Positions 1-64,000 of a stretch of DNA of 64,000 nt are shown one piece after another. The stretch is taken from assembly GCF_056712565.1 (NCBI RefSeq), contig NZ_CM160072.1, one strand, 5' to 3'. How positions within the stretch are numbered: the stretch's first letter is position 1; every line of letters begins with the position of its first letter. Both the position numbers and the translations under genes were made by a program. The notes under the pieces were generated by a model. It saw nothing but the letters and a program-made list of their open reading frames with translations. It did no database searches and was not told the DNA's origin.

Positions 1-1439
1 TCCCGGTGCAGGACAACGGCATTATTCAGGGCACTTTGCAGGCACCGCAATCCAGCTCCTTTGCCAATATGGCCCAGCGGCAACGCCAGGTCGCGGACGT
101 GATTTTGCAGGATCCGGCAGTGCAAAGTTTGACCTCATTTGTTGGCGTTGATGGCACTAACCCGTCGCTGAACAGTGCGCGTTTACAGATCAATCTCAAA
201 CCACTGGATGAACGAGATGACCGGGTGCAAAAAGTCATCGCCCGTCTGCAAACGGCGGTGGATAAAGTGCCGGGCGTCGATCTCTTCCTGCAACCAACGC
301 AGGACCTGACTATTGATACTCAGGTCAGCCGCACCCAGTACCAGTTTACCTTGCAGGCCACGTCACTGGATGCGCTCAGTACCTGGGTGCCACAGTTGAT
401 GGAAAAACTCCAGCAGCTGCCACAGCTTTCTGATGTCTCCAGCGACTGGCAGGACAAAGGGCTGGTGGCGTATGTCAATGTCGACAGGGACAGCGCCAGC
501 CGTCTGGGGATCAGCATGGCGGATGTCGATAACGCCCTGTACAACGCGTTTGGTCAGCGACTGATTTCCACTATTTATACTCAGGCTAACCAGTATCGCG
601 TGGTACTGGAACACAACACCGAAAATACCCCAGGCCTCGCGGCGCTGGATACCATTCGCCTGACCAGCAGCGACGGTGGCGTGGTGCCGTTAAGCTCAAT
701 TGCCAAAATTGAGCAGCGTTTTGCGCCGCTTTCCATCAACCATCTGGATCAGTTCCCGGTAACGACTATCTCCTTTAACGTGCCGGATAACTATTCGCTG
801 GGCGATGCGGTGCAAGCGATTATGGACACAGAGAAGACGCTGAATCTGCCGGTGGATATCACCACGCAGTTCCAGGGCAGCACCCTCGCCTTCCAGTCAG
901 CGCTGGGCAGCACTGTCTGGCTGATTGTCGCGGCGGTGGTGGCGATGTATATCGTGCTCGGCATTCTGTACGAGAGCTTTATTCACCCGATCACCATTCT
1001 CTCGACGCTACCCACCGCAGGGGTCGGCGCGCTGCTGGCGTTAATGATTGCCGGTAGCGAACTGGATGTGATTGCCATTATCGGCATTATTTTGCTGATC
1101 GGTATCGTGAAGAAGAACGCCATCATGATGATCGACTTCGCGCTGGCTGCTGAGCGCGAGCAAGGCATGTCGCCGCGCGAAGCTATTTACCAGGCTTGTC
1201 TGTTGCGTTTTCGTCCGATCCTGATGACCACTCTGGCGGCTCTGCTTGGTGCGCTGCCGCTGATGTTGAGTACCGGGGTCGGCGCGGAACTGCGTCGTCC
1301 GTTAGGTATCGGCATGGTCGGCGGTCTGATTGTCAGCCAGGTGCTGACGCTGTTTACCACGCCGGTGATTTATCTGCTGTTCGACCGTCTGGCATTGTGG
1401 ACCAAAAGCCGCTTTGCCCGTCATGAAGAGGAGGCGTAA
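1..1439 (+). CDS. mdtB: RND multidrug efflux permease MdtB, C-terminal part (5' end outside window)
   Basis: ORF 6..1439 in frame to window edge; RND transporter C-terminal TM-rich sequence; stop overlaps start of next RND gene (mdtBC arrangement). Confidence 0.9.
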
Positions 1440-4400
1440 GTGAAGTTTTTTGCCCTCTTCATTTACCGCCCGGTGGCGACGATTTTACTGTCGGTCGCCA
1501 TTACCCTGTGCGGCATACTGGGTTTCCGTATGCTGCCAGTCGCCCCGCTGCCGCAGGTCGATTTTCCGGTGATCATGGTCAGCGCCTCGCTGCCCGGTGC
1601 GTCACCAGAAACAATGGCGTCTTCCGTTGCCACGCCGCTGGAGCGCTCACTTGGGCGCATTGCCGGAGTCAGCGAAATGACCTCCAGCAGTTCGCTCGGC
1701 AGCACGCGCATTATTTTGCAGTTTGATTTTGACCGGGATATCAACGGCGCAGCGCGCGATGTGCAGGCGGCGATCAACGCCGCGCAAAGTCTGCTACCCA
1801 GCGGGATGCCCAGCCGTCCGACCTATCGCAAAGCGAACCCGTCGGATGCGCCAATTATGATCCTCACGCTGACATCCGATACTTATTCGCAGGGTGAACT
1901 GTACGATTTCGCCTCGACACAGCTGGCTCCGACGATTTCGCAAATCGACGGTGTCGGTGATGTCGATGTTGGCGGCAGCTCGCTGCCCGCCGTACGCGTC
2001 GGGCTGAATCCGCAGGCGCTGTTTAATCAGGGCGTCTCGCTGGACGACGTACGCACCGCCATCAGCAATGCCAACGTGCGTAAACCGCAGGGGGCGCTGG
2101 AAGATGGTACTCACCGCTGGCAGATCCAGACTAACGATGAACTGAAAACCGCCGCTGAATATCAGCCACTGATTATTCATTACAACAACGGCGGCGCGGT
2201 TCGTCTGGGCGATGTGGCGACGGTGACCGACTCAGTACAGGATGTGCGCAACGCCGGGATGACCAACGCCAAACCGGCTATTTTGCTGATGATCCGCAAG
2301 CTGCCGGAAGCCAACATTATCCAGACGGTAGACAGCATCCGCGCCCGTCTGCCGGAATTACAATCCACCATCCCGGCAGCAATTGATCTGCAAATTGCCC
2401 AGGATCGCTCCCCTACTATCCGCGCGTCGCTGGAAGAGGTTGAGCAGACGCTGATTATCTCGGTGGCGCTGGTGATTCTGGTGGTGTTTTTGTTCCTGCG
2501 TTCGGGTCGCGCCACCATTATTCCCGCCGTTGCGGTGCCGGTTTCGCTGATTGGTACGTTTGCGGCGATGTACCTGTGTGGTTTCAGTCTCAATAATCTT
2601 TCGTTAATGGCGCTCACCATCGCCACTGGCTTTGTGGTGGATGACGCCATCGTGGTGCTGGAAAACATTGCCCGTCATCTGGAGGCGGGGATGAAACCGC
2701 TACAGGCCGCGCTGCAAGGTACTCGCGAAGTCGGCTTTACGGTGCTGTCGATGAGTCTGTCACTGGTGGCGGTGTTCCTGCCGCTGCTGTTGATGGGCGG
2801 ATTGCCGGGTCGCCTGTTACGCGAGTTTGCCGTGACGCTTTCTGTCGCCATTGGTATTTCGCTGCTGGTTTCCCTGACGTTAACGCCGATGATGTGCGGC
2901 TGGATGCTAAAAGCCAGCAAGCCGCGCGAGCAAAAGCGACTGCGTGGCTTTGGTCGCATGTTGGTAGCCCTGCAACAAGGCTATGGCAAGTCGCTGAAAT
3001 GGGTGCTCAATCATACCCGTCTGGTGGGCGTGGTGCTGCTTGGCACCATTGCGCTGAATATCTGGCTGTATATCTCGATCCCGAAAACCTTCTTCCCGGA
3101 GCAGGACACCGGCGTACTGATGGGCGGGATACAGGCTGACCAGAGTATTTCGTTTCAGGCGATGCGCGGTAAGTTGCAGGACTTCATGAAAATTATCCGT
3201 GACGATCCGGCGGTGGATAATGTCACCGGCTTTACCGGCGGTTCACGGGTGAACAGTGGAATGATGTTTATCACCCTTAAACCACGCGGCGAGCGGAGCG
3301 AAACGGCCCAACAGATTATCGATCGCTTGCGTAAAAAACTGGCGAAAGAACCGGGAGCGAATCTGTTCCTGATGGCGGTACAGGATATTCGCGTTGGCGG
3401 ACGTCAGGCTAACGCCAGTTACCAGTACACGTTGTTATCCGACGACCTGGCGGCACTGCGCGAATGGGAGCCGAAAATCCGCAAAAAACTGGCGACATTG
3501 CCAGAGCTGGCTGATGTTAACTCCGATCAGGAAGATAATGGCGCGGAGATGAACCTTATTTACGATCGCGACACCATGGCGCGATTGGGAATTGACGTGC
3601 AAGCCGCCAACAGCCTGTTAAATAACGCCTTCGGTCAGCGGCAAATCTCGACCATTTACCAGCCGATGAACCAGTACAAAGTGGTGATGGAAGTTGATCC
3701 GCGCTATACCCAGGACATCAGTGCACTGGAAAAAATGTTCGTTATCAATAACGAAGGAAAAGCGATCCCGCTGTCGTATTTCGCTAAATGGCAACCGGCG
3801 AACGCTCCACTGTCGGTGAATCATCAGGGATTATCGGCGGCCTCGACCATTTCGTTCAACCTGCCGACCGGGAAATCGCTCTCGGACGCCAGTGCGGCGA
3901 TCGATCGCGCAATGACCCAGCTTGGTGTGCCTTCGACGGTGCGCGGCAGTTTTGCCGGAACAGCGCAAGTGTTCCAGGAGACGATGAACTCACAGGTGAT
4001 CCTGATTATCGCCGCCATCGCCACGGTATATATCGTACTGGGTATCCTTTACGAGAGTTATGTGCATCCACTGACGATTCTCTCCACCCTACCCTCGGCG
4101 GGCGTCGGAGCGCTGTTGGCGCTGCAGCTGTTCAATGCCCCGTTCAGCCTAATTGCGCTGATAGGGATCATGTTATTAATCGGCATCGTGAAGAAAAACG
4201 CCATTATGATGGTCTATTTTGCGCTTGAAGCCCAACGGCACGGTAACCTGACGCCGCAGGAAGCTATTTTCCAGGCCTGTCTGCTGCGTTTTCGCCCGAT
4301 TATGATGACTACCCTGGCGGCGCTGTTTGGTGCGCTGCCGCTGGTATTGTCGGGCGGTGACGGCTCGGAGTTGCGGCAACCATTGGGGATCACCATTGTC

Positions 4401-4517
4401 GGCGGTCTGGTCATGAGCCAGCTTCTGACGCTGTATACCACGCCGGTGGTGTATCTCTTTTTCGACCGTCTGCGGCTGCGTTTTTCGCGTAAACCTAAAC
4501 AAGCGGTAACCGAGTAA
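1440..4517 (+). CDS. mdtC: RND multidrug efflux permease MdtC
   Basis: 1025-aa ORF, RND family, C-terminus paralogous to upstream ORF; synteny mdtB-mdtC-mdtD-baeSR. Confidence 0.93.
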
Positions 4518-5933
4518 ATGACAGATCTTCCCGACAGCACCCGCTGGCAATTGTGGATTGTGGCTTTCGGCTTCTTTATGCAGTCGCTGGACACCACCAT
4601 CGTTAACACCGCGCTTCCCTCAATGGCGCAAAGCCTCGGGGAAAGTCCGTTGCATATGCACATGGTCATTGTCTCTTATGTACTGACCGTGGCGGTGATG
4701 CTGCCCGCCAGCGGCTGGCTGGCGGACAAAGTCGGCGTGCGCAATATTTTCTTTACCGCCATCGTGCTGTTTACTCTCGGTTCACTGTTTTGCGCGCTTT
4801 CCGGCACGCTGAACGAACTGTTGCTGGCACGCGCGCTACAGGGCGTTGGCGGCGCGATGATGGTGCCGGTCGGCAGGTTGACGGTGATGAAAATCGTACC
4901 ACGCGAGCAATATATGGCGGCGATGACCTTTGTCACGCTGCCCGGTCAGGTCGGGCCGCTGCTTGGCCCGGCGCTCGGAGGTCTGCTGGTGGAGTACGCA
5001 TCGTGGCACTGGATCTTTTTGATCAACATTCCGGTGGGGATTATTGGCGCGATCGCCACACTGATGTTAATGCCGAACTACACCATGCAGACGCGGCGCT
5101 TTGATCTCTCCGGCTTTCTGTTGCTGGCGGTTGGCATGGCAGTCTTAACCCTGGCGCTGGACGGCAGTAAAGGTACAGGTTTCTCGCCGCTGGCGATTGC
5201 TGGCCTGGTCGCAGTTGGCGTGGTAGCACTGGTGCTTTATCTGCTGCACGCCCAAAATAACAACCGCGCCCTGTTCAGTCTGAAACTGTTCCGCACTCGT
5301 ACCTTTTCGCTGGGCCTGGCGGGGAGCTTTGCCGGACGTATTGGCAGTGGCATGTTGCCCTTTATGACACCGGTTTTCCTGCAAATTGGTCTCGGTTTCT
5401 CGCCGTTTCATGCCGGACTGATGATGATCCCGATGGTACTCGGCAGCATGGGAATGAAGCGAATTGTGGTACAGGTAGTGAATCGCTTTGGTTATCGTCG
5501 GGTACTGGTGGCGACCACGCTGGGCCTGTCGCTGGTCACCCTGTTGTTTATGACTACCGCTCTGCTGGGCTGGTACTACGTTTTGCCGTTCGTCCTGTTT
5601 TTACAAGGAATGGTCAACTCGACGCGTTTCTCCTCCATGAACACCCTGACGCTGAAAGATCTCCCGGACAACCTGGCGAGCAGCGGCAACAGTCTGCTGT
5701 CGATGATTATGCAATTGTCGATGAGTATTGGCGTCACCATCGCCGGGCTGTTGCTGGGACTTTTTGGTTCGCAGCATGTCAGCGTCGACAGCGGCACCAC
5801 ACAAACCGTCTTTATGTACACCTGGCTTAGCATGGCGTTTATCATCGCCCTTCCGGCGTTTGTCTTTGCCAGAGTGCCGAGCGATACGCATCAAAATGTG
5901 GCTATTTCACGGCGAAAAAGGAGCGCGCAATGA
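4518..5933 (+). CDS. mdtD: MFS transporter MdtD
   Basis: 471-aa polytopic membrane ORF immediately after mdtC (TAA-ATG junction). Confidence 0.9.
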
Positions 5934-7333
5934 AGTTCTGGCGACCCGGTATTACCGGCAAACTGTTTCTGGCGATTTTCGCCACCTGCATTGTCTTATT
6001 GATCACGATGCACTGGGCGGTACGTATCAGTTTTGAGCGCGGCTTTATCGATTACATCAAGCATGGTAATGAACAACGGCTGCAAATGCTCGGCGATGCG
6101 CTTGGTGAGCAGTACGCCCAGCACGGGAACTGGCGCTTCCTGCGTAATAACGATCGCTTTGTATTTCAGATCCTACGTTCACTGGAGCATGATAACAACG
6201 AAGATAAGCCCGGCCCCGGTATGCCACCACACGGCTGGCGCACGCAATTTTGGGTGGTTGATCAAAATAATAAAGTGCTGGTTGGCCCGCGAGCACCGGT
6301 TCCACCCGACGGCACACGGCGGCCCATTATGGTCAATGGTGCGGAAGTTGGCGCGGTGATCGCCTCCCCTGTTGAACGACTGACCCGTAATACTGATATC
6401 AATTTTGACAGACAACAGCGGCAAACCAGTTGGCTGATTGTGGCTTTATCTACCTTATTAGCGGCGCTGGCGACATTCCCACTGGCGCGCGGTTTGCTGG
6501 CTCCGGTAAAACGACTGGTGGATGGCACGCACAAACTGGCAGCGGGTGATTTCACTACTCGCGTAGCCCCCACCAGCGAAGATGAGTTGGGCAGACTGGC
6601 AGAGGATTTCAATCAACTCGCCAGCACACTGGAGAAAAACCAGCAGATGCGCCGCGATTTTATGGCCGATATTTCTCATGAACTGCGCACGCCTTTAGCA
6701 GTACTGCGCGGCGAACTGGAAGCCATTCAGGATGGTGTGCGTAAATTCACGCCGGAGACGCTGGCTTCTTTACAGGCAGAAGTCGGAACACTGACAAAAC
6801 TGGTTGACGATCTCCATCAATTGTCTATGTCTGATGAAGGCGCTCTCGCCTATCAAAAAGCACCGGTAGATTTGATCCCACTGCTGGAAGTGGCGGGAGG
6901 CGCATTTCGCGAACGATTCGCCAGCCGTGGCCTGAAATTGCAATTTTCCCTGCCAGACAGTATTACCGTATTTGGCGATCGCGATCGTTTAATGCAGTTG
7001 TTCAATAACTTACTGGAAAACAGCCTGCGCTACACTGACAGCGGCGGCAGCCTGAAAATCTCTGCCGAACAGCACGACAAAACGGTGCGCCTGACCTTTG
7101 CCGACAGTGCGCCGGGTGTCAGTGACGATCAGCTACAAAAATTGTTTGAACGTTTTTATCGCACCGAAGGTTCCCGCAACCGCGCCAGCGGTGGTTCCGG
7201 GCTGGGGCTGGCGATTTGCCTGAACATTGTTGAAGCACATAACGGCCGCATTATTGCCGCCCATTCGCCTTTTGGCGGGCTTAGCATTACAGTAGAGTTA
7301 CCGCTGGAACGGGATTTACAGAGAGAAGTATGA
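5930..7333 (+). CDS. baeS: Envelope-stress sensor histidine kinase BaeS
   Basis: 467 aa; HAMP plus H-box (ISHELRTPL) and ATPase motifs; 4-bp overlap with mdtD. Confidence 0.92.
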
Positions 7334-8052
7334 CCGAGTTACCAATCGACGAAAACACACCGCGTATTTTGATCGTGGAAGATGAACCGAAGCTGGGGCA
7401 GTTGCTCATTGATTATCTGCGTGCTGCGAGCTATGCGCCAACGTTGATTAGCCACGGCGATCAGGTACTGCCATATGTGCGCCAGACACCACCGGATCTG
7501 ATCCTGTTGGATCTGATGCTCCCTGGCACCGATGGCCTGACGCTGTGCCGGGAAATTCGTCGTTTTTCTGACATTCCGATCGTGATGGTGACGGCAAAAA
7601 TCGAAGAGATCGACCGCCTGCTGGGGTTGGAGATTGGCGCAGATGACTATATCTGCAAGCCGTACAGCCCACGGGAAGTGGTAGCGCGCGTCAAAACCAT
7701 TTTGCGCCGTTGCAAACCGCAGCGTGAGTTGCAGCAACAGGATGCTGAAAGCCCGTTGATTATCGACGAAGGTCGTTTTCAGGCTTCCTGGCGCGGTAAA
7801 ATGCTTGACCTGACGCCTGCAGAATTTCGTCTGCTGAAAACGCTCTCTCATGAACCAGGAAAAGTGTTCTCCCGCGAGCAGTTGCTGAACCATCTTTATG
7901 ACGACTACCGCGTGGTAACCGACCGTACCATCGACAGCCACATTAAAAACCTGCGCCGCAAGCTGGAATCTCTCGACGCCGAACAGTCATTTATCCGCGC
8001 CGTTTACGGCGTCGGTTACCGCTGGGAAGCCGACGCCTGCCGCATCGTTTAA
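7330..8052 (+). CDS. baeR: OmpR-family response regulator BaeR
   Basis: 240 aa; receiver domain plus winged-helix; overlaps baeS stop. Confidence 0.93.
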
Positions 8053-8231
8053 CATTTTTACCTGCCGGAGATGGCCTTCAGACCAGATCCGGCAACATTA
8101 TCCCACGCATGGTCAGCAAACTGACATTATCTCTCCGCCCTGGCAGGCACCAGAAAATCGCTCATACTTTAATTGGCAAACAGTACCTTTAGATGCTGTT
8201 TTCGATACGCAATTTCAATCAAGGAGTCATT

Positions 8232-8564
8232 ATGGCTGGTTGGTTTGAACTCAGTAAGAGCAGTGATAATCAGTTCCGGTTTGTGCTAAAAGCGGGCAAT
8301 GGTGAGACTATCCTCACCAGCGAGCTGTATACCTCAAAAGCCTCTGCGGAAAAGGGCATCGCGTCGGTGCGTAGCAACAGCCCGCAAGAAGAACGCTATG
8401 AGAAAAAAACGGCAAGCAATGGCAAATTCTATTTCAATCTGAAAGCCGCCAATCATCAAATTATCGGCTCCAGCCAGATGTATGCCACCGCGCAATCTCG
8501 TGAAACCGGAATTGCCTCCGTTAAAGTAAATGGCACAAGCCAGACGGTGAAAGACAATACGTAA
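8232..8564 (+). CDS. yegP: DUF1508/YegP-family small protein
   Basis: 110-aa product starting MAGWFELSK with AAGGAG RBS upstream; ORF-track start 8193 is probably too early. Confidence 0.8.
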   Translation: MAGWFELSKSSDNQFRFVLKAGNGETILTSELYTSKASAEKGIASVRSNSPQEERYEKKTASNGKFYFNLKAANHQIIGSSQMYATAQSRETGIASVKVNGTSQTVKDNT

Positions 8565-8571
8565 TTACGAT

Positions 8572-8606
8572 GCCGGGCGTAGGTTGTTGGCGTCCGGCTT
8601 TATATC
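8572..8606 (+). terminator. Rho-independent terminator after yegP
   Basis: GC hairpin gccgggcg...cgtccggc followed by tttatatc. Confidence 0.5.
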
Positions 8607-8688
8607 AAAATAACGCTTATTTATTGATAATTAAGATTAACCTCCGTCATTAAAATAATGAGTAAATAAGTTTCAGTATCAGAATTTA

Positions 8689-9303
8689 TCACGCCCCACA
8701 ATCACCAATCTGATCCACCACCGTCAGATACCAGTCACTGTCATAACTGTAAAGTTGACTTAAATAAAATACCAGTCCATCGTTACTCTCTTCTGGCGCA
8801 GCGACCACACGCACGGCCCCGTATTCCATTCGACGCGCTGCGGCAATCTGCGCATCAGAAATAGTATTTTGCGGTGAACCAAACATCTGCGTGAAGACCA
8901 AACTACGGCTGACTTTATGGTGAACATCGCTATTGCTAATAAAATACCCCTGCTTATTCCAGCCACGTTCGCAGTTAAATTTCGGGATAGCTTTCTTATT
9001 AAATTCGTCATCTCGCGGAACATGTTCCCCTGCCGAGGGCCATGGGAAATACTCGGGAACAGGTTGCCTGAAATTAATTTGCTTAAGATTTTCAACATCC
9101 ATCGAAGCACCACGGTGGAAAAGAACATACAAACCCGTTTTTTTATCAATTAACGAGTTGATTAATTGGGCATCTTCTTGCTGAAAGCCCATAATCACCT
9201 TTCTGGCTGTTTCCTCCAGCGTACACCCGGCATTGGCGGGTAAAGAAAAGAATATCAGCCCCACCAGCATCATTCCTTTTTTTAACATCAGCATTGTTTG
9301 CAT
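8689..9303 (-). CDS. Hypothetical lipoprotein (island gene 4)
   Basis: 204-aa ORF; N-terminal hydrophobic signal ending ANAGC (lipobox-like); AT-rich; last gene of a minus-strand cluster. Confidence 0.65.
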   Translation of the reverse strand: MQTMLMLKKGMMLVGLIFFSLPANAGCTLEETARKVIMGFQQEDAQLINSLIDKKTGLYVLFHRGASMDVENLKQINFRQPVPEYFPWPSAGEHVPRDDEFNKKAIPKFNCERGWNKQGYFISNSDVHHKVSRSLVFTQMFGSPQNTISDAQIAAARRMEYGAVRVVAAPEESNDGLVFYLSQLYSYDSDWYLTVVDQIGDCGA

Positions 9304-9354
9304 CTTCTCATCATGGGGCTCATATTACACATTTAACAATTTTCAGGATAAACC

Positions 9355-11463
9355 TTACACCATACTGTTAACCTGGCCGGGTAATTCGCTAGCTGGAATA
9401 CGAAAGGTATACCAGGCATAACGACAGCGTTTCCACAGGCTGGAGAAATGGAGATGATAAAGGCAATCTGCAATAATTTCGTTATCTGGATATAAAGACT
9501 CGGCAAAATGTGTCCAGCGCGCACTGAGTTTCATGTTAAACAGTTTTTCATCTTCTTTGTTACCATACAGGCGCGACAAAGTAATCATTGCTTCGAGCGT
9601 ACCTTTATTCGCTTCTTCTTGTACCTGTTGGAGGTGCAAATGAGCAAGTGAGAGTTCTTTCACCTCAAAGATATTAAGTAAAAAAAGCCCCCATGCTTTT
9701 TCATGTCCAGCTTCATGAGCCAGAAATAAATTGTCAAGGAGATTTTTTTCATAAATAGCCCGTGTTTCTTTAGAAATTTCTTGTTTATTTAGTGCCTGGT
9801 AGCAGATAGCAATGCTAAAATAAATATTTTGTAGATCTTGTTGATGTTCGCTATAACCATAATTTTTTACCAGTGGATAAGATACCGAGCTATGGAAATT
9901 TAGGTCATCTTGAAGTATTTTAAGTGCCCGTCGAAAATACTCCAAAGCTGTAGATGGTTCATAAGGTAATTTTGTATTGTCTTCCTTATCCAAATATTCA
10001 AGAGCAACTAAATTTAATGCGGCAGGAATATTTCTTTGCTTACCAATTGTCGCAAGCGGAATGAAATAATCAGAAAGGTCAAACCAACTCAAATCTTTTA
10101 TTGCCGACCGCCAATTATGATTGTATTTAATGTCACTAGCTTTTTCCAGCCAAGCATCGCCCTGCCCTTCATCTTTTTCAAAACCCAAAATACCCTCTCG
10201 CTGGAAAAACCCCCTATAAATAACAGGTGTAGCATAAGTTGTATTCTGTGAATTTTGGCAGATAAAATTATATATCCAGAATGAATCTGGATAATAACTT
10301 AATGCAAATTTTATCGCGTACGCAGTGTAATAATTATTGAGCTTCATGTCTTCCATCACCGCTCGCTGTATACAGCACCACAACTTATCGTGATCGTTCT
10401 GCTTGTTATAGCAGGCAAGTAACCACTCTAGGGCATTATGGCGACATTCCTGAAATTGTGCGTACTGAGCAATATTCTCTGCTAAGTCGATTGCATATTG
10501 TTGCTCCTCGGGCGCAATGTCCTCAATGCTGACATCTCGGTAATCATCCCACCAAAGTAAGAGATCCATATAGTCATGTTCTTCGGTAGATAAGTGCTTA
10601 CAGGTTACTGAATCCAGCAATTCGGAAATTTCTTTATGCGACCCTCCCCAGCGTGGCATTCGAAATGGTATATATTCAACAAAAGGATAAAAAGTGTGAG
10701 GAAAAATAGTCAGGCAAACAGAAAGCCAATATTTTTGCCCACCATCATCATCATACTCAGGAAGTATATTGGGGCGAGGCAAAACGGGGCATATTGCATG
10801 CTCAAACGAAAGTCCGGAATACGCCATCAACGCTTCCACTTCTTGCGGGGAGCGGCGGTGATAATTTTTCAGTGCGATCATTAATGGTATTCCTGCGACA
10901 CTATCACCGTTAAGGTGTGCCGCCAGCCAGGCTGGCTGACCAAATACTTTTGAGTTGGTGCTGGTAAGTAATGCAGCCATCCATTGTCGTGGGTCACAAT
11001 CAATTGCTTTAAGTGTAGCGATGACCATTTGTTCATTACATGCACCAGCACAAAGCCACATTGCATGTGTGGTATCATTTGCCCAGCCATAACTGCGATA
11101 TAACCATGCACGGTGATTCCAGTATTGTGCTTCGGCAAGCCAGGCATGTGTAGAATGAGGTCTTGCTTGCTGCCAGGTTTTAATGAGTCTTAAACCTTCT
11201 GTTCCGGCATCAACTAGCGTGTTCATATCATAAAAATAGTTGCACATTTGGGTCCAGGATAAAAAATAGCGCTTTTCAGCCTGACGAGAAGTGAAACTCT
11301 CCTGTAATACCTGGTTATAAATTTCATCTAGTTCCTGATAACGTTTTTCTTGTAACATATAAGGAATATTTGCGATTTGCCATTTTCTCTCAAGAGTATT
11401 AAGTGGCATTTTTTGGTCACACATCTTTTGCATTGCACTGAGTAAACGAGCATCCTGTTCCAT
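9355..11463 (-). CDS. Large hypothetical protein with Sel1/TPR-like C-terminal region and an HExxH motif (island gene 3)
   Basis: ORF 9355..11502; likely start is ATG at 11463 (MEQDARLL) preceded by AAGGA RBS and lying just after the upstream stop; HEAGH encoded at 9703..9717. Confidence 0.65.
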   Translation of the reverse strand: MEQDARLLSAMQKMCDQKMPLNTLERKWQIANIPYMLQEKRYQELDEIYNQVLQESFTSRQAEKRYFLSWTQMCNYFYDMNTLVDAGTEGLRLIKTWQQARPHSTHAWLAEAQYWNHRAWLYRSYGWANDTTHAMWLCAGACNEQMVIATLKAIDCDPRQWMAALLTSTNSKVFGQPAWLAAHLNGDSVAGIPLMIALKNYHRRSPQEVEALMAYSGLSFEHAICPVLPRPNILPEYDDDGGQKYWLSVCLTIFPHTFYPFVEYIPFRMPRWGGSHKEISELLDSVTCKHLSTEEHDYMDLLLWWDDYRDVSIEDIAPEEQQYAIDLAENIAQYAQFQECRHNALEWLLACYNKQNDHDKLWCCIQRAVMEDMKLNNYYTAYAIKFALSYYPDSFWIYNFICQNSQNTTYATPVIYRGFFQREGILGFEKDEGQGDAWLEKASDIKYNHNWRSAIKDLSWFDLSDYFIPLATIGKQRNIPAALNLVALEYLDKEDNTKLPYEPSTALEYFRRALKILQDDLNFHSSVSYPLVKNYGYSEHQQDLQNIYFSIAICYQALNKQEISKETRAIYEKNLLDNLFLAHEAGHEKAWGLFLLNIFEVKELSLAHLHLQQVQEEANKGTLEAMITLSRLYGNKEDEKLFNMKLSARWTHFAESLYPDNEIIADCLYHLHFSSLWKRCRYAWYTFRIPASELPGQVNSMV

Positions 11464-11473
11464 AGATATCCTT

Positions 11474-12190
11474 TTAATTAGGTTCAAAAATTTTAAATTC
11501 ATTCCACGGCAATTTTTTCCAGTTACTGGATGGATCTTTCAACCATGCAGTGACTTCCTTTAAATCACGGTTCGCAGTGGCGACGGGGGTATCGTATATC
11601 ATTAACCATTTTTGTCGGGCGCGAACATAAGCACTGGCATAATCTTCCCATGAAGCGAAACAATCTTGTGCTCTTTGAGCATTCAGTAATAACACTATCC
11701 AGGCCTGGTTTTCATCGCACCAGCCTAAACCGGCGATGCAACGAGTTAAAAAAGCAGTGCGCATACAGTCAAACGCCAGCCCATCCAGAACCTGGCCTTG
11801 TGCTGCCAGTTGTTCGTAAAAATCATGTGGAGAATTACCAAGCCCTGTAGCCCAGCGCTGTAATATAACGCCAATTTGTTGACGGAAATCTTCGTTGCTT
11901 TGGTAAGTTTCTGTTCCTAGCTCTTGTTTAACCTGTAGTGCAAGTTGTTGACGCTTATCATCAGTCAACTTTAAATCTAACGTGAAGCCATTTACTGACA
12001 GTCCATTACGACGAGCAACTATATCACCAATTGCTAATGCCCACTTACGTCTCTTTGTTGCTCGTCTTTTGTCCTTGATTAGATCCTTTTCTTTTTCTTT
12101 AGCAATAAAAGCATCGATTTGTGGTTTGTTTTTTTTGTATCTATAGATAAAAATAAATATTGCGACCAGGAGAACAATGATAAGACTCAT
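11474..12190 (-). CDS. Single-pass membrane-anchored hypothetical protein, possibly DUF1266-like (island gene 2)
   Basis: 238 aa; N-terminal TM helix LIIVLLVAIFIFIY then basic stretch; start ATG overlaps the upstream stop by 1 nt (TAATG). Confidence 0.65.
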   Translation of the reverse strand: MSLIIVLLVAIFIFIYRYKKNKPQIDAFIAKEKEKDLIKDKRRATKRRKWALAIGDIVARRNGLSVNGFTLDLKLTDDKRQQLALQVKQELGTETYQSNEDFRQQIGVILQRWATGLGNSPHDFYEQLAAQGQVLDGLAFDCMRTAFLTRCIAGLGWCDENQAWIVLLLNAQRAQDCFASWEDYASAYVRARQKWLMIYDTPVATANRDLKEVTAWLKDPSSNWKKLPWNEFKIFEPN

Positions 12191-13404
12191 TATTTTTCAA
12201 CCTCTGACAGGGGTAAGTAATGAGATGTCTGTAATGTCAAACTCTCTATCTCAAAGGAAATGTTGCTGATATTTTGACCTGCAAATTGCGGATGCCACTC
12301 AGCGCCAGGGAATAACATTTCCGCAGAAGTAGCAACTATAGGGTCAATAGCATTAAGATAATGTAACTTATCAGGTGCGCTGTGTAACAGTAACCACTGC
12401 AACTCCACTGAAGGATTTGTAAAATGTTCTAATAAATGAAAGTTATTATGTAGTACGCTTAGTAAAAAACTGGTTTCGTATACTTCCGTTACATATTTCC
12501 ACCCCTGATATTCAGGTGTATTTTCATAAACAATACCCATACCTTCACAATCACTATGTCGAACTGCTTGTGGTGATAATAGTTGCAAAAGAGACAAAAC
12601 ATCGTCCGCATATTTTTTAACTGGATGACGATTTTGCTTACCTTTTATTTGATCAATTTCAAGTGAATCACCAACAACATTGAGAGCAATAGTAACATGA
12701 GGAATATTATTATTATCACGCAAACTGAATAACCGTAATTTATGTTGCTCAATTTGATTTGCATAATACTCACCATAACCACCGGTAAGATTTTTTCGAT
12801 CATCAAACTGGCCTACGCAATGTTGCATATGCCATGATTCATAAGCCATTTCACGACGAAGGTTCGAATGACTGGCATCAAACTCAACAATTTTTCCGTC
12901 TGGCACATCAAGTATTGACTTTACAGTATTTTGTTCACTCGGCTGCCACCCTTTCTCGCGTCGTTGAAGCATCTTTTCATGCTCTTCTTCACGCATTCTG
13001 AACGCAACGTAGCAGGTTATGCGCTGTAGTTTTGATTCCAGACGGGTACCACATTTCCTGGAAAGAAATTCCACCAACTCCCGTTCTTTGGTTAATATTT
13101 GTTGATGATCGGTTTCGATATAATAAAGTGTCGCAGTTGATACTGAGGCAGTATTAAACTTCGATACCAGCCATTCCGGGATTACATCATCATTTTTATT
13201 AAACAGTGAATATTCTGCAAGCGAGTTAATTTGTTGCACCATTGGAAAGTCACTAATTAGCCATCGATAAAAATGGTTGAGTAACCATTTTTGGATGGTC
13301 TCATTATCCTGGCGAAACAGACTTCTTTGCAAAATTGCTGTTTTTACTTCCGGGGCATTAATTACATCCCTTGCATTATAATTCTGGTGAATATTTCCAG
13401 TCAT
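12190..13404 (-). CDS. Hypothetical protein (island gene 1)
   Basis: 404-aa ORF, first gene of the minus-strand cluster, AT-rich upstream region; no motif I can name with confidence. Confidence 0.65.
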   Translation of the reverse strand: MTGNIHQNYNARDVINAPEVKTAILQRSLFRQDNETIQKWLLNHFYRWLISDFPMVQQINSLAEYSLFNKNDDVIPEWLVSKFNTASVSTATLYYIETDHQQILTKERELVEFLSRKCGTRLESKLQRITCYVAFRMREEEHEKMLQRREKGWQPSEQNTVKSILDVPDGKIVEFDASHSNLRREMAYESWHMQHCVGQFDDRKNLTGGYGEYYANQIEQHKLRLFSLRDNNNIPHVTIALNVVGDSLEIDQIKGKQNRHPVKKYADDVLSLLQLLSPQAVRHSDCEGMGIVYENTPEYQGWKYVTEVYETSFLLSVLHNNFHLLEHFTNPSVELQWLLLHSAPDKLHYLNAIDPIVATSAEMLFPGAEWHPQFAGQNISNISFEIESLTLQTSHYLPLSEVEK

Positions 13405-13891
13405 AACATCCGCCCGTGTTTATTATATCACTCAAAGCAATAATTGTTGACTATAGATTTTTTATCTAAATCAGCATGGTTGCAGGTACATACTCAAGTA
13501 AGCCACTCAAGAAAATAACGTAAACTCAATAGTGGCAGCGTCACAAACTTTGGAAATTATGTCTTATATTTGCAGTTTATTTTAGTGAATAATTGAGATA
13601 AATGACATTATTTTACATCCTCAATAATTCAGGCTGTAAGAGGACGGCAAATACATTCATAATTATCAGGGGATGAACATTCAGGAAAGTAGTCAGTATC
13701 GTCAACTTTTTCTTTTATCACTACATGAAGATTTCGTGTAGATACTCCCATCTCTGCCACTTCTCCCCTCACATTTACACTGGAGCTAAACCCGCCGATT
13801 GCGCTACAATGCCCGCCCTTAAAGTGGGGGCACTCCCCTAACCGCTTCATCAGGTGAAGCGGCTCTGACCTGTCATCAGAACGAGAGAATT

Positions 13892-15253
13892 ATGTTTAAA
13901 CCGGAACTCCTTTCCCCGGCGGGAACGCTGAAAAATATGCGTTACGCTTTCGCTTATGGCGCAGATGCTGTTTATGCGGGCCAGCCGCGTTACTCCCTGC
14001 GTGTACGCAACAACGAATTCAACCACGAAAATCTTCAGCTCGGCATCAATGAAGCCCACGCGCTGGGGAAAAAGTTTTATGTCGTGGTCAACATTGCACC
14101 GCACAACGCCAAGCTGAAAACCTTTATCCGTGACCTGAAACCGGTGGTGGAAATGGGGCCGGATGCGCTGATTATGTCCGATCCAGGGCTGATTATGCTG
14201 GTGCGTGAACACTTCCCGGAAATGCCAATCCACCTCTCGGTACAGGCTAACGCCGTAAACTGGGCGACGGTGAAATTCTGGCAGCAAATGGGTCTGACCC
14301 GCGTGATCCTCTCTCGCGAACTGTCACTGGAAGAGATTGAAGAGATCCGCAATCAGGTGCCGGATATGGAGATCGAAATCTTCGTTCACGGCGCGCTGTG
14401 CATGGCCTACTCCGGTCGCTGCCTGCTCTCTGGCTATATCAACAAGCGCGACCCGAACCAGGGCACCTGCACCAACGCCTGCCGCTGGGAGTACAATGTC
14501 CAGGAAGGGAAAGAAGATGACGTCGGCAACATCGTACACAAGTACGAGCCGATTCCGGTGCAAAATGTTGAGCCGACGCTGGGTATCGGCGCGCCAACCG
14601 ACAAAGTGTTTATGATCGAAGAAGCCCAGCGTCCGGGCGAGTATATGACCGCGTTTGAAGATGAGCACGGCACTTACATCATGAACTCGAAAGATCTGCG
14701 CGCCATCGCCCATGTTGAACGCCTGACCAAAATGGGCGTGCATTCGCTGAAAATCGAAGGCCGTACCAAATCTTTCTACTATTGCGCACGCACCGCGCAG
14801 GTTTACCGTAAAGCTATCGATGACGCCGCTGCGGGCAAACCGTTCGATACCAGCCTGCTGGAAACGCTGGAAGGTCTGGCGCATCGTGGCTATACCGAAG
14901 GTTTCCTGCGTCGTCATACCCACGACGATTATCAGAACTACGAATACGGTTATTCGGTTTCTGACCGCCAGCAGTTTGTTGGTGAGTTTACCGGTGAGCG
15001 CAAGGGGGAGCTCGCGGCGGTAGCGGTGAAAAATAAATTCTCCGTTGGCGACAGCCTTGAGCTGATGACGCCGCAAGGCAACATTAACTTTACCCTTGAG
15101 CATATGGAAAACGCCAAAGGTGAAGCGATGCCGGTCGCACCAGGCGATGGTTATACTGTGTGGCTCCCGGTGCCGCAGGATCTTGAGCTAAATTACGCGC
15201 TGCTGATGCGTAATTTCTCCGGGGAAACCACGCGTAACCCCCACGGTAAGTGA
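13892..15253 (+). CDS. yegQ: Peptidase U32-family protein YegQ
   Basis: 453 aa starting MFKPELLSPAGTLKNMRYAFAYGADAVYAG; conserved position next to cyaR. Confidence 0.9.
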   Translation: MFKPELLSPAGTLKNMRYAFAYGADAVYAGQPRYSLRVRNNEFNHENLQLGINEAHALGKKFYVVVNIAPHNAKLKTFIRDLKPVVEMGPDALIMSDPGLIMLVREHFPEMPIHLSVQANAVNWATVKFWQQMGLTRVILSRELSLEEIEEIRNQVPDMEIEIFVHGALCMAYSGRCLLSGYINKRDPNQGTCTNACRWEYNVQEGKEDDVGNIVHKYEPIPVQNVEPTLGIGAPTDKVFMIEEAQRPGEYMTAFEDEHGTYIMNSKDLRAIAHVERLTKMGVHSLKIEGRTKSFYYCARTAQVYRKAIDDAAAGKPFDTSLLETLEGLAHRGYTEGFLRRHTHDDYQNYEYGYSVSDRQQFVGEFTGERKGELAAVAVKNKFSVGDSLELMTPQGNINFTLEHMENAKGEAMPVAPGDGYTVWLPVPQDLELNYALLMRNFSGETTRNPHGK

Positions 15254-15337
15254 TTAATTTCGATTATTTTTCCCGGATGGAAAATTCTTAGAAACCGATC
15301 ACATACAGCTGCATTTATTAAGGTTATCATCCGTTTC

Positions 15338-15424
15338 GCTGAAAAACATAACCCATAAAATGCTAGCTGTACCAGGAACCACCTCCTTAGCCTGTGTAAT
15401 CTCCCTTACGCAGGCTTATTTTTT
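15338..15424 (+). ncRNA. cyaR: Hfq-dependent small RNA CyaR (RyeE); 3' terminator overlaps the prophage att core
   Basis: Sequence GCTGAAAAACATAACCCATAAAATGCTAGCTGTACCAGGAACCACCTCCTTAGCC followed by terminator hairpin and T-run, matching the CyaR sequence as I recall it. Confidence 0.8.
15398..15424. repeat. Prophage left attachment core (27 bp, AATCTCCCTTACGCAGGCTTATTTTTT)
   Basis: Near-identical copy (2 mismatches) of the 27-bp core at 49972..49998; embedded in the cyaR terminator. Confidence 0.8.
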
Positions 15425-15525
15425 ACGCGTAACACAATGAAATAAAAGGATTTATTTCTGGTCACGTCCACACATTGACCACATCGACAAAAAAGCCCCT
15501 CGACTGAGGGGCTTCCTGTTTGTAA

Positions 15526-15744
15526 TTACATCCACATAATTTGCTGCCCTGACGGCAACGGGTGCGGTCTTACGGCGTGGACTTCTCCCGGCTTCACGAT
15601 GTATCGCTGTACCGACTCATAAGTGATGAATGTGGCGCTGCAATTCACGTTCTGACACTGGTGATAACGCTCTTTTGTCGTGTCAGTGATATAGCGGCTT
15701 GTACGCGCATGTGCGGCATGCTGGCATAAAGGACAATGAAACAT
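15526..15744 (-). CDS. ogr: Late-gene transcription activator Ogr (zinc finger)
   Basis: 72-aa product MFHCPLCQHAAHARTSRYITDTT... with C-x2-C...C-x4-C; ORF-track start 15807 is upstream of the real ATG. Confidence 0.9.
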   Translation of the reverse strand: MFHCPLCQHAAHARTSRYITDTTKERYHQCQNVNCSATFITYESVQRYIVKPGEVHAVRPHPLPSGQQIMWM

Positions 15745-15825
15745 CGCGAGCACCTCTTCCGGTTTTGTTGATGGTGCTATTTTAGTTAATTTATCCTTAT
15801 AAAACAAATAGATAAAATAAAAACA

Positions 15826-16989
15826 TCACTCATCATCTTCTGTTTCGTACTCCACATCAGAAAGCCTGACCTCAAGCTCCAAGGACGTCGTGAAGCCGCT
15901 ATTATTCAGAAAATGTGTCACCTTAGTGATTGTCCAGTCCTGCTCGTCTATGACGCGCTTAAAGCCTGACACTTTAACCGGTGTTTCCGTGTAAATATCT
16001 GCCCGACCGGTAGCCAGGCTGATGGAGAACTCCGCAACGCCCCGTTGCAGCTTATCCCACTTCGCCTGAGCGGCGCGCATGGCCTGCGCTTTCGTGGCAT
16101 ATACCGCGGTCAGGGCAAAAACATTGTCAGCCTCACCTGCCATGTATTCACCTTCGCGCGCTTCCGGTACTTTTGGCGCTTTCTTCTGCGTGACTGGTTT
16201 CGCTTTCGGGTGCTCCAGTGCGCGCAGGTGTTTCTCTTTCTTTTTGCGTTTCAGTTTTACCTTCTGCTTTTGTGGCTTCGGGTCTTTGGTGTGTAACCAC
16301 TTTGCCGTTACGCCGGTATAGGCTCCACGGTCAGCAATCGCAAAATGATGGCGGTCGCCGTCGCTGCGGGTGATGGTAATCTGCGGGATTTTTTTACCGC
16401 TGGCCGTCACCCCCTGCCCCGCCTTGAGAAACAACAGTTTTCCCATTTTTACCGACACCTCACCGCCGTTGCGTTCAGCAAGGCGGGTCAGGAATTTTGC
16501 ATCAGACTCCTGCGACTGGTCGATGTGCGGGATTTTAATTCCGGCCAGTGACGGAGCGACACTGGCTTCCAGCCTGTTACGGGAGGCTATCGCTTCAACA
16601 ATCGCACCGAGCGTGGTGTCATGCCAGGAGCCTTCACGGCGGGAATTGAGCGTCCCGCGAAAATCTGCACTCCGGGCGCGGATGGTGACCACATCCGGTG
16701 CGCCCCGGTGTTCAACCTCATCAACGGTAAATTTCCCTTTGCATACCAGGGCAAAACCTTTCCAGCCGATATACACCGTCAGGACAGCGCCACGAACCGG
16801 CAGCCCGACCTGCCCGTCGGCATCGTTCAGTTCAATATCAAGCTGGTCAGCCTCAAAGCCCCGGTTATCCGTCAGGGTCATGCTCATCAGACGGTCGCTG
16901 ATATTGCCGGTAATATCCCTGTTGTCGAGCATCAGCATGTAATCCGGCGTCAGCGTACTGCCTGCATCAAATGTCAGTGCATCCAGCAT
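15826..16989 (-). CDS. D: Tail protein D
   Basis: 387 aa, P2 gpD size and position. Confidence 0.85.
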   Translation of the reverse strand: MLDALTFDAGSTLTPDYMLMLDNRDITGNISDRLMSMTLTDNRGFEADQLDIELNDADGQVGLPVRGAVLTVYIGWKGFALVCKGKFTVDEVEHRGAPDVVTIRARSADFRGTLNSRREGSWHDTTLGAIVEAIASRNRLEASVAPSLAGIKIPHIDQSQESDAKFLTRLAERNGGEVSVKMGKLLFLKAGQGVTASGKKIPQITITRSDGDRHHFAIADRGAYTGVTAKWLHTKDPKPQKQKVKLKRKKKEKHLRALEHPKAKPVTQKKAPKVPEAREGEYMAGEADNVFALTAVYATKAQAMRAAQAKWDKLQRGVAEFSISLATGRADIYTETPVKVSGFKRVIDEQDWTITKVTHFLNNSGFTTSLELEVRLSDVEYETEDDE

Positions 16990-17468
16990 TATCCCGCCCC
17001 CGTCATATCCGTGAATTTAGTCGCCATACTGCCAGCCTTACCGATGAGCGATTCTGCCTGTTTACCGATATCGCCATAAAGCGCGGCCAGTGATTCATCA
17101 ACGCGGGTGAGCGACAGCGTAAAATCAATTTTCCGGGGTGTGCCGTCTGCAAAGAAAATACTCCCTGTTTCACTCACCCTGCTGATGACATACATGCCGT
17201 AAATCATGCCGGTGCCATCCAGCAACGGCCACGCCCGGCCTTCCTCAGCCATCAGCCTGAGCGTGGTCATCGTCAGCTTGCCGCCGGTCAGTTCGGGATA
17301 AAGCACACCGGCAAGCGTGATATTTTCCTCGCCAACACCGAGAAACTGAAAGGCATCCCGTTTGCCGATACGGGAATTTGACGCCCAGCGATAATCTGAT
17401 TCACGCTGCATGGTCTGGTGTGGCAGCGTCTGGCGCATAAAAACAAACATACCTAACGCGAGCATCAT
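16989..17468 (-). CDS. U: Tail protein U
   Basis: 159 aa, P2 gpU size and position. Confidence 0.85.
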   Translation of the reverse strand: MMLALGMFVFMRQTLPHQTMQRESDYRWASNSRIGKRDAFQFLGVGEENITLAGVLYPELTGGKLTMTTLRLMAEEGRAWPLLDGTGMIYGMYVISRVSETGSIFFADGTPRKIDFTLSLTRVDESLAALYGDIGKQAESLIGKAGSMATKFTDMTGAG

Positions 17469-17482
17469 TTTTCGTCACCTCC

Positions 17483-19930
17483 TTAACCGTCATGCATCAT
17501 GCTGGCACGGGCGCGCGCACGTTTATCCCGCTCGTATTTTTCGAGCGCATCCTGTAACTGGCGGTCAAGCTGTGTCCCCGGCGCAGTACCACCCGTCAGG
17601 CTGATGTGATATTCGTTTTTACTCTGGTCCACATAAGAGCGGCCAGCCGGTGCCGTGACCGGCTGATAAGCCTGATAGCCTGCATAAGAGCTGGTCGCCG
17701 GAATATAACCACCGGTGCCATACGTGGCGGCATGAGTTCTGGCGGCGGTCTGGTCAAGTGTGTCTGACTCTTTGTTGATAACACCGAGTTTTTCCAGTAC
17801 CCAGTCAATACCGCTGCGCAGTTTGTTGAACGCATTAAGCGGCAGCATCAGCGCGTCAGCCAGTGCCTGCCCGAACATGACGCCCGTGTCACGGCAACGG
17901 TTCAGGGTGTCCCGGGTGGCTTTAACCGGAGCAATCAGGTTTGTAAACCACTGCCACGCGGCCTGTAACTTTTCGCCCAGCCAGTCAAACACCGGCTTAA
18001 GTGGCGTGAACAGCTCCCCCACCGGCGCAAATGCCGCTTTCAGCCCTTCAACCACACCGCCAAAGAATGCGCTGACAGGCTCCCAGTATTTACGGATAAG
18101 CAACGCCCCGGCGACAATGGCAGCCACCACGGCCACAACCGGCCAGCTAATCGCCCCGATGGCCGTCATAACAGCACTGCCAACCGTCGTGAAGATTGCC
18201 CCCATTGCGCCTGCTGCCGCGATAATAGCATTGATGCCGGTGATAACCGGCCAGGCTACGAGGCCAATGGCACCAATGATGCCAGTCAGCGCCAGTGCAC
18301 CACCGGCAATTAGGCCAATGGTTAACGCCAGTGATTTGTTTTTCTGGATCCAGCCGTCGAGTTTTAACACATACTTTGTGGCCGTCTGCGTGAGCTTACG
18401 CAGTGCGCCTTCCTGCTGGTCAAACAGGTCAGTCCCCACCGCCTCATAAGCGGACTGAAACTCCTTAAAGTCACCGCCGAGGTTGTCCTGCATGATATTT
18501 ACCAGTTCTGCGGTCTTTCCGTCTGAGGCTTTAAACGCAGCGGTCAGTTTGTCCAGCTTTCCGGTTGAGGCGGCAGTCATCAGCACGGCGGCGGCTGAAC
18601 TGGCCTCCTCCCCGAAAATGGTTTTCATGTATTCAGCCTGCTGGGCAGTACCGAGCCGGTTTTTCTCAAAACTGGCCTGCATTTCTTTCAGAATGGTAAA
18701 TACTGGTCGGGTGTTTCCCTTACTGTCTGAGGTTTTCACACCAAGCTCTTTGAGTGCATCCCATGCTTTTCCCGTCGGTGCCTGCAGGCGGCTTAACACG
18801 GCACGGCTTCCCGTTCCCGCCATTGAACCGGTAATTTTTGCATCATGCAGCGCCCCGACCATTGCGGCTGTTTCTTCAATGCTGACACCGGCATTTTTTG
18901 CCACAGGTGCGGCATAGGTCAGCGCATCGCTCATACCGTCAAAATCGGCGGCGGTTTTGTTCATCGTCATGGAGAGAACATCCCCGATATGAGCGACCTT
19001 ATCGTTTGAAAGCTGAAAGGCGGATTTCATCCCCATCAGCAGGGCGGCGTTTTCTTCCATCGTGCGGCGGTTCGCCAGCGCCATATTCAGCGTGACCGGC
19101 GTTGCCGCCTGAATGGCATCAACATCCCCACCGGCTTTCGCAATGATAATCTGCGCACCGGCAGCATCATCCGCCGAGGCGGCTGTGTTGTCGCCGAGCT
19201 GGCGCGCCTGTTTGCGTAGCGCGGCCATTTCGGCAGAATCTTTTGCCACACCGAGCACGGCCTGTAATTCTGAGTTTTTCTGCGCAAACTCATAACCGGG
19301 CATCAGCAGCTTAACACCGGCCATCGTTCCCGCCGCCGCAATCCCCACACCGGCAGCGCCCACTGAGGCCATATTTCCGGCCAGTTCCTTTCCGGCCTGA
19401 TAACGCTGTTTGACTGCGTTAAGTTTTGCCTGTTGCGCACTGACACGCGCCAGCGCGTCACGCTGCCGGTTAAGCTGGGCGGTGGTTTCACTGATACGGT
19501 TTTTCAGTCCCTGCTCATCATGTGCAAGATTGCGGGTATTAATTCCCACAGCGGCCAGTTCCCGCTGCTGGCGTTTAACGGAATCTGTCAGGCGGTTATA
19601 TTTCGCCTGTAAGTCCTCCGCCGCACGCTTTGCGGATTCCAGCACTTTCGCCTGAGCACGGGTCGGGCGTTCGGTGTTTTTAAACTGTGTGGCAAGGGCT
19701 TCGGCCTGCTGCCGTGCCTTTTCAAGTGCATGACCAGTCACGGCGAGCTGTGCACTGGTCTTGCGGAATCCCTCAATACGGGATGCGTGACCGTTCAGCT
19801 CGCGCAGTGATTTTTGTGTTTCCCGGATATCCCCCGACAGCAACTTACTCGCTGTGCGGATGGATTTAAACGGGCGGGACGCCTGGTCAACAGCCCTGAG
19901 CAATACCTGTAATTTTACATTGTTACTCAT
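17483..19930 (-). CDS. T: Tail tape-measure protein T
   Basis: 815 aa, Ala/Gly-rich with coiled-coil N-terminus; P2 gpT size. Confidence 0.88.
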   Translation of the reverse strand: MSNNVKLQVLLRAVDQASRPFKSIRTASKLLSGDIRETQKSLRELNGHASRIEGFRKTSAQLAVTGHALEKARQQAEALATQFKNTERPTRAQAKVLESAKRAAEDLQAKYNRLTDSVKRQQRELAAVGINTRNLAHDEQGLKNRISETTAQLNRQRDALARVSAQQAKLNAVKQRYQAGKELAGNMASVGAAGVGIAAAGTMAGVKLLMPGYEFAQKNSELQAVLGVAKDSAEMAALRKQARQLGDNTAASADDAAGAQIIIAKAGGDVDAIQAATPVTLNMALANRRTMEENAALLMGMKSAFQLSNDKVAHIGDVLSMTMNKTAADFDGMSDALTYAAPVAKNAGVSIEETAAMVGALHDAKITGSMAGTGSRAVLSRLQAPTGKAWDALKELGVKTSDSKGNTRPVFTILKEMQASFEKNRLGTAQQAEYMKTIFGEEASSAAAVLMTAASTGKLDKLTAAFKASDGKTAELVNIMQDNLGGDFKEFQSAYEAVGTDLFDQQEGALRKLTQTATKYVLKLDGWIQKNKSLALTIGLIAGGALALTGIIGAIGLVAWPVITGINAIIAAAGAMGAIFTTVGSAVMTAIGAISWPVVAVVAAIVAGALLIRKYWEPVSAFFGGVVEGLKAAFAPVGELFTPLKPVFDWLGEKLQAAWQWFTNLIAPVKATRDTLNRCRDTGVMFGQALADALMLPLNAFNKLRSGIDWVLEKLGVINKESDTLDQTAARTHAATYGTGGYIPATSSYAGYQAYQPVTAPAGRSYVDQSKNEYHISLTGGTAPGTQLDRQLQDALEKYERDKRARARASMMHDG

Positions 19931-20350
19931 TCGTGTTTCCGCTTCGCCTGAGCGCCTTTTCGCGCCATGTGATGAGTTCGGTCAGGCTCATGGGATACAG
20001 TTCTGATGGCGGCCAGTGAAATATCACTGCCACATCCGCCATCAGGTCATCGACCGACAGATTTTTCGGAAGCGTCACTGCACCGAGTTCGGCGACAAAA
20101 AACCGACCACCTTACCGGCCAGCGCCACAAGGTCAGGCAGTTCCAGCGCGGCGACTTCCTGCTCGGTCAGCATCGGTGCCGTCATGCGCGGCAGCACCTT
20201 AATCAGTGCATCGACTTCGGAGTTCGCGACCGCAGCCAGACTGACACCGCGCAGCGTCCCGGCATTAGGTTTCATCAGCGTGACCTGTTCGATAACCTGC
20301 TCACCACGCTTGACCGGATTGTCCAGGGTAATCACATTTTCTTTGTTCAT
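19924..20350 (-). CDS. E': Tail assembly chaperone E+E' (-1 programmed frameshift product)
   Basis: -1 frame after TTTTTTG (20096..20102) stays open to a TAA at 19924..19926 that overlaps the T start codon (ATGAGTAA). Confidence 0.75.
20075..20350 (-). CDS. E: Tail assembly chaperone E
   Basis: 91 aa between T and FII; ends just after the slippery heptamer. Confidence 0.85.
   Translation of the reverse strand: MNKENVITLDNPVKRGEQVIEQVTLMKPNAGTLRGVSLAAVANSEVDALIKVLPRMTAPMLTEQEVAALELPDLVALAGKVVGFLSPNSVQ
20096..20102 (-). other. Slippery heptamer T_TTT_TTG for the E/E' -1 frameshift
   Basis: Complement of caaaaaa at 20096..20102, in frame as G-F-L within the gpE C-terminus. Confidence 0.75.
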
Positions 20351-20406
20351 GGTTTTCTCACTTCTGAATCGGGGTTAACCGGTCAGCCAGGCTGACCGGA
20401 TGAAAA

Positions 20407-20925
20407 TCACAGGCCGATATTGCGGCGGTGTTGCTCCAGCCGGTCGACGCCGTTCACCTTCTCAATCATGTTGATGGTGTCGATTTCGACCAGCTCCTTA
20501 CCGTCCATCGTCAGCCGGAAATAGGTGCAGACCACGGAGATTTTCGACTCGGTGTCTTCTCCCTGTTTGCCCTCGCCGGTGTCGATTTCTTTCTGACGTC
20601 CACGCATGACCACCTCGACGGCCACCGTTTCGCCGGTATCGTCGCGCTGGTAAGAGCCTGCAAAACGAATCGGTACGGAATCCACACCGGTTGCGGCGTA
20701 AAGCTCCCAGATAACCGAATCCGGGAAGCCACCGAGCGACCACTCCATTGACAGCGCATCGTCATCAAGGCCGAGGTCTACCGGTGCGCTGCCGTTCATC
20801 CCCGCACCGCGATAGTTTTCGAGCTTACGGGTCAGTTTTGGTAGCGTGACGGACTTCGCGACGCCCTGATAGCTGTAGCCGTTCAGAAAGACGTTCATTA
20901 ACTTGAGTTTGCGCGGCATTGCCAT
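20407..20925 (-). CDS. FII: Tail tube protein FII
   Basis: 172 aa, P2 gpFII. Confidence 0.88.
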   Translation of the reverse strand: MAMPRKLKLMNVFLNGYSYQGVAKSVTLPKLTRKLENYRGAGMNGSAPVDLGLDDDALSMEWSLGGFPDSVIWELYAATGVDSVPIRFAGSYQRDDTGETVAVEVVMRGRQKEIDTGEGKQGEDTESKISVVCTYFRLTMDGKELVEIDTINMIEKVNGVDRLEQHRRNIGL

Positions 20926-22130
20926 CGGTCAGGCTCCTTATAATTGCTGTTAACCGAGGTGACCAGATTTGCCAGGTATTTATCGGTAATACGCTGGCGC
21001 AGGGTCAGGTTTTCAAGAGGAGGCACCGGTGTATAGTCGTAGTCGATATACAGTTTTCCGGCCTTGAGGGTTTCCGCATCGTTGGATTCTTCGCTGAACC
21101 AGCAGGTCGCATCCACGATATAGCCGTTTGTTTTCAGCTCACGGAATTTGGCATTGATGCCGTCAACGATGTCGCGAATCAGCGTTGCGGTGATGGGCTT
21201 GTCCACCGCCCACATGTGCGCCTCAGCCATCGTGTCAGCCAGTACCTGCGCGGTGCGGGTGTAGTTTTCAAAGAGGAACAGCGGGTCATCAGAGCAGGTA
21301 CGGTTACCCCAGAATCGGAAACCGTCGCGGCGAATCAGCGTAGTGACGCCTGACTCGTTAAGCAGGTCAGCATCGGTGCCGGACTCCTGCAAATCCCAGA
21401 ATACAGATGCGCTGATGCCGGTAACACCGTTTACCCCGACGTTGGACAGCGTTTTATGCCAGCCCTGCTCCTGGTCGATTTTAGCGCGCAGACCCAGCGC
21501 ACGGGCGGTGGCATACGCGGTAGCGGTGGTACTGGTGACCGTATCCCATGCGAGGAAATCCGGCCAGATGACCATCAGCTCACGCTGGCTGAAATTCTGG
21601 CGGTAGGCTTTCACCTCGGAAATGGTCTTACAGCCCCATGCGCTGATATATCCGAAAGCGCGCAGCTTCTGACAGACGGATGCCAGTGCAACAGCCACCT
21701 CTTTGGTATCCAGTCCCGGCACACCGAGAATACGCGGTTTAACACCGGTTACCGACTCCGCCGCCAGCAGGGCTTTTAGTCCGGTGTACTGACCGTTTTC
21801 GTCGGTGGTGCCGATGATATTGGAAACGGTCTGCGCGAGTTTCGTTTCCTCGTCATCACCGGTGCAGTCTTCCACGCGCACGACAACGGTGACCGGTTTT
21901 GACTGGTCAGCGATGGCCTGCAACGATGCCGCCAGCGTGCCTTTTTTACCGGCCTTTGCAATTGCGCTTTGCACATTGGTAATCAGCACCGGTTTATTGA
22001 GGGGGAAGGTTTCCGCATCCGCATCGCTGGCCGTGCAGACCATGCCGACAATGGCAGTGGATACGGTGGAAATGACGCGGGTGCCGTCGTTAATCTCCAG
22101 CACCTGCACGCCATGATGATAGTCACTCAT
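20898..22130 (-). CDS. FI: Contractile tail sheath protein FI
   Basis: 410 aa starting MSDYHHGVQVLEINDGTRV. Confidence 0.88.
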   Translation of the reverse strand: MSDYHHGVQVLEINDGTRVISTVSTAIVGMVCTASDADAETFPLNKPVLITNVQSAIAKAGKKGTLAASLQAIADQSKPVTVVVRVEDCTGDDEETKLAQTVSNIIGTTDENGQYTGLKALLAAESVTGVKPRILGVPGLDTKEVAVALASVCQKLRAFGYISAWGCKTISEVKAYRQNFSQRELMVIWPDFLAWDTVTSTTATAYATARALGLRAKIDQEQGWHKTLSNVGVNGVTGISASVFWDLQESGTDADLLNESGVTTLIRRDGFRFWGNRTCSDDPLFLFENYTRTAQVLADTMAEAHMWAVDKPITATLIRDIVDGINAKFRELKTNGYIVDATCWFSEESNDAETLKAGKLYIDYDYTPVPPLENLTLRQRITDKYLANLVTSVNSNYKEPDRWQCRANSS

Positions 22131-22222
22131 CCGTTTAACTCCGTGGTTAATGGGTACAACTATTTTCTGTTGTGCAGAGCATAAGACGCTATTTGACCTG
22201 GCTGGTCAGTGGATGAAACAAC

Positions 22223-22253
22223 AGATAAAGAAAAGGCGGGCAATTCGCCCGCC
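22223..22253 (-). terminator. Rho-independent terminator between cargo region and the FI operon
   Basis: 7-bp GC stem ggcgggc/gcccgcc with a T-run on the minus strand (complement of agataaagaaaa). Confidence 0.5.
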
Positions 22254-22460
22254 TGTCCTGATTTGTACTCACTCATTTTCCGCCTGACAATTTACATAGC
22301 CCAAATGCTATCAAACCTGACAGTCTGCTTTGAGCGAAAAGTGGACATTAGAGTTACAAAAGCAAGTTTAAATCATCCAAAATATTACAATGTCCTTATC
22401 TATCTGATATCGTTATGATAAAAAGCTCCTGAATATAATCGATAGTAGGTGGTTATTTCC

Positions 22461-22838
22461 ATGAAATCAATTTTAGAGGTCTTTACTCAAGGAAATACTA
22501 AAGAAAAACTGGCTGTTATCGCCGATCTCACAACCATTGCGGGAATATCGATTGCAACTATTATTGCTGGTTTGTTAACCCTAGTTGCAAAAACAGATAA
22601 ACTAGATGTTGGAAATCTGTTTGGAGTTGTCATAATATCTCTGCTCGGATTGGCTGGTGTTTGCTGTTTTGTGGCCTTATTTATTTGGGTTATAACCCAA
22701 ATGTCTAAACCATGGGGAACACCTCGGGGGGTTCAGCCCTTAGTTAAGTGTGCTATTTCCCTTATCTTTATCTGTATGTTTTTGCTGGCTGTCTTTACAT
22801 TTTATGAGTTTATTTCTTCGATGAGCATACGCTATTGA
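22461..22838 (+). CDS. Small hydrophobic membrane protein (3 predicted TM helices), prophage cargo
   Basis: ORF 22449..22838; likely start ATG 22461 (MKSILEVF) with AGGTGG RBS; AT-rich. Confidence 0.6.
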   Translation: MKSILEVFTQGNTKEKLAVIADLTTIAGISIATIIAGLLTLVAKTDKLDVGNLFGVVIISLLGLAGVCCFVALFIWVITQMSKPWGTPRGVQPLVKCAISLIFICMFLLAVFTFYEFISSMSIRY

Positions 22839-22860
22839 ATATAAAATCAGCCCCCATAAC

Positions 22861-23445
22861 TTAAAAGAGACCTTCTATATCGACTTCAATGCCCAAATAA
22901 CGGACTGTGCTTTCCAGTTTCTTATGGCCCAACAGAAGTTGGATCACCCGGAGACTCTTGGTTTTCTTGTAGATTAAGTAAGGTTTTGTTCTTCTCATGG
23001 AATGTGTGCTGTACAGCGAATCTTCGAGACCAAGCTTTTCTACCCACCCATGAAAAATTCGGTTGTATTGCCGGGTTGATATATGGTGGTTAGTTCCGAC
23101 CCGAGAGCGGAACAGGAAGCCTTTACTATGCCAGTTGCCGAGCTTTATCAATGCAGTAACCGCTTCCCTTGTCCCTTTGGTTATCTCAAATTGGACAGGG
23201 CTGCCGGTTTTCTGTTGCAACACCGTTGCTCTGCTTGAGACAGAACTGCCATATGCAGCATCTGATACTTTGAGTTTGACCAAATCACAGCCCCGTAGCT
23301 TAGTGTCCAAAGCCATGTTGAACAGAGCTAGATCGCGTGTTTTACCTTCCAACTCAAGTCTAATCCGGATCCCCCAGATATGAAATATCTGAAGTGGCCT
23401 TTTTTGACCGATGGTACGGTCTTTATTCCACGGTGACGTTTTCAT
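22861..23445 (-). CDS. Small tyrosine recombinase (phage-integrase family, FimB/FimE-sized)
   Basis: C-terminal catalytic signature HSMRRT...LLGHKKLESTVRYL (R, H-x-x-R, Y); likely start ATG 23445 with AGGAGA RBS giving 194 aa. Confidence 0.7.
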   Translation of the reverse strand: MKTSPWNKDRTIGQKRPLQIFHIWGIRIRLELEGKTRDLALFNMALDTKLRGCDLVKLKVSDAAYGSSVSSRATVLQQKTGSPVQFEITKGTREAVTALIKLGNWHSKGFLFRSRVGTNHHISTRQYNRIFHGWVEKLGLEDSLYSTHSMRRTKPYLIYKKTKSLRVIQLLLGHKKLESTVRYLGIEVDIEGLF

Positions 23446-24275
23446 ATTCAAATCTCCTGCAATGTGGGAGATTTGAGTATGGTTGTCTCTCAAGAGCGAA
23501 AATAAGTCAACTATCACTAGTTGTTGCGCATGTACGTATTCTGTCAATTAATTATTGACAATCATCAATTCTGGAATGATCAAAATCATCATATCGAATT
23601 ATAGTCTGGTTGACTGTATCTATTGTTGGTGTCATTTCTGTTATAATATCCTGATAACCTAAAGAGTTAAATACATTTACTAAGGCCTCACACCGAAGGG
23701 CCGTAGCAATTACAAAATTATAAATTGCCAGCCGTTTATTTTCTTGTTTAACTGCAAGAATGAATTCGATAGCAGTATTTTCATCACTTTGGATTGCATT
23801 ATATAGAGATACTATATTTACCATATCATCAGAGAATGTATGTATTGAATCACAAAGGGGAACGTAATGGGCATGATAGTGTGTTTCCCAGCCAATTAAT
23901 TCAAAAAGTCTTCTGGTTCCTGGATATTCAGGTGTATTTGGCCACAATCTATTAAATAGATCAGTTAGTTCTTTTCCCATGCGAATCCTTTCATTTGCTG
24001 CTGGATTAGTCATTCCTTTGGATTTTAAACACTCCAGCCACCGTTTTCCATTACTATGAACTAATTTCTTACTAGCCTTGAGTAATGCTTGTGCATTTTC
24101 GCCATCATCTATTGCTATATAAAATTGATTGGCAGCCTGTTCTATTATAACCCTAGCTAATACTTCCGATGCTGAAAAGGCTCCTATATTCAAAGAAGAG
24201 ATAGCCTGATTACTAAGTTCATTCAGTACATTAAAGTACTGTAAGACCATCAATTTTTGTTCCACACCCTTTAGG

Positions 24276-24280
24276 TTGTC
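24276..24280. repeat. IS2 target-site duplication, TTGTC (copy 1)
   Basis: 5 bp immediately flanking the IS2 terminus, identical to 25612..25616. Confidence 0.85.
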
Positions 24281-24291
24281 TGGATTTGCCC

Positions 24292-25197
24292 CTATATTTC
24301 CAGACACCTGTTATCACTTAACCCATTACTGGCTTGCTGCCGTAGATATTCCCGTGGCGAGCGATAACCCAGTGCACTATGCGGATGCCATTCGTTATAA
24401 TGCTCGAACGCCTCTGCAAGGTTCTTTGCTGCCGTTAACCCGTCTGGTTTGGGCATGACACTGATGTAGTCACGCTTTATCGTTTTCACGAAGCTCTCTG
24501 CTATGCCGTTACTCTCCGGACTCCGCACCGCCGTGCTCTTCGGTTCAAGCCCCAACATCCGGGCAAACTGCCGTGTTTCATTAGCCCGGTAGCATGAACC
24601 ATTATCCGTCAGCCACTCTACTGGAGACGCCGGAAGCTCGTTGCCGAAGCGGCGTTCCACCGCTCCCAGCATGACGTCCTGTACTGTTTCACTGTTGAAG
24701 CCGCCCGTAGTGACCGCCCAGTGCAGTGCCTCACGGTCACAGCAGTCCAGCGCGAACGTGACTCGCAGTTTTTCTCCGTTATCACAGCGGAACTCGAACC
24801 CGTCAGAGCACCATCGCTGATTACTTTCTTTCACAGCCACTCTGCCTGTATGTGCCCGTTTCGATGGCGGTACAGCAGGTTTTCGCTCAAGCAACAGCGC
24901 ATTCTGGCGCATGATCCGGTAAACACGTTTGGCATTGATCGCAGGCATACCATCAAGTTCTGCCTGTCTGCGAAGCAGCGCCCATACCCGACGATAACCA
25001 TACGTGGGCAGCTCTCCGATAACATGGTGTATACGGAGAAGCACATCCGTATCATCAGTGTGACGACTGCGGCGGCCATCCATCCAGTCATCGGTTCGTC
25101 TGAGAATGACGTGCAACTGCGCACGCGACACCCGGAGACAACGGCTGACTAAGCTTACTCCCCATCCCCGGGCAATAAGGGCGCGTGCGCTATCCAC
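24292..25197 (-). CDS. insD: IS2 transposase InsD (orfB, DDE domain)
   Basis: 301-aa ORF inside IS2. Confidence 0.9.
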
Positions 25198-25520
25198 TTT
25201 TTTGCCCGTCCATATTCAACGGCTTCTTTGAGGAGTTCATTTTCCATCGTTTTCTTGCCGAGCAGGCGCTGGAGTTCTTTAATCTGCTTCATGGCGGCAG
25301 CAAGTTCAGAGGCAGGAACAACCTGTTCTCCGGCGGCGACAGCAGTAAGACTTCCTTCCTGGTATTGCTTACGCCAGAGAAATAACTGGCTGGCTGCTAC
25401 ACCATGTTGCCGGGCAACGAGGGAGACCGTCATCCCTGGTTCAAAGCTCTGCTGAACAATTGCGATCTTTTCCTGTGTGGTACGCCGTCTGCGTTTCTCC
25501 GGTCCTAAGACATCAATCAT
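25155..25520 (-). CDS. insC: IS2 InsC (orfA, HTH)
   Basis: 121-aa product [41 protein letters not shown]...; overlaps insD in -1 frame. Confidence 0.9.
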
Positions 25521-25611
25521 CTGCTCTCCAATGACTAGTCTAAAAACTAGTATTAAGACTATCACTTAAATAAGTGATATTGGTTGTCTGGAGATTCAGG
25601 GGGCCAGTCTA

Positions 25612-25616
25612 TTGTC
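25612..25616. repeat. IS2 target-site duplication, TTGTC (copy 2)
   Basis: 5 bp immediately flanking the other IS2 terminus. Confidence 0.85.
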
Positions 25617-25768
25617 TATTTTATTTTTATGCTCCTCAAATTTTGCATGGATATATTTATTTATCGCGGCTATTTTTTTTACATCTTCGTCAAGATCAAA
25701 CGGGCAACGTCCAAACAATTCTTTTTTCATATATTTCTCCTGTTGTACAAGCTTCCATAAGTTGGCAG

Positions 25769-25794
25769 ATTATACACTGAAGATTACCTATAAA
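25769..25794 (-). promoter_or_regulatory. Candidate sigma70 promoter for the IS2-disrupted cargo gene
   Basis: Minus-strand TATAAT (25769..25774) with TTTATA upstream (25789..25794); spacing about 14 bp, so tentative. Confidence 0.35.
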
Positions 25795-26151
25795 TAGCTG
25801 TGCGGGATAGCAGATCAGTGCAAGAAGTACAACCAAGTGAACTGTGCGTATTCAGATACCTGGCCTAACGTTCGCGATAGCCGTCCCCTGCACGAAGCCA
25901 TATATTAGATGTATTAGCTCAGACCTTATCTGACAGGTTGAGTAGGTAGAATCTAATCAAAGCTGACAGTCTGGTTTGGACTGTGAGTTCAACCGATGGA
26001 TGCAACACACAGCGATCTACGGACATTACTAGCATAGCTGTGTATTAATCATCGGGAAGCAGGTCAGTCCGCTCCTAGCACAGAGCAGACTGTCAGATTA
26101 GGCTTTACTCTGTGCTATAGATACGTTAGCTCACTCCAGAGATCATACAAC

Positions 26152-26679
26152 TTATTGCGGCATTTCCGGCCATTCAGGATTTGCAGGATCCACACGGCTG
26201 ACCAGAACACTGTAGCGTTCCCATGCTTCCAGTCGGCTACGCTCCTCATCTGTTGCCATATTCAGTCTGACAGAGCGTTCCAGTGGCTGAATGATAGTTT
26301 CAGCTTCGGAAAGCAAAGCTGACTTCTGTAATTCCGCCAGTTGCAGCTGTTCGTCTGCCGTATAAATCCGCTTAATCACGGCACCATCCTTAAACATCCA
26401 TTTACCTGAGTCATCAGCACGTCGGTTGGCGGTAATATCAGGAACCTCGACAACGCTAAAACCTTCAGGGTTGAGCGTTGAAGCATCTCTGGTGATGCCG
26501 ACAATTATATTATTCTCATCGTAAACAATCTTTATCGTGTCTTCCTGAAAATTACTTACTTCCTCATACCAGTTTTTTCCCTCTTCGGACCATAACCAGA
26601 TAACATCAAAATTTTTTGTCAGTTGATATTGGGCAACAGTTTTTGGATTACCCGCAGTAATATTTTTTAAATGCTGCAT
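26152..26679 (-). CDS. G: Tail fiber assembly protein G
   Basis: 175 aa immediately downstream of tail fiber gene H. Confidence 0.85.
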
Positions 26680-26682
26680 AAA

Positions 26683-29412
26683 TTACACCTGTGCGACGTT
26701 ATACCATGTGCCATTGATGTATTTTTGTATTGGTCTGAATACTGCGGGGTCATCACCATCGACTTCACCGACAATACCAAGCCCGGTAATTACGTGCCCT
26801 GCTTTCTCATACATCACCCCTTTCTGCATGGTCTGGACAACACGTGTGCCAAGTCTGACATCTCTCACATAGCGGGAATCAAAGTTACCGTAATCCGAGG
26901 GATTAACACGCCCCGTAATATTTATGGTTTTATTACTTTGAACGCTTCCGGAGACAAAGCGCATAACATGGACGCTATTAGCATAAACATCCAGATTACC
27001 ATCACCATTTTGTTTAAAGCCCGTGTCATTATCACCCAAAACAATCGAATTACCGCCAAGAGCACTGGATGTTCCTATACCCAGAGCACCATTCAATTGA
27101 CCACCAGATAACGGCAGTGCACCGACATCTCCCGCTGTAGGTTTTCGCGTTGTGGTATAAAACTCAGACCAGTCAGCCTCGAATCCGTAACCGTCACGAG
27201 CAGAACGATAAAAAATACCACCGTTCTTATAATTAACGCGAAACTGGGCGGCGGGACAACTTCCTTCCCCGATATTAAAATGAAGAATTAACGTTGATGC
27301 CCCACCAATAGTTGCGTTATAGGCTCCGCTACTCCAGTTCCATCCAACGGCTTTATCATTCGCAACGGTGTCTCCTGTTTTTCCTGAAGCAAATGCACCA
27401 ATATTTTTCGGCGTCAGGTTAATATCTGATGTTCCATCAAACGAAACGTTATTAATTTTACGGGCTGTTTTCAGCTTTGTTGCTGTCGCCGCATTGCCGG
27501 ACAGTTCACCAGAAAGGCCAGCACTGAATGTCTGTTTCGCGCCCCATGTCTGGGCTTCGTCGATAATTGGCACACGTCTTGTCGTGATCGTGCGGCTTCC
27601 CGGATTTCCTGAAATACGCACCATAAAAAAGCGGTAGTTGGCTTTACTTACAGTGCTGCGCCATACATGCATTGAGCGTCCCGAACCAGAATCATCACTC
27701 GGACCGACTGAGATGTTTATCAGGTTGCCATCAATGACGCCCCAGTCCATACCGTCGGGAATATTGGTCATGTTATCCAGCCGAACGGTTATCAGACTGC
27801 CCGGCACAAAATCGTATGTCTGCCAGTCCAGGCTGGTGAGTTTTGCCACTGCGCCACCGATACCCAACTCTAACGGCAAAGAGTTTGAGTTATAAATCTG
27901 TCGCCACTCCCCCCACGCGTTAAATGAGCCACCAAGAAACACTCGCTCATATAAACGGTCTTTTGTAGCTGCGCTGGTTCCTGTGGTCGTGTAACGTTGC
28001 AAAACATAGACACCATCCTTGCGCCTGATGACTTCCAGAAAACCAGACTGCCCCTGGATTGGGGTGTGGGTCGCTTTGCCTGTCACACTGTAAATACCTG
28101 GAGACATCAAATCATCCAGGTCATCCTCATAGAAGGTACTACTGGTCTGATAACCAATTTGGATCCAGTCTTCCCACTGTGGATTTTCTGCATCCCATTT
28201 GGCTGTCAGGCCGCGAATATACATAGTCCCGTTACGGGTTGTATAACGCTGTGTGCGTCCATATAGCCCACCTTCGAAAATTTCCAGAATGCCCTGCGCG
28301 TCTCCTCCCTGCTCGGGGTAATGTCGTTCAAAAGAAGCTATTGCTGAACTGCTGTTTCTCCATAGACCTAAATGTTCTGCGCCACCGAGAGAGTTAAGGT
28401 CAATGGTCGTACTTAGAGCTCGCGTTACAGCCTGAACATGGCGCCATGCTCCCCATGGTCCATCATTACCATTCCATGTTCCAATGAGTTTGCGGATATA
28501 CAAATTTCCGTCACGTGTGGTATAGCGTTGCGTGCCTGCAAAATTGCCGCCAGTAAAAACCTCAAGCACACCGACAGCATTATCTTCAGGGAAGTTTTTC
28601 TCCAGTGTTGCGTTGGTGGACGTTGCTTTAGACCAGATACCTGAATAAGCCTTAACAGAACCAAACGTATTCAGATCAGCATCAACCGGCATTTCGCCAT
28701 TGTTTTTCATAAACGTCAGGCTGGTAACGCCAACATTGTCCAGAAAAGCTGATTTATCCTGGATATCTGCACCATTCTGATTTTTCGCCAGACGTGAATT
28801 TGCGTTGTCATTTGCTGCCTTGACCGCTTTTGGCGTTGCTGCCAATGACTCACTGGTGCTGTTTGTTGCACTGCTTAACTGAGTAAAACCTTTTTCTGTC
28901 AGCGTGGCGTCAGGATGGCGGCGGGACTGCTCATGCTCTGCGATTTTGTCATCGACGTAATCCTGCGTCGCCATCACTGTGCTGGCATCAATACTCAGCT
29001 CAACGGACGCCACGTTACTGACAATAATAACCATGCGGCAGGTCTGCGCACGCCCGGAGCCTTCAGCCAGTTCTGGCTTATAGCTTTCAGCCATGTTGGA
29101 TACCGCAATCAGTGTTCCGGCATCGTCATACAGACCAAGCTCACGCATCCAGAAGCCGCCCACTTCGGGCGGTACAACCAGTTCAGCCACGATATAGTTT
29201 TTATTCTTGTTATCCACGCTGACTTTATTCAGAGCGTGACGCCAGACCTCATGCACCAGTTTCGTCTGACCGGCATCCGGCACCGGCAATTTGCCATTAC
29301 CGTCACCCACGGCCATTGCAGACAGGGTTACTTTTTTCCCGCCGGGGACAGTGGCGGCTGCCAGCTTTGCGGCTCCGGCAGTAGTGATAACGGTTTTAAA
29401 TTTCGTGCTCAT
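26683..29412 (-). CDS. H: Tail fiber protein H (909 aa, enlarged distal region)
   Basis: Conserved N-terminus MSTKFKTVITTAGAAKLAAATVPGG; internal repeated modules in distal half. Confidence 0.88.
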   Translation of the reverse strand: MSTKFKTVITTAGAAKLAAATVPGGKKVTLSAMAVGDGNGKLPVPDAGQTKLVHEVWRHALNKVSVDNKNKNYIVAELVVPPEVGGFWMRELGLYDDAGTLIAVSNMAESYKPELAEGSGRAQTCRMVIIVSNVASVELSIDASTVMATQDYVDDKIAEHEQSRRHPDATLTEKGFTQLSSATNSTSESLAATPKAVKAANDNANSRLAKNQNGADIQDKSAFLDNVGVTSLTFMKNNGEMPVDADLNTFGSVKAYSGIWSKATSTNATLEKNFPEDNAVGVLEVFTGGNFAGTQRYTTRDGNLYIRKLIGTWNGNDGPWGAWRHVQAVTRALSTTIDLNSLGGAEHLGLWRNSSSAIASFERHYPEQGGDAQGILEIFEGGLYGRTQRYTTRNGTMYIRGLTAKWDAENPQWEDWIQIGYQTSSTFYEDDLDDLMSPGIYSVTGKATHTPIQGQSGFLEVIRRKDGVYVLQRYTTTGTSAATKDRLYERVFLGGSFNAWGEWRQIYNSNSLPLELGIGGAVAKLTSLDWQTYDFVPGSLITVRLDNMTNIPDGMDWGVIDGNLINISVGPSDDSGSGRSMHVWRSTVSKANYRFFMVRISGNPGSRTITTRRVPIIDEAQTWGAKQTFSAGLSGELSGNAATATKLKTARKINNVSFDGTSDINLTPKNIGAFASGKTGDTVANDKAVGWNWSSGAYNATIGGASTLILHFNIGEGSCPAAQFRVNYKNGGIFYRSARDGYGFEADWSEFYTTTRKPTAGDVGALPLSGGQLNGALGIGTSSALGGNSIVLGDNDTGFKQNGDGNLDVYANSVHVMRFVSGSVQSNKTINITGRVNPSDYGNFDSRYVRDVRLGTRVVQTMQKGVMYEKAGHVITGLGIVGEVDGDDPAVFRPIQKYINGTWYNVAQV

Positions 29413-29422
29413 TGTTTCTCAC

Positions 29423-29953
29423 TTATCCGGGATAAACAGTAATAACATCACCATCACAGACCACACCGCCTGTATACAGACAGCCGGGAATGTCCTGGAT
29501 AATGTTCAGACCGATAAGGTGGCGACTTGCGGGTTTGGCATCGGCAATAAGCCGTTCCATTTCCAGATACATCTCCTCCGTGATGCCGCTTTCCAGCACA
29601 CCGATATCAAGGCGAAAGGTTCCGGGCGGGTCGTTTGTCTCCCACCATTCCTTTACGTTAATGAGATAGCCGAGCGGCTCCACCACACGCCGGATTGCGC
29701 CTATAGTGCCCTTATGGCAGTGAATGAAATACGCATCGCGGATAACGGCGCGTTTTGTTGCTTCCGGCCACTTTTCATCCCACCTGTCAACAGAAAACGC
29801 CCACGCCAGCCACGGCAGCAGATTTGCCGGACAGGTGTCCGGGTTCCACAGCTCACGAATACTGACCGGCGTTTTTTCAATTTCCGCACAGGCTTTTGCG
29901 GCGGCAACTTCAAGCGGTGATGAGCCGGTCGGCAGCAGGCGCGAATCACTCAT
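29423..29953 (-). CDS. I: Baseplate protein I
   Basis: 176 aa, position between J and H. Confidence 0.85.
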   Translation of the reverse strand: MSDSRLLPTGSSPLEVAAAKACAEIEKTPVSIRELWNPDTCPANLLPWLAWAFSVDRWDEKWPEATKRAVIRDAYFIHCHKGTIGAIRRVVEPLGYLINVKEWWETNDPPGTFRLDIGVLESGITEEMYLEMERLIADAKPASRHLIGLNIIQDIPGCLYTGGVVCDGDVITVYPG

Positions 29954-30854
29954 CAGAGCCTCCGGTCACGACGCGGTATTCGGTACAGAAAGACGCCTGC
30001 GTACTGTTGAGCACGATGTCGGCCAGCGGTGCAGTCAGTTCGACACGCTGCACGCCTTCCACATGCAAAGCGGCATAAATGGCAGACAGACGGATGTCGC
30101 GCCCCAGCCGGTGCTGTGCCGTGATATACGCTTCCAGTTTTTTTACTGCGGCCGCGCGGATGGGTTCGCTTTCGGGACCAGGGTAAAGGTAAAGCGTGGC
30201 GTTTATCTGGTATTCAACGATGGCGGCAGACTGCACGGTCACGCGGTCAGCCACCGGCCTGACATCCTCGCCATTAAGGGCGTTACGTACCACCGCCAGC
30301 AGGTCTTCGGATGCCACACCGTTATTCTCACGTGACAGCACAGAGATGGTGACGCAGGCCGGAGACGGACTGGTGACAGAGATATCCGCGACACGCCCGT
30401 CGGCACTGCGGCCATGATACTGATAGGCACCCACCGACCCGGCGACGCTTAAGCCTTCAAACGCCTGCTGAATACGCAGCCGGTAATCGGTGTCAGACTC
30501 CATCACTGCCGGTGTCGGCGGGATAGTCGAATCATCTGCCGGGGTGATAATCAGGCGCGTGGTGTTGTAATTGGCACCAATCACATCAAGGTCATTACCG
30601 GCAGCACAGGCCAGCATCACCGCCCGTGCGGCCTCATTCACACGCTGACGCCAGATAAGTTCACGATAAGCATTTTCCTCCAGCAGTTTGACGAGAGGCT
30701 CGGATTCCAGCGTCAGGGTACGGGCGACCGCCTCCTGCTGGTCTTCCGGGTAAAGGGAAATCAGTGTCGCCTTGCGTTCGGCAAGAATGGTTTCAAAGTC
30801 CAGCTCCTCGACCACATCCGGTGCGGGTAGCTGGTTCAGGTCGATAATCGGCAT
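29946..30854 (-). CDS. J: Baseplate wedge protein J
   Basis: 302 aa. Confidence 0.85.
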   Translation of the reverse strand: MPIIDLNQLPAPDVVEELDFETILAERKATLISLYPEDQQEAVARTLTLESEPLVKLLEENAYRELIWRQRVNEAARAVMLACAAGNDLDVIGANYNTTRLIITPADDSTIPPTPAVMESDTDYRLRIQQAFEGLSVAGSVGAYQYHGRSADGRVADISVTSPSPACVTISVLSRENNGVASEDLLAVVRNALNGEDVRPVADRVTVQSAAIVEYQINATLYLYPGPESEPIRAAAVKKLEAYITAQHRLGRDIRLSAIYAALHVEGVQRVELTAPLADIVLNSTQASFCTEYRVVTGGSDE

Positions 30855-30858
30855 GGTT

Positions 30859-31206
30859 TCAACTCACAGGGATGGTTAACGAAAGTGGCTGGCCGGTGTC
30901 GTTGTGCTGACCGGTTAACGTGACCGTCATTCGCCCGTCAAAACTGCGCTCAGTGGTGACGGATGACAGGGTGACGCGGGGTTCCCATTTCAGCACCGCC
31001 ATGTAACAGGCGACCTTAATCTGCAACTCAAGCGCCGGAGTCTGCGGCTGGTCAATCATTGACGCCAGCAACGAGCCGTAATCACGACGCATCACCCGCG
31101 AGCCGACCGGTGTGCGCAGGATATCGCCGATACTCTGGCTGATATGCTCAAGGTCAGTGACAGTCAGGCCATCACTGCGATTCATTCCGAGATAACGCGC
31201 AGTCAT
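30859..31206 (-). CDS. W: Baseplate protein W
   Basis: 115 aa. Confidence 0.85.
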   Translation of the reverse strand: MTARYLGMNRSDGLTVTDLEHISQSIGDILRTPVGSRVMRRDYGSLLASMIDQPQTPALELQIKVACYMAVLKWEPRVTLSSVTTERSFDGRMTVTLTGQHNDTGQPLSLTIPVS

Positions 31207-31838
31207 AGAGGTCCTCCGGTTGTGCCGCCGCTGTCGCCGGGGTGTTTATGGGTATGCAGTACCTTACCGTTTGATGAGAGTTCACCGCCGGTGTGTTCAA
31301 TGTTGCCGCGCATCGTCCCGCCCTTCTGCACTTCCAGCGTGCCGGTAATCAGCCTGTTGGTGCAGACCACCTCCGGTGTGTCCAGGGTGACGCGGGTTGA
31401 TGCTTTCACCATGACCACCGGCACCGTGGCAGTAACAGAATCAGAAGCCGTCACGCTGGCCGTTTTAATTCCGCTTGCCGTGAGCGCACTGGTTTCGGGT
31501 TCATACTCAATCACCGCCCCGTCAGGGAAACGGATGTACAGGGCATCCGCCGACGCAGACGGCGCGGGGTTATCACCGGAATAAATCCCCGGCAGAACGA
31601 ACGCCGTGTCGAGTTCACCGCCCACGGCCAGAATCAGCACCTGTTCCCCCTCGGAAGGTGCCCACCACGTGCGCGAACGTCCGGCGCGATGGGTCAGCCA
31701 CTGAAGCCAGTCGGTGCACATGCCGCCGGTCTGCACACGGCAGCGACCGGCGTTAAGGTCGGTTTCGACGATAATGCCGGTGCGGATCATGTTGCGCAGT
31801 GCGCGCGCGAGTTCCTGAATATTTGCGAGAGTGTTCAT
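31203..31838 (-). CDS. V: Baseplate spike/assembly protein V
   Basis: 211 aa. Confidence 0.85.
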   Translation of the reverse strand: MNTLANIQELARALRNMIRTGIIVETDLNAGRCRVQTGGMCTDWLQWLTHRAGRSRTWWAPSEGEQVLILAVGGELDTAFVLPGIYSGDNPAPSASADALYIRFPDGAVIEYEPETSALTASGIKTASVTASDSVTATVPVVMVKASTRVTLDTPEVVCTNRLITGTLEVQKGGTMRGNIEHTGGELSSNGKVLHTHKHPGDSGGTTGGPL

Positions 31839-31904
31839 AACGGGAAGGATGCCGTCGGGTCATACCGGCGGCAATGTGACGATGAGGTGTCGGGAATGGC
31901 ACAA

Positions 31905-32357
31905 CTAACGGTCGAGGTGAGCCAGGATAATCTCTTCAATCATCTGCACATCCTCACCGGTAAAGCCGAGCAGAGGACGCGCCGGATAATCAATTTTCTT
32001 ACCGTCTTTCCGGTTTTCTTCCGACAGACCGAACTGATGCACGCTGGCAATTTTCGGTGACTTCCCGCCGTAAAACTCCATTGATGCCTGTTCCGGGCTG
32101 GCGCGGATATGCAAAAAACGACTGGTGATAAGTTTCGCAAACATTTTTCGCTTAACGCGACCGGTCTTTTTTCTGGCGCTCTGCTGCTGGCGTGGTGCGT
32201 AGGGTGTGCCGTCCGGGGCTTTCTGTGCCATCACCCGGCGCTGCTGACTCTGCCGCAGACGTTTCGCCAGTTCGGAGCTCAGTCGCCGACGCCCTGACGG
32301 TGACAGCGATTCAGTCAGTCCGGTCAGCCGGTCTTCAAAACGCTTAAACTCATTCAT
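31905..32357 (-). CDS. S: Tail completion protein S
   Basis: 150 aa. Confidence 0.8.
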   Translation of the reverse strand: MNEFKRFEDRLTGLTESLSPSGRRRLSSELAKRLRQSQQRRVMAQKAPDGTPYAPRQQQSARKKTGRVKRKMFAKLITSRFLHIRASPEQASMEFYGGKSPKIASVHQFGLSEENRKDGKKIDYPARPLLGFTGEDVQMIEEIILAHLDR

Positions 32358-32817
32358 CCCACTTACTCACCAGTTCGCCATTGATATAAAGCTCCATCGG
32401 GCGGGTGACCGGCTCCGGCGGCGGAGGTTCCGGGATATTCTTCACATGCAGCGCACCGTCAACCTCACTGACCAGCGTGCGCTCGGTCAGCATCAGGCTG
32501 ATGCTGATATCAAAGCTGCTGTCATTGTTGATGTCCGCATAAAACGTGAAGCCCTTTTTCTGGCCTTCGTCGGTGGTCATGATGTCGGGCTGATTTTCCC
32601 GCAGCCACGCCAGCACCGGCACGATGAGCAGGTCAAAATCACCGGTAAAGTCGGTCACAATGACATTGAGCGTGTAACGCTTTTCGAATGACAGCGACGT
32701 CGCCAGTGTGGAGGCAATACTCCCGTTATCCACGAATATCCGCAGCATATCGGGGTTAGTTTTCAGCACCGTGACGGCATCAGTCAGCGCCCTGCGCAGG
32801 CTGTCGGGTTTGAGCAT
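32350..32817 (-). CDS. R: Tail completion protein R
   Basis: 155 aa. Confidence 0.8.
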   Translation of the reverse strand: MLKPDSLRRALTDAVTVLKTNPDMLRIFVDNGSIASTLATSLSFEKRYTLNVIVTDFTGDFDLLIVPVLAWLRENQPDIMTTDEGQKKGFTFYADINNDSSFDISISLMLTERTLVSEVDGALHVKNIPEPPPPEPVTRPMELYINGELVSKWDE

Positions 32818-33070
32818 CGTTTTCGTCCTGACAGTGTTTAATCATTTTTACCTGGCTGGCACAGCGTGCCAGCGCGTTCTCAAGCTGCCGGATATCGGCA
32901 CTTAAATCGCCGTTCGTCTGCGGGTCACTGCCCGGCATCGGGCAAAGGCTCACTTTCGGGCAGGCGTTGGCGACAATCACTGGCGTCAGTGCAGGCCGGA
33001 CGCTGGTGCAACCGGCGCACAGCATCAGGCAGGTCAGCGCCATACCAGCGGCGAAAATCCTCGTTTTCAT
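32780..33070 (-). CDS. lysC: LysC, Rz1-like outer-membrane spanin lipoprotein (embedded in lysB, different frame)
   Basis: 96-aa product MKTRIFAAGMALTCLMLCAGC (lipobox); nested in lysB region. Confidence 0.75.
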   Translation of the reverse strand: MKTRIFAAGMALTCLMLCAGCTSVRPALTPVIVANACPKVSLCPMPGSDPQTNGDLSADIRQLENALARCASQVKMIKHCQDENDAQTRQPAQGAD

Positions 33071-33350
33071 TAAGTAACCTCGTGATGGTTTTCTCGCGCT
33101 GTGCTTCACGTTTCGCGGCGTTCTCCAGTTCCTGACGCAGTGCCACCTGCGCCAGCTCGTTTTTGTCTGCCCTGGTAAGGGCAACATGAAGCTGGTTTTT
33201 CAGCATGGTGATGGTCGTCTGCTGTTCACTGGCGACGTTGTTCGCCCTGTCCAGCGAGGCGCGCAGGCTGGCATTTTTATGTTTCACCAGAAACAGACCG
33301 GCCACCGCCAGCGATAACAACACGACCAGCACAATCATCAGCTTTGACAT
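32925..33350 (-). CDS. lysB: LysB, Rz-like inner-membrane spanin
   Basis: 141 aa, N-terminal TM then coiled coil. Confidence 0.8.
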   Translation of the reverse strand: MSKLMIVLVVLLSLAVAGLFLVKHKNASLRASLDRANNVASEQQTTITMLKNQLHVALTRADKNELAQVALRQELENAAKREAQREKTITRLLNENEDFRRWYGADLPDAVRRLHQRPACTDASDCRQRLPESEPLPDAGQ

Positions 33351-33763
33351 AGTTCCCGCCCCTCAAGACGCTGACGACAGGCTTTACGTATCAGCCGGAA
33401 AAACAGCGACGCCACAAGATAAATCAGCGCGGTAAAAATCCACCCGGCAGCGACCAGCGAGATAAACGTCGCCACCATCACCACCAGAGCCGCCGCCCGT
33501 CTGCGCCACGGCACCGGCTGCAAAAACAGCGACGTGACAATCTTCACGGCCAGCGATTCCGGCGGCAGCTCCCGCCCGTAGCGTTCCAGCACATACTCCG
33601 TGGCATACACGCCGACACCACCGGCAACCACACAGATAACCGTCGCCAGAATCGCCCAGGTGGCGACAAAACTGACGGCCACGCTCTGCGGGTAAATCAG
33701 GGACAGTGCCAGCATCAGCGCCAGCGACACGTTCAGCATCAGTGAAAGGGATAATTTCTTCAT
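33338..33763 (-). CDS. lysA: LysA lysis-timing membrane protein
   Basis: 141 aa, multiple TM helices, after endolysin. Confidence 0.8.
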   Translation of the reverse strand: MKKLSLSLMLNVSLALMLALSLIYPQSVAVSFVATWAILATVICVVAGGVGVYATEYVLERYGRELPPESLAVKIVTSLFLQPVPWRRRAAALVVMVATFISLVAAGWIFTALIYLVASLFFRLIRKACRQRLEGRELCQS

Positions 33764-33777
33764 GGTGTTTACTCCGT

Positions 33778-34275
33778 TTAAGCCGGTACGCCGCCAGCGG
33801 TACGCCAGACGGTGACCAGTTTTTCCAGTGAATGCTCACGCTGACCGTAACCGGCACCCGGCAGGGACGCCCAGATATTGCGACAGCGTGAAATGGCGCG
33901 CTCAATACGTCCCGCCCGGACGTCATCCAGTGCACCGCGTTCGCGGATCAACTGAATGGCAAGTCTGTCCTGTGACAACGGACTGAAATCCGGCAGGGCA
34001 AGCTGTTTGCGGTAATGCGGCCAGAACAGGTAAAGCTGCTGATAGCGACCGGAGGCCGTGGATTTTTCACCGCGACGGTTAAACACCTTCGCCGGTCGGC
34101 CATGCGCGAACGGGTGGTCACTGTAGTCGGTGAAAATTTCCGGCTTTCCGTCCAGTCCGGTGACTATCACGTCATAGCCCCGGTTTTTCGTCAGCGGATG
34201 GTTCGCCGTCCCTTCGGACACTGCCAGCATGTCGAGAAAGGCGGCGATATTCTGATGCGTGTTAATTACCGGCAT
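33778..34275 (-). CDS. K: Endolysin K (lysozyme)
   Basis: 165 aa with EGT-type lysozyme motif (LAVSEGT). Confidence 0.85.
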   Translation of the reverse strand: MPVINTHQNIAAFLDMLAVSEGTANHPLTKNRGYDVIVTGLDGKPEIFTDYSDHPFAHGRPAKVFNRRGEKSTASGRYQQLYLFWPHYRKQLALPDFSPLSQDRLAIQLIRERGALDDVRAGRIERAISRCRNIWASLPGAGYGQREHSLEKLVTVWRTAGGVPA

Positions 34276-34556
34276 TACGGTTTCCCCCTGCCCTTAAAGC
34301 GGCGCTGAATGGCAATCTCAATCACCTGATAACCGGCGATACCCAGCATGGAGCCGATGCCGCACACCGCAGGCAGTGACAGGTCAGGAAACTGCACCAG
34401 AACAACACCGGCAACCATCGAGACAAAACCACCGAGCAACATGCGCCCGATAAACAGACGCGGGGTGATGGGTTCACCACCGGCAAGCACCTTGCCGACA
34501 ACAATCAGCACCCCAATCATGAAAAGCGACAGGACGCTTTTTTCTTCTGCTGTCAT
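34275..34556 (-). CDS. Y: Holin Y
   Basis: 93 aa, hydrophobic, immediately upstream of endolysin. Confidence 0.85.
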   Translation of the reverse strand: MTAEEKSVLSLFMIGVLIVVGKVLAGGEPITPRLFIGRMLLGGFVSMVAGVVLVQFPDLSLPAVCGIGSMLGIAGYQVIEIAIQRRFKGRGKP

Positions 34557-34559
34557 GCG

Positions 34560-34763
34560 TTACTCCCACAGATTGACAGTTTCAGCCACGGGCGCGGTCT
34601 GAACGTCGGGCAGTTCGACGGCGGAGCCATGTGGCAGCACCGCACCCAGTTCAGCCAGTCCCGGATTTGCGGCGAGCACGGTCTCAACCACGCCCTCAGT
34701 GCGCCCGTAATACCGGACACAAATGGCGTCGAGCGTGTCGCCCTGTAGCGCAAAGGTCTTCAT
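34560..34763 (-). CDS. X: Tail protein X
   Basis: 67-aa product MKTFALQGDTLDAICVRYYGRTEG...; ORF-track start is further upstream. Confidence 0.8.
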   Translation of the reverse strand: MKTFALQGDTLDAICVRYYGRTEGVVETVLAANPGLAELGAVLPHGSAVELPDVQTAPVAETVNLWE

Positions 34764-35272
34764 CAGATTTGACTCACGATGCAGCGCGGCTTGTCCTGGA
34801 TGCGCGCCGCTGCCCAGCGCATATCCCGCCACAGCTCATCAATGGTGCTGTCAATGCTGTCGGCCTTCTTGTCTCCTTTCGCACTGGCATCCACGCCGCG
34901 GTAACGCTCATAAAGCGACGCGGTCGCCATCGCACACACGGCGCGCTCGTAGTAAAAAACTTTGATACTTTCACCGTCGATATCGTCCGCCGGAACGTCC
35001 GCCAGACGCGTAAAACCGGCGGCAATTTTCTGTTCGCGGTACTCGTACAGCTCCGCATTTGTTTCCGCCATGCCTGACTTGATGGCCTCACGCAGACGGG
35101 CGGGGGCGACGGTCTGCTCAAGGCGCATACGTTCCCGGACGCGCTTCGGGTCGATATCGGGAAAAAAGAACGTGTTTTTAATCACCGGCTCGTCGCCTGC
35201 CGGTTGCGGGATGACCACCGTACCCTCACCGGACACGGGAGCCTCCTTTCGCGGAATAATCAGCGTCATCAT
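34763..35272 (-). CDS. L: Capsid completion protein L
   Basis: 169 aa starting MTLIIPRKEAP. Confidence 0.8.
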   Translation of the reverse strand: MMTLIIPRKEAPVSGEGTVVIPQPAGDEPVIKNTFFFPDIDPKRVRERMRLEQTVAPARLREAIKSGMAETNAELYEYREQKIAAGFTRLADVPADDIDGESIKVFYYERAVCAMATASLYERYRGVDASAKGDKKADSIDSTIDELWRDMRWAAARIQDKPRCIVSQI

Positions 35273-35371
35273 GACTACCTCTGAAAAGTCGGGCGGTGGA
35301 CGCCGGTGCAGTGTCAGGTGATTCACCCTCACTGACCGGCGTGCCGCCCTGGCGCGGGGCGCATTCGGTTG

Positions 35372-36115
35372 TTAACTGGCTTTCTTTTTCGGGCGTCCAC
35401 GTTTTGCCGGTGTCACGCTCCGGGTCTTACGCGTGGCACGGGTGGCCGCTTTGGGTTGCGGCTCCGGCTTAGGTTTCAGCTCCCGCTCCAGTCGCTCAAT
35501 CTCTTTTTTGACGCCTGCCTGACAGTCGAGCTGTGTCGCACGTTGCAGGTGAGCCAGCGCACCGGCGGCATCACCACCGTCACGCAGAAACAGACCGGTG
35601 ATTTTGTGCAGCTTTGCGCGCACTTCATCAGGCATGTCAGCAGCGGCAGTCAGTTCAAGGGTCTCCGTCAGCAGGCGGGTATCCACAGACTCACCGGCCG
35701 CGTGGGCGCGCATGGCCGCGAGCGCGACCTCCTCGGTGAACATATACGGCGGGGTGCGGCGGTGTTTACCCGGCATGGTCAGACCGTATTTCAGGGCATA
35801 ACGGGCAATCTCCAGCGCACCGGCAATATCGCCGGTATCCAGACGCCACAGCATGACCGTCATCAGAATGTCATCCTGTGCGCCTTTGCCCTGCTCCAGC
35901 ACGCCGTTCACCCACGGCAACCAGAACGGCAGCAGTTCGCGCTTTTTCGCGGCCTTCAGCTCTTTTGAATAAATCGCTTTCAGTGTGCGCTGGTCTGCGG
36001 CCAGCTTGACCAGCATCTGCTCATAGACAGTTGCATGTCGCAGCGGGGCGGCTTCCCGCTGCGCGGTCATCGCTGCCGAGACCCGCATCATGTGGCGCTG
36101 TGCGGGACTCGTCAT
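35372..36115 (-). CDS. M: Terminase small (endonuclease) subunit M
   Basis: 247 aa. Confidence 0.85.
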   Translation of the reverse strand: MTSPAQRHMMRVSAAMTAQREAAPLRHATVYEQMLVKLAADQRTLKAIYSKELKAAKKRELLPFWLPWVNGVLEQGKGAQDDILMTVMLWRLDTGDIAGALEIARYALKYGLTMPGKHRRTPPYMFTEEVALAAMRAHAAGESVDTRLLTETLELTAAADMPDEVRAKLHKITGLFLRDGGDAAGALAHLQRATQLDCQAGVKKEIERLERELKPKPEPQPKAATRATRKTRSVTPAKRGRPKKKAS

Positions 36116-36118
36116 CGG

Positions 36119-37192
36119 TTACGCTCCCGGCTCTGCGGTCGCCTTAGCCGGTGTGGAGAAATCACCGACCTTAATTTTTTCCACCAGACAACCGGCGGCG
36201 TAGTCTTCCACCACGTAATCAATGTTCATTGACTCGTAGTTCTCCACGCGGTCGAGTTTCGGGTTTTCCACAATCACGCGGCGATGGCTGTCATCCATGT
36301 AGTAGATGGACAGGTTTTCCAGCTTCGTGATGAGCATCGCATCCGCCGGGAAGTACGGGACGCGTACCGCCGGCAGGTTACCGATGCGTTTCTGGCTGAT
36401 GATGACGTCAGCGGCCAGCATTTCGCTGTTGTCCTGCTCCTTGTTAACGATGGGGAAATACTTGTCCGCCAGTAGCTGACGCCCCACAATCACCACAAGG
36501 TCAGGGTCTTCCTGATACCACGGTTCAATCAGGTTGTTGGTCGCATCCATCACCAGTGCATCAAGGCTGGCATAATCACCGCCCTTACCCACGCGGATGA
36601 CCTCAGAGGTCGTGTGACCTTCCTCGTCAGTGACCTTGCTCATCACACGCGCCGGGGCTTCATTGCGGTATTTCTGCAGCCAGCCGACCGCCACATCCTG
36701 CAACATCGGATTACTGTTGCGGTCAGAGGTTTCTGCACGCTTCACGCCGTTAAAACCGGCCATGATGAAATCAAGGGACTGGCGTTTGATAATGGCGTTA
36801 CGGATACGGAGCTGGAAATCCTGATAACGCGCCCACAGGTCCAGCGTTTTGTAGCGGATATAAAAATCGAAGTTAATCTGGTCGCATTCGTACTTGTTAG
36901 ACGCCAGCTTCGAGAAGTCCTTCGGCTGACGCTCGGTGCCACCGGCGGTGTCGGTGGTGCTGGCGATGGAGCCGGTGACACCGATACCAATTTTTTCCCC
37001 TTTCATTTCGCTGACCGGCACAATGTTGATGCGGGTCAGAAAGTCAGAGGACTCCTGCATGGTGTTCATCAGGGTCTGGGTGACCGACGGTTCAACGGTG
37101 AATTTTTTCGACACATCACCGGCGTCGATGCCGTTCAGCTCGGCAACACGGGACAGGTAGGCATTAAATTTAAAGCGGGTTTCCTGGCGCAT
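36119..37192 (-). CDS. N: Major capsid protein N
   Basis: 357 aa. Confidence 0.88.
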   Translation of the reverse strand: MRQETRFKFNAYLSRVAELNGIDAGDVSKKFTVEPSVTQTLMNTMQESSDFLTRINIVPVSEMKGEKIGIGVTGSIASTTDTAGGTERQPKDFSKLASNKYECDQINFDFYIRYKTLDLWARYQDFQLRIRNAIIKRQSLDFIMAGFNGVKRAETSDRNSNPMLQDVAVGWLQKYRNEAPARVMSKVTDEEGHTTSEVIRVGKGGDYASLDALVMDATNNLIEPWYQEDPDLVVIVGRQLLADKYFPIVNKEQDNSEMLAADVIISQKRIGNLPAVRVPYFPADAMLITKLENLSIYYMDDSHRRVIVENPKLDRVENYESMNIDYVVEDYAAGCLVEKIKVGDFSTPAKATAEPGA

Positions 37193-37250
37193 AGTTTTTC
37201 CTGAAATTAAGGGTTAATCGTGAAGGTTTTCCCGGACTGACTGACGCCGG

Positions 37251-38105
37251 TCAGCAGTTCGTCATCAGGGCGTCACCGCCACCACCGGTGGCCTTGCTGC
37301 GGCGCTGCTGGGTCAGACTTTCGGTGTGGTCGAGACTGTTTTTCAGGCGGGTGAATGCCTGGCTGGTTTCATCCGCCCTGTCAGTCACCTCCTGCTTAAG
37401 TGCGGAAAAGGCGGTTTCCATCTCAGCGAGGCGCTGCTCAGTGGCGCTCAGTTTTTCCTGCACATGTTCAGCAACAGCGGTCACCGCTTCATGCACGTCA
37501 TTCAGACGGGCATCATCGCTGGCCTGTTTGCGGCCAAAAATGGACTTCACCTTTTCGGTCAGGACGGTGAACACTGTTTCAGGCAGGTCTTCAAATTCCA
37601 GCTCAACAGGCGTTGCCACTGAAATCAGGTTTTCAGGGCTTAATTTGAAGCGGTTCAGGGGGTTGTGTTTTGCCGTGCGGCAGAATTCCAGGTATTCCGT
37701 GCCGAGGCTTGCCGGGTCATCGGTGACGGCCAGACCCACCAGATAACATTTGCCGGTGTTGGCAAAGTTCGGCTGAATTTCCATTGAGGTGTAGACCTTC
37801 TGCGCGGCCTTGTTCATCGCGATAAGGTCATCGGTCGGGGTGATTTTCGCAAACAGCGCCCATTTGCCTTTCAGCGCCGAATCATCGTCAATCTTTTCGG
37901 CCTTAAGTTCGGCCACATCGCCATAACGTTTAAAAATACCGTCAGGCAGGATGCCGCGCAGATGTTCCAGGTTAATGCGGCAACCGTAGACACGCGGGTC
38001 AAAGGTTTCAGCCATTTCCTGAATATCCTGCGCACTGATGACACGCCCGTCACAGGTGTCACCCTCAACGCCGATACGAAAGAATTTTGAGACTTTTTTT
38101 GCCAT
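37251..38105 (-). CDS. O: Capsid scaffold protein O
   Basis: 284-aa product starting MAKKVSKFFRIGVEGDTCDGR. Confidence 0.85.
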   Translation of the reverse strand: MAKKVSKFFRIGVEGDTCDGRVISAQDIQEMAETFDPRVYGCRINLEHLRGILPDGIFKRYGDVAELKAEKIDDDSALKGKWALFAKITPTDDLIAMNKAAQKVYTSMEIQPNFANTGKCYLVGLAVTDDPASLGTEYLEFCRTAKHNPLNRFKLSPENLISVATPVELEFEDLPETVFTVLTEKVKSIFGRKQASDDARLNDVHEAVTAVAEHVQEKLSATEQRLAEMETAFSALKQEVTDRADETSQAFTRLKNSLDHTESLTQQRRSKATGGGGDALMTNC

Positions 38106-38278
38106 TGTCAGGAGTCCTGAATAGTGATTAGAGGAGTCACATGTCGGCATCAGTTTCCCGACGATGCGCATCCTCCGCCATCAGTCCCGGATGGCTTATC
38201 ACTGACACAACAGCACCTTAGCGAATCGCAGGGCGCGACTCAGTAGCCTTGCCGTGTATTCATCACGGCGAGGTATTC

Positions 38279-40051
38279 ATGACCATCACCACAGACACCA
38301 CTCTTTTACACGACCCGCGTCGTCAGGCGGCGCTGCTGTACTGGCAGGGATTTTCCGTGCCGCAGATTGCCGCCATGTTGCAGATGAAACGCCCGACAGT
38401 GCAGAGCTGGAAACAGCGCGACGGCTGGGACAACGTTGCCCCCATCAGCCGTGTCGAAATGAGCCTGGAAGCGCGGCTGACCCAGCTCATCATCAAACCG
38501 CAGAAAACCGGCGGTGACTTCAAGGAAATTGACCTGCTGGGACGCCAGATTGAACGACTGGCACGGGTAAATCGTTACAGCCAGACCGGCAACGAGGCAG
38601 ACCTTAATCCGAACGTCGCTAACCGCAACAAAGGCGGGCGGCGCAAACCGAAAAAAAATTTTTTCAGTGACGAGGCCATCGAAAAGCTGGAGCAGATTTT
38701 CTTTGAGCAGTCTTTCGACTATCAGTTGCACTGGTATCGCGCCGGGCTTGAGCACCGCATCCGCGATATCCTGAAATCCCGCCAGATTGGCGCGACGTTT
38801 TATTTTTCCCGCGAGGCGCTGCTGCGCGCCCTGAAAACCGGCCATAACCAGATTTTTCTGTCGGCCAGTAAAACGCAGGCGTATGTGTTCCGCGAATACA
38901 TCATCGCCTTTGCCCGGCTGGTTGACGTTGACCTGACCGGTGACCCGATTGTCCTGGGCAATAACGGCGCAAAACTGATTTTTCTCGGCACCAACTCCAA
39001 CACCGCACAGAGCCATAACGGCGACCTGTACGTCGACGAGATTTTCTGGATCCCGAATTTTCAGGTACTGCGTAAGGTGGCATCAGGTATGGCCTCACAG
39101 AGTCACCTGCGCTCGACCTATTTCTCCACCCCGTCCACGCTGGCGCACGACGCCTACCCGTTCTGGTCAGGTGAACTGTTCAACCGGGGACGCGCCAGCG
39201 CCGCCGAACGCGTGGAAATCGACGTCAGTCATAACGCCCTTGCCGGTGGGCTTCTCTGTGCGGACGGCCAGTGGCGGCAGATTGTCACCATTGAGGACGC
39301 CCTGAAAGGTGGCTGCACGCTGTTCGACATTGAACAGCTCAAACGCGAAAACAGCGCCGACGATTTTAAAAACCTGTTCATGTGTGAATTTGTTGACGAC
39401 AAGGCGTCGGTGTTCCCGTTCGAGGAGCTGCAACGCTGCATGGTCGACACGCTGGAAGAATGGGAAGACTATGCGCCGTTTGCCGCCAATCCGTTCGGCT
39501 CCCGCCCGGTCTGGATTGGTTACGACCCGTCACACCGTGGCGACAGCGCCGGATGCGTGGTACTGGCACCGCCGGTGGTGGCCGGTGGCAAATTCAGAAT
39601 ACTTGAGCGTCACCAGTGGAAAGGCATGGACTTTGCCACTCAGGCGGAATCCATCCGCAAACTCACCGAAAAATACAACGTCGAATACATCGGTATTGAT
39701 GCCACCGGCCTCGGTGTCGGCGTGTTCCAGCTCGTGCGCTCGTTCTATCCCGCCGCGCGCGATATCCGCTACACGCCGGAAATGAAAACCGCAATGGTGC
39801 TCAAGGCAAAAGACGTCATCCGCCGTGGCTGTCTGGAATATGACGTCAGCGCCACCGACATCACCAGCTCGTTTATGGCTATCCGCAAGACCATGACCAG
39901 CAGCGGACGCAGCGCCACTTATGAGGCCAGCCGCAGCGAGGAAGCCAGCCACGCCGACCTCGCCTGGGCGACCATGCACGCCCTGTTAAATGAGCCACTC
40001 ACCGCCGGTATCAGCACCCCGCTGACATCCACCATTCTGGAGTTTTACTGA
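38279..40051 (+). CDS. P: Terminase large (ATPase) subunit P
   Basis: 590-aa product starting MTITTDTTLLHDPRRQ; divergent from O. Confidence 0.88.
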   Translation: MTITTDTTLLHDPRRQAALLYWQGFSVPQIAAMLQMKRPTVQSWKQRDGWDNVAPISRVEMSLEARLTQLIIKPQKTGGDFKEIDLLGRQIERLARVNRYSQTGNEADLNPNVANRNKGGRRKPKKNFFSDEAIEKLEQIFFEQSFDYQLHWYRAGLEHRIRDILKSRQIGATFYFSREALLRALKTGHNQIFLSASKTQAYVFREYIIAFARLVDVDLTGDPIVLGNNGAKLIFLGTNSNTAQSHNGDLYVDEIFWIPNFQVLRKVASGMASQSHLRSTYFSTPSTLAHDAYPFWSGELFNRGRASAAERVEIDVSHNALAGGLLCADGQWRQIVTIEDALKGGCTLFDIEQLKRENSADDFKNLFMCEFVDDKASVFPFEELQRCMVDTLEEWEDYAPFAANPFGSRPVWIGYDPSHRGDSAGCVVLAPPVVAGGKFRILERHQWKGMDFATQAESIRKLTEKYNVEYIGIDATGLGVGVFQLVRSFYPAARDIRYTPEMKTAMVLKAKDVIRRGCLEYDVSATDITSSFMAIRKTMTSSGRSATYEASRSEEASHADLAWATMHALLNEPLTAGISTPLTSTILEFY

Positions 40052-41085
40052 TGAGCAAGAAAAAAGGGAAAACACCGCAACCTGCGGCAAAAAAAATGAC
40101 CGCCAGCGCCCCGAAAATGGAGGCATTCACCTTTGGTGAGCCGGTGCCGGTACTCGACCGCCGTGACATTCTGGATTACGTCGAGTGCATCAGTAACGGC
40201 AGATGGTATGAGCCGCCGGTCAGCTTTACCGGTCTGGCGAAAAGCCTGCGTGCTGCCGTGCATCACAGCTCACCGATTTACGTTAAACGCAATATTCTGG
40301 CCTCGACATTTATCCCGCATCCGTGGCTTTCGCAACAGGATTTCAGCCGCTTTGTGCTGGATTTTCTGGTGTTCGGTAATGCGTTTCTGGAAAAGCGTTA
40401 CAGCACCACCGGTAAGATCATCAGACTGGAAACCTCACCGGCAAAATATACCCGCCGTGGCGTGGAGGAGGATGTTTACTGGTGGGTGCCGTCCTTCAAC
40501 GAGCCGACACCTTTCGCGCCCGGTTCCGTGTTTCACCTGCTGGAGCCGGATATTAATCAGGAGCTGTACGGCCTGCCGGAATATCTCAGCGCCCTTAACT
40601 CTGCCTGGCTGAATGAGTCGGCCACGCTGTTCCGCCGCAAGTATTACGAAAACGGCGCGCATGCCGGATACATCATGTACGTCACCGATGCCGTGCAGGA
40701 CCGCAACGATATCGAAATGCTTCGCGAAAACATGGTGAAGTCGAAAGGCCGCAATAACTTTAAAAACCTGTTTCTCTATGCCCCACAGGGGAAAGCCGAC
40801 GGCATTAAAATTATCCCGCTCAGTGAAGTGGCGACGAAGGACGATTTTTTTAATATCAAAAAAGCCAGCGCCGTTGACCTGCTGGATGCGCACCGCATCC
40901 CCTTTCAGTTGATGGGCGGCAAGCCGGAAAACGTCGGGTCTCTGGGTGATATTGAGAAAGTGGCAAAGGTCTTTGTCCGCAATGAACTTATCCCGCTACA
41001 GGACAGGATTCGGGAAATAAACGGCTGGCTCGGTCAGGAGGTCATCCGCTTTAAAAACTACTCACTGGACACTGACAACGGCTGA
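40051..41085 (+). CDS. Q: Portal protein Q
   Basis: 344 aa, downstream of P, adjacent to cos. Confidence 0.88.
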   Translation: MSKKKGKTPQPAAKKMTASAPKMEAFTFGEPVPVLDRRDILDYVECISNGRWYEPPVSFTGLAKSLRAAVHHSSPIYVKRNILASTFIPHPWLSQQDFSRFVLDFLVFGNAFLEKRYSTTGKIIRLETSPAKYTRRGVEEDVYWWVPSFNEPTPFAPGSVFHLLEPDINQELYGLPEYLSALNSAWLNESATLFRRKYYENGAHAGYIMYVTDAVQDRNDIEMLRENMVKSKGRNNFKNLFLYAPQGKADGIKIIPLSEVATKDDFFNIKKASAVDLLDAHRIPFQLMGGKPENVGSLGDIEKVAKVFVRNELIPLQDRIREINGWLGQEVIRFKNYSLDTDNG

Positions 41086-41254
41086 ACATCGCCGCCTGCG
41101 GGCGGCTTTTTTACACCCCGTCATCACGCCCTCACACGCTCACCACCGCACAAAACACCCCGCAGACACACCAGCGCCTCAACGGGCAGACTAAGCGCCG
41201 TCACGACGCGCTGAGACGCTGAAAAAATAAAATCAGCACCACCGCCAGCGCGCA

Positions 41255-41273
41255 GTGCTTTCCCCGCCTCGCC
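41255..41273. other. cos site (19-nt cohesive-end sequence, complement of GGCGAGGCGGGGAAAGCAC)
   Basis: Exact match to the P2 cohesive-end sequence as I recall it, between Q and the right-hand cargo gene. Confidence 0.8.
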
Positions 41274-41588
41274 CGCCCGCTTCATGGGGCGGTTTTAATG
41301 CAGTTGCATGATGAAACTGAAATCACATCAGCACTGACCGAAACTGACAAAAAGAATAGTATCTGACACATGCAAAAACACGCACTTAATATACGCCTAT
41401 CTATAGCTCCTACAGGATTGTCAAAAAACGACCAACTCGTCATAGCGTAAACACATTTGGCTCAACGAACACTTACGTTATATGCCTCTTGAACATATCA
41501 AAGTCTTAAGGTAGATCTTTACCACTAAGTGGCTATATTAAGCTGCTTTTTTACATACAATAAAAGCTTTATCGTATGAGGCATAAAA

Positions 41589-43805
41589 ATGGAACTTAGA
41601 TTAAAAAATGTTACCAGTTATAAGAAAGACGCCTTCACAATACTGAATCTTGAAAAAAGAGTAAACATACTATACGGCCAAAATGGTTGTGGCAAATCTA
41701 CCATTTCAAATTATTTCTACGACTCTACACACACAGATTATAACGAGTGTGAATGTACCCTTCTTGACAATTACAAACCTCTTGTTTACAACACTAAATT
41801 TATTGAAGATAACTTCTATAATGCACAGGAACAAAAAGGTGTTTTTACATTAAGTAAAGAAAATGCAGATATTGAAAAACAATTAATTGAAAAAGAAGCA
41901 ATTAAACAGCAACTCACAGAGCAATATAGACAAAAAAAAGGAGTGTTATTGAAATTAGAAGCAGAAATGGAAAAAAAAGAAAATGAATACATCGAATCGA
42001 TCTGGAAAAAAACAGAACCAATCAGAAACTCTGTACTAAAAACCTTAATGAAAGGTAAAGTTGGCTATAAAAGACCTTTTTTTGAGATGATAAAATCATC
42101 CTCACCAATCACCTTTATTAATTTAAATGATATAGCAAAAGAATACTCTATACTATTAGAAAATAGAAACAATGAAACCGCATTAATAACTCCTTTACAT
42201 CCATATACCCCATCAATTGATGATGTAAATACATTAGCAACACCTATAATAGATACAAGCAATAGCTATTTATCAGAAACCATTAATAAACTTCATAATC
42301 TTGACTGGGTAAAAAAAGGTAAAGAACATTATTTAGACGGTTCTACATGTCCGTTTTGTCAGGAAAAAACTATTAGTCACGAATTTTTAAATGCCCTTAA
42401 ATCAATATTTGACGAAAGTTATTCAAAGAAAGTAAAACAGCTCTCAGATATAAAGTCAGTTTATGAGAAAAATACCATATATCATTTTAACGAAATACAA
42501 AACAATATATCATCATGTGCACTAATCAATGAGAAAGATAAAGAGAACATTATTTCCAATATTAAAATATTGCAAAACATTGCAGAAAAAAATTTAATAA
42601 ACATTATTGATAAGATCAACAATCCATCAACATGCGTTACATTAGAAATTGATAAAGAACTAGAAAATCATGTTCAGGAAAGCATAGGCGCTGTTAACAA
42701 GAAAATAAGAGACATAAATGATAAGGTTAAAAAACTCAAAGAGTATGAGAATAAAATCGGAAAACAAGTTTGGGGGGCTCTCCATGCTTTTTGCAGCGAT
42801 GATTTAGAGAATTTATCCAAACACAAAGAAAAATTCTTTGATATCAAAAAGAAAGTTCATGATGAATTAAATAATATTGAGCAACAAGGAAAAGAAAATA
42901 ATCTCACAATAAAAGCATTGCGAGATAAAATATCTAACATTGATTCTACGATAGACTCAATAAACACCCATTTAAAAAATCTAGGGATCTCTGGTTTTTG
43001 TATTGAAAAACATGCAGAAAGAAAAGATATGTACATTATATCTCGACCAGGGCATACAAAAAACCAAAATGTTTATAGATCTCTTAGCGAAGGTGAAAAA
43101 ACACTAATAACGTTTCTTTATTTTTTAGAGTGCTGTAAAGGTAAAACCGATAAAAATGATACCGATAGCAGGGATATTTTTATTGTTATTGACGATCCAA
43201 TATCTAGTCTATCGCAAAACTATGTCTACGACATCGCATCAATTATTCATCACCACATTATAAAAAATGAATTAACAAAGAAGGTATTAATCCTTACTCA
43301 CAATCTTTATTTCTTTCATGAACTTATTAAGCTATCTCCTAAAAGCAGAGAAGACAAACTATTTAAGAAAAACTATTATCTAGGTAGAGTAACGAAAAAT
43401 GATTTTAGTATAATTACTGAAATACAAAAAAACAGCATACAGAATGAATATCAATCTTTGTGGCAAATATTAAAAGATGCAAAAGATGGCAAAGCAAACA
43501 AAATCATAATACCGAATATTATGAGAAACATACTAGAATATTATTTTGCATTTGTTCATAGAACAGATGCTCTACAAGATGAATTAACAAAGTTGGCACG
43601 CGACGATAGCAACAGTGATTTCAAAGCATTCTACAGATACATTAACAGAGGTTCTCACTCTGATGCGGTAAATATTACTGATATGGGCGACATAGACCCA
43701 GATAAATACCTAAAACAATTGAGAACAATATTTTCAGCTACTGGTGACGAAATGCATTATTTAAAAATGATGGACGAACTAGAAGAGGAAAACGTTACCG
43801 CTTAG
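41589..43805 (+). CDS. SMC/ABC-type P-loop ATPase with CxxC and C-terminal R-x3-E...H tail; RloC/PrrC-like anticodon-nuclease candidate (prophage cargo, tin/old position)
   Basis: Walker A GQNGCGKST near N-terminus; CPFC about aa 253; Walker B IFIVIDDP and LILTHN H-loop about aa 525-560; C-terminal RNILE...H; strongly AT-rich. Confidence 0.7.
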   Translation: MELRLKNVTSYKKDAFTILNLEKRVNILYGQNGCGKSTISNYFYDSTHTDYNECECTLLDNYKPLVYNTKFIEDNFYNAQEQKGVFTLSKENADIEKQLIEKEAIKQQLTEQYRQKKGVLLKLEAEMEKKENEYIESIWKKTEPIRNSVLKTLMKGKVGYKRPFFEMIKSSSPITFINLNDIAKEYSILLENRNNETALITPLHPYTPSIDDVNTLATPIIDTSNSYLSETINKLHNLDWVKKGKEHYLDGSTCPFCQEKTISHEFLNALKSIFDESYSKKVKQLSDIKSVYEKNTIYHFNEIQNNISSCALINEKDKENIISNIKILQNIAEKNLINIIDKINNPSTCVTLEIDKELENHVQESIGAVNKKIRDINDKVKKLKEYENKIGKQVWGALHAFCSDDLENLSKHKEKFFDIKKKVHDELNNIEQQGKENNLTIKALRDKISNIDSTIDSINTHLKNLGISGFCIEKHAERKDMYIISRPGHTKNQNVYRSLSEGEKTLITFLYFLECCKGKTDKNDTDSRDIFIVIDDPISSLSQNYVYDIASIIHHHIIKNELTKKVLILTHNLYFFHELIKLSPKSREDKLFKKNYYLGRVTKNDFSIITEIQKNSIQNEYQSLWQILKDAKDGKANKIIIPNIMRNILEYYFAFVHRTDALQDELTKLARDDSNSDFKAFYRYINRGSHSDAVNITDMGDIDPDKYLKQLRTIFSATGDEMHYLKMMDELEEENVTA

Positions 43806-43833
43806 GCCGCATATTATCGTTTTGGGTAAGAAC

Positions 43834-43853
43834 GACGGTGCTTACGCACCGTC
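43834..43853. terminator. Possible hairpin between convergent ATPase gene and gene A
   Basis: 8-bp stem gacggtgc/gcaccgtc with 4-nt loop; no clear T-run. Confidence 0.3.
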
Positions 43854-44028
43854 TCCCAACGCCCAAAGCGGTAGCGGTTGTACTGGCGTACATTCACTAG
43901 CTTTAACATGAGGCAATCTCCATGCCAGCACTATTGTTGCCAATAGCAGCCTTTATACCCTTTGTACAAAGCTAATACCAAGAGTAATGCAAAGTAGATG
44001 TCCCAAGCGGTAACGGGGCTATTCTATG

Positions 44029-46320
44029 TCAAACACAGAAAAAATCAAAGCGCCCTATGAATCCCCCCCAACCATCAGCGACCGGATACGTGAATTTTTT
44101 CCCGTCATAATTTACGGTCGCTCCACGCGCCAGCGCCTCAAGCTCCCATCGCTGCGGCATGATACCGTTCTGAGCAAGGTCAACGCGGATACGGGTGATT
44201 TGCAATCGTTCAGACCTGGTCAGTCTGGCAGATGGTGCAATTTCATGCGGTTTTAACGGGCTTCCGTTTCTTTGCTGACGGTTTGGCGTTCTCAGGTCGT
44301 ATTTTAATGCGCCCCTGAGCGCCCTCACGACCTCCGGTTCATTCCATTCAATAACACCGTCATCAACCAGATTAAGCACTGCTGCGGCGTGCTCAGAAGG
44401 TGTGGGAGCCGGTAACGAAGTATCACCACCGGTGAGCTTTCCACAGTTATTGACAGGACTCCGAGGCGCGGCGATGCCGCTTTTTAAAGTCAAAGGCTCA
44501 ACGACCGGAACTTTCGGCACAATGCGCCAGTCCGTCGTTCTGGTGATATGAATATGACGCGCGCCGAGATGCGGCGCGTAAATGCCGACCACTCTCTCGA
44601 CTTCTTCCTCGTACTCGTTAACGTCATCCGACGGGCTACGGGCAACCCTGACAGTCTGACAATCGCGCGGGACATTTGCCCCACCCTGCGCGCTGATATA
44701 CAACGCAAAATCACCACTGTCTGCGGCAGCGCGAGCAGCCTCGACGCGTTCGTCAAACTCATCAGCAATACTGACGCCGCGAGGCAATTTGCGTAGTTCA
44801 CGGTAAGCCCCCATTGTCGGCAGGCCAACCGTTTTAAATTGCGGAATTCGCCACGTTGACGCCCATGCGGTAACAGCCGCAGCAGTATCTTTCAGCGGCC
44901 TGCCGGTATCATTATCGAGCTGACCATCCAGTGCATAGCCATCGATGTTTTTTGAGATGTATTTTGCGATATACCCCGCAGCACCGCCCCGGTTAAGATG
45001 TTTTGCCTGAAAACGGTTTCGCGCGGCTCCTCTTTCGTCGCCATCCTCTTTGAGCGCATAGCGACGCATGATTTCGATAATCTGGTTACGCTGGCGTGGA
45101 TTACAAAAAAGCATCATATGCCAGTGCGGCGTTCCGTCGTGGTGTGGCTCGACGACACGCAAACCGTAGACCTGTAAATCATTATCCTTGAATGCCGTGC
45201 GCATCAGGCTCCAGATATGGCAGAGATAACGCTGCGCATCCTTTGGATTAAATGCCTCATCGTTCCAGCCGTGATTTAGCTGGACGGTTTTACTTTCGCC
45301 TTTTCCGACCTGACGTGTCGGGTGATACTTTGACGGCGCGGTAAGCGTGATAAACATCCCCACATCACCCTCTGCGGCGGCGTAACGCTCAATACCGGCA
45401 ATGGTGTTCATCAGCTCCATCCGGCGAATTTCAGGATTAGAAATACTGCCCATCACCTTACTGATAAGGTCGATGCGTTCGCCGGTTTCCCTGTTTTCAA
45501 GGTCACACGATTTAAGAAATTCCAGATTTGCCTGGCGGCGTGCACGCACATCACGAATGGCATGTTTACTGGCATAAGGTGAACGGTCTTTATTGACCTC
45601 CCCGACAGCAATCAGTAACGCCTCATGCCAGCGCATACGCTGGCCTTTAAGCTGACTAATCCACCACTCATCGTTAAACAGGCGGGCAATGGCAGAATAT
45701 GCCTGCCTCGTGGTCATCTGTCCTTTACGGTATTTTTTCCAGTAGAGCGGGGAAATATTGAAAGCACGTGCAGCGCCAGCAACATGACCATAGAGGTGAG
45801 CCTGCGCCTCATCCGTAAACAGCGATTCTTTTTCGCCATGCGCATCCACCCAGGCATCGCAGAGTTCCTCATACATCATGAAAAGCTGCGATGAGATACG
45901 GGCGGCAAACTTTTTCAGCTCCTTATCATTCATCCCCGGCAGACGCGCATAATGGTCACGCTCTGCCAGAAACAGCAACGACGCGTCGGTGTTCATTTCA
46001 TGGCGCTGATTCACACGCTCAATGCGCGGCCATAAACGACGCTGAAAAGTGGATGTGAGGAAATAAAACCCGTGCACCGGGCTTTTATTGCGCCGGATGT
46101 AGTCATAGCGTGAAGTAAACAGCGAGCGCAAAAAGTAAGGCAGGCGGTTAATCGTGGATAAAACACCTTGCACCTGACGCATCTCGTCACGTGTAAGGGG
46201 TCTTTCGCGCCCGACGGCCTCGCGTGGCGCGTTCCATGCATAAGCACCGGTAAACGTCTTACCGGTGCCTGCGGTAAATGCTGACGGAGGGACAAAACGC
46301 CCGGAGGCTTTAACGGCCAT
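44029..46320 (-). CDS. A: Replication initiation protein A (rolling-circle nickase)
   Basis: ORF 44029..46362; probable start MAVKASGRF at 46320. Confidence 0.88.
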   Translation of the reverse strand: MAVKASGRFVPPSAFTAGTGKTFTGAYAWNAPREAVGRERPLTRDEMRQVQGVLSTINRLPYFLRSLFTSRYDYIRRNKSPVHGFYFLTSTFQRRLWPRIERVNQRHEMNTDASLLFLAERDHYARLPGMNDKELKKFAARISSQLFMMYEELCDAWVDAHGEKESLFTDEAQAHLYGHVAGAARAFNISPLYWKKYRKGQMTTRQAYSAIARLFNDEWWISQLKGQRMRWHEALLIAVGEVNKDRSPYASKHAIRDVRARRQANLEFLKSCDLENRETGERIDLISKVMGSISNPEIRRMELMNTIAGIERYAAAEGDVGMFITLTAPSKYHPTRQVGKGESKTVQLNHGWNDEAFNPKDAQRYLCHIWSLMRTAFKDNDLQVYGLRVVEPHHDGTPHWHMMLFCNPRQRNQIIEIMRRYALKEDGDERGAARNRFQAKHLNRGGAAGYIAKYISKNIDGYALDGQLDNDTGRPLKDTAAAVTAWASTWRIPQFKTVGLPTMGAYRELRKLPRGVSIADEFDERVEAARAAADSGDFALYISAQGGANVPRDCQTVRVARSPSDDVNEYEEEVERVVGIYAPHLGARHIHITRTTDWRIVPKVPVVEPLTLKSGIAAPRSPVNNCGKLTGGDTSLPAPTPSEHAAAVLNLVDDGVIEWNEPEVVRALRGALKYDLRTPNRQQRNGSPLKPHEIAPSARLTRSERLQITRIRVDLAQNGIMPQRWELEALARGATVNYDGKKFTYPVADGWGGFIGRFDFFCV

Positions 46321-46585
46321 ATGAGCCAAAAGCCTCTGAACAACGCTTGCTGAGTTGCTCAACCTGCGCGTTTAAATCAGCAAAAGACTTTGCGCTTCCG
46401 GTCAGAATATCGTGATGCATCAGGCCGGAAACGAGCTGGCTTAATTTCGGGTAATAACCAACCACCGCCAGCCATTCCTGACCGGCGTTTTTACCGCTTT
46501 CCGCTCTCTTTTTCTCGTGGAGAATAAACTGAAAGCTGTCACTGGTAACGACATAACGTTCGCCAATTTCAATACGAATACTCAT
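46310..46585 (-). CDS. Small early-region phage protein (P2 orf83 position)
   Basis: 91-aa ORF between B and A. Confidence 0.6.
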   Translation of the reverse strand: MSIRIEIGERYVVTSDSFQFILHEKKRAESGKNAGQEWLAVVGYYPKLSQLVSGLMHHDILTGSAKSFADLNAQVEQLSKRCSEAFGSYGR

Positions 46586-46806
46586 GCCGTTCTCCGGTAA
46601 TGTTTGTTTTTTGCTTCAAAGACTGACTGACAGGAAACACAACGCGTGGCTGACGGATAAGCCGCACGACGGGCAGCAGGTATTGGCGCGTCACACTCTT
46701 CGCAAACCAGCGCAGAAGCACCGCAATGTTTTACCCTTGCCGCGTTAATCTGGCGCTCCAGTAATTCAGCCTGTTGTTCCTGAATAAAATCTACGTTGTC
46801 CGGCAT
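46582..46806 (-). CDS. TraR/DksA-type C4 zinc-finger protein (P2 orf82 position)
   Basis: 74 aa with CEEC...C-x2-C. Confidence 0.65.
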   Translation of the reverse strand: MPDNVDFIQEQQAELLERQINAARVKHCGASALVCEECDAPIPAARRAAYPSATRCVSCQSVFEAKNKHYRRTA

Positions 46807-46808
46807 TA

Positions 46809-47111
46809 TCAGCTCCTTTTATCGTTAAGTTTCCTGGATACATCAGCGCAATAACTGGCAAGTTCTGTCGTTAATTTTGTCAGTTCATCCACTGAGGAAA
46901 TTTGCTTGTGGAATACAGCGCGTTTAACAAGTAAATTGACCACATCAGACAGGAGGTTTAATTCATTCTGATAAATCGCGATAACAGATTCAGTGATGTC
47001 GCGTTTTTCTTTATCAAGACAAAGTTGAATAAGAGACAAATCGCCATTTTTCATAACGGCGATTTTTAAGGCGTTATTCAGTAATACAACTGAATGAGAA
47101 CAGGACATCAA
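46809..47111 (-). CDS. Small early-region phage protein (P2 orf81 position)
   Basis: 100-aa ORF. Confidence 0.55.
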
Positions 47112-47332
47112 AGTACCTCCCCGCGAGACAATCCGATATTGTGAAATTTTTCCGACTCCTGACTGAGCAGCTCGACTATCTCCACGCGGGATAACTCCGC
47201 CTTTGTGATATGGCGAATCATGGCGTCAAGATGAGAAGAAAAGCGCGTCGCAGCGTCGGCCTGTGCTTCGGTTCTGGCCTGTTGCAGCAGTAATGCGTAT
47301 TTACCGCACTGATTTTCAGAAACTGTATGCAT
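47108..47332 (-). CDS. Small early-region phage protein (P2 orf80 position)
   Basis: 74-aa ORF. Confidence 0.55.
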
Positions 47333-47395
47333 GACTTTCTCCGGGCAAAAAGAAGCCCCGCACGATTAAGCGCGTTAAAAACTCTGGTTAATTAC

Positions 47396-47902
47396 TTAAT
47401 GCAGATATTGCTCTGGTTTTACCGACGTCAGAATTGTCGGTGCATACTCAAACAGACTGAATAATTCACGTAATGCACGGAATAAAGCATCACGCCAGTA
47501 ACATGATTCCTCATTAATTCGCCAGTATGGCTGGTTAAATTCTTTTTCTGTCAGTCGTGCGTGCATAAATAAAGTGCGACGCTGACTGACTGTTAAAAAA
47601 CTAATATATGCATACTCACTTGCGCCAACCTGACGGCGTTTTGAGAATGCCCCACGCAACTCATCAATTGCACATACCAGTCGTTCACGTTCGACGTCGT
47701 TCATTTCTTCAAAACGCATCGTTGCGTGACGCTGTTTTAACTGCGCATGAAAGCAAACCGTTAGCCGTTCGCGCTCCATCATCTGATTATAATAATCACA
47801 TGTATCCTGCCAGCGAGGAACGGCAAGATGCTTACCAATTATCCGGCGCATAGCTGCTGGCTGTTTTTCAACGAGATTGAGCGTCATCACTGTCATTTCC
47901 AT
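47396..47902 (-). CDS. B: Replication protein B (helicase loader)
   Basis: 168 aa. Confidence 0.85.
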   Translation of the reverse strand: MEMTVMTLNLVEKQPAAMRRIIGKHLAVPRWQDTCDYYNQMMERERLTVCFHAQLKQRHATMRFEEMNDVERERLVCAIDELRGAFSKRRQVGASEYAYISFLTVSQRRTLFMHARLTEKEFNQPYWRINEESCYWRDALFRALRELFSLFEYAPTILTSVKPEQYLH

Positions 47903-48087
47903 ACCCTCCGGCTTTTCAGAAAGGTCAGAGCCTTTTTTAACGGACTCTGTTTTTTGGTGCGGATAATGATTCCCTTACGCCCCTTACCGTGGGTGATGGT
48001 GAAGTCAATCGCCCTGGGGCTTTCGTTACGCAATAACTGAGCAATACAACGAGGCTCGTTCATACGGTTCTCCTTAACGTGGTTCAC
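47893..48087 (-). CDS. Small protein (P2 orf78 position)
   Basis: 64-aa ORF between cox and B. Confidence 0.55.
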   Translation of the reverse strand: MNHVKENRMNEPRCIAQLLRNESPRAIDFTITHGKGRKGIIIRTKKQSPLKKALTFLKSRRVWK

Positions 48088-48349
48088 CGAGACCTAACCA
48101 CATCAACCAGCCGTCACGAATCTCTTTAGGGCGGCTTTCATAAGCCAGTTTTAGTCCGTTATTCCATGCCGGAAGGTATACCCAATATTCACCTGCACGA
48201 CCTGAAGCTGATTGTGGATCGGTCATATCAATTACAGGCAGCTTTCCTTTATCGATCATCCGACGAACCGCTCCTGTCGATTTTCCTATTAGTTTTGCGA
48301 ACTCCTGATAAGGAATCGCATCAGTCATGAGTGTTACTTGCTTGCTCAT
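48074..48349 (-). CDS. cox: Cox (excision directionality factor and Pc repressor)
   Basis: 91 aa starting MSKQVTLMTDAIPYQEFAKLIGKSTGAVRRMIDKGKLP. Confidence 0.88.
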   Translation of the reverse strand: MSKQVTLMTDAIPYQEFAKLIGKSTGAVRRMIDKGKLPVIDMTDPQSASGRAGEYWVYLPAWNNGLKLAYESRPKEIRDGWLMWLGLGEPR

Positions 48350-48463
48350 GTCGTCCCCCAGCCCTCATGAATTGCGTTTAATGCCTTATAATGCCTTTTA
48401 GTGCCCACATCCAAGCACTAAACAATCTACATCTAAACTAAATACCATTGAGATCTAAACACC
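48350..48463. promoter_or_regulatory. Immunity switch region (divergent early and repressor promoters with operator direct repeats)
   Basis: Intergenic between divergent cox and C; direct repeats catctaaac / gatctaaac about 22 bp apart. Confidence 0.5.
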
Positions 48464-48763
48464 ATGTCAAACACGATAAGCGAGAAGATAGTCTTAATGC
48501 GAAAATCAGAGTATTTGAGCAGACAACAACTTGCTGATTTAACAGGGGTTCCGTATGGCACGCTGAGTTACTATGAAAGTGGTCGTTCAACACCTCCAAC
48601 AGATGTCATGATGAACATCCTGCAGACCCCACAATTCACCAAATACACTTTATGGTTCATGACCAATCAGGTCGCTCCTGAGTCCGGGCAAATTGCGCCC
48701 GCTCTCGCACACTTTGGGCAAAACGAAACAACGTCGCCCCACTCCGGTCAAAAGACTGGTTAA
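48464..48763 (+). CDS. C: Immunity repressor C
   Basis: 99 aa starting MSNTISEKIVLMRKSEYLSRQQLADLTGVPYGTLSYYESG. Confidence 0.88.
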   Translation: MSNTISEKIVLMRKSEYLSRQQLADLTGVPYGTLSYYESGRSTPPTDVMMNILQTPQFTKYTLWFMTNQVAPESGQIAPALAHFGQNETTSPHSGQKTG

Positions 48764-48878
48764 CAATTTATCGTGAATATATTCATCACAAGTGCCTACT
48801 ATTGGTGGCTAAATTTCAGCCACCACGAAAAAAGCGATTAGTAGTAGCAAAAAAAAGTACCACTCGGAGGGTTTTCTG

Positions 48879-49892
48879 ATGGCAATCAAAAAACTCGATG
48901 ATGGTCGATATGAAGTGGACATCCGCCCTACTGGACGTAACGGAAAACGCATCCGTAGGAAGTTTGATAAGAAAAGCGAAGCTGTCGCTTTCGAAAAATA
49001 CACGTTGTACAACCACCACAATAAAGAATGGCTATCAAAACCAACAGACAAACGACGTCTGTCGGAACTGACACAGATCTGGTGGGATTTAAAGGGTAAA
49101 CACGAAGAGCATGGGAAATCTAATCTTGGAAAAATTGAAATCTTCACAAAAATAACGAATGACCCATGCGCATTTCAAATCACGAAATCCCTTATCAGCC
49201 AGTACTGCGCCACCCGAAGAAGCCAGGGTATTAAACCTTCGAGTATCAATCGTGATTTAACATGTATTAGCGGCATGTTTACAGCCCTGATTGAAGCGGA
49301 GTTATTCTTTGGTGAGCACCCTATCAGAGGGACAAAGAGGCTTAAGGAGGAAAAACCAGAAACAGGCTATCTCACACAGGAAGAAATTGCCTTACTGCTT
49401 GCAGCACTTGACGGCGACAATAAAAAGATTGCGATTCTTTGCCTGAGTACAGGAGCACGTTGGGGAGAAGCAGCTCGTTTGAAAGCAGAAAATATCATCC
49501 ATAACCGCGTCACGTTTGTTAAAACGAAAACAAACAAACCACGCACCGTCCCGATTTCAGAGGCTGTTGCCAAAATGATCGCGGATAACAAACGAGGTTT
49601 TTTATTCCCTGATGCTGATTACCCTCGCTTCAGACGAACAATGAAAGCAATAAAACCGGATTTGCCAATGGGGCAAGCCACACATGCACTAAGGCACAGC
49701 TTTGCCACTCATTTCATGATTAATGGAGGAAGTATTATCACGCTACAACGGATACTAGGTCACACGCGGATTGAGCAAACTATGGTTTACGCTCATTTTG
49801 CGCCAGAGTACCTTCAGGACGCCATTTCTCTTAATCCGCTAAGAGGTGGTACTGAGGCCGAGAGTGTCCACACAGTGTCCACAGTAGAGTAA
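48879..49892 (+). CDS. int: Integrase (tyrosine recombinase)
   Basis: 337 aa; catalytic R...HALRHSFATHF...GH...YAH; adjacent to att core. Confidence 0.9.
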   Translation: MAIKKLDDGRYEVDIRPTGRNGKRIRRKFDKKSEAVAFEKYTLYNHHNKEWLSKPTDKRRLSELTQIWWDLKGKHEEHGKSNLGKIEIFTKITNDPCAFQITKSLISQYCATRRSQGIKPSSINRDLTCISGMFTALIEAELFFGEHPIRGTKRLKEEKPETGYLTQEEIALLLAALDGDNKKIAILCLSTGARWGEAARLKAENIIHNRVTFVKTKTNKPRTVPISEAVAKMIADNKRGFLFPDADYPRFRRTMKAIKPDLPMGQATHALRHSFATHFMINGGSIITLQRILGHTRIEQTMVYAHFAPEYLQDAISLNPLRGGTEAESVHTVSTVE

Positions 49893-49971
49893 CGTTTAAG
49901 GGCTTTCAGTGGTAATTTATGCCGCTCAAACCCGCATTGTACCGTTGAAAGCCCCTACTGGTGACACCCTA

Positions 49972-49998
49972 AATCTCCCTTACACGGGCTTATTTTTT
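49972..49998. repeat. Prophage right attachment core (27 bp, AATCTCCCTTACACGGGCTTATTTTTT)
   Basis: Matches P2 att core; paired with 15398..15424. Confidence 0.8.
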
Positions 49999-50326
49999 AT
50001 GCATAAGCCCTATCCCTGGTCACCGTCTTCCATTGACCACATCGATAGAATCCTCCTTCATAGCACGATGCTTTTCACTTATCGACATCGTGCTCGCACA
50101 GGTTCCGGTTACGCACAGCCAGAACGCGCATGTTTGACGCTTACCAAAAAATGAACCTAAAGCATTGGAACATTTTTGACATCATTTTCTGATGGCTGCA
50201 TAAAATAAAAATTCTGCTTTAGTTTCATCTATCTGTTTGTCATTATTACTCACATTCAATAATGGTGTTGAAGAATATCCCATCACAGATAAAATAAATA
50301 TGTGCATGGTAGTCTTGAATCTATTC

Positions 50327-50644
50327 TCACTCTCCACATTTGAATGTCAGACGAGCGACGCCATGTAATCCTGCACCTTCTGTCTTCAGGTCAACTATCT
50401 GCATTTTTTTGCCCTGAGTAACACAGAAATGAACTGCATCATTTTTTACTATATTTTCTGCACCAGATATTCTACCCCTGGCTAAAGAAGCTTCGGCTTC
50501 GGTGTAGTATTGGTTATCGAGTTTACGCTGAATATTACTTTTATATGCAAGACCAAATTTACCGATACTTGTCTCATCATTATGTACAGCACACCCAGAC
50601 ATAAGAAAAACACTAATTAATGATATAGCAGCTATCTTTTTCAT
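50327..50644 (-). CDS. yegR: Small lipoprotein YegR
   Basis: 105-aa product MKKIAAISLISVFLMSGC (lipobox); ORF-track start is further upstream. Confidence 0.75.
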   Translation of the reverse strand: MKKIAAISLISVFLMSGCAVHNDETSIGKFGLAYKSNIQRKLDNQYYTEAEASLARGRISGAENIVKNDAVHFCVTQGKKMQIVDLKTEGAGLHGVARLTFKCGE

Positions 50645-51059
50645 CTCACCTTCCCCCATTAAATACCAACGACACTCTCTAGTGTTTAAATATAATAATG
50701 GCATGATTATTATAATTGAATAGGATTATAATAAATGTTCTGTACAACATTTCCTACATAAGTAGGAATTACAGACATGGTGGCCCTTCCGGGTAACCCT
50801 ATGGGGGGCTTAAATATATTTTGAATAGTATATTTAAGATGCCACTATTTAGTTGAATATTAGATATTTGCTCTTTTTTCAAATTTACTGGTGGCTACCG
50901 TTAATATTCGCTGTTCCCATTGCAAGCTCCTGGTGGTAACCACTGAATCCTCCATACTTGAACTGACTTTTTATCCTCCGACTTTCATCCTGTTCTGACT
51001 CCACCTTTTCTTTTCTGCTCTACACTATCTACAGACCAATCATAAAGGCACATACGATC

Positions 51060-51959
51060 ATGGCAGAATTTCCCGCCAGCTTACTGATTCTTAATGGCAA
51101 AAGTACTGACAATCTACCCTTGCGCGAAGCAATTATGCTGTTGCGTGAGGAAGGAATGACGATCCATGTGCGGGTCACCTGGGAGAAAGGCGATGCCGCA
51201 CGATATGTAGAGGAGGCACGGAAGTTGGGCGTCGCAACGGTGATTGCCGGTGGTGGCGATGGCACCATTAATGAAGTTTCTACGGCGTTGATTCAGTGTG
51301 AGGGGGATGACATACCCGCGCTGGGAATTTTACCATTAGGAACCGCCAATGATTTTGCCACCAGTGTAGGGATTCCTGAGGCACTGGATAAGGCGCTGAA
51401 ACTGGCAATTGCCGGTAACGCCATTGCGATAGATATGGCGCAGGTCAATAAACAAACCTGTTTTATTAATATGGCGACAGGCGGATTTGGGACGCGTATT
51501 ACCACAGAAACGCCGGAAAAATTAAAAGCCGCGCTGGGTGGCGTCTCTTACATCATTCATGGCTTAATGCGCATGGATACTCTGCAACCGGACCGTTGTG
51601 AGATCCGCGGTGAAAACTTTCACTGGCAAGGTGACGCCCTGGTCATTGGTATTGGTAACGGGCGTCAGGCCGGTGGCGGTCAACAATTGTGCCCGAACGC
51701 ATTAATTAACGATGGCTTGCTGCAACTGCGCATTTTTACCGGCGATGAAATTATTCCGACTCTCGTATCAACCTTAAAATCTGACGAAGATAACCCGAAT
51801 ATTATCGAAGGTGCTTCGTCGTGGTTTGATATACAAGCCCCACACGAAATCACTTTTAATCTTGATGGCGAACCGTTGAGTGGGCAAAACTTCCATATTG
51901 AAATACTTCCGGCGGCGTTGCGTTGTCGATTACCACCAGATTGTCCATTGTTGCGTTAA
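51060..51959 (+). CDS. yegS: Lipid kinase YegS (DAGK-like catalytic domain)
   Basis: 299 aa with GGDGT motif. Confidence 0.88.
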
Positions 51960-52040
51960 TAAAACTATTCTCTGTTGAACCAGAGAGAATCCGTAATGCC
52001 GGATGCGGTGTAAACACCTCATCCGGCATACAGAACAATA

Positions 52041-52820
52041 CTACACCGTAATTAATTTTACCCGTGTCTTCTGCAATGCCAGTTTATCCACCTCAGACAC
52101 AGCATCATCGGTAATAATAATGTCAATTTTTTCGATTGGCAGTACCTGATTAAAACCGCGACGGTTAAATTTCGATGAATCGAGAACGGCAATCACTTTA
52201 TTCGCCGCTGTCACCATCGCACCGCTAACGGAATAACCTTCATTAAAGGTCGTAATACCATTAACCGCATCAATACCATCAGCACCGACAAACATTAAAT
52301 CGGCATTAATATCCTGCAGGGAACGTTCAGCAATAGATCCATGCATAGATCGCGTTTTATGGCGGACCGTGCCACCGCAGACGACCAGAGTAATGTCTTT
52401 ATTTTCGGAAAGGGCAAACGCCGCCGGGAGACTGTTGGTAATCACCGTGATATTTTTGGCGGTCATTAAACCTTCGGCGATAAGCATTGTGGTACTTCCG
52501 CTGTCGAGAATAACGGTCATCCCTTCGTGGATCATTTTGACTGCCGCCTGCGCTATTCTGTTTTTTGGCGCACTGGCGAGCTGAAATCGCTCTTTAAACC
52601 CAACTTCCTGGGTCTCGGTTTCACTATTACCGGACATTATTTTCGCCGCACCGCCATGAAAGCGCGTAACCACGCCTTTTTGTTCGAGAAAGCGCAAATC
52701 GGCACGGATTGTCGCTTCCGAGGCAGCAAATACTCCCGCCAGATCCTGAACAAGCACGGTTCCCTGTTCATTCACTAATTGGATGATCTTATTCCTTCGC
52801 TCGAATGAATTCATCGTCAT
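52041..52820 (-). CDS. gatR: DeoR-family repressor of the galactitol operon GatR (full length)
   Basis: 259 aa, HTH N-terminus plus sugar-binding domain; upstream of gatD. Confidence 0.85.
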   Translation of the reverse strand: MTMNSFERRNKIIQLVNEQGTVLVQDLAGVFAASEATIRADLRFLEQKGVVTRFHGGAAKIMSGNSETETQEVGFKERFQLASAPKNRIAQAAVKMIHEGMTVILDSGSTTMLIAEGLMTAKNITVITNSLPAAFALSENKDITLVVCGGTVRHKTRSMHGSIAERSLQDINADLMFVGADGIDAVNGITTFNEGYSVSGAMVTAANKVIAVLDSSKFNRRGFNQVLPIEKIDIIITDDAVSEVDKLALQKTRVKLITV

Positions 52821-52919
52821 TTACCCATATTCAATTGTGGCTAGTGTAAACGAAGGGGGACCATTGGTGAATGATCTGTTTTGCACAATACCGGGCCAGC
52901 ATCACGCTGGCCCGCGGTT

Positions 52920-53960
52920 TCAGGGAATGAGCAACACTTTGCCCGGCATAGCATTACGAGCGATGTCACGCACCGCCTGGGCGAAGCTTTCAAAGCTTCC
53001 ACGGTGAGCGATTAATGGCTCCAGGCTTAACTTACGTTCTGTCAGCAACCGGCTCGCCGTTTCCCACTCCTGCCCCGGCCAAGGGCTGGAGTAGTTCATC
53101 CAACTGCCGATAACCGTCAGCTCTTTACGTAATATTTTGCCAAACGTTGTCGATGTTAAATGCAGATCCTGATGCAACGTGCCCACCAGCGCCAGCTGGG
53201 CATGAGGCCCGGCAATCTCTACCGCCAGTTCGACAGTTTGCGGGACGCCAGCCGTCTCGAGGATAAGCTGATTAAAGCGCAGCTCGCGTAAAACGCCCTG
53301 CATTTGCGGCGCGCTCATTTCAAGGCTGTTAAATGTTTGCATCGCACCGAAAGATTTTGCCAGTGCCAGTTTTTCTGAGCTAATGTCGATAGCCGTCACA
53401 CTCTTTGCTCCCAGCGCGACAGCGCACTGAATAGCCAGCAGGCCAATGGTTCCGGCACCAATAATAATAACGTTTTTATTCTCACAACCTTGCGCTAAAT
53501 GAAAAGCATGCAGGCCAACGGTAATCGGCTCAATAAAAGCCCCATCCTCAATAGGCATATCCGTGGGTAGAGCAAAGACATTTTTTCGCTTAACGACAAT
53601 ATATTCAGCAAGTCCACCATCACGCCGCGAGCCAATAAAATCATATTTTGCGCACTGGGAATAAAACCCTTTCAAACACTCTGGACAAGTAAAACAGGGT
53701 AATAACGGCACACAGGCAACCACATCGCCAGGGTGTAAATCATCAACACCGGATCCCACCGCATCAATATAGCCGCTAAATTCATGACCTAACGTTATTG
53801 GATAATAATGTGCACCATTTTTAAATATCCTGGGTAAATCGGAACCACATAAGCCCGAGCTGGCAATTTTTACCCGCACCTCATCCTGATGTTTAATTTC
53901 AGGAATGACGCTTTCTGCAACGCGCACGATACCATCAGTATCATTCACCACTGATTTCAT
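52920..53960 (-). CDS. gatD: Galactitol-1-phosphate 5-dehydrogenase GatD
   Basis: 346 aa, zinc-ADH/MDR family. Confidence 0.9.
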   Translation of the reverse strand: MKSVVNDTDGIVRVAESVIPEIKHQDEVRVKIASSGLCGSDLPRIFKNGAHYYPITLGHEFSGYIDAVGSGVDDLHPGDVVACVPLLPCFTCPECLKGFYSQCAKYDFIGSRRDGGLAEYIVVKRKNVFALPTDMPIEDGAFIEPITVGLHAFHLAQGCENKNVIIIGAGTIGLLAIQCAVALGAKSVTAIDISSEKLALAKSFGAMQTFNSLEMSAPQMQGVLRELRFNQLILETAGVPQTVELAVEIAGPHAQLALVGTLHQDLHLTSTTFGKILRKELTVIGSWMNYSSPWPGQEWETASRLLTERKLSLEPLIAHRGSFESFAQAVRDIARNAMPGKVLLIP

Positions 53961-54007
53961 AAAAACTCCTGATTATTAAGGGGGATAACCTCCCCCTCAG
54001 GTAAAAA

Positions 54008-55363
54008 TTATTCTGCGAGAACGGCTTTCTCTTGTTTAATAAAGCCACGCGCTCTACGCCAGGTCATGAAAATACCGGTAAGATAAATGGCACCGATAAT
54101 AATGAAACCGGGAATATTTTGCGGGGAGAAAACCTGAATCAGTAACCAGGTAATGGGAGAACCGCCCTGATCCATTGAAGCCACCATGCCCCCGGCTTTT
54201 AACGCCCCAGCATTAGCCGCCAGTTGGGTGTGCAAACCAATAGTTTGCGTCGCGATCCACAGGGTGATGCTCATAATGATGACACCCGAGATTAAGGTGC
54301 GGAACAGATTTCCACGATGCACGGCAACTGCCATCGCCACAAAGAAGCCGATAGTTGCAAGATCGCCAAACGGCAGCACCTGATTACCCGGAACACAAAC
54401 AGCAATTAAAATGGTGAGAGGGATAAAAATCAGGCTTGCCGATACCACCGCCGTATGCCCCAGCAGCAACGCCGGATCAAGGCCAATCAGGAACTCCTGA
54501 CCGCCGAACTTCGCCTGTAAACGACTACGGGCCTGCTTAGCGATGGGCGTTAAACCATCCATGATGGGTTTAATCACCCGTGGCATCAGCAGCATAACTG
54601 CCGCCGTTTTTACCGCCAGCTGCAATACACCTTTGACATCGTAACCCGCGAGGATGCCGGTAATCAGCCCCATCACAAAGCCCACGGTGACAGGTTCGCC
54701 AAATGGGCCAAATTTGCGCTGAATATCGTCGGCGCTAAATTTAATACGGTTAACGCCTGGGATTTTCTCGATGATAGCATCCACCAGCACCGCAATTGGC
54801 CCCAGATACGCCGACGTACCGTGCGGAATAGCAATGCCTTCCAGCTCAAAGAAATTTCGAGTATCGCGGGCAAACCAGTCGCCGAGCTTATAAACAAACG
54901 CCGCGTGAATTACCACACCCGCCATCCCTATCATCCATGAACCGGTTGCCAGATGCAGCAATGCGCCGGTGAAGGTCATATGCCAGATATTCCAGATATC
55001 AACATTTACCACCCGCGTCATACGGGTCAGTAGCATCGCCACGTTAACCAGAATCGCAATCGGAATCGCCACCAGCGCAATTTGCGACGCCCAGGTCATT
55101 GGTGAAGAGCCCGGCCAACCGACATCGACCACATGCAGATTCAGGTCAAAATTTTCCGCCATCGCTTTCGCCGCCGGGCCAATGGAATCCAGCATTAAGC
55201 CAATCACAAGGCCAATACCAACAAAGCCAATCCCGATATGCAGACCTGCTTTAAAGCAATCGCCTGCCTTCATGCCTAATATTTTAGAAAAAATAATGAT
55301 GACAATCGGCAGCATCACCGTAGGGCCGAGGTCGAGAATATAACGCATGACTTCTGAAAACAT
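54008..55363 (-). CDS. gatC: PTS galactitol EIIC GatC
   Basis: 451 aa, polytopic. Confidence 0.9.
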   Translation of the reverse strand: MFSEVMRYILDLGPTVMLPIVIIIFSKILGMKAGDCFKAGLHIGIGFVGIGLVIGLMLDSIGPAAKAMAENFDLNLHVVDVGWPGSSPMTWASQIALVAIPIAILVNVAMLLTRMTRVVNVDIWNIWHMTFTGALLHLATGSWMIGMAGVVIHAAFVYKLGDWFARDTRNFFELEGIAIPHGTSAYLGPIAVLVDAIIEKIPGVNRIKFSADDIQRKFGPFGEPVTVGFVMGLITGILAGYDVKGVLQLAVKTAAVMLLMPRVIKPIMDGLTPIAKQARSRLQAKFGGQEFLIGLDPALLLGHTAVVSASLIFIPLTILIAVCVPGNQVLPFGDLATIGFFVAMAVAVHRGNLFRTLISGVIIMSITLWIATQTIGLHTQLAANAGALKAGGMVASMDQGGSPITWLLIQVFSPQNIPGFIIIGAIYLTGIFMTWRRARGFIKQEKAVLAE

Positions 55364-55366
55364 AGG

Positions 55367-55651
55367 TCACCCCTGTAAGATAGTCAGAATTTTATTTTGT
55401 AATGCTTCGATACCGACACCAGAAACAAAAGGCATGCCGTGAACTAACGGAATATTGCCAAAACTACGATCCACCCTGGCAGTGGTGCATATCAAATGCA
55501 CGCCATCCATATAGGTTTCTATTTCATTAACCCGACACTGGATTAATTCAACAGGAATATTATGACTCTGACACAACTCTTTAATTTCTTCCGCCGCCAT
55601 CGTAGAGGTCGCAACCGCGCCTCCGCAAGCGACAATAATTTTGCGTTTCAT
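55367..55651 (-). CDS. gatB: PTS galactitol EIIB GatB
   Basis: 94 aa. Confidence 0.9.
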
Positions 55652-55681
55652 AAATAGTCCTTTTTATTGTTACAGAGGGAT

Positions 55682-56134
55682 TTATTCGTCTGAATCTAAA
55701 ACATACTTTGTGAAGTATTCCTTTAACTGGGTTTCAGGAAGAGTGATTAGTGTCTCGACGATATCGGGCTGTTGTAACTTGCCAAATAAACAGCGTAAAA
55801 GTTTCAATTGCTGCTGCGGATTTTCCACAATCAACGCAATAACCAACGATACCGCCACGTCGTTATCATCATCCGCTTGCTGAAAATGAACTTTATTTGT
55901 TGGCCTTAACAGATAAATGGCTGACGACTTAGCATGAATCGCCTCACAATGCGGTATTGCAATGGCGTGCTGCTGAAGCATTATCCCGGTAGGGAATTCT
56001 GCTTCTCTGGTAATTAATGCCTGTGGCCAGGTATCATGAACCACACCTTTCGCGAGCATCTCATTACCGATATGGGTTAAAACTTCGCTACGATCGACAA
56101 AAGAAATTCCGCTACGAACAAACAGGTTAGTCAT
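55682..56134 (-). CDS. gatA: PTS galactitol EIIA GatA
   Basis: 150 aa. Confidence 0.9.
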   Translation of the reverse strand: MTNLFVRSGISFVDRSEVLTHIGNEMLAKGVVHDTWPQALITREAEFPTGIMLQQHAIAIPHCEAIHAKSSAIYLLRPTNKVHFQQADDDNDVAVSLVIALIVENPQQQLKLLRCLFGKLQQPDIVETLITLPETQLKEYFTKYVLDSDE

Positions 56135-56143
56135 ATACCGTCC

Positions 56144-58301
<2,158 letters not shown>

Positions 58302-58405
58302 TCATTTATTTTCGATTTCAAAACATAATGAAATTATTTGTTTTTAAATGTCGCGATAACGATCACAAAAACGACAATATGAAAATCAATCCAGGAATGA
58401 AAGGC

Positions 58406-58434
58406 AAAAAAAACGGCCTCCCGGGGGAAGCCGT
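58406..58434 (-). terminator. Rho-independent terminator downstream of fbaB
   Basis: Minus strand: 9-bp stem ACGGCTTCC/GGAGGCCGT, 4-nt loop, then TTTTTTTT. Confidence 0.6.
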
Positions 58435-58517
58435 AACAAAGTACGCGTGGTTTTATGCCGGATGTGGCGTTAACGCCTTTTCCGGCCTACGGGGTAGTGC
58501 TGTTCGTATGAAGCGCA

Positions 58518-59570
58518 TCAGGCGATAGTAATTTTGCTATCGAGATAAACGTCCTGCACGGCGTTAATCAGTTTCACGCCGTCAGCCATCGATTTCTTGA
58601 ACGCCTTACGTCCAAGAATCAGCCCCATTCCGCCTGCGCGTTTGTTGATAACCGCAGTACGCACTGCATCGCTGAGGTCAGTTTCACCGCCTGCAGCACC
58701 GCCGGAGTTTATCAACCCGGCCCGGCCCATATAGCAGTTAGCTAACTGATAACGCACCAGGTCAATCGGGTTTTCGCTGGTCAACTTGCTGTACACTCGA
58801 TCGTCGGTATAACCGTAATTAATCGCTTTATAGCCGCCGTTATTTTCCGCCATTTTTTGTTTGACGATATCTGCACCTATGGTTGCCGCCAGATGGTTCG
58901 CCTGACCGGTCAGGTCGGCGGAAACATGGTAATCAACGCCATCTTTTTTAAAGGCGGAGTTACGCAAATAGGCCCACAGCACTGTCACCATGCCCAGCTC
59001 GTGCGCACGTTCAAAAGCCGCAGAAATTTCTTCAATCTGGCGACGTGACTCTTCCGAGCCAAAATAGATAGTCGCACCAACGGCCACCGCGCCCATATTG
59101 AACGCCTGCTCCACGCTGGCATACAGCGTTTGATCGTAGGTATTCGGGTAACTTAGCGTCTCGTTGTGATTAAGTTTGACGAGAAATGGGATGCGATGCG
59201 CGTAGCGCCGCGATACCGATGCCAGCACGCCGTAAGTTGACGCCACACAGTTACAGCCCGCTTCGATCGCCAGTTCAACAATGTTTTTCGGGTCAAAGTA
59301 GAGCGGGTTAGCGGCAAATGAAGCTCCGGCAGAGTGCTCAACGCCCTGGTCAACCGGCAGAATAGAAAGATATCCTGTGCCAGCCAGACGCCCGGTGTTG
59401 TACAACGTCTGCATATTACGTAACACCGCTGGCGGGCGATTATTGTCAATCATCACGCGGTCTACGTAGTCATGTCCGGGGAGATAAAGCTGGTCAGAAG
59501 GAATAGTCATACAACGGTGCTGTAAAAGGTTGTCGGCGTCTTTGCCAAGCAACTGCGCAATATCTGTCAT
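58518..59570 (-). CDS. fbaB: Class I fructose-bisphosphate aldolase FbaB
   Basis: 350-aa product starting [18 protein letters not shown]; ORF-track start is upstream. Confidence 0.88.
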
Positions 59571-59827
59571 TACTATGCTCCCGTAAATTCCGATTGGATA
59601 TCGGCTATGGATTGTCCTGGCCCGCCTTTTGCGGGCAATCATAATCCTGGTCGTTACGGGCGAGTTTTTCCATCTTTTGGATGTTTTTTCAGCGTTTTCT
59701 GTTGGCTCGATTCATCAGAAAAAATGTTACCGCGGTCAAGTTTTCACCGCAAAAGGTATTTAAAAGGTATTACTAAGTGGTATTGTCATCGCGTACCTTA
59801 CATTACCTGTCATGAAGGAATTAAAAG

Positions 59828-61105
59828 ATGAAAACAACAGCAAAGCTGTCGTTCATGATGTTTGTTGAATGGTTTATCTGGGGCGCGTGGTTTGTGCCAT
59901 TGTGGTTGTGGTTAAGTAAAAGCGGTTTTAGTGCCGGAGAAATTGGCTGGTCGTATGCCTGTACCGCCATTGCGGCGATCCTGTCGCCGATTCTGGTTGG
60001 CTCCATCACTGACCGCTTTTTCTCGGCGCAGAAAGTGCTGGCGGTATTGATGTTCGCTGGTGCGGTGCTGATGTATTTCGCCGCGCAACAGACCACTTTT
60101 GCCGGGTTCTTCCCGTTACTGCTGGCCTACTCGCTAACCTATATGCCGACCATTGCGCTGACTAACAGTATCGCTTTTGCCAACGTGCCGGATGTGGAGC
60201 GTGATTTCCCGCGCATTCGTGTGATGGGCACTATCGGCTGGATTGCCTCTGGTCTGGCATGTGGTTTCTTGCCGCAAATGCTGGGGTATGCCGATATCTC
60301 ACCGACGAACATCCCGCTGCTGATTACTGCCGGAAGTTCTGCTCTGCTTGGTGTGTTTGCATTTTTCCTGCCCGACACACCGCCAAAAAGCACCGGCAAA
60401 ATGGATATTAAAGTCATGCTCGGCCTGGATGCGCTGATCCTGCTGCGCGATAAGAACTTCCTCGTCTTTTTCTTCTGTTCATTCCTGTTTGCGATGCCAC
60501 TGGCGTTCTATTACATCTTTGCCAACGGTTATCTGACCGAAGTTGGCATGAAAAACGCCACTGGCTGGATGACGCTCGGCCAGTTCTCTGAAATCTTCTT
60601 TATGCTGGCATTGCCGTTTTTCACCAAACGCTTTGGTATCAAAAAGGTATTATTGCTTGGTCTGGTCACCGCCGCGATCCGTTATGGCTTCTTTATTTAC
60701 GGCAGTGCGGATGAATATTTCACTTACGCTCTCTTGTTCCTCGGCATTTTGCTGCACGGCGTAAGTTACGATTTTTACTACGTTACCGCTTACATCTATG
60801 TCGATAAAAAAGCCCCCGTGCATATGCGTACTGCCGCGCAGGGGCTGATCACGCTCTGCTGCCAGGGCTTCGGCAGTTTGCTCGGCTATCGTCTTGGCGG
60901 TGTGATGATGGAAAAGATGTTCGCTTATCAGGAACCGGTAAACGGACTGACTTTCAACTGGGCCGGGATGTGGACTTTCGGCGCGGTGATGATTGCCATT
61001 ATCGCCGTGCTGTTCATGATTTTTTTCCGCGAATCCGACAACGAAATTACGGCTATCAAGGTCGATGATCGCGATATTGCGTTGACACAAGGGGAAGTTA
61101 AATGA
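59828..61105 (+). CDS. yegT: MFS nucleoside transporter YegT
   Basis: 425 aa, 12-TM. Confidence 0.88.
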   Translation: MKTTAKLSFMMFVEWFIWGAWFVPLWLWLSKSGFSAGEIGWSYACTAIAAILSPILVGSITDRFFSAQKVLAVLMFAGAVLMYFAAQQTTFAGFFPLLLAYSLTYMPTIALTNSIAFANVPDVERDFPRIRVMGTIGWIASGLACGFLPQMLGYADISPTNIPLLITAGSSALLGVFAFFLPDTPPKSTGKMDIKVMLGLDALILLRDKNFLVFFFCSFLFAMPLAFYYIFANGYLTEVGMKNATGWMTLGQFSEIFFMLALPFFTKRFGIKKVLLLGLVTAAIRYGFFIYGSADEYFTYALLFLGILLHGVSYDFYYVTAYIYVDKKAPVHMRTAAQGLITLCCQGFGSLLGYRLGGVMMEKMFAYQEPVNGLTFNWAGMWTFGAVMIAIIAVLFMIFFRESDNEITAIKVDDRDIALTQGEVK

Positions 61106-62106
61106 AAACAGAACGTATTCTCGGTGCTCTTTATGGGCAGGCGTTAGGGGATGCGATGGGGATGCCCTCCGAGCTTTGGCCGCGCAGTCGCGTCAAAGCA
61201 CACTTTGGCTGGATTGACCGTTTTCTGCCTGGGCCAAAGGAGAATAACGCAGCCTGTTATTTTAACCGCGCCGAATTCACCGACGATACCTCGATGGCGC
61301 TGTGTCTGGCGGATGCGTTACTGGAACGTGAAGGCAAGATCGATCCGGATCTGATTGGGCGTAATATTCTCGACTGGGCGCTGCGTTTCGACGCCTTTAA
61401 CAAAAACGTACTAGGTCCGACCTCGAAGATTGCGCTTAACGCCATTCGCGACGGTAAACCCGTTGCTGAACTGGAAAATAACGGCGTGACCAACGGCGCA
61501 GCGATGCGCATCTCGCCATTAGGTTGTTTGCTTCCGGCGCGTGATGTTGATTCCTTTATTGATGATGTGGCGCTGGCCTCCAGCCCGACACATAAATCCG
61601 ATCTGGCGGTTGCGGGGGCGGTAGTCATCGCATGGGCGATTTCTCGTGCCATTGACGGAGAAAGCTGGTCAGCAATTGTTAATTCACTGCCTTCAATTGC
61701 GCGACATGCTCAACAAAAACGCATCACTACCTTCAGCGCCTCACTGGCTGCTCGTCTGGAGATTGCGCTGAAAATTGTGCGCAATGCTGACGGCACCGAA
61801 TCCGCCAGCGAACAGCTTTACCAGGTCGTTGGCGCAGGTACCAGCACTATTGAGTCCGTTCCGTGCGCCATTGCGCTGGTTGAACTGGCACAAACCGACC
61901 CGAACCGTTGCGCCGTCCTGTGCGCTAACCTTGGCGGCGACACAGACACCATCGGTGCTATGGCGACGGCAATTTGCGGCGCGTTGCATGGCGTTAACGC
62001 TATCGATCCTGCGTTAAAGGCGGAACTGGATGCAGTAAATCAGCTTGATTTCAACCGCTATGCCACGGCGCTGGCGAAGTATCGCCAACAACGGGAGGCG
62101 ATATGA
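61102..62106 (+). CDS. yegU: ADP-ribosylglycohydrolase-family protein YegU
   Basis: 334 aa; overlaps yegT stop. Confidence 0.88.
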   Translation: MKTERILGALYGQALGDAMGMPSELWPRSRVKAHFGWIDRFLPGPKENNAACYFNRAEFTDDTSMALCLADALLEREGKIDPDLIGRNILDWALRFDAFNKNVLGPTSKIALNAIRDGKPVAELENNGVTNGAAMRISPLGCLLPARDVDSFIDDVALASSPTHKSDLAVAGAVVIAWAISRAIDGESWSAIVNSLPSIARHAQQKRITTFSASLAARLEIALKIVRNADGTESASEQLYQVVGAGTSTIESVPCAIALVELAQTDPNRCAVLCANLGGDTDTIGAMATAICGALHGVNAIDPALKAELDAVNQLDFNRYATALAKYRQQREAI

Positions 62107-63068
62107 GCGGCGCTCGATTACACACGCTGCTGCCTGAATTAGCCACGCATCAGCCGGTGATGGTCGTCGGCGCGGCGGTCATTGATGTGATCGCCGACGC
62201 TTATGCCCTCCCCTGGCGTGGGTGCGATATCGAACTGAAACAGCAGAGCGTTAACGTTGGCGGCTGCGCCCTGAATATTGCCGTGGCATTAAAGCGCCTC
62301 GGCATCGAAGCGGGTAATGCCTTGCCGCTCGGTCAGGGGGTGTGGGCGGAGATTATTCGCAACCGCATGGCAAAAGAGGACTTAATCAGCCTGATCGATA
62401 ACGCCGAAGGTGATAACGGCTGGTGTCTGGCGCTGGTTGAGCCGGATGGCGAACGCACTTTTATGTCATTCAGCGGTGTGGAAAATCAATGGAATCGCCA
62501 GTGGCTGGCGCGATTAACCGTTGCGCCTGGCAGCCTGCTCTATTTTTCCGGTTATCAACTGGCCTCGCCCTGCGGCGAATTGTTAGTGGAATGGCTGGAA
62601 AAGCTACAAGACGTGACGCCGTTTATCGATTTTGGCCCACGTATTGGCGATATCCCGGATGCATTACTGGCGCGGATCATGGCCTGTCGACCTTTAGTGT
62701 CACTCAATCGTCAAGAGGCTGAGATTGCCGCCGAACGTTTTGCTTTATCCGCAGAGATAACAACACTTGGCAAGCAATGGCAGGAGAAATTTGCCGCGCC
62801 GTTGATCGTTCGCCTCGATAAAGAAGGCGCATGGTATTTCAGCAACGACGCTTCTGGCTGCATTCCGGCATTTCCAACGCAAGTTGTAGACACCATTGGG
62901 GCGGGCGACAGTCATGCCGGTGGCGTACTTGCCGGGCTGGCCTCTGGTCTGCCACTGGCGGATGCCGTATTACTGGGCAATGCAGTGGCGTCGTGGGTTG
63001 TCGGGCATCGGGGCGGTGATTGTGCGCCAACGCGCGAGGAACTACTCCTCGCACACAAAAACGTATAG
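62103..63068 (+). CDS. yegV: PfkB-family sugar kinase YegV
   Basis: 321 aa; GAGD motif. Confidence 0.88.
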   Translation: MSGARLHTLLPELATHQPVMVVGAAVIDVIADAYALPWRGCDIELKQQSVNVGGCALNIAVALKRLGIEAGNALPLGQGVWAEIIRNRMAKEDLISLIDNAEGDNGWCLALVEPDGERTFMSFSGVENQWNRQWLARLTVAPGSLLYFSGYQLASPCGELLVEWLEKLQDVTPFIDFGPRIGDIPDALLARIMACRPLVSLNRQEAEIAAERFALSAEITTLGKQWQEKFAAPLIVRLDKEGAWYFSNDASGCIPAFPTQVVDTIGAGDSHAGGVLAGLASGLPLADAVLLGNAVASWVVGHRGGDCAPTREELLLAHKNV

Positions 63069-63788
63069 ATCGCTGCGACAGTGGCTGATGCTGTACTCAA
63101 TAGGCCGTTGCTGTTGGTCAAGCGCCACTTGCTTGATCACCAGCACCGGTATTTTGCTATCTAACTGAATATGTGACTGAAACTCGGCATCCGGCATCCG
63201 GGCGCTAACGCGGGAACGCGTACGTTGTGGGTAAATGTGCTGGCTGCGGAAGTAGTCATAAAGAGAAATCCCGATGGCATCAACATCATGAATTAAATGT
63301 GCCGGAACCCACGATTCCTCAATCGATACCGCCTCTTCATCGACATAGCGAATACGCTTAAGCAAAAAGACATCACTTCCCGCTTCGACCGCCAGCTGCT
63401 GCGCGACTTCTTCGGGACATTTCACGACACGCTTGTTAACCCATAACGTATCGGGCTTTTTCCCGCGCAATACCACCTGCTGAGAAAACCCCCGCGCTTC
63501 TTTCAGCGAGTATTCGAAGATGTTGTTGATCTGCGTGCCGTAACCACGCGAACGCGTCACCACGCCCTCTTCTTCCAGCGACTGCATCGCCTTGCGCACC
63601 GTAATGCGCGAAACGCCGGTTAACTGACTTAAATCACGCTCACCGGGCAAAATATTGCCATGCTCCAGCACCCCGCTGCGCACGGCATTTTTTACCGTTT
63701 CGGCAAACTTAATATAAAGCGGCGTGTTATCCGCCGCTAAAATACGCTCGTTCAGTTGGGCAATCAGCTGGGTATGCGCTTGTTCCAT
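63042..63788 (-). CDS. yegW: GntR-family transcriptional regulator YegW
   Basis: 248 aa; HTH N-terminus plus UTRA-like C-terminus. Confidence 0.88.
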   Translation of the reverse strand: MEQAHTQLIAQLNERILAADNTPLYIKFAETVKNAVRSGVLEHGNILPGERDLSQLTGVSRITVRKAMQSLEEEGVVTRSRGYGTQINNIFEYSLKEARGFSQQVVLRGKKPDTLWVNKRVVKCPEEVAQQLAVEAGSDVFLLKRIRYVDEEAVSIEESWVPAHLIHDVDAIGISLYDYFRSQHIYPQRTRSRVSARMPDAEFQSHIQLDSKIPVLVIKQVALDQQQRPIEYSISHCRSDLYVFVCEE

Positions 63789-63839
63789 TTGTCTTTTTCC
63801 TGCCGGGGAATCTGGTGGGAGTATATCACTGCTTCTTAT

Positions 63840-64000
63840 TTAAGGCGTTTCTTTAATCCCATCAACGAATGCCTGCAACTCCTCCACCGTGCCATTAAAC
63901 ACATTAAAATCCACCGGACCATTAATGCCATCGACCTGTCCACGGTCGGAATGCTGCCAGAAGCGCCAGGCCATGCCGTCATTGTCCGGGCGACGTTGAT
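63840..64000 (-). CDS. yegX: 3' end of yegX-like gene (glycoside hydrolase family 25-like), 5' end outside window
   Basis: Minus-strand frame open to window edge, ending ...DGINGPVDFNVFNGTVEELQAFVDGIKETP-stop. Confidence 0.55.
   Translation of the reverse strand, partial: QRRPDNDGMAWRFWQHSDRGQVDGINGPVDFNVFNGTVEELQAFVDGIKETP

Follow-up and report, generated by a model that had tools for sequence, protein, structure and literature searches.

In Escherichia coli K-12 the gatR gene, which belongs to the galactitol (gat) operon, is annotated as a pseudogene (MG1655 locus b4498) in two fragments around a copy of IS3E at positions 2170171-2171428 (1258 bp). Descriptions of this lesion go back to the 1990s, and PMC4072538 credits both the IS3E insertion and the constitutive gat expression of K-12 to Nobelmann and Lengeler (1996). 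Sousa et al. put the gatR allele of strain HS in place of the K-12 pseudogene and obtained a regulated gat operon; in mice, constitutive gat mutants re-arose through new IS insertions in the HS allele, and when E. coli was evolved experimentally in the mouse gut, selection acted on gat regulation again and again (PMC5850726). Relative to REL606, a strain with an intact gatR and low levels of gat mRNA and proteins, MG1655 over-expresses gat (PMC3446290). Silencing of gatR by CRISPRi strongly affected the fitness of strain CFT073, in the mouse gut, and of strain LF82; MG1655 showed no such effect (bioRxiv 10.64898/2026.01.05.697630). As silencing alters the gut fitness of CFT073, the repressor must be active in that strain, and the authors of the preprint suggested that de-repression of gat in vivo may not succeed in B2 strains (bioRxiv 10.64898/2026.01.05.697630).

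The gatR locus analysed here lies in a stretch of 64,000 nucleotides (hereafter the window). An earlier note on this DNA had claimed that the window carries gatR as an uninterrupted 259-aa DeoR-family open reading frame (ORF), that the K-12 copy is disrupted by an insertion sequence and that the K-12 operon is consequently constitutive. The first claim was confirmed by the ORF listing, by retranslation (259 codons with an ATG start and zero internal stops) and by the Pfam domains of the product. The K-12 disruption was borne out by the annotation of b4498 and by the junction mapped below, and constitutive expression is supported by the literature (PMC5850726, PMC3446290, PMC4072538). We consider it highly probable that gatR of the window is a wild-type, functional allele of the DeoR-family galactitol-operon repressor, from an extraintestinal pathogenic E. 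coli (ExPEC) of the ST95-like type in phylogroup B2. The features of the locus are listed in Table 1.

Table 1. Features of the gat locus and its control regions (window coordinates).
Feature	Position	Strand	Details
gatR CDS	52041..52820	minus	longest ORF 259 aa, stop codon included; protein WP_001367074.1
DeoRC C-terminal sensor (effector-binding) domain	52107..52568	minus	PF00455, residues 85-238
Codon 198 (GTT, Val)	52227..52229	minus	sole amino-acid difference from HS/K-12 allele (Ile)
GTC triplet, duplicated around IS3E in K-12	52516..52518		single-copy and uninterrupted in window; codon 101 (259-aa frame)
HTH_DeoR winged helix-turn-helix, DNA-binding	52641..52799	minus	PF08220, residues 8-60
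gatD-gatR intergenic region	52821..52919	minus	99 bp; hairpin near gatD stop
gatD	52920-53960	minus	346 aa
gatC	54008-55363	minus	451 aa
gatB	55367-55651	minus	94 aa
gatA	55682-56134	minus	150 aa
gatZ	56144-57406	minus	420 aa
gatY	57435-58289	minus	284 aa
gatY control region	58290..58412	minus	downstream of fbaB terminator (stem 58413-58434)

The N-terminal HTH_DeoR domain was matched with an E-value of 1.3e-16 (score 60.5 bits, cut-off 21) and the DeoRC domain with an E-value of 1.8e-51 (score 174.7 bits, cut-off 31.8) over profile positions 5-159 of 160; since Pfam finds both HTH_DeoR and a nearly full-profile DeoRC, the two-domain architecture of GatR is complete, and the two defining domains place the protein in the DeoR/GlpR family of transcription regulators. 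Weak RpiA-like matches were also found, in accord with a relationship between DeoRC and domains that bind sugar phosphates. When solved structures were searched by sequence, GatR returned the DeoR C-terminal domain alone (PDB 7l6l, E 1.4e-11), a homologue of the sensor domain, and no GatR structure on which residue 198 could be placed.

The longest reading of gatR starts MTMNSF..., while the RefSeq/PGAP start is the second ATG, two codons later (window 52814, MNSF...), which gives a protein of 257 aa; the MG1655 annotation likewise begins gatR at the second ATG, and both the 259-aa and the 257-aa forms are found in public protein sets. A weak Shine-Dalgarno-like motif, GGG(T), is located 3 nt 5' of the first ATG and 9 nt 5' of the second. 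This spacing favours the second ATG, and the choice of start is without effect on the conclusion.

Exact-word matching against the K-12 derivative GB2005 located the IS3E junctions to the single base. The gatR sequence of GB2005 was found to continue to window-equivalent position 52518, where it gives way to IS3 (TGATCTTACCCAGC ... GGGTAGGATCA), and to resume at 52516; the GTC target triplet is duplicated in K-12 and the inserted length is 1261 bp (1258 + 3). The insertion falls after coding-strand nucleotide 302 of the 259-codon frame and, because it is inside codon 101, cuts the DNA-binding domain off from the sensor domain; the predicted leftover K-12 product consists of 101 GatR residues followed by 11 IS-encoded residues. 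The two genes are orthologues at the same chromosomal position, interrupted in K-12 but uninterrupted in the window.

Once IS3 and one GTC copy are removed, K-12 gatR is the same as HS gatR at 780/780 nt. The alignment with K-12 gatR that the earlier note had set beforehand as a check was colinear over 259/259 residues with a single substitution, and no frameshift, truncation or indel was found in window gatR when it was aligned with IS-free K-12 and HS gatR. The window gene differs from both at 24 nt, of which 23 are synonymous and one is non-synonymous. HS GatR (WP_001295426.1), which has the same locus and the same length, thus shares 258/259 residues with window GatR and carries I198 in place of V198 (synonymous divergence, dS, 0.139). 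The ratio of non-synonymous to synonymous divergence (dN/dS) of gatR against HS was 0.012 (Nei-Gojobori), while the values for the six structural genes were higher (0.03-0.46); the low gatR ratio indicates strong purifying selection on this gene. CFT073 and Nissle 1917 encode a protein identical to that of the window (WP_001367074.1), which also occurs in strains 95-3322 and 1919D3; the CRISPRi phenotype of CFT073 thereby gives the V198 allele indirect functional support. Nissle gatR has 14 synonymous nucleotide differences from window gatR, and CFT073 has IS200C between gatY and fbaB, an insertion that the window does not carry.

The synonymous divergence of gatR is high for E. coli, at 0.139 against HS and 0.081 against Nissle (also B2), and identity of at least 99% over the 1.1-kb gatR region was observed in only 176 of 5110 records. 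These values suggest that gatR lies within a recombination-rich or highly polymorphic region, a setting which we presume may be due to proximity to rfb.

As V198, the one amino-acid difference from the experimentally validated HS allele, lies within the sensor domain, it was considered whether the V198 (B2-type) protein is functionally altered, either as a weak repressor or as a 'super-repressor' that responds poorly to induction and leaves gat cryptic despite galactitol. This is quite unlikely, as valine and isoleucine replace each other conservatively, neither allele is rare (at least 1000 public contigs carry each one, and both came up repeatedly when genomes were sampled at even spacing), and the dN/dS of gatR points to strong purifying selection; furthermore, a null repressor would yield no CRISPRi phenotype in CFT073. 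In a related and quite unlikely reading, the B2-type gat locus as a whole (GatR V198 together with its own gatY control-region variants) would differ in inducibility from the A/B1-type (I198), with ExPEC keeping gat tightly shut in the gut. In the sequence it has no support beyond a single conservative substitution and several SNPs in the promoter; if true, it would explain the benefit of gatR silencing in CFT073 and LF82.

The state of the structural genes bears on whether an intact repressor matters at all. Elsewhere, intact gatR is found beside a broken structural gene, with an internal stop in gatD of both FORC_028 (EHEC-like) and O145:NM FWSEC0002, and the MG1655 reference has gatC as a pseudogene; natural loss of the gat pathway appears to show in the structural genes rather than in gatR. 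It is nevertheless very unlikely that the window has an intact gatR whose regulation is irrelevant in a Gat-negative strain with a defective pathway, as gatY, Z, A, B, C and D (52920..58289) all match their K-12 or HS counterparts in length and have no stop other than the terminal one, and the identical region of ATCC 11775 has no pseudogene flag on its gat structural genes.

The identity of the ORF as gatR follows its family and its neighbours. The gene order is yegS (plus strand), then gatR, gatD, gatC, gatB, gatA, gatZ, gatY and fbaB (all minus), and the same order was observed in HS, Nissle 1917, CFT073, MG1655 and every E. coli record examined; gatR follows gatD immediately, after the last gene of gatYZABCD, and adjoins yegS. 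Several sources name the GatR protein alleles galactitol utilization operon repressor. The suggestion that the ORF instead encodes a different sugar repressor of the DeoR family, for instance a paralogue of the AgaR or SrlR kind, could draw on its top NCBIfam matches (AgaR, NF040755, 232.7 bits; SrlR/GutR, NF007753, 227.8 bits) and on a PGAP product name that reads merely DeoR/GlpR family regulator, but has a negligible probability given that both scores are under the curated equivalog cut-offs (260 and 350 bits, respectively), that the ORF sits in the gatR position beside gatD and that it is 99.6% identical to K-12 gatR (b4498). AgaR and SrlR (GutR), the repressors of the N-acetylgalactosamine and glucitol operons, have the same two domains, align with GatR over the full length and likewise belong to operons for PTS sugars or polyols; as its scores are below the equivalog cut-offs, GatR is a paralogue of these proteins and not a member of either group.

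With the gene accepted as gatR, the regions that may control it and its presumed targets, gatYZABCD, were analysed. A predicted gatR promoter and ribosome-binding site would presumably be located inside the gatD-gatR intergenic region. Just past the gatD stop there is a perfect 9-bp GC-rich inverted repeat (52892-52914; CGGGCCAGC-N5-GCTGGCCCG) which has no T run; the hairpin folds stably, while the gatD-gatR spacer taken whole does not exceed shuffled controls in structure (z -1.1). Due to the missing T run and the unremarkable spacer, the hairpin was rejected as a terminator; the repeat may act as an mRNA 3'-end stabiliser, or it may set gatR apart from the operon as a partial terminator. The sole terminator-like site of the scan (51969-51986, minus strand) adjoins a REP-like palindromic element (51998-52028; GCCGGATGCGGTGTAAACACCTCATCCGGCA) in the 81-bp gap between the convergent yegS and gatR stops.

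Scans of the gatD-gatR spacer and of the region upstream of gatY for consensus sigma-70 sites gave no convincing promoter, and the sigma-70 matches near gatR were all within coding sequence, in a number close to chance expectation. A repeat search for operator motifs common to the gatR and gatY upstream regions detected no direct repeats; the same search detected AT-rich inverted repeats at gatY only, which could be chance. One of these (58315-58349; ATTTAAAAACA-N13-TGTTTTGAAAT) would overlap a putative -10 element, and it is a candidate GatR operator only, because a repeat in AT-rich DNA may be due to chance. The gatY control region also contains a CRP-like sequence, TGTGA-N6-TCGCG, at 58349-58367. 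The fbaB-gatY spacer is 228 bp in the window and in Nissle and 307 bp in HS, where the extra ~80 bp resemble additional REP/BIME-type palindromic units; the ~110 bp proximal to gatY are conserved with HS save for a few SNPs.

On the basis of knowledge of the family and of the published near-identical and identical alleles, the N-terminal helix-turn-helix of GatR would bind an operator at the gatY promoter and hold gatYZABCD off. Galactitol would enter via the GatABC phosphotransferase system, and a phosphorylated intermediate derived from it probably binds the DeoRC domain and so releases the repressor; galactitol-1-phosphate and tagatose-6-phosphate are the likely candidates for this putative inducer. 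Full gat expression probably also requires cAMP-CRP.

The occurrence of intact gatR was assessed by searching a region of 1101 nt (the end of yegS, gatR and the end of gatD) against 5426 complete E. coli genomes. Any match to this region was observed in 5109 of the 5426 genomes, and 4756 had it uninterrupted, with coverage of at least 80%. The K-12-type gatR-IS3 junction, searched with an 80-nt probe, was detected in 345/5426 genomes, laboratory derivatives of ~4.6 Mb such as ER1709, and explains nearly all of the 353 genomes with a partial match only. In 11 genomes that were inspected (identity 96.6-100%), gatR was always an unflagged CDS of 257 aa, and V198 and I198 were the only two protein alleles. 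As the intact state is the norm (4756/5426), an intact gatR is not distinctive for the source strain.

The few remaining genomes with a partial match include two other rearrangements of the region. In BL21(RP) (NZ_CP084683.1) an IS1 end is fused to gatR at the equivalent of window ~52590 and is followed by a truncated tynA, and gatR of this strain is destroyed through an IS1-mediated rearrangement; most B strains apparently have a contiguous gatR region. In PCP06238 the genes from gatR through fbaB are lost in an IS1-associated deletion, and IS1 stands in their place.

Relatives of the source strain were identified from the wider window. The 1.1-kb gatR region is 100% identical to that of E. 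coli ATCC 11775, and 25 kb of the window are 100% identical to ST95-like ExPEC/APEC genomes (Z0117EC0054, SF-468 and APEC O1/O2:K1:H7). The window was rejected as being the type strain ATCC 11775 itself, as the ATCC 11775 record has an ISEc12 insertion which is absent from the window. There is also a single-base indel relative to ATCC 11775 at window ~59750, in the fbaB-yegT intergenic region.

Elsewhere in the window, a P2-like prophage (~15800-49900) with an integrase gene (48879-49892), cox, a replication endonuclease gene and tail and capsid genes is located between yegQ/trhP (13892-15253) and yegR (50327-50704); at the same site K-12 retains only ogrK and part of gpD as a remnant, and the prophage is absent from HS and BL21. 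An ORF for a 738-aa AAA_13 ATPase (41589-43805, plus strand) is located in this prophage, flanked by the replication endonuclease gene and the late genes; in PADLOC it gave a full-length match (E 1e-254) to PDC-S06, a candidate single-gene defence system, and it has weaker similarity to PrrC, LmuB and AriA. This ORF is intact in the window and is split by ISEc12 (IS21 family) in ATCC 11775. A four-gene island (8689-13404, minus strand) between yegP and yegQ encodes a 204-aa hypothetical protein, a DUF4034 protein (715 aa), a DUF1266 protein (238 aa) and a PcfJ-like protein (404 aa). CFT073 and Nissle 1917 also carry the island, whereas HS, K-12, BL21 and PCP06238 lack it, and no PADLOC match was found in it.

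An intact gatR is thus the already documented, ordinary state of the gene, found in approximately nine in ten complete E. coli genomes, and it is the K-12 copy that is the exception; the value of the present finding is for annotation and the prediction of phenotype, with little for discovery. Since neither gatR nor any of the six structural genes is disrupted, the source strain would be expected to use galactitol inducibly, unlike the constitutive K-12. This difference in regulation is relevant because gat regulation is repeatedly selected in the mouse gut (PMC5850726).
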